A stretch of DNA of 64,000 nucleotides from Heptranchias perlo. Taxonomy: Eukaryota. A program made the translations under genes and the position numbers. Positions 1-64,000 of this stretch are shown here, piece by piece. The notes beneath the pieces are model-generated. The model worked only from the letters and a program-made list of their open reading frames with translations. It had not been told where the DNA came from and made no database searches. The stretch is taken from assembly GCF_035084215.1 (NCBI RefSeq), contig NW_027138407.1:682001-746000 (forward strand). The letters are read 5' to 3'. Numbering within the stretch: the stretch's first letter is position 1; each line of letters starts with the position of its first letter.

Positions 1-699
1 CTCTTCCGCACCCTCGCTTAAGCCTTGGCATCCTTCCTAAAGCGTGGTGCCCAGAATTGCACAACAACAACAACAACAGCTCGCCTAGTCCATGCAACCT
101 GTCCTCATAATTTAACCCTTTGAGACCCGGTATCATTCTGGTGAATCTGCCTGGTAGATTTCCGTTTTGTTTTTCTCTCTATGATGGATGGTTATTGTTA
201 GCATAGTGTGTTAATGATCCATAATTTAATATTCTTATTTTATTCCCATGTTCTGGGGACGTTGGATAGCGCTGGTTTCATTTATTGTCTTTCCCGTTAT
301 GCTGGTTGTGTTTAACTGAGTGAGTTGCGAGACCATTAAGGGCCAACCAGATAGCGAGGGGCTGCAGTTAACAGCAGGCCACACGAGGTACAAGTGACAG
401 GTTCCCATTTGTGAACCAGTTGGTATAAAGAGAATCCCGCAACTTTTATGGCACCAGCCGAAAAATTACCAGATTTATTGAATTCGAATTAACAATTGGG
501 ATTTGGACTCCAGTCCTCCAAATTGCAAGTTGAGTAGAAAAAACGCAACTGTAACCTAGTTTCCTTCAATTTAAAATAATGTTATTAATCAATTCATCCA
601 TCCCGCAGTTGATGACTGCACTAATTCTTGTTGGAACACCAAGTCAGTCGACAAACCTTTTTAATTGCGGTATTTATACAGTCGACTCCTGATAAATCT

Positions 700-1499
700 T
701 GTGGCAAGTAACATTCGCGCCACATAAGTGCCAGGCAATGACCATCTCCAACAAGAGGGAGTCTAATCACCTGCCCTTGACATTCAACGGCATTACCATC
801 GCCGAATCCCCCACCATCAACATCCTGGGGGTCACCATTGACCAGAAACTTAACTGGGCCAGCCACATAAACACTGTGGCTACAAGAGCAGGTCAAAGGC
901 TGGGTATTCTGTGGCCAGTGACTCGCCTCCTGACTCCCCAAAGCCTTTCCACCATCTACAAGGCACAAGTCAGGAGTGTGATGGAATACTCTCCACTTGC
1001 CTGGATGAGTGCAGCTCCAACAACACTCAAGAAGTTCGACCACCATCCAGGACAAAGCAGCCCGCTTGATTGGCACCCCATCCACCACCCTAAACATTCA
1101 CTCCCTTCACCACCGGCGCACTGTGGCTGCAGTGTGTACCATCCACAGGATGCACTGCAGCAACTCGCCAAGGCTTCTTCGACAGCACCTCCCAAACCCG
1201 CGACCTCTACCACCTAGAAGGACAAGAGCAGCAGGCACATGGGAACAACATCACCTACACGTTCCCCTCCAAGTCACACACCATCCCGACTTGGAAATAT
1301 ATCGCCGTTCCTTCATCGTCGCTGGGTCAAAATCCTGGAACTCTCTACCTAACAGCACTGTGGGAGAACCTTCACCACACGGACTGCAGCGGTTCAAGAA
1401 GGCGGCTCACCACCACCTACTCAAGGGCAATTAGGGATGGGGCAATAAATGCTGGCCTCGCCAGCGACGCCCACATCCCATGAACGAATAAAAAAAAAA
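700..1499 (+). mobile_element. 5'-truncated CR1-clade LINE (poly-A-tailed family A), RT C-terminus
   Basis: ORF WQVTFAPHKCQAMTISNK...YKAQVRSVMEYSPLAW; AATAAA + poly(A); several near-identical copies in the window. Confidence 0.9.
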
Positions 1500-1829
1500 T
1501 CAAAGTCTATTTTGGATTAACAGATCGGAATATCCAATCTAAATGAAATAACACTGCAAAGTGGGAATTTCCTGATTAGCAAATTGCTTGGGAGGAATAG
1601 GTGACTTTGGACCAGTGGTTCCCAAAACGCTGCGCCCCAGGAGATTTTCCTCATGTCGTTTCTGTCTCTGTTGTCGACTAATTGATAGAGATTGATTGCT
1701 ACGGGGAGTCAACAACTCCATTTTCGAACTCGATGGACCTTGTTATTTTCCATCCAGCAATTCCTATGTTCCTATAACTCATCAGATATTATGATGTATT
1801 TCTTATGAGGAATAGAATACACCATCTAT

Positions 1830-2100
1830 TATATAGAATTTACAGCACAGAAACAGACCATTCGGCCCAACTGGGCTGTGCCTGTGTTTCTACTCCACAC
1901 GAGCCTCCTTACGTTATCTAACCCTATCTGCATATCCTTCTATTCCTTTCTCCCTACTGTCTCCTGAAAGGCATCTATGCTATTCGCCTCAACCATTCCA
2001 CGAGGTAACGAGTTCCCCATTCTAAACACTCTCTGGGTGAAGAAGTTTCTCCTGAATTCTTTATTGGATATTTTAGTGACTATCTTATATTTATGGCCAT
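1830..2100 (-). mobile_element. CR1 LINE 3' end fragment
   Basis: CR1 3'UTR (ggcccaactg/ccattcggcc hairpin region) as in other copies. Confidence 0.7.
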
Positions 2101-2744
2101 TAAATATTTTCTATCGGTTTTGATGCAATTAACATCAACATATCGTTCTATAACCCGGGAAAGTCTTTCTTTTTTTAGTTAAAACAAATTTCAAAACATG
2201 CACAGGGTTTCACAATTCTACACGGTGTCACGAAGCAACAGAATACGAGAAACCTCGAAATCTAAATAATCAAATCTCATAAACCTAAAAAAATCAGACT
2301 TCGAGAGAGTTAAACGCTTTAAAGGTACTCCTCACAACACTAGAGAACACTATCTTGTTCAGATTATAATCATTCTAAACCCACATCCCACAACAGTAAA
2401 TTGAAAACAAAGTCAAAGCTTGAACAGTCGAAGGCCACAAACCATAAGAACCTGTTCAGGTTATAAACAGTCTAAAGCCACATGATAAACTGTAGCAGTA
2501 AACAACTCTGCCACAGGCTGCATCTGCACTGCGGATCCTCCATAAAAGGACATAATGAGTGATATTGCATCTTCACTCTTTGTCTAATTAACAGTAATTG
2601 TCCTTTGCTGGATTCTTGTTTTTGGCATAAAATGGATTCCATAACGAACAGCCATTCAATATTTTTTCTGAATTTCATTGCATCCCTCATATGCACTCAT
2701 TACTTAATATTTAACAATCTCCCTCTCACCTTGCACCCTCCGTA

Positions 2745-3255
2745 AACTTGAGTTCATCCAAAACTCTGCTGCCCGTATCCCAACTCACACCACGTCCCGT
2801 TTACCCATCACCCCGCTGTGATCGCTGACCCTACATTGGACCCCAGTCCGGAAACGCCTCGATTTTAAAATTCTTGTCCTTGTTTTCTAATCCCTCCATG
2901 GCCCTCGCCCCCTCCCTATCTCTGTAACCTCCTCCAGCTCTACAACCCTCCGAGATCTCTGCGTTCCTCCAATTCTGGCCTCTAGGGCAACCCCGATTGT
3001 CATCGCTCCACCATTCAGCTGCTTAGACCCTAAGCTCTGGAATTCCCTCCCTAAACCCCTTTGCCTCTCCACTTCTCTCTCCTCCTTTAAGACGCTGCTT
3101 AAAACCTACCTCTTTGACCAAGCTTTTGGTCACCTGTCCTAATATCTCCTTATGCGGCCAGGAGTCAAATTTTGTTTGATAATCGCTCCTAAGGAGCGCC
3201 TTGGGACATTTTACGATGTTAAAGGCGCTATATATATGCAAATTGCTGTTGTTGT
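2745..3255 (+). mobile_element. L2 LINE 3' fragment
   Basis: ELIQNSAAR...ITP...L2 motifs; tail aaggcgctatata..gttgttg. Confidence 0.85.
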
Positions 3256-3474
3256 CACGATATAATGATATCCTCCCTGAAAAGCTTTGGAAAGGACAAA
3301 ATCTCATTCTGGCCAACAAGTACGTACCATATTGTTTTCCTTTGTCATTGGTTCCGGGGGTCGGTGGGACACTAACAAACGTGCATAGATGTCCTGTCCC
3401 TTGTTACCTTGAAAAGGTGGCAGTAAATCCTCCCCTTGAAGTGTTGCAATCCTTATGGTGATGGTATGCCCAGG

Positions 3475-4443
3475 ACTGATATATATTAATGACTTGGACT
3501 TGGGAGTACAGGGCACAATTTCAACATTTACATATAGCATAAAACTTGGAAGGGTAGTAAGCAGTGAGGAGGATAGTGATAGACTTCAAGAGGATATAGA
3601 CAGGCTGGTGGCACGGGCAGACACGTGGCAGATGAAATTTAACGCAGAAAAATGCGAAGTGATACATTTCGGTAGGAAGAACGAGGAGAGGCAATATAAA
3701 CTAGAGGGCACAACTCTAAAAGGGGTACAGGAACAGAGAGATCTGGGGGTATATGTGCACAAATCGTTGAAGGTGGCAGGGCAGGTAGAGAAAGCGGTTA
3801 AAAAAGCATACGGGATTCTGGGCTTTATAAATAGAGGCATAGAGTACAAAAGCAAGGAAGTTATGATGAACTTTTATAAAACACTGGTTTGGAGCATTGT
3901 GTCCATTTCTGGGCACCGCACTTTAAGAAAGATGTGAAGGCCTTAGAAAGGGTGCAAAAGAGATTTACTAGAATGATTCTAGGAATAAGGGACTTTAGTT
4001 ACGTGGATAGACTGGAGAAGCTGGGGTTGTTCTCCTTGGAACAGAGAAGGTTGCGAGGAGATTTGATAGAGGTGTTCAAAATCATGAAAGGTCTAGGCAG
4101 AGTAGATAGAGAGAAACTGTTCCCATTGGCGGAAGGGTCAAGAACCAGAGGGCATAGATTTAAGGTGATTGGTAAAAGAACCAAAGGTGACATGAGGAAA
4201 AACTTTTTTTTACGCAGCGAGTGGTTGGGATCTGGAATGCACTGCCCGAGGGGGTGGTGGAGGCAGATTCAATCATGGCCTTCAAAAGGGAACTGGATAA
4301 GTACTTGAAAGGGAAGAAATTTGCAGGGCGACGGGGATAGGGCGGGTGAGTGGGACGAGCTGGATTGTTCTTGCATAGAGCCGGCACGGACTCGATGGGC
4401 AGAATGGCCTTCTTCCGTGCTGTAACCTTTCTATGATTCTATG
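3475..4443 (+). mobile_element. CR1 LINE (vertebrate type) RT C-terminal fragment
   Basis: IYINDLD...WQMKFNAEKCEVIHFG...ALERVQKRFTRMI; (ATTCTATG)n tail. Confidence 0.92.
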
Positions 4444-4866
4444 ACAGTGTTTGGTGAGGAATTCTACGTATCTGACTCAGTGATGATACAGGCGTTTCCA
4501 AGTCAGGACGGTGTTCTCTTCGAGAGTGTGGCAATCAGGCCCTAGTCCTCCTGAGCGTCAGAGACCGCGCGTTTGAGGAGTCCTGTCGAAATTGGCATGG
4601 AAAGAATTTTCTCCCATTTTCCACCAGTGAGTTCCATTTCCCCTTTTTGTAGATTTCTCTCCTGGCTTCCGTTTTAATTTTCCTTCCTCTGAGTGTTTAT
4701 TTTTTCCAGTTAACCCGCTGATCTCCGCTTCATTCTTTGCTCTGTTCAGTGCATAAAAATGGCGGATGCATTTCCCCAAATCAGGGTTTAACCGCTGGGT
4801 ATTTGCAGAACGGAGTGTTTCTATCTCCCTATCCATACTTAGGGATCGCAGCAGCCTTACAGGCAA

Positions 4867-6031
4867 TGACATCAAGGCCACATTTGACAAATTGTGGCAC
4901 CAAGGAGCCCTAGTAAAATTGAAGTCAATGGGAATCAGGGGGAAAACTCTCCAGTGGCTGGAGTCATACCTAGCACAAAGGAAGATGGTAGTGGTCGTTG
5001 GAGGCCAATCATCTCAGCCCCAGGACATTGTTGCAGGAGTTCCTCAGGGCAATGTCCTAGGCCCAACCATCTTCAGCTGCTTCATCAAAGACTTGCCCTC
5101 CATCATAAGGTCAGAAATGGGGATGTTCGCTGATGATTGCACAGTGTTCAGTTCGATTCGCAACCCCTCAGGTAATGAAGCAGTCCGAGCCCGCATGCAG
5201 CAAGACCTGGACAATATCCAGGCTTGGGCTGATAAGTGACAAGTAACATTCGCGCCAGACAAGTGCCAGGCAATGACCATCTCCAACAAGAGAGAGTCTA
5301 ACCAGCTCCCCTTGACATTCAACGGCATTTCCATTGCCGAATCCCCCACCATCAACATCCTGGGGGTCACCATTGACCAGAAACTTAACTGGACCAGCCT
5401 CATAAATACTGTGGCTACAAGACCAGGCCAGAGGCTGGATATTCTGCGGCGAGTCACTCAACTCCTGACTCCCCAAAGCCTTTCCACCATCTACAAGGCA
5501 CAAGTCAGGAGTGTGATGGAATACTCTCCACTTGCCTGGATGAGTGCAGCTCCAACAACACTCAAGAAGCTCGATGCCATCCAGGATAGAGCAGCCCCTT
5601 GATTGGCACCCCATCCACCACCCTAAACATTCACTCCCTTCACCACCGGCGCACCGTGGCTGCAGTGTGTACCATCCACAGGATGCACTGCAGCAACTCG
5701 CCAAGGCCTCTTGACAGCACTTCTCAAACCCGCGACCTCTACCACCTTGAAGGACGAGGGCAGCAGGCACATGGGAACAACACCACCTGCACGTTCCCCT
5801 CCAAGTCACACACCATCCCGACTTGGAAATATATCGGCCGTTCCTTCATCGTCGCTGGGTCAAAATCCTGGAACTCCCTTCCTAACAGCACTGTGGGAGA
5901 ACCTTCACCACACGGACTGCAGCGGTTCAAGAAGGAGGCTCACCACCACCTTCTCAAGAGCAATTAGGGATGGGCAATAAATGCTGGTCTTGCCAGCCAC
6001 GCCCGCATTACATGAACGAATAAAAAAAAAA
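4867..6031 (+). mobile_element. CR1-clade LINE family A, longest copy (RT core)
   Basis: DIKATFDKLWH...GVPQGNVLGP...MFADD RT motifs; poly(A) tail. Confidence 0.92.
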
Positions 6032-6164
6032 TGAATCAAAGAACGGATTTCCACACGTTTAATTTCCCACATCGCTTATAATAACAGTTAAAATCCGCAT
6101 AGTATAAATGTTTATGTCACCGGTTAAGAGTGCCGGTAAGAACAACAACAACAACAATACCAAA

Positions 6165-6720
6165 TAGGAACATAGGAACAGGAGTAGGCCATTCAGCCCC
6201 TCGAGCCTGTTCCGCCATTCAATTAGATCATGGCTGACCTATATCTTAAAACCATCTACCCGCCTTGGTTCCGTATCCCTTAATACCCTCACCTAACAAA
6301 AATCAATCGAACTCAGTTTTGACATTTTCGATTGACCTCGCCTCAACAGATTTTCGGAGGAGAGAGTTCAAGATTTCCGCTATTCTTTGTGTGCTACCTG
6401 ACATCACCCCTAATTTTATGGGTATGCCGCTTTGTTCTGGACTCCCCCGCCAGAGGAAATAGTTTCTCTCTATCTACCCTATAAAGTCCTTTAATCATCT
6501 TAAACGCCTCAATTAGATGACCCTTTAATGTTCTATACCCGAGGGAAAGAAGACCAGTCCATGCAACCTGTCCTCGTAATTTAACCCTTTGAGCCCCGGT
6601 ATTACTCTGGTGAATCTGAACTGCACCCCCTCCAAGGCCAATATATCCTTCCTGAGGTGCGGTGCCCAGAACTGAACCCAGAACTCAAAATGAGGTCTAA
6701 CCAGAGGTTTTTATAGCATA
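6165..6720 (-). mobile_element. CR1 LINE 3' fragment
   Basis: (ATGTTCCT)n tail and CR1 RT end on the minus strand. Confidence 0.85.
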
Positions 6721-6971
6721 ATTTCGACCCCTTTTGTATTTCATTGAAATCGCATTTCTCCGAAAGTCTTTTGCATTGAGATAGAGAAACAGAGGGCACT
6801 AAGCGGATGGGGCAAGTGTGTAACCAGAAAAAGGCTGGGTGCAGCAGGCAAGATTTTGATTTGAGATTTCAATGTGTAACGGTGTCATCTTGGCATAGGT
6901 GGTGACATCTGATGGATTGTGTTGTAGGCAAAAAGACTGTTGCATCTATCTCCATAGCGAGAGACACTGAG

Positions 6972-7180
6972 AACCATAGAACCATAGAAAAGATACAGCA
7001 AAGAAGGGGGCCATTCGGCCCATCATGTCCGTGCCGGCTCAAAGAACAACCAGGTGCCCATTCTAATCCCACCTTCCAGCACCTGGTCTGTAGCCCTGAA
7101 GCTCACAGCACTTTAGGTACAGGTCCAGATACTTTTTAAAAGAGTTGAGGGTCCCTGCCTCTACCACCAATTCGGGCAGC
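6972..7180 (-). mobile_element. CR1 LINE 3' end fragment
   Basis: VVEAGTLNSFKKYLD motif; tail repeat. Confidence 0.75.
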
Positions 7181-7217
7181 TGAGGTACCAATATTGCTTG
7201 AAGCATTTGTAAATATT

Positions 7218-7740
7218 TGGAGCATTGTGTCCCATTGTGGGCACCGCACTTTAGGAAGGATGTCAAGGCCTTGGAGACGGTGCAGGGAAGATTTGCTAGA
7301 ATGGTACCAGGGATGAGGGACTTCAGTTATGTGGAGAGACTGGAGAAACTGGGGTTGTTCTCCTTAGAGCAGAGAAGGTTAAGGGGAGATGTAATAGAAA
7401 TGTTCAAAATGATGAGGGGCTTTTGATAGAGAAAATAGGGATAAATTGTTTCCACTGGCGAGGGGTTCTGTAACCAGAGGACATATAGATTTAACGTAAT
7501 TGACTAAAGAACCAGAGGGGAGATGAGGACAATAATTTTAAGCAGCGCCTTGTTATAATCTGGAATGCACTGCTTGAAAGGGTGGTGGAAGCGGCAATTT
7601 TCAAAAGGGAACTGGATAAACTTGAAGGGGAAACATTTAAGGGCAATGGGGGAAGAGCAGGGGCGTGGGATTAATTGAATAGTTCTTTCGAAGAGCCGGG
7701 ACAGGGACGATGGCTCCTTCTGTGCTCTATCAGTTTATGA
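7218..7740 (+). mobile_element. CR1 LINE fragment
   Basis: EHCVPLWAPHFRKDVKALE...LRGDVIEMFK. Confidence 0.87.
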
Positions 7741-7779
7741 CTTGGCTGAGAGATGCCAGAAGTAACTCGGTGAGGTAGA

Positions 7780-7960
7780 TTTGTCATTACAGGAAGTTGT
7801 CACGGATTTTGCACTTCAATTACTCCCGCAGTTGGAGTTACACTCACATTCGCCTTGTCTACGTGTGGTTGCAACACTTCAAGTGTGGTTTATATTCAGT
7901 CTTAGATATGGTTTACTGTTGATTAAATTCCCCGATGCATTAAGCAGATGTATGCTGATA
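7780..7960. promoter_or_regulatory. Candidate T-cell enhancer motif cluster
   Basis: ETS ACAGGAAGT 7789, CAGTTG 7829, two perfect RUNX TGTGGTT (7864, 7884), E-box CAGATG 7945. Confidence 0.33.
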
Positions 7961-8111
7961 TAAACCTCCACATGTTCATTTCCGTTTTCAATTTTTTTTC
8001 TTGTGGCGAACTCGATGCTTTATCAAAAATCCTTCTAACTAGCGACAGAATCTCAACGTTGAATAAATTTAACTTTGGTGACAGTAAGAATCACAGCCGG
8101 TGCCTTTAGGT

Positions 8112-8560
8112 GTCAGCCGTGACTCAGTGGGTAGCCCCGAGCTCTGAGTTAGAATGTTGTTGGTTCGTAGTCGCATTCCTGCGACTTCAGAACAAAATCT
8201 AGGCTGGCACACCAGTGCAGTGCTGAGGGAGCGCTAAACTGTCTTTCGGGATGAGATGTTAAACCGAGGCCCTGTCTACTCTCTCAGCTGAACGTAAAAG
8301 ATCCCATGGCTACTATTCGAAGAAAAGCAGGGGAGTTCTCCTCGCTGTCCTGGGCCAATATTTATCCCTCAAACAACATCACTAAAACACATGATTATCT
8401 GGTCAATATCACATTGCTGTTTGTGGGATCTTGCTGTGCGCAAATTGGTTGCCGCGTTTCCTACATTACAACAGTGACTACACTTCAAAATTGGCTGTAA
8501 AGCGTTTTGGGACATCCTCAGGTCGTGAAAGGCGCTGTATAATTGCAAGTCTTTCTTTTG
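8112..8560 (+). mobile_element. tRNA-derived Deu-domain SINE (SacSINE1-like) with L2-type tail
   Basis: A/B-box-like head, gatgagatgttaaaccgaggccc Deu core, tail aaaggcgctgtataattgcaag. Confidence 0.82.
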
Positions 8561-8839
8561 ACCATGGCAAACTTTTCGTTTACATGCCTTTTCTCTTTAT
8601 TGCTTAGATATGAAGACGTACCTATCTGTAAAGGGAAATGTTCTTATTCTTTGTAAAAAGAGTGTCACTTGATGGTTCCATTTTGCTGCTGGTTTTGGTA
8701 GTTAATTAAAATACCTTCAAACGATTTGATAGATTAGTTTCGCTCTCACCTTTCCCTACATTATGTGTTTTTAAAAAATATATTGGCTGAGTCTTTTTAT
8801 ATCATATTTAATATAACATTGACTAGAAGTAAATAGAGT

Positions 8840-9375
8840 ATAAGAACATAAGAACATAAGAAATAGAAGCAGGAGTAGGCCAATCGGCCCTTCGAGCCTG
8901 CTCCGCCAATTAATAAGATCATGGCTGATCTGATCCTAACCTCAAATCTAAATTCATGTCCAATTTCCTGCCCGCTCCCCGTAATCCCTAATTCCCTTCA
9001 CTTCTAGGAAACTGTCTATTTCTGCTTTGAATTTATTCAATGATGTAGCTTCCACAGCTTCCTGGGGCAGCAAATTCCACAGACCTACCACCCTCTGAGT
9101 GAAGAAGTTTCCCCTCATCTCAGTTTTGAAGGAGCAGCCGCTTATTCTAAGATTATGCCCCCTAGTTCTAGTTTCACCCATCCTTGGGAACATCCTCACC
9201 GCATCCACCCGATCAAGACCCTTCACAATCTTATATGTTTCAATAAGATCGCCTCTCATTCTTCTGAACTCCAATGAGTAGAGTCCCAATCTACTCAACC
9301 TCTCCTCATATGTCCGCCCCCTCATCCCAGGGATTAACCGAGTGAACCTTCTTTGTACTGCCTCGAGAGCAAGTA
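8840..9375 (-). mobile_element. Young CR1 LINE fragment (same subfamily as 52537-53023)
   Basis: ORF 8954-9391 LALEAVQRRFTRLIPG...; (ATGTTCTT)n tail. Confidence 0.9.
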
Positions 9376-9519
9376 TGTTTGGACACCACACTTTAGGAAG
9401 GATGTCAAGGCCTTGAAGAAGGTGCAGAGGAGATTTACTAGAATGGTACCAGGGATGAGGGAATTCAGATATATAGAGAGACTAGAAAAGCTGAGATTAT
9501 TTTCCTCAGTGCACAAAAC

Positions 9520-10290
9520 CTTCCCAATCCTCAGGCTTACTACTTTTTTTTGGCACGATTGTAAGCCTCTTCTTTTAATCTAATACTATCCTTAATTTCT
9601 CTAGTTAGCCATAGTTGGATCACTTTCCCGTGGAGTTATTATTCCTCACGGGAATGCATATTATGAATTATTTCTTTAAATGTTCGCTATTGCTTATCTG
9701 CCGTCATATCTCTTAATTTAATTTCCGAATCTAACTTCGCCAACTCGCCCCTCATACGTACGAAATTGGCTTTGTTTAAATTTAAGACCCTATTTGCGGA
9801 CTTAACTACATCACTCTCCAATTCAATATGATACTCTATCACATTATGATCACTCTTGCCCAGAGGACCCTTAACTATAAGATTGCTAATTAACCCTGTC
9901 TTATTACACAATACCAGATCTAAAATAGCTTGTTCCCTAGTTGGTTTCTGGACATATTGGTTCTAGAAAACTGTCTCGAATGCTTTCCATGATCTCGCCC
10001 TCCAAACTACTTTTGCCAATTTGGTCTATATGAAGATTAAAGTCCCCCACGATTATTGCATTCCTCTTGTTATATTCTCCTCTAATTTTCTGATTTAGAC
10101 TCTGTCCAACACTATAACTATTTATAGGGGGGCCATAAACTACTCCCACCAGTGCCTTTTGCTCCTTGTTATTGTTAGCTCCACCCCTACTGATTCGATA
10201 TCCTGATTTTCTGAGCTAAGATCCTTTCTCACTGTTGCATTTATCTAATCCTTTATTATCAGGGCTACCACCCCTCCGTTTCCATTTTGC
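9520..10290 (-). mobile_element. CR1 LINE endonuclease-region fragment
   Basis: GVVYGPP...IIVGDFN...PLGKSDHN APE-like motifs. Confidence 0.82.
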
Positions 10291-10309
10291 CTACCTTTAA
10301 TAAAAGTCA

Positions 10310-11385
10310 AATCAAGGTAGGTTTTAAGGAGGAGCGAGAGGTAGAGAGGCAGAGAGGTTTATGGAGGGAACTCCAGAACTTCGGTCCTAGGCAGCTGAAG
10401 GCATGGCCGCCAATGGTGGAGCCATTAAAATCAGGGATGCTCAAGAGACAAGAACTGGAGGAACGCAGAGATCTTGGAGGGTTGCAGGGGCTGGAGGAGG
10501 TTACAGAGATAGGGAGGGGCGAGGCCACAGAGGGATTTGAAAACAAGGATGAGAATTTTAAAATCGAGGCATTCCTGGACCGGGAACCAATGTAGATCTG
10601 CAAGCACAGGGGCGATGGAAGAACGGGACTTGGTTTGAGTTAGAATACCAGCAGCAGAGTTTTGGATGAGCTCAAGTATATGGGTGGTGGAAGATGGTAG
10701 GCCGGTCAGGAGAGCATTGGCATAGTCGAGTCCAGAGGTAACAAAGGCACGGGTGAGGGTTCCTGCAGCAGATGAGTTGAGGCAGGGGCGGAGACGGGCG
10801 ATGTTACGGAGGTGGAAGTAGGCGGTCTTGGTGAAGGAGAGGATAAGTAGTCGGAAGCTCATCTCAGGGTCAAATAGGACGCCAAGGTTGTGAACTGTCT
10901 GGTTCAGCCTCGGACAGTGGCCTGGGAAGGGATGGAGTCGGTGGCGAGGGAACGGAGTTTGCAGTGGGGACTAAAGACAATGGCTTCAGTCTTCCCAATA
11001 TTTATTTGGAGGAAATTTTTGCTCATCCAGTACTGGATGTCGGGCAAGCAGTGTGACAAATCAGAGAGAGTGGAGGGGTCTAGAGAGGTGGTGGTGAGGT
11101 AGAGCTGGGTGTCGTCAGTGTACATGTGGAACCTGACACGTTTTCGGATAATGTCGCTGAGGGGCAGCATGTAGATGAGAAATAGGAGGGGGCCAAGGAT
11201 AGATCCTTGGGGGACTCCAGAGGTAACTGTGCGGGAGTGGGAAGAGAAGCCATTGGAGGCAATTCTCTGGTTATGACTGGATAGATAAGAATGGACCAGG
11301 CGAGGGCAGTCCCACCCAGCTGGATGATGGAGCAGAGGAGTTGGAGGAGGGTGGTGTGGTCGACCGTGTCAAAGGCTGCAGAATG
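10310..11385 (-). mobile_element. L2 LINE RT fragment
   Basis: SAAFDTVDH, FHMYTDDTQLY, KTAYFHLRNIARLRP motifs. Confidence 0.9.
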
Positions 11386-11564
11386 GTGAGAAACTAGAGA
11401 CTGTAGATGAGCAAATAAATTTGGGACAATCACTGATTTACCCAATTCCCCAAATAAAATAGGAAACGTTTCTGTTTTGCCTGCACATGAGCCCAGTTTC
11501 TGAGAAGTGCAAGAAAGGTGGGCCCAATCAAATGTGACATTAGGCCTCTCAGACAGATAGGAAT

Positions 11565-12770
11565 ATAGGAACATGAGGAAGAAGAGTAGGTCTTTCAGTC
11601 CCCCAGGCCTGCTCCGCCACTCGGTTATATCATGGCTGATCTGTACCTCAACTCCATTTACCCGCCTTTGCTCCATATCCCTTGATACCCTGACCTAACA
11701 AAAATCTATCCATCTCAGGCCTGAAAGCTGCAATTGCCCAAGCATCCAGTAGGGGGAGGGAGTTCCAAATTTCTACTGCCCTTTTGTGTGAAGCAATGCT
11801 TCCAAGGTCGCCCCTGAACGGCCTACCCCTCTAATTTTGAGATTATGTCCCCTTTGTTCTCAACTCTCCCAACAGAGGAAACCTTTCTCCGTATCCCCCA
11901 TATCAAATATTTCTAACATTTTACACACCTCGATTAGATCACCCCTCAATCTCCTAGACTCAAGGGAATACAAGCCTAGTCTATGCAACCTGTCCTGATA
12001 ATTTAACCCTCTCAGCACCGGTATCATTCCAGTGAATCAGCGCTGCACCCCCTCCAAGGCCAAAGGTGCGGTGCCCAAAACTGAACGCGGTATTCCAGAT
12101 GGCATCTGTCCATGGCTCTGTACAATTGAAGGAATAACTTCCTCCCATTTGCATCCCAGCCCCCTGAGATATAGTCCAACATTCCATTAGACGTTTTAAT
12201 TACTTTTTGTACCTGTCTACTGGCTTTTAATGATTTAGATTCTTAGACACCCAATCAATTTGCTCATATGCAGTCCCTTGTTTCTCACCATTTAGAAATT
12301 GCTCCGATTTATCTTTCTTGGGTCCAAAGTGGATGACGTCACACTTGCTAACATTGAACGCCATTTGCCGCTGTTTTGCTCACTCACTTTATCTATCTAT
12401 GTCCCTTTGCAACTCCCTGCTCCCAACTGCACTACTTACTGTCCCTCCTAACGCAGCGGCATCTGCAAACTTCGATATACAACTCCCTATTCCTTGATCC
12501 AAGTCGTTAATAAATATGGTGAAAATTTGTGGCCCCAAAACAGATCCCTGGGGTACTCCCGCACATCTCGCTAATCAGAATACTTTATCGCCAATTTCTG
12601 CCTCCTACCTCCCAATTAATTTCCAACCCAAGTCAATTCTATGCACTCTCAATTTTGCTTATAATCTTTTGTATGAAACCTTATAAAATGGTTTCTGGAA
12701 GTCCTAGATAAAAACTATCTGGAAGTTAGAGGTAACATCCACAGACATTCTCTTGTCCATCTTATCTGTG
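11565..12770 (-). mobile_element. Diverged CR1 LINE RT fragment
   Basis: Decayed GVPQG, FADD-like and WAP motifs; CR1 3'UTR. Confidence 0.82.
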
Positions 12771-13289
12771 GCCCCCTGATAATAATTATGAATAAAATAA
12801 ACATTGTTGATATTGATAACAACAACAATTACCAAACGTAATGCGACAGGACTTCCATTGAGAGCCTGGAACAAGTGGGGAGGTCAATGGACAATGTTAC
12901 TGGAATAAGATCATAAAGCAATGGCTCGATTATGGATATCTGGCTCCTCCGGGCTCATGTTTCTATGTCTCTATGAGCTGCTTTCTCAGAACAGCAACTA
13001 ATTAGCTTCACTCACAATATAACGGGTGTTATTCCCATGAGTTGCCGGAGGCCGCCAGGCCCACACAACGTCAGCAGGTCGATGTATTCCGAGAGAGGAT
13101 ACGAAAAATCTAGACAAGTTCAAACGTGGTACAAGGTGTGATTGGAAAACCAGGAAGAGAAATATTGGGATACTCGTTAAGTTTTTTCCCTCGCTTTGAG
13201 AATAAACACTGATTACTGCATCATGTTCGATCCAATTAGCAGATAATGTTCTTTTATGCAGCATAATTGATGGATCGGCATTGCTTGTT

Positions 13290-13765
13290 AGGAACATAAA
13301 AACTGGAGGAGGCCTTTCAGCCCCTCGAGCCTGTCCCGCCATTCAATTAGATCATGGCTGATCTGTATCTTAACTCCATCTACCCGCCTTGGTTCCACAT
13401 CCCTTAATACGCTTGCCTAACAAAAATCCATCAATCTCAGTTTTGAAATTTCCAATTGACCCCCAGCCTCAACAGCTTTTTGAGGGAGAGAGTTCCAGAT
13501 TTCCACTCCCCTTTGTGTGAAGAAGTGCTTCCTGACATCACCCCTGAACTGCCTGGTTCTAATTTTAAGGTTATGCCCGCTTCTTATGGATTCCGCCCAC
13601 CAGAGGAAATAGTTTCTCTCCATCTACTCAATTAAATGCTTTAATCATCTTAAACACCTCAATTAGATCGTCCTCAATCTCCTGTTCTCGAGGGAATACA
13701 AGCCGAGTCCAAGCAACCTGTCCTCGTAATTTAACCCTTTTAGCCCCGGTATCGTTCTGGTGAAC
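13290..13765 (-). mobile_element. CR1 LINE 3' fragment
   Basis: RKHFFTQRGVEIWNSLPQKAVEA. Confidence 0.85.
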
Positions 13766-37794: not shown

Positions 37795-38870
37795 TAACAG
37801 AATATTGGAGCACAGAAACAGGCCTTTGGGCCTAACAGGCCATGCTTTACCTACCTAACCCACCTCGGCTAATTCCACCCTCCCAGTTGCTTCCTTTACC
37901 CATCAATAGTCGTTTTACTCATTTTATCTAGTGCATAATTTCTGGATTCTGCTTCAACATCAGTTTGCGGCACAAAATTCCACAACCTACCCTTCCTGTG
38001 GATAGTTTTCCTGATCGCCCCTTTCATTTTATGTGATTATTTGAAATTGTGCCCTCTTGCTGAGATCTGGTAACAATCTATCACTCTTTACCCTATCGTG
38101 ACCCTTCATAATCTTGGAGGCCTTTTTAAGGTCGTCTATTAATGCTCCCGGTTCTAGTCAGAAAAGAATAACTTCTAAATTTTGTCTTCATAACTGCAAC
38201 ATCCTACTGACTCTATATCTCCATTGTTATTATGACCTTTCTAGAATGGGGTGCCCAAAACGCACAAAGTAGGATTACTTCGTCCTAGCTATGAGCTTGT
38301 AAAAAATAATTGTTTGCTGATTGTTTTGCGTTTTATGCCTCTAGATACCAAGCATATGATCCCATCTCACTTTTTAGGCCTTATTTAATTGTGCTGCCAC
38401 TTTTAGGGACCGGTTTATCTGCACACCAGGGTCCTGTTGCTCCTCATTTAAAATCTTATCACTTCACGTCTATGTCATTTCACCATTCTTATTTCGTAAA
38501 GATAACTCTTAACATATGTTCTGCTTTGAGCTGCATCTGCCAATATTCTGCCCGTCTTACTAGACCACCTATGTCCTTTTGCAGCCTGTCATAATCCTCC
38601 ACACTATTCGCCATGCCCCCAAAGTTGGAGTCAGTAGCCAATGTTGATGTTGTCCTTTCAATTCTATATATAGTCATTAAAAGTGTCTCCAACACAGATA
38701 ACAGACCCTTGTGGGACACCATTAGTCAAAGCTTTCCATTATAAGCAACCTCCTTTTGCATCCACTCTTTTCGTTCTGTGTTCTACCATTCTATCTACGT
38801 GCCCGCTTCTCTTTAATGGTTTGCGCTATCTCCTTTGCCATAAGTGCCTTGTGTTGCCTTAGCAAATATT
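37795..38870 (-). mobile_element. Old, diverged CR1 LINE RT fragment
   Basis: RLQKDIGGLVRRAEYWQMQL-like motif, decayed 3' end. Confidence 0.72.
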
Positions 38871-39617
38871 TTTAAAAAATTGTATATTTTTTTCTCAAAT
38901 CTCTCTCTCTCTCTTTTCTCTCTGCGCCTTAATGTACATATCATGGTCAATAGTGGGTATATTTGCCCGTGTTAATTTTCATATTTAACATTATTGTCCT
39001 TACAATACTAATCCAATTGCCACTAATCCAATGTTAGACCATTATCTCTCTCAGAATCAATGTAAATATAAATAATGCACCTGTTTGTAAATACATTTTC
39101 TTATTTGCTTCTGGTTTCATTCGACTCACACTTACAAATATTAGTTCAAGGTTATTAACTACCCATTAACTGGTCTCAATATATAAATTATTATATGTTG
39201 CCTAGCTTATTATTTCAAATAGTTATACTTGAATCTATTGCCGGCATTACATTTGCAGCAAAGCTGTTGTTATACACTTTAAAGTGTTAATGGATACGCT
39301 TTGGCGATGCTGGACAGTAAATCATGATATCAACTGGGGGTGGGGGGTTGAGGAGGGGCAGGTTCGATTAAACTCCGTTTATTCTTTTTGGAAAATATTT
39401 CTGGTTTGAAAGACAAGGTTTCATTGAGATATTTGACTATATGCAATAATCAGTTGAGTTTTTAATTATTATTCCATTTTAAAGTTTTTACTAATTATTC
39501 TAATTGTCATATTTGACACAAATACTTTTTTTTGCATACCGAGGAGTCTCAGTCATTTCACGATGGTATTCAGGCACACTGCGTGATTAGGGTATAAAAC
39601 AGAACTGAGAGATTATA

Positions 39618-40060
39618 ACTATCAGGAGAGGCTGAACAGGCTGAGGCTCTTTTCTCTAGAAAAGGGAAGGCTGGGGGGTGATCTGAGAGAGGTCTTTAAA
39701 ATTATCAAAGGGTTTGATAGGGTAGATGCAGAGAAGATGTTTCCACTTGTGGGGGAGACCAGAACTAGGGGCCATAAATATAAGATAGTCACTAATAATA
39801 GGGAATTTATGAAAAACGTTTTTTATCCAGAAAGTGGTGAGAATGTTGACCTCGTTCACAGGTGGAGTGGTTGAGGCGAATAGTGTAGATGGATTTAAGG
39901 GGAAGCTAGATAAACACATGAAGGAGAAAGGAATAGAAGGATATCATGATAGGGTGAGATGAAGTAGGTGTGAGAGGAGGTCTGTGTGGAGCATAAATAC
40001 CAGCATAGACCAGTTGGGCCGAATGGCCTGTTTCTGAGCTGTAAATTCAATGTCATGTAA
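39618..40060 (+). mobile_element. CR1 LINE 3' fragment
   Basis: YQERLNRLRLFSLEKGRLGGDL motif. Confidence 0.85.
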
Positions 40061-40932
40061 TAGCCCATCGCTAAATGAATCTTGTTGGAAACTTTTCATG
40101 AATATAACAGATACCATGTTGGCTTTATTCTTTCACCTATTGACGCTTAATCTATTAATGTTTATTTCACTGTGAGCGCCAATGATGGCATTTCATTAGC
40201 TGCATTGTTACCAAGATTCTACTTCCAAACTCTAGCTTATAGGAGCCTGCTGTTTCTTTCACTAATGTCCAGCGCTAGCTAGCCTTGGAAACATGTGCAG
40301 ACAGATCGACGAAGTTGGATAACCAGTTACATTTGTTCATTCAGTTTTAGGTGATTGTCATAGAAATTATAGAATTTTACAGTGCAAAAGGTGGGCATTT
40401 AGCACCTGTAGTGACTCATCCTCTGCCCTTTCCCCCAAAACCCAATTCATTTTTAAACAATTATCCCCTTCCCTTTTAAAACCTCTTATGAATGCTGCTT
40501 ACAACTGTGCGACTTGCACATATATTTTAACACACATAGTATAGTGCCCAAAACGTGACAATATGCAAAAATATTGGGAGAGTCAGCTTAATCCCGGCTT
40601 CGCACCAGGATGTTGGTTGATTGCCAAATTCCCATAGTATATACCTTCCCAATGGATAAACTTACCAAGTATCCACTATGGGATTGCATTTTATTCCCAC
40701 TGGAATATTTGGTCGATTGCTACTTTTTTTTTACTAGTAAGACATTAGAATTGTGAATTGCATTTTTTGTTAGACTTGGTTCCGCCTCTGCTGATTTATT
40801 TTGTGTTGTAATTTATATTGCTAGAATAGTTCTGTTGAATATTGTTTGCTAATTTCTAAATTTCTCTTGGTGCTAATTATGCCTACTGAAATAATAAATC
40901 ACTGGTTTTAATGGGAAGAAAGGTTGACTCAC

Positions 40933-40989
40933 TCGGTGTTACGGTCAGCCTGGTTCCAGATCCAAATGTTTGTTCGTAGTTATTATTCA
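40933..40989 (-). CDS. TRAJ: TCR alpha J segment J1 (most C-proximal): NNNYEQTFGSGTRLTVTP
   Basis: 12-RSS (read on +): CACAGCA 40990-96, 12-bp spacer, ACAAAAACG 41009-17; FGSG; donor GTGAG. Confidence 0.93.
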
Positions 40990-41162
40990 CACAGCATCAT
41001 ACGGTCATACAAAAACGATGTGACATGGTCAATTGTGATGTGCATTTTATAGTATGTATTGATGAGTGAAATTAAATATTATGTTGATGCATCTACGATC
41101 TGAAGTACAACTGGCAAAACACAGGATCATCTGCTAAATATTTTAAAAAGTAACATACATTA

Positions 41163-41587
41163 NNNNNNNNNNNNNNNNNNNNNNNNNNNNNNNNNNNNNN
41201 NNNNNNNNNNNNNNNNNNNNNNNNNNNNNNNNNNNNNNNNNNNNNNNNNNNNNNNNNNNNNNNNNNNNNNNNNNNNNNNNNNNNNNNNNNNNNNNNNNNN
41301 NNNNNNNNNNNNNNNNNNNNNNNNNNNNNNNNNNNNNNNNNNNNNNNNNNNNNNNNNNNNNNNNNNNNNNNNNNNNNNNNNNNNNNNNNNNNNNNNNNNN
41401 NNNNNNNNNNNNNNNNNNNNNNNNNNNNNNNNNNNNNNNNNNNNNNNNNNNNNNNNNNNNNNNNNNNNNNNNNNNNNNNNNNNNNNNNNNNNNNNNNNNN
41501 NNNNNNNNNNNNNNNNNNNNNNNNNNNNNNNNNNNNNNNNNNNNNNNNNNNNNNNNNNNNNNNNNNNNNNNNNNNNNNNNNNNNNNN
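41163..41587. other. Run of N (gap/masked) between J1 and J2
   Basis: 425 undetermined bases. Confidence 0.95.
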
Positions 41588-41831
41588 AAAATTTGTGTGA
41601 TACCCGATTTTATTATCAGTTAGCCACTAAAGATGTAAAAAGTAATTCTGAAAAGGGGAAACGTTATACTGAATAGCTTTTGATCTGTGATAGGCGTTTC
41701 ATGACATGTTTTGCCTTTAATTTCATAGATGATGGAGATAATATCGAATGGCATTTTCATATTTGTTTTGTGCTCACATTTACAATTAATCAGAAGTAGT
41801 TTTTTTATACGGTAAAAAAAATAACACTTAC

Positions 41832-41894
41832 TGGGTTCTACAAGTACTTTAGTCCCGCTTCCAAACGTTAGCTTATCATTGCCTCCATAATTCA
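41832..41894 (-). CDS. TRAJ: TRAJ J2: NYGGNDKLTFGSGTKVLVEP
   Basis: CACAGTG 41895-901 / 12 / ACAAAAAAT; donor GTAAG. Confidence 0.95.
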
Positions 41895-42724
41895 CACAGT
41901 GCCTTACTCTCTTACAAAAAATACTCCCTGGCAATCCACAATGTCCGCCTCATCTTTTTTCAAAAAGTGCAATCTAGTTGGCACAATGACCCCATAAATG
42001 TAAGTTTTTTTTCTTCATTTGATCCGAATTTAAGTAATTAAGTTTGAGTAACACCTAATTCCATTGTTATAAACCCAAAGCCTATGGCGATGAAGATGGT
42101 CCATTTACACATCTTTATTAATTCCTTTTAAATTTTGTTTTTAACAATACTGCAAGCCATATTAAAAATTAGAAATTATAGTTTCTACACTGTCTAAAGG
42201 AAATCATTCCACATTTCTATTTAATTTGATGCCACCTCAAATTTTTATTGTACGTCATTCAATATCCATGATCCCTGACATAAAAATGCATGTGTGAAAG
42301 CAATCTCTAACTTTCAGCAGTGTGTTTGTCTAATCTCTTATCGCTCTCTCATCTTTTTCTCTATTTCTCCCTTTCTCTGTCTGAGTTTATAGTGCGTTAG
42401 TCAATCATTGTACTCTTCTATGCAACTGGCCAACTGTGCAGTAAACTTTGAAGCAAAATATTATTTATAATCTTGCTTATTCTATTGAAGTTTATAATAT
42501 TGCTATAAAAAAGAGTGTAAAATTGTTTATTTTGATTAAAATCATTATACAATTGACCGGTCACCAAATTTGGAAATATTCACTTATCTAGTCTAACCCA
42601 TGTTTCCACTAAACCAATAGTACCCATATTCTTTTCAAATACCTTTGAATGATTCTGATTAATTTTACACACATGCAATGGCAGGTAGGTTTAAACGTAC
42701 ATTTAAGTTTGGTAAAATACTTAC

Positions 42725-42787
42725 GTGGCTGTACAGTTAATCTAGTCCCTCTTCCAAATATTAGTTTAAGGTTCCCTCCTTGATTCA
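42725..42787 (-). CDS. TRAJ: TRAJ J3: NQGGNLKLIFGRGTRLTVQP
   Basis: CACAGCA 42788-94 / 12 / ACAAAAAGC; donor GTAAG. Confidence 0.95.
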
Positions 42788-43399
42788 CACAGCACTAAAC
42801 TCCCCTACAAAAAGCCCCAGGGCTCATTTTATGACCCCTTCATTTACCTACATGATTTTACAAGCCATCCCGATTTAAGCAATTTGGTTACATTAGTCCA
42901 ATTTACTTTTCCATGTAATTTGTTGCTAAGTGTTCTGTTACAACAACAAGGCAAGTATATTTGTCACATTGTATATCACTTAGATTAGTTTTAGTACTAC
43001 ATACGATTTTTGTCTCTGACCCACATTTCTCGATTATTTTGTGATTTCCAATGCTGTCCCATTAGATTCACATAATAGAATTGCACAGCATAGTCTGGTC
43101 AATTGCATCTCATTTAGTGTCTTGCTCTATTTGTTTCTGGCTGTCTCTGTGTGATTTTCCAATGTATGTCCACTAGATTCTACCGTATGAGACGTAACAG
43201 AGACTGAAACAAATGCAGGAATGGTTCACGTACATAACTTGTATTATTTGTGTTCCTAATGCCAACCTTAGTTACAAAAAAAAATAATCATTTTGGAGTG
43301 TTTATACCGTGACATCTAATATTTATTAAACAGTATCTATTTGGTGTTGTATTTAAAACAATCATATAATGTCACCCTCCTCCCTCACATCCACCAGTA

Positions 43400-44043
43400 T
43401 CATAGAATCATACAGCAGAGAAGAAGGCCATTCGGCCCATCATGCCTGTTCCAGCTCTCTGAAAGAGCTAACCAATTAGTCCGACTCCCATGCTTTTTAA
43501 CCAGAGCCCTACAATGTTTTCCTTTTTAAGTATATCCAATCCCCTCTTGAAATTTACTATTGAATCTGCTCCCATCATACTTTCAGACAGTGAATTCTAG
43601 ATCATAACAACTCGCCGTGTAAAAATAAAAACTCATCTTTCCCCCTGCCTTTTTTGCCAATTATCTTAAATCTGTGTTTTTTGGTTACCCACCCTCATTC
43701 CACTAGAAACAATTTCTCCCTATTTACTCTATCAAAACCCTTCAGGATTTTGAACACCTCGATTGAATGTCCCCTTAAACTTCTCTGCTCTAAGGAGAAC
43801 AATCCCAACTTCGCGACTCTCGCAACATAACTGAATCACCTAATTCCTGGTCTCATTCTGATAAATCTCCTCTGCACCCTCTCCAAGGCCTTGACATCCT
43901 TCCTAAAGTGTGGTGCCCAGAATTGGAAGCACTAATCTAGCTGAGGTCTAACCAGTGATTTATTAAGGTTTAGCATAACTTCCTTGCTTTTGAACTCTAT
44001 GGTTCTATTCATAAAGCCAAGAATCCCGTACGCTTTTTCTTAA
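43400..44043 (-). mobile_element. CR1 LINE fragment between J3 and J4
   Basis: WAPHFRKDVKALERVQRRF on the minus strand; tail repeat. Confidence 0.86.
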
Positions 44044-44363
44044 CAGAATGTGGAAGGTTTTCCACAGTAAAATCATCCAGACCACCACGTATAACCAATC
44101 TTTAACTTCCAAGGGTGATTCCATGTTATTGTGTTGGATATGGCAACATAAAATCTTACATTCAATGACAAACCCTTGAGCACCTGTTGTTCCTTATTTT
44201 GTTTTCAACTCTGCTAGTGTTCTTGGGCCATCTTGCCCAGTGCCCATCCGTATAAAGTACTGCCATATTCATATGTTGTTAAAATCGTTTGTAATGTTTG
44301 AAATACATATGTGCAGTTGCTAGTACATTTATGCAATGTAGTTTTGTTTATTAAATTACGTAC

Positions 44364-44426
44364 TTGGTTGTACAGTTAGCTTGGTTCCTCTTCCAAAAGT
44401 CAGCACATCAGTTCCTCTATTATTCA
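44364..44426 (-). CDS. TRAJ: TRAJ J4: NNRGTDVLTFGRGTKLTVQP (weak RSS)
   Basis: Non-canonical heptamer CACGTCG 44427-33 / 12 / ACAAAATCT; donor GTACGT; open frame. Confidence 0.85.
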
Positions 44427-45069
44427 CACGTCGCTATAGCCCTTGACAAAATCTGTTCCTGTGACACTGGGTGATGTTTCATTCTGATTCTACCTTACAG
44501 AACTGTACCTTACAGTGGCACATTTCCCCAATCAAAGCAAATATTTGACATAACAAATTAATTCATTCTAAATTAAGGACAATTCGAACTCACTTAAGGC
44601 ATTCGCTCCATCTCAATTGTCCATTTGAAATATCTATGCCTTGTACATTTGAGGAATCTACAAAGTAATAATAGATTCCTTGTCTTAGCGAACAACTTTG
44701 CCTTAACCTCTGCTCCACGTTGCTCCTAACGAGACAAAATGAAGTTCTAGCCAATCTCAACTAACTTTCTACAATGCCACTTACTTTATCATCCATTTTT
44801 AATATTTCTTTTCTATTACAATTCACGTACAGTGATCTTTTCTGTAGTCCCAGTTTCGCAACATAACAGCAAAAATCTGTGATTTAAAATTTCATTTGAG
44901 AGTTAGTGGAAGTGATGGATACTTCTGCATGTTGTTGGAAAAAGAAGATACTCTGTATTTGCTACTAGATTATCATGGACACTTTCAAAGTTCTGTTTCT
45001 CAGTCCTTCAAAACATAAGTGTGATGTGGAATTATTTACGAATGTGACAACTGGCTTTTTTGATCGAAT

Positions 45070-45475
45070 AACTCAGTGGGTAGCACTCTCGCCTCTTGGT
45101 CGGAACGCTGTAGGTTCAAGTCCTACTGCAGAGAGTTGAGCATAAAACCTAGCCTCATATCTTACTGCAATACTGAGGGAGTAATGCACCGTCAGATGTG
45201 CCTGCTTTCAGGTGAGACATTAAACCAAGTCCCCATCTGCCCTCTCAACTGGACGTAAAAGATCCCATGGCAGTATTTCTGGGCCAATATTTATTCCTCA
45301 ATCAACATCACTAAAAACAGAATGTCTGGTTATTAACACATTGCAGTTTGTGGGATCTTGCTGTGCGCAAATTGGCTGCCACATTTCTTACATTGCAACA
45401 GTGACTACACTTCTAAAGCACTTCATGGTCTGTAAAGCGCCCTGGGGCTTCCTGAGGTCGTGAAAGACGCTATAG
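45070..45475 (+). mobile_element. Deu-domain SINE between J4 and J5
   Basis: ctcagtgggtagcactctcgcctc...gagacattaaaccaag...gatcccatggc. Confidence 0.8.
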
Positions 45476-45816
45476 CCTTTCAAATCTATCAAAATCTACG
45501 CTATACTTTTTAACCAGATTTAATTAATAGCAGTAATGTGATATTTTTGAAAATTGCGATCTGAAAATCACTTGATGAGGCACAAACTATTTGTAGAACT
45601 CAACTGCTGTAAATGTCATGCTTGTTATAGAGCTACATCAAATATCACACGCCAAGTTGGCATGAATAGCAGCATATTTACTAATGTCTTATTTTAATAA
45701 TGAGTCCAACCAAAAAATATTGCAATTGCCTCTTTGCAAATAAAAGCTTTCATCACTTACAAACTTATTCTGTTTGGTAAGTGTTTTGTGGAAATTGAGA
45801 ATAGTTCTGTACTTAC

Positions 45817-45873
45817 TAGGTTCTACACTGAGACTAGTCCCTCTTCCAAATAATGGCTTGATGCCATCACTCA
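45817..45873 (-). CDS. TRAJ: TRAJ J5: SDGIKPLFGRGTSLSVEP
   Basis: CACAACG 45874-80 / 12 / ACAAAAACT; donor GTAAG. Confidence 0.92.
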
Positions 45874-46074
45874 CACAACGAAAGCCCCACTAACAAAAAC
45901 TCTTAGCAATATTGGGTTTATTTCATGCCAATCAACCGTTGCATGCATTTCATTGACACAGCGCTAAAGAACCATCAGTATTTGGAGTGAAACTTTGGAA
46001 AGTTCACATTTGCCTGTAAGTTTATGACGGACAATCAGACAATATCTTCAATGCCACATAACTATTACATATAC

Positions 46075-46490
46075 TTACATAGAGTTTACAGCACAGAAAC
46101 AGGCCATTCGGCCCAATTGCCCTGTGCTGGTGTTTATGCTCTACACGAGCCTTCTCCAACTTTACTTCATCCAATCTTCTCTATTCCTTTCTCCCTCATG
46201 GACTTGTCTAGCTTCCCCTTAAAGGCATCTATGCTATTCGCCTGAACCACTCCATGTGGTAGCAAGTTCCAGATTCTAACCACGCTCTCCTGAATTCTTT
46301 ATTGGAATTATTAAAGACTATCCTATCTTATATTGATGACCCCTAGTGTTGGACTCCCCTAGAAGTGGAAACATCTCCTCTACGTTTACCCTATCAAACC
46401 TCTTTACAATCTTAAAGACCTCTATTAGGTCACCTCTCAGCATTCTCTTTTCTAGATAAAAGAGCCCCGGCCTGTTCAGTCTTTCCTGAT
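46075..46490 (-). mobile_element. CR1 LINE 3' fragment between J5 and J6
   Basis: YQERLNRPGLFYLEKRMLRGDLIEVFK. Confidence 0.85.
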
Positions 46491-46595
46491 AGTTATTATT
46501 TACGTTTAATTGTAACGAACTGGCGATACTTATTAACAAAACGATGTTTTGCCTGTTATCAACATAATTAGCAAACAGAATTAAAATTCACTTAC

Positions 46596-46652
46596 TAGGT
46601 TGAACCATTAGTTTGGTCCCGGATCCAAATATTAGCTTATTGAGATTATTCA
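46596..46652 (-). CDS. TRAJ: TRAJ J6: NNLNKLIFGSGTKLMVQP
   Basis: CACAGCA 46653-59 / 12 / ACATAAACC; donor GTAAG. Confidence 0.94.
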
Positions 46653-46986
46653 CACAGCATTACATGCTAGTACATAAACCCTTTAATTGTTACCAAGCAT
46701 ATAGACTATCTAAGAAATCAACTGTATGTTATATTTATGCTTGATCAATAGTCCACATTACAATATTAACATGTGCTTAATCTTGTATTGTTCTCAGTTT
46801 ATTTAAATCAATTTAGATTTAGTAGGTCGCACACATTAATGCTACCTGTTTACACATTGTAAATATATAGTTTAATTTTGGCTGGATCTACTTTGTGTCC
46901 ATTGACCAACTGCACATTATTTTGACCAGAATTTATCGAAAATTAATTTACATCGTTATTTTGGGTAACTATTATTCAGATCTTAC

Positions 46987-47049
46987 CGGGATTAACAATG
47001 AGTTTGGTGCCGCTTCCAAATATCGTTTTACCATATCCTTGAGAAGCCA
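46987..47049 (-). CDS. TRAJ: TRAJ J7: ASQGYGKTIFGSGTKLIVNP
   Basis: CACAGTA 47050-56 / 12 / ACAAGAACT; donor GTAAG. Confidence 0.93.
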
Positions 47050-47254
47050 CACAGTAATTTATCCCTCCACAAGAACTCAGGATAGCGGCGGTTCCCGATG
47101 TACCGCTGTCGCTACTCATTTATTCCAATTTTTATTTTAATTGCATGAAATAACGAAAAATTGTAATTGATATATTTGCTAGTTTATTCATGATAATTCT
47201 TTAATTTTTTTCAATCAGATTTGTGACATTATTCTTCCAAAACACAATGCTTAC

Positions 47255-47314
47255 TGGGTTCCAAGGTTAGCCTAGTCCCACTTCCAAAATTAAGCTTGGA
47301 GGTTCAATCATTCA
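47255..47314 (-). pseudogene. TRAJ: TRAJ J8 pseudogene: ND*TSKLNFGSGTRLTLEP
   Basis: In-frame TGA near the 5' end; heptamer CATGGTC lacks the essential CAC; nonamer ACAAAGACC; donor intact. Confidence 0.85.
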
Positions 47315-47447
47315 CATGGTCCTACACTGCCTAACAAAGACCATCTGAGTTAATTATTATTCTGTGTCTATCTTAGCTTTGCAATTTAAAGTTAACAGTC
47401 AACAATTTTACCTATGAGTTTACTTTACATATATATTCGCATATGTC

Positions 47448-47545
47448 GTCTATCATCTGTCTATCTATCTATCTATCCAACTATCTATCTATTCACTTAT
47501 CTATCTATCCACCTATCCAGCTATCCATCTATCTAGCTATCCATG
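47448..47545. repeat. Degenerate (CTAT)n microsatellite
   Basis: Direct reading. Confidence 0.9.
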
Positions 47546-47940
47546 TACAGGAATAAACCTAGTGTTTCATGCATTGCACATACAGTAACATGGACATATA
47601 CACATATAGATGTATCAGTGCAAAACATCAAAAGGCATCCCTTGTCAATGATATTTGTTTAATGTCTATTAAGTAATTCCAACATTATAATAATATTGCA
47701 TTGAGTATATATTGTTATTTCATCTGATCTCTATAAGTAGTCCAAACATTTTATGCCAGTTTTAGATGACCAATCGAGATAAACATGCAACAAACTCTAG
47801 AACTGTATTAGTTGAGTTGGCCAAGAGCTTCTATTGGGACAAAGTAAAAGCTGCAGTTCCGATTTTGTAACTAACATTCTAAATTATTTATCTAATAACT
47901 ATTAGTTTACTTAGTCTACATATTGTAACACTTTACTTAC

Positions 47941-47997
47941 TTGGTGTTACTTTTAACTTGCTTCCAGATCCGAATGTGAGTTTATTGCCATAATCCA
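47941..47997 (-). CDS. TRAJ: TRAJ J9: DYGNKLTFGSGSKLKVTP
   Basis: CACAGTA 47998-48004 / 12 / GCAAAAACC; donor GTAAG. Confidence 0.94.
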
Positions 47998-48149
47998 CAC
48001 AGTATGATATACCAGTGCAAAAACCTACGCTCCTAATTCTGGTGCCTAATTCTCACAAGAAAATAGCTCTGACCATCTTATAGAATAGCAAATTGTAACG
48101 TTGCTACAATGCAGTGTAGTATAAAGAGGACTCTTTTACTCGCCTTTCC

Positions 48150-48370
48150 CTTCAATTAATATTTAATAGCCGCTCCCCTTCCTTTCTCCCTGGCTCTGAA
48201 CTTGCTTAAAAACTGTTAAATCTCTAACTTCTTCCAGTTCTGATGCAAGGTCATCGACCTGAAACATTAACTCCATTTCTCTCTCCACAGATGCTGCCTG
48301 ACCTGCTGAGTGTTTCCAGCATTTTCAGTTTATATTTCAGATTTCCAGCATCCGCAATATTTTGCTTTTG
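48150..48370 (+). mobile_element. Short non-autonomous interspersed repeat with degenerate hammerhead-like core
   Basis: agtt-CTGATGc-a-AGGTC atc GACCT-GAAA-ca-tt-aact followed by ctctccacagatgctgcctgacctgctgag; a diverged copy lies at 19290-19411. Confidence 0.55.
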
Positions 48371-48494
48371 AATAGTTAATAATCCTTTCTTCAAATCATC
48401 TTTAATCTTGTTTGTTATGTATATATTTATGTCTGCCACGTCTTTATATACAACTTAACGTAACATATCACATAAAGTTAAATATTATACTTAT

Positions 48495-48557
48495 TGGACT
48501 CTACAAAGATTTTGATCCCACTTCCAAAGGCGTGGAATTGTTTGGTTCAAAGAGTCT
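48495..48557 (-). pseudogene. TRAJ: TRAJ J10 pseudogene: TL*TKQFHAFGSGIKIFVES
   Basis: FGSG retained, but in-frame stop, donor mutated to ATAAG, heptamer CATAGTA, nonamer decayed. Confidence 0.72.
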
Positions 48558-48839
48558 CATAGTAATACGCCCCTATTGAAATCCCCTCGTAATAACAAGA
48601 AACTCCATTTGCTGTTCAATTTCTTTTTTCAATAATTGTACTGAGCTCAAATTTGAATGGAAATCTTATAATTTTCTTATCAAATTGTCATTAGTATAAT
48701 TCTGCTTCCAAATCATATTTCTAACAGGGGACATGGTATATTTCTAAAATAAATATGATGATGGCTATACTCCAGTAAGCAAAACAAATGAATGTTCCTG
48801 AAAAATAAGTATATTTTTGGTTTCAAGGCGAAATATTGC

Positions 48840-48899
48840 TAAACCCCAGAGTTATTTTTGTGCCATTTCCAAATACAATCATGTGTGCTCCGTAAGTCA
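48840..48899 (-). pseudogene. TRAJ: TRAJ J11 ORF/likely pseudogene: TYGAHMIVFGNGTKITLGF
   Basis: Open frame with FGNG and heptamer CACAGTA 48900-06, but nonamer GGAAAACAC and a poor GC-type donor (GCAATA). Confidence 0.72.
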
Positions 48900-49264
48900 C
48901 ACAGTATTACACTTCCATGGAAAACACATTTTCCTACTTGTGATCGCTCCAGTCAGGAGTGTGGAAGTTCAATAGGCTTAAATCCAAGACGCCATTAAGT
49001 CTTTTTGGAATAAGATATCAAAAATACATATTGCTGTAACGTTAGACAATTGTTAGACTTTTGGAATTTTACTCGTGACAAAATATAATAGTGATTCCAT
49101 ATTACAGATGTATAATCCTGGCTCGGTTAGGGTTTCTGTTGTTTAGTGTTGTTCTCATAGATCTTGCAAGGTATGACATTTAACTGCGTCCTTCAGAAAA
49201 CCTGCACTGCCTTAAAACAATATTGATTGCGACAGAATCATAGTAAATCTTCACAGTTCAACTT

Positions 49265-49620
49265 CATTGTTCAAATCTTTTCATGGCCTCGCCCCTCTCC
49301 ATCTCCTAACACCCTCTGAGAACTCTGCGTTCCTTCTATTCTGGCCTCTTGTGCATCCCTGATTTCCATTGCTGGCCATGCCATCAGTTGCCTAGGCCCT
49401 CAGCTCTGGAATTCCCTTCCAGAACACCCCCGCCTCTCCGCCCGTCCCTCTCCTCCTTTAAGAAGCTATGTAAAAGCTACCCCCTTCACCAAGCTTTTAG
49501 TCACCTTTTCCAATATCTCTTTACATGGCTCGGTGTCACATTCTGTTGGATAACGCCCCTGTGAAAAGCCTCGGGACGTTCAACTAAAGCGGCTATGTAA
49601 ATGCAAATTGTTGCTTATTG
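49265..49620 (+). mobile_element. L2 LINE 3' fragment (predates the duplication)
   Basis: Paralogous copy at 55745-56085. Confidence 0.8.
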
Positions 49621-49905
49621 CACCACACTATTTAGCATTTTCTCAAAGGGAAACTGTTCCATCCAGTTAATTATTTTAGATTAATAAGGTGAACAATGGC
49701 ACACAATTAACTACACTTCTCATAACCATCACGCATAATACATGAATTATCATATCCATACTCCAATAAGCAGCGGCATAAATGTTCCAATAATAGGGAT
49801 TAATTGAACATTTAGAGAAATTATTTGATAAATTATAGACAGTCCAGAGAACATTCACATATATGTGAGTAGATAGACAGTCCATAGATATTAATGAATA
49901 CCTAC

Positions 49906-49968
49906 TTGGCTCCACAGTTAACTTTGTCCCGTTTCCAAAGATAAGCTTGGTGCTACTTCCTAAATTCA
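49906..49968 (-). CDS. TRAJ: TRAJ J12: NLGSSTKLIFGNGTKLTVEP
   Basis: CACAGCA 49969-75 / 12 / GCAAAAACT; donor GTAGG. Confidence 0.94.
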
Positions 49969-50482
49969 CACAGCATTGCGTCCTTTAGCAAAAACTCCCT
50001 TCAGATTAACTATAGCACATTATTGCTCTTTTTGGCAGTTATGTTTGAATATTTGGTATCGCCCAATCCTATTGTTGTGACATTACTTGTATAAACCGTC
50101 TTTAAATGACCATTGATATTTATTAGTCATATATGACTTATTTAGTCTGTTTATCGCCCAAGCATAACTTAGTTTTTCCATTAAAAATATACGATTACCA
50201 CCCCTCAGTACTTCACTGGACTGTCATCTTGGATTATATGTTTCATCTATGAGGTGGAGATCCATCTTATCCTTAACGAAGACACCACATTCTTTGTAGA
50301 GTTGAGGATGGATTAAAATTAGTACCAAATGCTTTAAGGATGTCAACATCAATTCTGGTAAAGAGTAGTTTATTTTAAAGATGACTAATAATATGTAGGA
50401 AGACTGAAGAAGAGATTTCATGTGATTATTTTCACAGCTAGTCTATTGGAGAGAAAACACATGGTGATATAAAGCAACTTAC

Positions 50483-50542
50483 TGGGTTGAACTCTGAGCT
50501 TTGTCCCAGCTCCAAATATCAAACTGTTGGAGTTTACATTCA
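50483..50542 (-). CDS. TRAJ: TRAJ J13: NVNSNSLIFGAGTKLRVQP
   Basis: CACACCA 50543-49 / 12 / ACAAAAATC; donor GTAAG. Confidence 0.93.
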
Positions 50543-50790
50543 CACACCATTACACCCCTTAACAAAAATCCCTCCTTTCAAAATGATTCATCCCCTATCA
50601 ATGTCCTGATTCAGATTAAGGACATCCAATTACCATTTTGGAAGTAGCTCAATTCGAAATTACATAATCACAAAGGTGTGAGCCTAATTACGTAAAACAA
50701 AATTTGATCCATATTTCAAATGGTTCTATACCATGCCTTTCTCTTATGTCGTAACGCATAAAACGGACATCCTTAAACATTCCCACTTAC

Positions 50791-50847
50791 TTGGTATAAC
50801 CGTGAGCCTGGTCCCAGATCCAAAGATCACCTTATCAGCAAAGTTCA
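50791..50847 (-). CDS. TRAJ: TRAJ J14: NFADKVIFGSGTRLTVIP
   Basis: CACAGCC 50848-54 / 12 / ACTAAAACC; donor GTAAG. Confidence 0.94.
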
Positions 50848-51170
50848 CACAGCCTGAAATGCTAATACTAAAACCTTTCCCAGCCAGCCATTCCCAGACA
50901 GAACATCACGTCACACTATTTGTTATTTCTTAAAATGCTGCACTTCACTGAATAAGGACATATTCCTGGTGCAATTGACATCAAATCCTATTGATTTAAA
51001 TCACGTTTCATGGGAAAACAGCATTTAGTACAGCAATAATAGGTTTGGACCTCAATTCAACCGTCATCCTTAATACCTGGCATAAATATACTCTGTTCCC
51101 TGAAGATAAAAAATGCACAGAGATCTATGAATTATCTAAAATATTTAAAAATGTAATTATTAATAGTTAC

Positions 51171-51229
51171 CAAGCGTTACGATGAGTTGAGTCCAATTCC
51201 AGACGTCAGCTTATCATATTCAATGTTCA
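51171..51229 (-). pseudogene. TRAJ: TRAJ J15 pseudogene: NIEYDKLTSGIG / frameshift / TQLIVTL
   Basis: F->S in FGxG, 1-nt deletion after the second Gly, 11-bp spacer (CACAGCA 51230-36, ACGAAAACT 51248-56), donor GTAAC. Confidence 0.82.
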
Positions 51230-51476
51230 CACAGCACTGGTTCATTCACGAAAACTCAACCACGACAGTATAACTCTTGTTTGCTTATATTGCTTGTTTA
51301 GTTTTGGTTAATTTTTGTTCAACCCAGTCAATGAAATGACCAGACATTGTTATCGTATTTTCCGAATTAATCCAAATTACTCAATCAGCTTCAACACATT
51401 TTATTTACCTGACTTAAGATAATTCTAAAGTTATAGGCCATAACATCACGAATTTAAGATAGCTTATTCTACTTAC

Positions 51477-51539
51477 TAGGTTCCACAGTTAGCTTCGTCC
51501 CGCTTCCAAAGGTAAGTTTGTTGTCGCTAGTATAAGCCA
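51477..51539 (-). CDS. TRAJ: TRAJ J16: AYTSDNKLTFGSGTKLTVEP
   Basis: CACAGTG 51540-46 / 12 / ACACAAAGT; donor GTAAG. Confidence 0.94.
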
Positions 51540-51781
51540 CACAGTGCTATATTCCCTAACACAAAGTCTGAAGTTCATTCTGCTGCAAAGTCAATGCAAC
51601 TCACTGCAGCTTCCAGATATAAATTCTAGCAGCAATGCTAGATTTTATTTACTAATTGCAGCATTACTTTCGAATTCCCTTCCTATATTTCATCTGACCT
51701 ATCGTTATATAACAAGAATACATCTCGCGAATACGAGTTTAAAGCTTTTGTAACGGTCTAGATAAACAGTATGATACCTAC

Positions 51782-51843
51782 TTGGCTGGACAGTAAGTTT
51801 TGTGCCCGATCCGAATAAGAGCTTGTAACCATTAATATCCTCC
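51782..51843 (-). CDS. TRAJ: TRAJ J17: EDINGYKLLFGSGTKLTVQP
   Basis: CACAGTG 51844-50 / 12 / ACAAAAAAC; donor GTAGG. Confidence 0.95.
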
Positions 51844-52300
51844 CACAGTGGCAATTAGTTTGACAAAAAACATTTGCCTGTCAAATCATCACTGTGAAAA
51901 GCATGGGAACGAATATAAATGAAAGATTTTGTGCCACTGTTGCCTCAATTCATTACAGAACTTGTCCAAATATAGAAACTGATTTAAATTCGCAAAATGT
52001 AGGCCCTTGTTCTTGTCTAAGTTTTGTCCCATTATGAAATGCCACCTCATGACTTAAAAAGCAATGGACCCATTCTCAAGAAAATTCAAATCCGCTTCAT
52101 TATAATTGCCTGCAGCCAATGTTCTTTCTTGGTTTGTTCCAGTTAATCATATTGACACTCAGAAAGGGGAATGGGTGCAATGTTTTATTTGTTCATTATT
52201 TGATGCAAAATACTAACCTATGCAAATGTTCTTAAGTCTCATTAGACGTTAGATTTACATCCAGCGATGTGAATAATACCATGCCATTAACGACACTTAC

Positions 52301-52363
52301 TTGGTTCCACAGTTAGTTTAGTCCCATTTCCAAAAATCAGTTTAGCAGCATTGCTATAACTCA
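52301..52363 (-). CDS. TRAJ: TRAJ J18: SYSNAAKLIFGNGTKLTVEP
   Basis: CACAATG 52364-70 / 12 / ACACAATCC; donor GTAAG. Confidence 0.94.
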
Positions 52364-52536
52364 CACAATGACATACTTCATAACACAATCCCTGTAACTC
52401 CATTTGGCAGGATCGTATGTCACTACTTCTAATTTCAGGTAATCTGACAACATTTTCTATTTGCAAAACATTCCAGTGGGACACTATGGTTTCATTTGAG
52501 ATTTAATTTTGTTCTACCAAATAAATGCAACGTCCC

Positions 52537-53023
52537 GGGGGTGAGGGGGCGGATATATGAGGAGAGGTTGAGTAGATTGGGACTCTACTCATTGGAGTTC
52601 AGAAGAATGAGAGGCGATCTTATTGAAACATATAAGATTGTGAAGGGGCTTGATCGGGTGGATGCGGTAAGGATGTTCCCAAGGATGGGTGAAACTAGAA
52701 CTAGGGGGCATAATCTTAGAATAAGGGGCTGCTCTTTCAAAACTGAGATGAGGAGAAACTTCTTCACTCAGAGGGTAGTCGGTCTGTGGAATTTGCTGCC
52801 CCAGGAAGCTGTGGAAGCTACATCATTAAATAAATTTAAAACAGAAATAGACAGTATCCTAGAAGTAAAGGGAATTAGGGGTTACGGGAAGCGGGCAGGA
52901 AATTGGACATGAATTCAAATTTGAGGTTAGGATCAGATCAGCCATGATCTTATTGAATGGCGGAGCAGGCTCGAGGGGCCGATTGGCCTACTCCTGCTCC
53001 TATTTCTTATGTTCTTATGTTCT
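52537..53023 (+). mobile_element. Young CR1 insertion specific to duplication copy A
   Basis: Empty site (acgtccc|aaattt) visible in copy B at ~59677; near-identical to 8840-9375. Confidence 0.93.
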
Positions 53024-53445
53024 AAATTTCTTATGAACGAAATTTACATATTACATGAAATACATTGTTGTTTCACATACACCTTAAAACTTTCAATCCT
53101 AACAGATTAGCGACCACAATTCACATTTAATTTATTTTGCTGCAATTGAATTAAATACAGATTTGTAAACTCTTCATGTTCAATTGTATCCCATATTCTG
53201 GTTAATGATATTGATCAGGCAAATGACCAATGCTGTGATGCAAAATGCTCGGTGTATTCACCAATAGTACGCCATTTTCCTTCTTAGCTACCCTTTGCAA
53301 TGTTAAAACGATTGCATTCATGTTATTTTAGGAGGTTTCTCAACAATATTAGCAGTCACATTTGCACTTTCAAATTGCGCTGACAAGTGTAAATTTGTAT
53401 ATCTCTAGCACCAATTAATCCAAACGTAAACAGTCCCATACTCAC

Positions 53446-53508
53446 TTGGAATTACAGAGAGTTTGGTCCCGGTTCCGAATATGACTTTGTAACCAGTTCC
53501 ATCCCTCC
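53446..53508 (-). CDS. TRAJ: TRAJ J19: RDGTGYKVIFGTGTKLSVIP
   Basis: CACACTG 53509-15 / 12 / ACAAAAACC; donor GTGAG. Confidence 0.95.
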
Positions 53509-54239
53509 CACACTGAAAATTTGGTTCACAAAAACCCTCTTACTACCAAGTGAAGTATTATCACGATGCGCACTTATCAATATGTTCAGGGTGTAGAAAA
53601 AATATTAGGTTCTCATTGAGTTTACTTCATGGCAGTGATGGGTACCTCGATCACATTGTAAATTGAACAGATGGTACTGAGTTTTCTATGTTATAAACAT
53701 TTTGCGAAACCTCACTGTACACAACTCACAACTGAAAAATCAATGCGATTTAGCATCAATGAACGTCATGGAACAAGGTTCATTTGTAAACGCTAGCTAA
53801 AGTGATTGTCATTAAAGAAATCTTGCCCTTTACCTCGATGTTTTGCACTTTTGACAATATTTCAACATTCAAAAATCATAAGGTGTGCAATATTTAAATA
53901 TAAATGTTGGAAAAATACTAAGAATTTGTTTTTCTTGTGATTTATCCTCGATACTGCACTGAACATATTGTCCGCTGTAAAGTTATAACAGCATTTCTCT
54001 GAGAATCAGCACAGATAGTTTCACTTTACACAGAAATAATAGTATATAAATTGGTATATTGATGCACCCTTCATTTACAGGCTCAAAGTGAATACCATAC
54101 TGAATCAACGTTGTCACTATTGAAAAAGAAAGTTTTGGAATAAGTTATCAATATTTTATTAAACCATGTACCTCCGACTACCACTTGAGCAATTGATTGC
54201 TGCTGATGCTTTCATTCATCAATATGCTATATTACTTAC

Positions 54240-54302
54240 TGAGTGCTATGGTCAGTCTGGTCCCACTTCCAAATATCAAGGGATTTGCTGCCCCTGTATT
54301 CA
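54240..54302 (-). CDS. TRAJ: TRAJ J20: NTGAANPLIFGSGTRLTIAL
   Basis: CACAGCG 54303-09 / 12 / ACAAAAACA; donor GTAAG. Confidence 0.94.
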
Positions 54303-54723
54303 CACAGCGCCTAACGCCTTTACAAAAACATTTCCAGTCAACTGTTTGGATAATTACTCAGTTATTACTTTCTACTGTCCAACTAAAATGGCAACACTTC
54401 ATCAACTTTGCTTCTAACTACCACCGCTCCCATTTCTTCACATGGCCCACCTCCCACTCTTCCCTTCCCTTTCTCAACTCCTCTATCTCCATTTCTAAAT
54501 ATGGGATGTCCACCAATGGCTACTTCAAAATGGCTCATCCTTTCCATGTCGCCCTCCATACTTCAACAGACCGATTTATTTATGTTTTCTTTGTTAATTA
54601 TTTCAGGAAAATATAGATATGTCTTGCATCATTTAATTTGAAATTTCTGAAATGTTTGCAACGAAATAAACCCCTTCTACACAAGGACAACAATATTGAT
54701 GAATTGGGATTTCAAAGACTTAC

Positions 54724-54783
54724 TGGACGCCACGTTTAGCTTCGTTCCTGGTCCAAATGTGAGCTTTCCTGTTCCATCATTCA
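54724..54783 (-). CDS. TRAJ: TRAJ J21: NDGTGKLTFGPGTKLNVAS
   Basis: CACAGTA 54784-90 / 12 / ACAAAAACT; donor GTAAG. Confidence 0.94.
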
Positions 54784-55218
54784 CACAGTACCAATCACCG
54801 GTACAAAAACTGCTTCGTGCTATTTTGATTTCGGGAGGAACTTTTTTTTTGTTGATAATTAGACAATATTATCATCTCTAACAATTTCAGGACCAAACAT
54901 TTCATGTGACTTCGTACTATGTATTTTTTCCAAACCTCTTTCTATCCTCAAATGTACTAGCGTCCTCCTTAAAACCCACAATATGGACATTTTTGCAGTT
55001 TGCAACATTATTCCAAACCGGTGTAGTTGCTCTGCCATTATCAACCCTACCATGGTTGAAAGACCACCTTATTCCACGAATAACTGCATTTGCACAACTT
55101 GCTAATTCACTATTTATTCTCATGTGACAACAAATCATCAAAACACACCAAAACCGCCAACATTGTTTCATAGTGAAGGTATCTTATTTATTAATATAAC
55201 AAACGGCAACATACTTAC

Positions 55219-55283
55219 TGGGTTCTACAAGTAGGTTGGTTCCTTTTCCAAATATTGGCTTATTCAGCACTCCTCCAGAATCG
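55219..55283 (-). CDS. TRAJ: TRAJ J22: DSGGVLNKPIFGKGTNLLVEP
   Basis: Perfect consensus RSS CACAGTG 55284-90 / 12 / ACAAAAACC; donor GTAAG. Confidence 0.95.
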
Positions 55284-55744
55284 CACAGTGGGATATACCT
55301 GAACAAAAACCTGTTGTACTCAACTGCATTACCTTGTCCAGCCACCATGCCTTGCCTTCTCCATGCCCATCGCGAGCTGCTACTTTTAATTTACACTCAA
55401 TATCTCCCTCGTATTCTAATATAATGCCAAACGAATCATGCAAGATCTTTGAGCACGGAATTATACGGAGAATAAACACATTTGCATTTTAGGATAATCA
55501 AAAATACACATTGCTGTAACGTTAGACAATTGTTAGACTTTTGGAATTTTACTAGTGACAAAATATAATAGTGATTCCACATTACAGAGGTATAATCCTG
55601 TCTCGGTTAGGGTTTCTGTTGTTATAGTGTTGTTCTCATAGATCTTTCAAGGTGTGTCATTTAACTGCGTCCTTCAGAAAACCTGCACTACCTTAAAACA
55701 ATATTGATTGCGACAGAATCATAGTAAATCTTCACAGTTCAACT

Positions 55745-56085
55745 TCATTGTCCAAATCTTTTCATGGCCTCGTCCCTCTCCATCTCCTAACACCCTCTGA
55801 GAACTCTGCGTTCCTTCTATTCTGGCCTCTTGTGCATCCCTGATTTCCATCGCCCCACCATTGCTGGCCGTGCCATCAGCTGCCTCGGCCCTAAGCTCTG
55901 GAATTCCCTCCCTAAACACCTCCGCCTCTCCGCTCGTCCCTCTCCCCCTTCACCAAGCTTTTAGTCACCTTTTCCAATATCTGTTTACATGGCTTCGTGT
56001 CACATTCTGTTGGATAACGCCCCTGTGAAAAGCCTCGGGACGTTTAACTAAAGCGGCTATGTAAATGCAAATTGTTGTTTATTGC
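55745..56085 (+). mobile_element. L2 LINE 3' fragment (duplicate)
   Basis: Paralogous to 49265-49620. Confidence 0.8.
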
Positions 56086-56384
56086 ACCACACTACTTAGC
56101 ATTTTCTCAAAGGGAAATTGATCCATGTAACCCTGTTCCATCCAGTTAATTATTTTAGATTAATAAGGTGAACAATGGCAGACAATTAACTGCACTTCTC
56201 ATAACCATCACGCATAATACATGAATTATCATATCCATACTCCAATAAGCAGCGGCATAAATGTTCCAATAATAGGGATTAATTAAACATTTAGAGAAAT
56301 TATTTGATAAATTATAGACAGTCCAGAGAACATACACATATATGTGAGTAGATAGACTGACAATAGATATTAATGAATACCTAC

Positions 56385-56447
56385 TTGGCTCCACAGTTAA
56401 CTTTGTCCCGTTTCCAAAGATAAGCTTAGTGCCAGTTCCTAAATTCA
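56385..56447 (-). CDS. TRAJ: TRAJ J23 (paralogue of J12): NLGTGTKLIFGNGTKLTVEP
   Basis: CACAGCA 56448-54 / 12 / GCAAAAACT; donor GTAGG. Confidence 0.94.
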
Positions 56448-57789
56448 CACAGCATTGCGTCCTTTAGCAAAAACTCCCTTCAGATTAACTATAGCACATT
56501 AATGCACTTTTTGGCAGTTATGTTTGAATACTTGGTATCGCCCAATCCTATTGTTGTGACATTACTTGTAAAAACCGTTTTTAAATGACCATTGATATTC
56601 ATTAGTCATATATGACTTATTTAGTCTGTTTATCGCCCAAGCATAACTTACTTTTTCCATTAAAAATATACAGTTACCATTTCTAGATCAGTTCACCAGA
56701 ACTCTCCTAAAGATTTCCAAGTACTTCTGAAAGTGGAACACCCCCTTAGTACTTCACTGGACTGTCATCTTGGATTATATGTTTAATCTGTGAGGTGGAG
56801 ATCCATCTCTCAACTTTCTAATGCAAAGAATAGAGTGCCAGCAACTGAGCCAAGTTATGATTTATGACACTTCTCTCTCCCAATTTCTGTCGATTCTTTC
56901 ATTAATGAAACCTTACGTTGTTCTATTACAACCATGTTTTTTTTTAATTTTCCCAATGGTTAACGTCAATAGCTCGTAATTAGTTTCCAGATTATTAGAA
57001 GCATCAATGTCTTTAACATAATTGGCGAATGTTTATAGGCACCATTTGGAATTTTCTAAAAATAGGTTACAACTAACTAATAATAATAATTAGACAATTG
57101 ACTAATTTTTCACTTGTAAAAGAGAGTAATATTTGATCAAACCTAAAGCCAACCGATAAAGTAAATATCGAATACAATCTCAGAGCTAAAATAATGAACT
57201 TGAGACCATTTCATACGGTCACTTCCTTATGGATCAAATACTTTATTATTTCTTTCTGTTCATTAGCAGACTAGGTGCACTATTGTTGAAAACTCTTTAA
57301 TAAAAATTAAATACATCACCACTGCCAAAATTTTTGCTACCACCGTTTAGTTGCTATAAATTTCACATTATCTTGTCGCACCACAACAAAGCAGAAATAT
57401 ATACTAATCCCAACTCCACTATCAATTTGTATAGATTATGCGAGGGCCACAACAATGTATTTAATGAAAAATTAAGAACAATGAAAACGATTAGGATCGC
57501 ATTCAGACCATTAGCTTATTTCATCATCGAGCTCTCTTTTGAAATGCCATTCAGAAACTTGTAAAGTCTTATCTTATCCTTAACTAAGACACCACATTCT
57601 TTGTAGAGTTAAGGATGGATTAAAATTAGTACCAAATGCTTTAAGGATGCCAACATCAATTCTGGTAAAGAGTAGTTTATTTTAAAGATGACTAATAATA
57701 TGTGGGAAGACTGAAGAAGAGATTTCATGTGATTATTTTCACAGCTAGTCTATTGGAGAGAAAACACATGGTGATATAAAGCAACTTAC

Positions 57790-57849
57790 TGGGTTGAACT
57801 CTGAGCTTTGTCCCAGCTCCAAATATCAAACTGTAGGTGTTTGCATTCA
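57790..57849 (-). CDS. TRAJ: TRAJ J24 (paralogue of J13): NANTYSLIFGAGTKLRVQP
   Basis: CACACCA 57850-56 / 12 / ACAAAAATC; donor GTAAG. Confidence 0.93.
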
Positions 57850-58097
57850 CACACCATTACACCCCTTAACAAAAATCCCTCCTTTCAAAATGATTCATCC
57901 CCTATCAATGTCCTGATTCAGATTAAGGACATCCAATTACCATTTTGGAAGTAGCTCAATTCGAAATTACATAACCACAAAGGTGTGAGCCTAATTACGT
58001 AAAACAAAATTTGATCCATATTTCAATTAGTTCTATACCATGCCTTTCTCTTATGTCGTAACGCATAAATCGGACATCCTTAAACATTCCCACTTAC

Positions 58098-58154
58098 TTG
58101 GTATAACCGTGAGCCTGGTCCCAGATCCAAAGATCACCTTATCAGCAAAGTTCA
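58098..58154 (-). CDS. TRAJ: TRAJ J25 (identical to J14): NFADKVIFGSGTRLTVIP
   Basis: CACAGCC 58155-61 / 12 / ACTAAAACC; donor GTAAG. Confidence 0.94.
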
Positions 58155-58616
58155 CACAGCCTGAAATGCTAATACTAAAACCTTTCCCAGCCAGCCATTC
58201 CCAGACAGAACATCACGTCACACTATTTGTTATTTCTTAAAATGCTGCACTTCACTGAGTAATGACAAATTCCTGGTCCAATTGACATCAAATCCTTTTG
58301 ATTTAAATCACGTTTCATGGGAAAACAGCATTTAGTACAGCAATAATAGGTTTGGACCTAAATTCAACCGTCATCCCTAATACCTGCCATAAATATACTC
58401 TGTTCGCTGAAGATATAAAATGCTCAGAAATCTATGAATTATCTAAAATAATTTTTGTTCAACCCAGTCAATGGAATGACCAGACATTGTTATCGTATTT
58501 TTCGAATTAATCCAAATTACTCAATCAGCTTCAACACATTTTATTTACCTGGCTTAAGATAATTCTAAAGTTATAGGCCATAACATCACTAATTTAAGAT
58601 AGCTTATTCTACTTAC

Positions 58617-58679
58617 TAGGTTCCACAGTTAGCTTCGTTCCGCTTCCAAAAGTAAGTATGTTGTTGCCAGTATAAGCCA
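58617..58679 (-). CDS. TRAJ: TRAJ J26 (paralogue of J16): AYTGNNILTFGSGTKLTVEP
   Basis: CACAGTG 58680-86 / 12 / ACACAAAGT; donor GTAAG. Confidence 0.94.
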
Positions 58680-58922
58680 CACAGTGCTATATTCCCTAAC
58701 ACAAAGTCTTAAGTTCATTCTGCAGCAATACTCAATGCAACTCACGACAGCTTCCAGATATAAATTCTAGCAGCAATGCTAGATTTTATTTCCTAATTGC
58801 AGCATTACTTTCGAATTCCCTTCCTGAATTTCATCTGACCTATCATTATATAACAAGAATACATCTCGCGAATACGAGTTTAAAGATTTTGTAACGGTCT
58901 TGATAAACAGTATAATACCTAT

Positions 58923-58984
58923 TTGGCTGGACAGTAAGTTTGGTGCCAGATCTGAATAAGAGTTTGTAACCATTAATATCCTCC
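58923..58984 (-). pseudogene. TRAJ: TRAJ J27 pseudogene (paralogue of J17): EDINGYKLLFRSGTKLTVQP
   Basis: Donor GT mutated to AT (ATAGG), FGSG->FRSG, heptamer CACAATG, nonamer ACAAGATCC. Confidence 0.88.
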
Positions 58985-59441
58985 CACAATGGCAATTAGT
59001 TTGACAAGATCCATTTGTTTGTCAAACCATCCCTGTGAAAAGCATGGGAACGAATATAATTGAAAGATTGGGTGCCACTGTTGCCTCAATTCATTACAGA
59101 ACTTGTCCAATTATAGAAACTGATCTAAATTCGCAAAATTTAGGCCCTTGTTCTTGTCTAAGTTTTGTCCCATTACGAAATGCCACCTCTTGACTTAAAA
59201 AGCAATGGACCCATTCTCACGAAAATTCAAATTCGCTGCATTATAATTGTCCGAGGCAAAGGTTCTTTCTTGGTTTGTTCCAGTTAATCATATTAGCACT
59301 CAGAAAGGGGAATGGGTGCAATTTTTTATTTGTTCATTGTTTGATGTAAAATACTAACCTATGCAAATGTTCATAAGTCTCATTAGACGTTAGATTTACA
59401 TCCAGCGATGTGAATAATACCATGCCATTAACGACACTTAC

Positions 59442-59504
59442 TTGGTTCCACAGTTAGTTTAGTCCCATTTCCAAAAATCAGTTTAGCAGCATTGCTATAA
59501 TTCA
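59442..59504 (-). CDS. TRAJ: TRAJ J28 (paralogue of J18): NYSNAAKLIFGNGTKLTVEP
   Basis: CACAATG 59505-11 / 12 / ACACAATCC; donor GTAAG. Confidence 0.94.
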
Positions 59505-60100
59505 CACAATGACATACTTCATAACACAATCCCTGTAACTCTATTTGGCAGCATCGTATGTCACTACTTCTAAATTCAGGCAATCTGACGACATGTTCTG
59601 TTTGCAAAACATTCCAGTGGGACATTATGGTGTCATTTAAAATTTAATTTTGTTCTACCAAATAAATGAAACGTCCCAAATTTCATATGAACTAAATTTA
59701 CATATTACATGAAATTCATTGTTGTTTCACATACACCTTAACACTTTCAATCCTAACAGATTAGCGACCACAATTCACATTTAATTTATTTTGCTGCAAT
59801 TGAATTAAAAACAGATTTGTAAACTCTTCATGCTCAATTGTATCCCATATTCTGGTTAATGATATTGATCAGGCAAATGACAAATGCTGTGATGCAAAAT
59901 ACGAAGGTGTATTCACCAATAGTACGCCATTTTCCTTCTTAGCTACCCTTTGCAATGTTAAAACGATTGCATTCATGTTATTTTAGGAGGTTTTTCAACA
60001 ATATTAGCAGTCATATTTGCACTTTCAAATTGCCCTGAGAAGTGTAAATTTGTATATCTCTAGCACCAATTAATCCAAATGTAAACAGTCCCATACTCAC

Positions 60101-60163
60101 TTGGAATCACAGAGAGTTTGGTCCCGGTTCCGAATATGACGTTATAACCAGCTCCATCCCTCC
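60101..60163 (-). CDS. TRAJ: TRAJ J29 (paralogue of J19): RDGAGYNVIFGTGTKLSVIP
   Basis: Perfect RSS CACAGTG 60164-70 / 12 / ACAAAAACC; donor GTGAG. Confidence 0.95.
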
Positions 60164-60893
60164 CACAGTGAAAATTTGGTTCACAAAAACCCTCTTACTA
60201 CCAAGTGAAGTATTATCACGATGCGCACTTATCAATATGTTCAGGGTGTAGAAAAATGTTAGGTTCTCATTGAGTTTACTTCATGGCAGTGATGGGTACC
60301 TCGATCACATTGTAAATTGAACAGATGGTACTGAGTTTTCTATGTTATAATCATTTTGCGAAACCTCACTGTACACAACTCACAACTGACAAATTAATGC
60401 GATTTAGCATCAATGAACGTCATGGAACAAGGTTCATTTGTAAACGCTAGCTAAAGTGATTGTCATTAAAGAAATCTTGCCCTTTACCTCGATGTTTTGC
60501 ACTTTTGACAATATTTCAACAATCAAATATAATAAGGGCTGCAATATTTAAATACTAATGTTAGAAAAATACTAAGGATATATTTTTCTTTTGATTTATT
60601 CTCGATACTGCACTGTACATATTGTCCACTGTAAAGTTATAACAGCATTTCTCTGAGAATCAGCACAGATATTTTCATTTTACACAGAAATAATAGTATA
60701 TACATTGGTATATTGATGCACCCTTCATTTACAGGCTCAAAGTCAATACCATACTGAATCAACGTTGGCGCTATTTAAAGAGAAACTTTTGGAGTAAGTT
60801 ATCAATATTTTATTAAACCATGTACCTCCGACTACCACTTGAGCAATTGATTGCTGCTGATGCTTTCATTCATCAATGTGTTATATTACTTAC

Positions 60894-60956
60894 TGAGTGC
60901 TATGGTCAGTCTGGTCCCACTTCCAAATACCAGGGGATCTGCTCCCCCTGTATTCA
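60894..60956 (-). CDS. TRAJ: TRAJ J30 (paralogue of J20): NTGGADPLVFGSGTRLTIAL
   Basis: CACAGCG 60957-63 / 12 / ACAAAAACC; donor GTAAG. Confidence 0.94.
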
Positions 60957-61376
60957 CACAGCGCCTAACGCCTTTACAAAAACCTTTCCAGTCAACTGTT
61001 TAGATAATTACTCAATTATTTCTTTTTACTGTCCAACTAAAATGACAACACTTCATCAACTTTGCTTCTAACTACCACCGCTCCCATTCCTTCACATGGC
61101 CCACCTCCCACTCTTCCCTTCCCTTTCTCAACTCCTCTATCTCCATTTCTAAATATGGGATGTTCACCAATGGCTACTTCAAAATGGCACACCCTTTCCA
61201 TGTCGCCCTCCATACTTCAACAGACCGATTTATTTATGTTTTCTTTGTTAATTATTTCAGGAAAATATAGATATGTCTTACTTCGCTAAATTTGAAATTT
61301 CTGAAATATTTGCAACAAAATAAACCCATCGACACAAGGAGAAGAATATTGATGAATTGGGATTTCAAAGACTTAC

Positions 61377-61436
61377 TGGGCACCACGTTTAACTTCGTTC
61401 CTGGTCCAAATGTTAGCTTTCTTGTTGCATCATTCA
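61377..61436 (-). CDS. TRAJ: TRAJ J31 (paralogue of J21): NDATRKLTFGPGTKLNVVP
   Basis: CACAGTA 61437-43 / 12 / ACAAAAACT; donor GTAAG. Confidence 0.94.
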
Positions 61437-61870
61437 CACAGTACCAATCACCGTTACAAAAACTGCTTCGTGCTATTTTGATGTAGGGAGGAATTTTTTT
61501 TTTGTTGATAATTAGACAATATTTTAATCTCCAACAATTTCAGGACCAAACATTTCACGTGACTTCGTACTATGTATTTTTTCCAAACCTCTTTCTATCC
61601 TCAAATGTACTAGCGTCCTACTCAAAACCCACAATATGGACATTTTTGCAGTTTGCAACATTATTCCAAACCGGTGTAGTTGGACTGCCATTATCAACCC
61701 TACCACGGTTTAAAGACCACATTATTCCACGAATAACTGCATTTGCACAACTTGCTAATTCACTATTTATTTTGTGTGACAACAAATCATCAAAACAAAC
61801 CAAAACCGCGAGCATTGTTTCATAGCGAGGGTATCTTATTTATTAATATAACAAACGGCAACATACTTAC

Positions 61871-61935
61871 TGGGTTCTACAAGTAGGCTGGTTCCTTTTC
61901 CAAATATTAGCTTATCCAGCCCTCCTCCAGAATCG
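61871..61935 (-). CDS. TRAJ: TRAJ J32 (paralogue of J22): DSGGGLDKLIFGKGTSLLVEP
   Basis: Perfect RSS CACAGTG 61936-42 / 12 / ACAAAAACC; donor GTAAG. Confidence 0.95.
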
Positions 61936-63057
61936 CACAGTGGTATATACCTGAACAAAAACCTGTTGTACTCAACTGCATTACCTTGTCCAGCCACCAT
62001 GTCTTGCCTTCTCCATGCCCATCGCGAGCTGCTACTTTTAATTTACACTCAATGTCTCCCTCGTATTCTAATATAATGCCAAACGAACCATGCAAGATAT
62101 TTGAGCACGGAATCATACGGAGAATAAACACATTAGGATTTTAGGATAATGTCAAAATATTTGTCGAGTTTACTAGCTACTGCCAAAACATAAGCAAAAA
62201 AAGGGTGACGCCCTGCAAAAATATTATTATGATATTTTCGATAGGAAAAAGTGTACCAGTTTTCAATGAAACCGGGAATCCAAACAACATTTCGATTTCA
62301 ATGTTGTTGGGCCAGAGTTCCTGCTCACTATTTCCCCAGTCTTGGTTACTTATATTACCTTTCATGTAAAACACATGACAATAATTTATTACAAACCGTC
62401 TGCCAGTAATACGAGTCGTTGGAGATTATAGACTTAAAAAATCTTTCTGATACATTTCCCTGACAAAAATCGCCAAGATTCTAATATTGGTAGATTTTTC
62501 CGACATTTCCATTGTTCATTTTCTTGTTCCTTGAATGAACTTTCTGATTCATATTCTAACTAAAGCACAATATTTATTTTTGGCAAATATAACTACACCA
62601 CAATACAATGCATATGGTTTTGTTAATGAAAAGCTAATCTTGAATAAACATGTAGACATATTGTCAGCCTTTAAAGAAAGTAACAAGGTTTATACATCTT
62701 GCAGTACCAGTCAGTAATTTAAATCTATTTTGGTAGCAACATTTTCAAAAGATATTGATCTCATTATCATCCGTTCTAGGTAATCATTCATTTAAAAAAA
62801 ATTAATTGTATTGCATTTTTGGCTTTTAATATGTATGTTTTACAGGACACATGGTATTAAGATTAATCTGACTTGAACTCTGTTTGGTACAAGTTAGTGA
62901 CTCACTGCAAATTCGAGGCTGTAGCATTTTTAAATGGCAGTTTATTTCGCCAAATTGTGGCTCTAAGTGAAATCCTCCCCAGATTTATAGATTCAAGTAT
63001 TATTTTTTGTTAGATTAATGAACCGACTATTATAAGTTATTACAAATCACGTCATTT

Positions 63058-63476
63058 GTGCTCCCTTGAATATAGAAGATTAAGGGGTGATCTAGTTGAA
63101 GTGTTAAATTTGATTAAATGATTTGAAAGGGTAGATAGATAGAATCTATTTCCTCTGGTGGGAGAGTCCAGAACAAGGGGGCATAACCTTAAAATTATAG
63201 TTAGGTGTTCGGGGTAATGTCAGAAAGCACTTCTTTACACAAAGGGCAATGGGAATCTAGAAACTCTCTCTCCCAAAAAGCTGTTGAGGCTGGGGTGAAA
63301 TGAAAGGTTCAAAACTGAGATTGATAGATTTTTGTTGGGCAAGGGTATTAAGGGTTACTGAACCAAGGTGGGTAGATGGAGTTAAGATATAATTCAGCCA
63401 TGATCTAATTGAATGGCGGAATGGGCTCGAGGGGCTGAATGGCCTACTTTTCCCAGGATGTCCTTATGTTCCTATG
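63058..63476 (+). mobile_element. CR1 LINE 3' fragment
   Basis: RRLRGDLVEV...; (ATGTTCCT) tail. Confidence 0.84.
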
Positions 63477-63603
63477 ACAGCTTTGGATCAATAATATTGC
63501 TTTAATTCAGATTCTTGTAATAAAACATTCTATGGCATTGTGGAGATTTCTAGGCACTTTGTTGGGGTGGGGGGAGGATAGGGAGGGAAAAGTGAGTACT
63601 CAC

Positions 63604-63666
63604 TCGGTATCACAACGAGTTTAGTCCCAGTTCCAAATATGAGCTCCTTAGTCCCTCCAATATTCA
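63604..63666 (-). CDS. TRAJ: TRAJ J33: NIGGTKELIFGTGTKLVVIP
   Basis: CACACCA 63667-73 / 12 / ACAAAAACC; donor GTGAG. Confidence 0.94.
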
Positions 63667-64000
63667 CACACCAATAAACATCCTAACAAAAACCAGCCTC
63701 TGTGGACGCAATTATACTTCACACACATTCTCAGTTGCTGTCTCTCTACTGTGAATTCTGCAGTCAGGGCAAGCATCAGAATATATTGTCCACATGAGTT
63801 ATTACTTTATTCCTGAGCATCAGTGTTGTAACTGGAAGTCTTTGAAGATTTTTTTTTGCGTTGCTTCATTATATTATCACAGAAATAGACTGCAGACTTT
63901 CATATTATTTTACCTTGACCGATTGAATGCAACAATTAAAATATGTGAGATTATTGATTAGCACTCAAGAACTGTGCTGGATAAAGTCAAAAAGCCCACT

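Follow-up and report, generated by a model that had tools for sequence, protein, structure and literature searches.

Replacement excess in the CDR3-encoding halves of duplicated TCR-alpha J segments in a shark

TCR-alpha loci retain J segments by the dozen. Diversifying selection on CDR1 and CDR2 of TCR V genes is described in PMC13396459, which cites Su and Nei (2001) and in which the codon-level test, in the section concerned, covers V genes only. The same source treats selection on a germline TRAJ sequence, namely balancing selection near human TRAJ37, argued from the large part of CDR3-alpha that J determines; that case concerns allelic polymorphism in one gene, with one CDR3 and three FR4 changes. 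In cartilaginous and bony fishes, TRA assembly is directed by microhomology (Giorgetti et al. 2023, PMC10322711). The main-text parts of that paper considered here deal with conservation of the J 5′ end, and loop-codon replacement rates are absent from them. Nurse shark TCR-alpha undergoes somatic hypermutation with a replacement bias in the CDRs (Ott et al. 2018, PMC5931798), and Atlantic salmon TRAJ arrays have been enlarged by duplication, a selection test being absent from the passages concerned (PMC8559430). Our literature search, confined to main texts, few of them from subscription journals, found no replacement-rate tests between duplicated TRAJ. Because J segments are short and old, drift and selection in their CDR3 halves can rarely be told apart, and tandem duplicates that carry their own intergenic clock make such a test possible. 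Here we apply it to a shark; the result favours selection, of a strength about equal to that on V CDRs.

The window, that is, the whole 64,000-nt stretch analysed, comes from Heptranchias perlo (GCF_035084215.1, NW_027138407.1, 682,001–746,000, forward strand). A C1-set exon on the minus strand at 35530..35831 (PF07654, weak PF09291), which RNA contigs cover over its full length, is the TCR-alpha constant exon and identifies the J array. A search with this exon for homologous longer proteins gave no scoring match among 179 candidates, which is weak evidence. The RNA contigs also match a single-copy J (41832–41890), and among those listed none lies on a duplicated J. On one side of the array lies a TCR-delta C/J block and on the other a single alpha-type C gene, which assigns its segments to TRAJ; beyond the window lie a second C and more J segments, with V genes farther out. 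A 5′ RSS with a 12-bp spacer stands at the J segments, judged by the consensus motifs, and likewise marks them as TRAJ. All 18 segments of the nine intact pairs described below have FGxG and a GT donor 34 nt past the start of the Phe codon. The fish TRAJ signature, TG at coding positions 1–2, is found in 39 of 54 TRAJ, and TG occupies V positions 8–9 in 26 of 43 V ends, the same V T8G9/J T1G2 signature as in microhomology-directed assembly (PMC10322711). The first J nucleotides are conserved between duplicates.

As in Atlantic salmon (PMC8559430), the array has grown by duplication. Self-BLAST and global alignment delimit copy A of a first tandem duplication at 49017..55503, with ten paired TRAJ and a pseudo-J found in A only, and copy B (also supported by contig depth) at 55497..62157. 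Intergenic DNA of the two copies differs at 214 of 4,843 aligned sites (4.4%). A second tandem duplication adjoins the first, with six J pairs and 4.8% intergenic divergence; its first copy occupies 61735..64000 in the window and continues to window-equivalent 66537, and its second copy (66540–71349) lies beyond. The epaulette shark mutation rate of 7e-10 per generation (CI 1.4–14.1e-10; PMC10587355) would give about 3e7 generations per branch, a dating that we rejected as too loose and drawn from another species.

The copy A segments of the first duplication, all on the minus strand, pair with copy B as follows, with differences in the CDR3 half given as replacement/silent. J12 (NLGSSTKLI-FGNG; 49906..49968) and J23 (NLGTGTKLI; 56385–56447) differ by 2/1, and J13 (NVNSNSLI; 50483..50542) and J24 (NANTYSLI; 57790–57849) by 3/0 within a tract that is only 1.7% diverged. 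J14 (50791..50847) and J25 (58098–58154) are identical in sequence. J16 (AYTSDNKLT; 51477..51539) and J26 (AYTGNNILT; 58617–58679) differ by 3/1, J18 (52301..52363) and J28 (59442–59504) by 1/0, J19 (RDGTGYKVI; 53446..53508) and J29 (RDGAGYNVI; 60101–60163) by 2/1, and J20 (NTGAANPLI; 54240..54302) and J30 (NTGGADPLV; 60894–60956) by 3/1. J21 (NDGTGKLT; 54724..54783) and J31 (NDATRKLT; 61377–61436) differ by 2/1, with another 2/1 in FR4, and J22 (DSGGVLNKPI; 55219..55283) is paired with J32 (DSGGGLDKLI; 61871–61935). The tenth pair joins the intact J17 (51782..51843) to the decayed J27 (58923–58984), which has FRSG, an altered RSS and AT at the site of the GT donor; it was excluded from the nine because J27 lacks FGxG and the donor.

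Codon alignment of the nine intact pairs gave 19 replacement and 5 silent differences 5′ of FGxG and 3 of each from FGxG to the donor, exactly the counts of an earlier note on this sequence, whose quoted peptide pairs are all present. Its 306 nt for the second half also stands; the 5′ half measures 251 nt rather than about 260. The RSSs are almost unchanged, as it had said, with 8 of 280 heptamer, spacer and nonamer sites differing across ten pairs, four of them in J17/J27. The few differences it saw in the intron beside J13/J24 are real (3 of 180 on each side), but this flank is unusually quiet for the duplication, so the appropriate background is 4.4% rather than 1.7%. Against that background, the comparison that the note had set for its claim leaves the CDR3-half excess standing: 24 of 251 sites versus 214 of 4,843 (one-sided Fisher P = 0.0006), or 25 of 279 with the pseudogene pair restored (P = 0.0011). 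Under a base- and CpG-specific intergenic model, replacements in the CDR3 half number 19 versus 7.64 expected (P = 0.0004), silent changes show no significant rise (5 versus 2.7, P = 0.14) and FR4 replacements are suppressed (3 versus 10.0, P = 0.01). By contrast, the 19:5 versus 3:3 comparison, correct in its counts, is not itself significant (Fisher P = 0.30), and dN does not differ significantly from dS within the CDR3 half (P = 0.49 for duplication 1, P = 0.14 pooled). All selection tests are count-based and concern one genome of one individual.

The second duplication contributes four independent intact pairs, with seven replacements and no silent change in the CDR3 half. As the sole out-of-sample replicate it leans in the same direction but is weak. 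Alone it is not significant by replacements (7 versus 3.6 expected, P = 0.075), by codon (5 changed versus 3.5, P = 0.28) or by total differences (8 versus 5.5, P = 0.23), and its likelihood ratio for a 2–2.5-fold excess ranges from 0.5 to 3.4. Pooling the 13 independent pairs yields 26 CDR3-half replacements versus 11.3 expected, a ratio of 2.3 (95% CI 1.5–3.4), an excess also seen when the reference is the full set of J silent sites (P = 0.016). Silent changes are near-neutral (CDR3 half 5 versus 4.0; both halves 10 versus 9.9). FR4 of the J duplicates, with 4 replacements versus 14.6 expected, is under purifying selection. The duplicated V genes upstream offer a rough control: 9 of their 10 pairs show 29 replacements versus 14.5 expected and 3 silent changes versus 4.5 in CDR1/2, and 32 framework replacements versus 71.3. 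This resembles the replacement excess of germline antigen-contacting loops beside a conserved framework described for V-gene CDR1/CDR2 (PMC13396459); unlike in that work, the loop here is the CDR3 half of J, and tandem duplicates are set against their own intergenic clock.

The earlier note had offered two explanations, diversifying selection on CDR3 residues or a localised mutational process; the former agrees with an excess over intergenic DNA that falls in replacement sites, and the latter is largely refuted. The mutation rate of the J 5′ half could be raised by AID-like deamination in the germline, by RAG nicks at coding ends or by micro-conversion from other J segments, and the non-significant silent rise of duplication 1, the share of transitions (21 of 32 versus 181 of 397 intergenic) and the somatic AID hypermutation of shark TCR-alpha (PMC5931798) lean that way. 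Pooled silent sites, however, stay near neutral, and the excess is similar in WRC/GYW hotspots (14 versus 8.3), at other C/G (17 versus 9.4) and in WA/TW (23 versus 9.9), whereas somatic mutation in nurse shark, at the same type of locus, is 4.3-fold hotspot-enriched and often tandem (PMC5931798). The germline J differences lack those marks: adjacent differences make up 4 of 32 in J and 68 of 397 in intergenic DNA. Changes peak mid-loop, away from the heptamer, with 18 of 24 changed codons at −6 to −3 before Phe, and there is no clustering at coding ends and no indel in the intact J pairs. Nor do other J segments appear to have served as templates, variant alleles matching them over a mean of 7.4 nt versus 7.3 nt for random mutants (P = 0.53), and there was no peak of divergence in the flanks such as resistance to conversion at J alone would produce. 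We consider a mutational origin quite improbable.

Relaxed constraint combined with chance is unlikely. It would have a neutral CDR3 half beside a conserved FR4, the first duplication being a high draw, picked out post hoc, from a patchily gene-converted background. The intergenic divergence is indeed overdispersed (variance/mean 1.5–1.8, with identical tracts of 188–245 bp), both duplications contain decayed copies, and neither dN/dS within the CDR3 half nor duplication 2 alone reaches significance. Among TRAJ, K(−3) is conserved in 41 of 54 and L(−2) in 42 of 54; these consensus residues are lost in four pairs (K to I, N or M; L to P), losses that resemble decay no less than adaptation. Yet under neutrality the rate could not exceed the background, whereas the pooled ratio is 2.3, and the background itself appears neutral, with repeat-derived stretches at 13 of 289 and 19 of 421 (4.5%) and a third lower (2 of 131). 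Under nulls in which clustering and local divergence are preserved, P remains at 0.0005–0.003 overall (clustered, 24 differences versus 11.1 ± 3.7, P = 0.002; clustered by codon, 19 changed versus 7.4 ± 2.8, P = 0.0005; local ±300 bp, P = 0.0006). J13/J24 gained three replacements inside its quiet tract, and the V CDRs of the locus show the same excess. An assembly artefact, with haplotypes set in tandem or consensus errors, is highly improbable. No listed contig runs through the stretch in full, and the A/B junction is bridged by none of those shown, but depth is alike in A-only (10–13), B-only (12–16.5) and single-copy flanking DNA (about 10–13) and roughly double (17–24) in collapsed A+B contigs. 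Among the rows listed, variant letters in the duplicated region are the paralogue's base in 18 of 36, which together with the doubled depth suggests collapsed A/B contigs rather than alleles. The copies also differ by a 487-bp insertion and by 766- and 167-bp indels, and J19 and J29 each lie in contigs matching the assembly at all but one and zero letters, respectively (seven runs listed, from one sample that is possibly the assembly's own source).

We therefore favour, at a probability of roughly 0.6, the reading that twin J copies gained CDR3-half replacements at about twice the neutral rate through selection for different CDR3-alpha loops; the case is built on the intergenic background and mostly on duplication 1. 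Ten and six TCR-alpha J segments were doubled by the two neighbouring tandem duplications, and amino-acid changes in the CDR3 half of the copies have since built up at about twice the neutral rate while FR4 is conserved. Given the TG microhomology that V segments carry at their ends and J segments at their starts, joining would leave much of the J 5′ half in place as the CDR3-alpha loop. An unchanged copy would add nothing to the repertoire, and an altered loop would be a new germline specificity and be favoured. Against this, most nurse shark alpha joins carry N/P nucleotides (Ott et al., PMC5931798), so J dominance of CDR3-alpha is incomplete in sharks. As with human TRAJ37 (PMC13396459), selection would act on germline TRAJ sequence; the shark case differs in its fixed-looking paralogue divergence across many J segments and its conserved FR4. 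More tentatively, and with somewhat less than even confidence, the J 5′ half of microhomology-joining fishes may be germline CDR3 under diversifying selection that matches the selection on V CDR1/2 in strength, with TRAJ arrays expanding by duplication and the peptide-contacting loop then diverging adaptively as a fourth inherited hypervariable region. If the favoured reading holds across species, it would connect selection on inherited J sequence with the limits that microhomology sets on alpha joining in fishes. That reading extends to J segments a pattern known for V-gene CDRs, an expected principle with no new mechanism. One pair can be polarised: a third copy of J22 beyond the window (DSGGVLNKLI), itself with no CDR3-half change, assigns one CDR3-half and one FR4 change to copy A and two CDR3-half changes to copy B.

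The window is occupied by a TCR-alpha J array of cartilaginous fish on the minus strand, in which J segments (12-bp-spacer RSS, FGxG, GT donor) run from 40989 to the window end and on to 85210 in window-equivalent coordinates, the same numbering carried into adjoining DNA. A C1-set constant exon (35530–35831, covered along its length by RNA contigs) lies downstream, and a second C gene, more J segments and V genes lie upstream, the general TRA/TRD layout.

Within the array, copy A (49017–55503; J12–J22) and copy B (55497–62157; J23–J32) stand in tandem and differ at 214/4,843 intergenic sites (4.4%), plus several indels. Among them, copy A alone carries an inserted repeat of 487 bp and a further stretch of 167 bp, and copy B alone carries a stretch of 766 bp. 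The insertion (52537–53023) is a young, very high-copy repeat that is 95% identical to 8843–9333. J15 (51171–51229), absent from copy B, is probably a pseudogene, because SGIG replaces FGxG and its 3′ part is one base short, and a J relic with an internal deletion (57415–57450) lies in the stretch missing from A. Contig depth supports this duplication (duplication 1) as real, at about 10–16 for A-only, B-only and flanking sequence and 17–24 for collapsed A+B, in runs from one sample that is perhaps the assembly's own source; none of the contigs listed bridges the A/B junction. DNA contigs differ from both paralogues at two positions in J21 (54751 and 54758), of which one is silent and the other changes FGPG to FGSG; they may belong to a second allele.

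The earlier note described J paralogues as diverging mainly by replacements in the CDR3 half, 5′ of the FGxG Phe, and both the pattern and its counts hold exactly: nine intact pairs (J12/23, 13/24, 14/25, 16/26, 18/28, 19/29, 20/30, 21/31 and 22/32) have 19 replacement (N) and 5 silent (S) differences in these 251 nt, and 3 N and 3 S in the 306 nt from FGxG to the donor (FR4). The intron that it used as a yardstick does have few differences (3/180 each side) but is quieter than average, and the whole duplication was therefore taken as background. Divergence of the CDR3 half exceeds that of intergenic DNA (24/251 versus 214/4,843, P = 0.0006), also when a tenth pair outside the nine, J17/27 with its decayed B copy, is included (25/279, P = 0.0011). 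With expectations from base- and CpG-specific intergenic rates, the CDR3 half has 19 N against 7.64 (P = 0.0004) and 5 S against 2.70 (P = 0.14), and FR4 has 3 N against 10.0 (P = 0.01) and 3 S against 4.0. Because the background is overdispersed (variance/mean 1.5–1.8), real intergenic windows were drawn as a second null, which gave P = 0.002 overall, P = 0.0006 with windows ≤300 bp from each J, and 19 changed codons against 7.4 (P = 0.0005). This background appears neutral, judging by three repeat-derived stretches (13/289 and 19/421, 4.5%, and 2/131) and by silent changes in J (10 in total versus 9.9 expected). The CDR3 half of duplication 1 is diverged above neutral.

A neighbouring tandem duplication (duplication 2; window-equivalent 61735–66537 and 66540–71349), mostly beyond the window and hidden from the earlier note, overlaps the end of copy B. 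Its 4.8-kb copies are 94.6% identical, differ at 201/4,204 intergenic sites (4.8%) and hold six J pairs, one with a frameshifted copy bearing FATG. The 421 aligned bases common to both duplications are present threefold, and the three copies carry 7, 12 and 11 changes of their own; from these similar counts the two duplications are of similar age. Around one J, two tracts, of 200 and 245 bp, are the same in both copies (window-equivalent 64977–65516; 977–1516 of piece L003), a possible gene conversion. In the five intact pairs, the CDR3 half has 9 N and no S, and FR4 has 1 N and 2 S. In the four of six pairs that are independent (leaving out the pair common to duplication 1 and the frameshifted pair), there are 7 N against 3.6 expected (P = 0.075), 8 differences in total against 5.5 (P = 0.23) and, owing to two adjacent doublets, only 5 changed codons against 3.5 (P = 0.28); two of the four have identical CDR3 halves, one within the identical tracts. 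Duplication 2 agrees in direction with duplication 1 and is not decisive by itself (likelihood ratio 0.5–3.4).

We favour diversifying selection on CDR3-alpha residues of the germline as the best explanation (probability about 0.6). It is an expected principle, seen here in a class of segments that rarely lets it be measured, and mostly in one duplication of one genome. The main rival, relaxed constraint plus chance, seems to us rather unlikely. Over the 13 pooled pairs CDR3-half N is 26 against 11.3 expected (ratio 2.3, CI 1.5–3.4; codon-level P = 0.0008); N exceeds the level of all J silent sites (P = 0.016), but not significantly that of CDR3-half silent sites only (P = 0.14). Four changes abolish the consensus K or L just 5′ of Phe, a counterpoint to selection that could reflect decay.

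The localised mutational process also proposed in the earlier note would be expected to increase silent changes too and to leave a context signature. In the pooled pairs, the CDR3 half has 5 silent changes against 4.0 expected, and the excess, with both copies counted, extends across WRC/GYW (14 versus 8.3), other C/G (17 versus 9.4), WA/TW (23 versus 9.9) and other A/T (10 versus 7.0). This differs from nurse shark somatic mutation, for which the available text of PMC5931798 gives 4.3-fold hotspot enrichment, often tandem; adjacent differences show no rise in J (4/32 versus 68/397 intergenic). Divergence does not peak in the J flanks, variant alleles are no closer to other J segments than random mutants are (P = 0.53), as a check on templating, and amino-acid changes concentrate at codons −6 to −3 (18/24), sparing the 5′ end and last two codons. 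Transitions are somewhat commoner in J (21/32) than in intergenic DNA (181/397), a small point for the mutational process or for conservative replacement.

As a control, nine of ten duplicated V pairs 130–270 kb beyond (window-equivalent) passed filters, one with 76% amino-acid identity being left out. With every difference inside a changed codon scored N, CDR1/2 have 29 N against 14.5 expected and 3 S against 4.5, and FR have 32 N against 71.3 and 22 S against 25.1. In this rough comparison (approximate CDR limits, some pairs on a common branch, one V with a stop), the J 5′ half behaves as V CDR and FR4 as framework. A triplicated V block of about 22 kb (L017–L023, window-equivalent ~204000–272000) has CDR1/2 replacements at about twice the flank expectation.

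In cartilaginous and bony fishes TRA joining is guided by V T8G9/J T1G2 microhomology, so that much of CDR3-alpha is determined by the germline sequence of J, according to the portion of Giorgetti et al. consulted (PMC10322711). This TG signature is present at 26/43 V ends (alpha, delta and Ig-like V pooled) and 39/54 TRAJ starts. An identical duplicate J would add no specificity and a changed loop could provide a new one; selection may thus favour divergence at the loop apex, presuming usage of both paralogues, with purifying selection probably acting on the RSS, TG start and FR4. As a counterpoint, N/P additions are often found in nurse shark alpha joins, in the sections seen of PMC5931798. 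For V CDR1/2, diversifying selection is established, and balancing selection has been reported near human TRAJ37 (both from parts of PMC13396459); in those parts the codon-level test concerns V genes only, whereas J segments were tested here. Duplicated TRAJ are known in salmon (PMC8559430, in part), and our search of the main texts of openly accessible papers found no rate tests on duplicated TRAJ segments.

Elsewhere in the locus, an RNA contig of depth 8 from run X6 differs from the constant exon at 8 of 31 bases (35683–35713). Five of these differences are adjacent, and 4 residues change in all; the differences are absent from the DNA run compared and could come from a clone that had undergone hypermutation, a different allele or a chimera. 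Three V segments amid the TCR V genes (L010, window-equivalent 135693 and 141057; L033, 369447) are presumably Ig-heavy-like, a resemblance noted by eye, and two of them sit immediately upstream of the delta J block.
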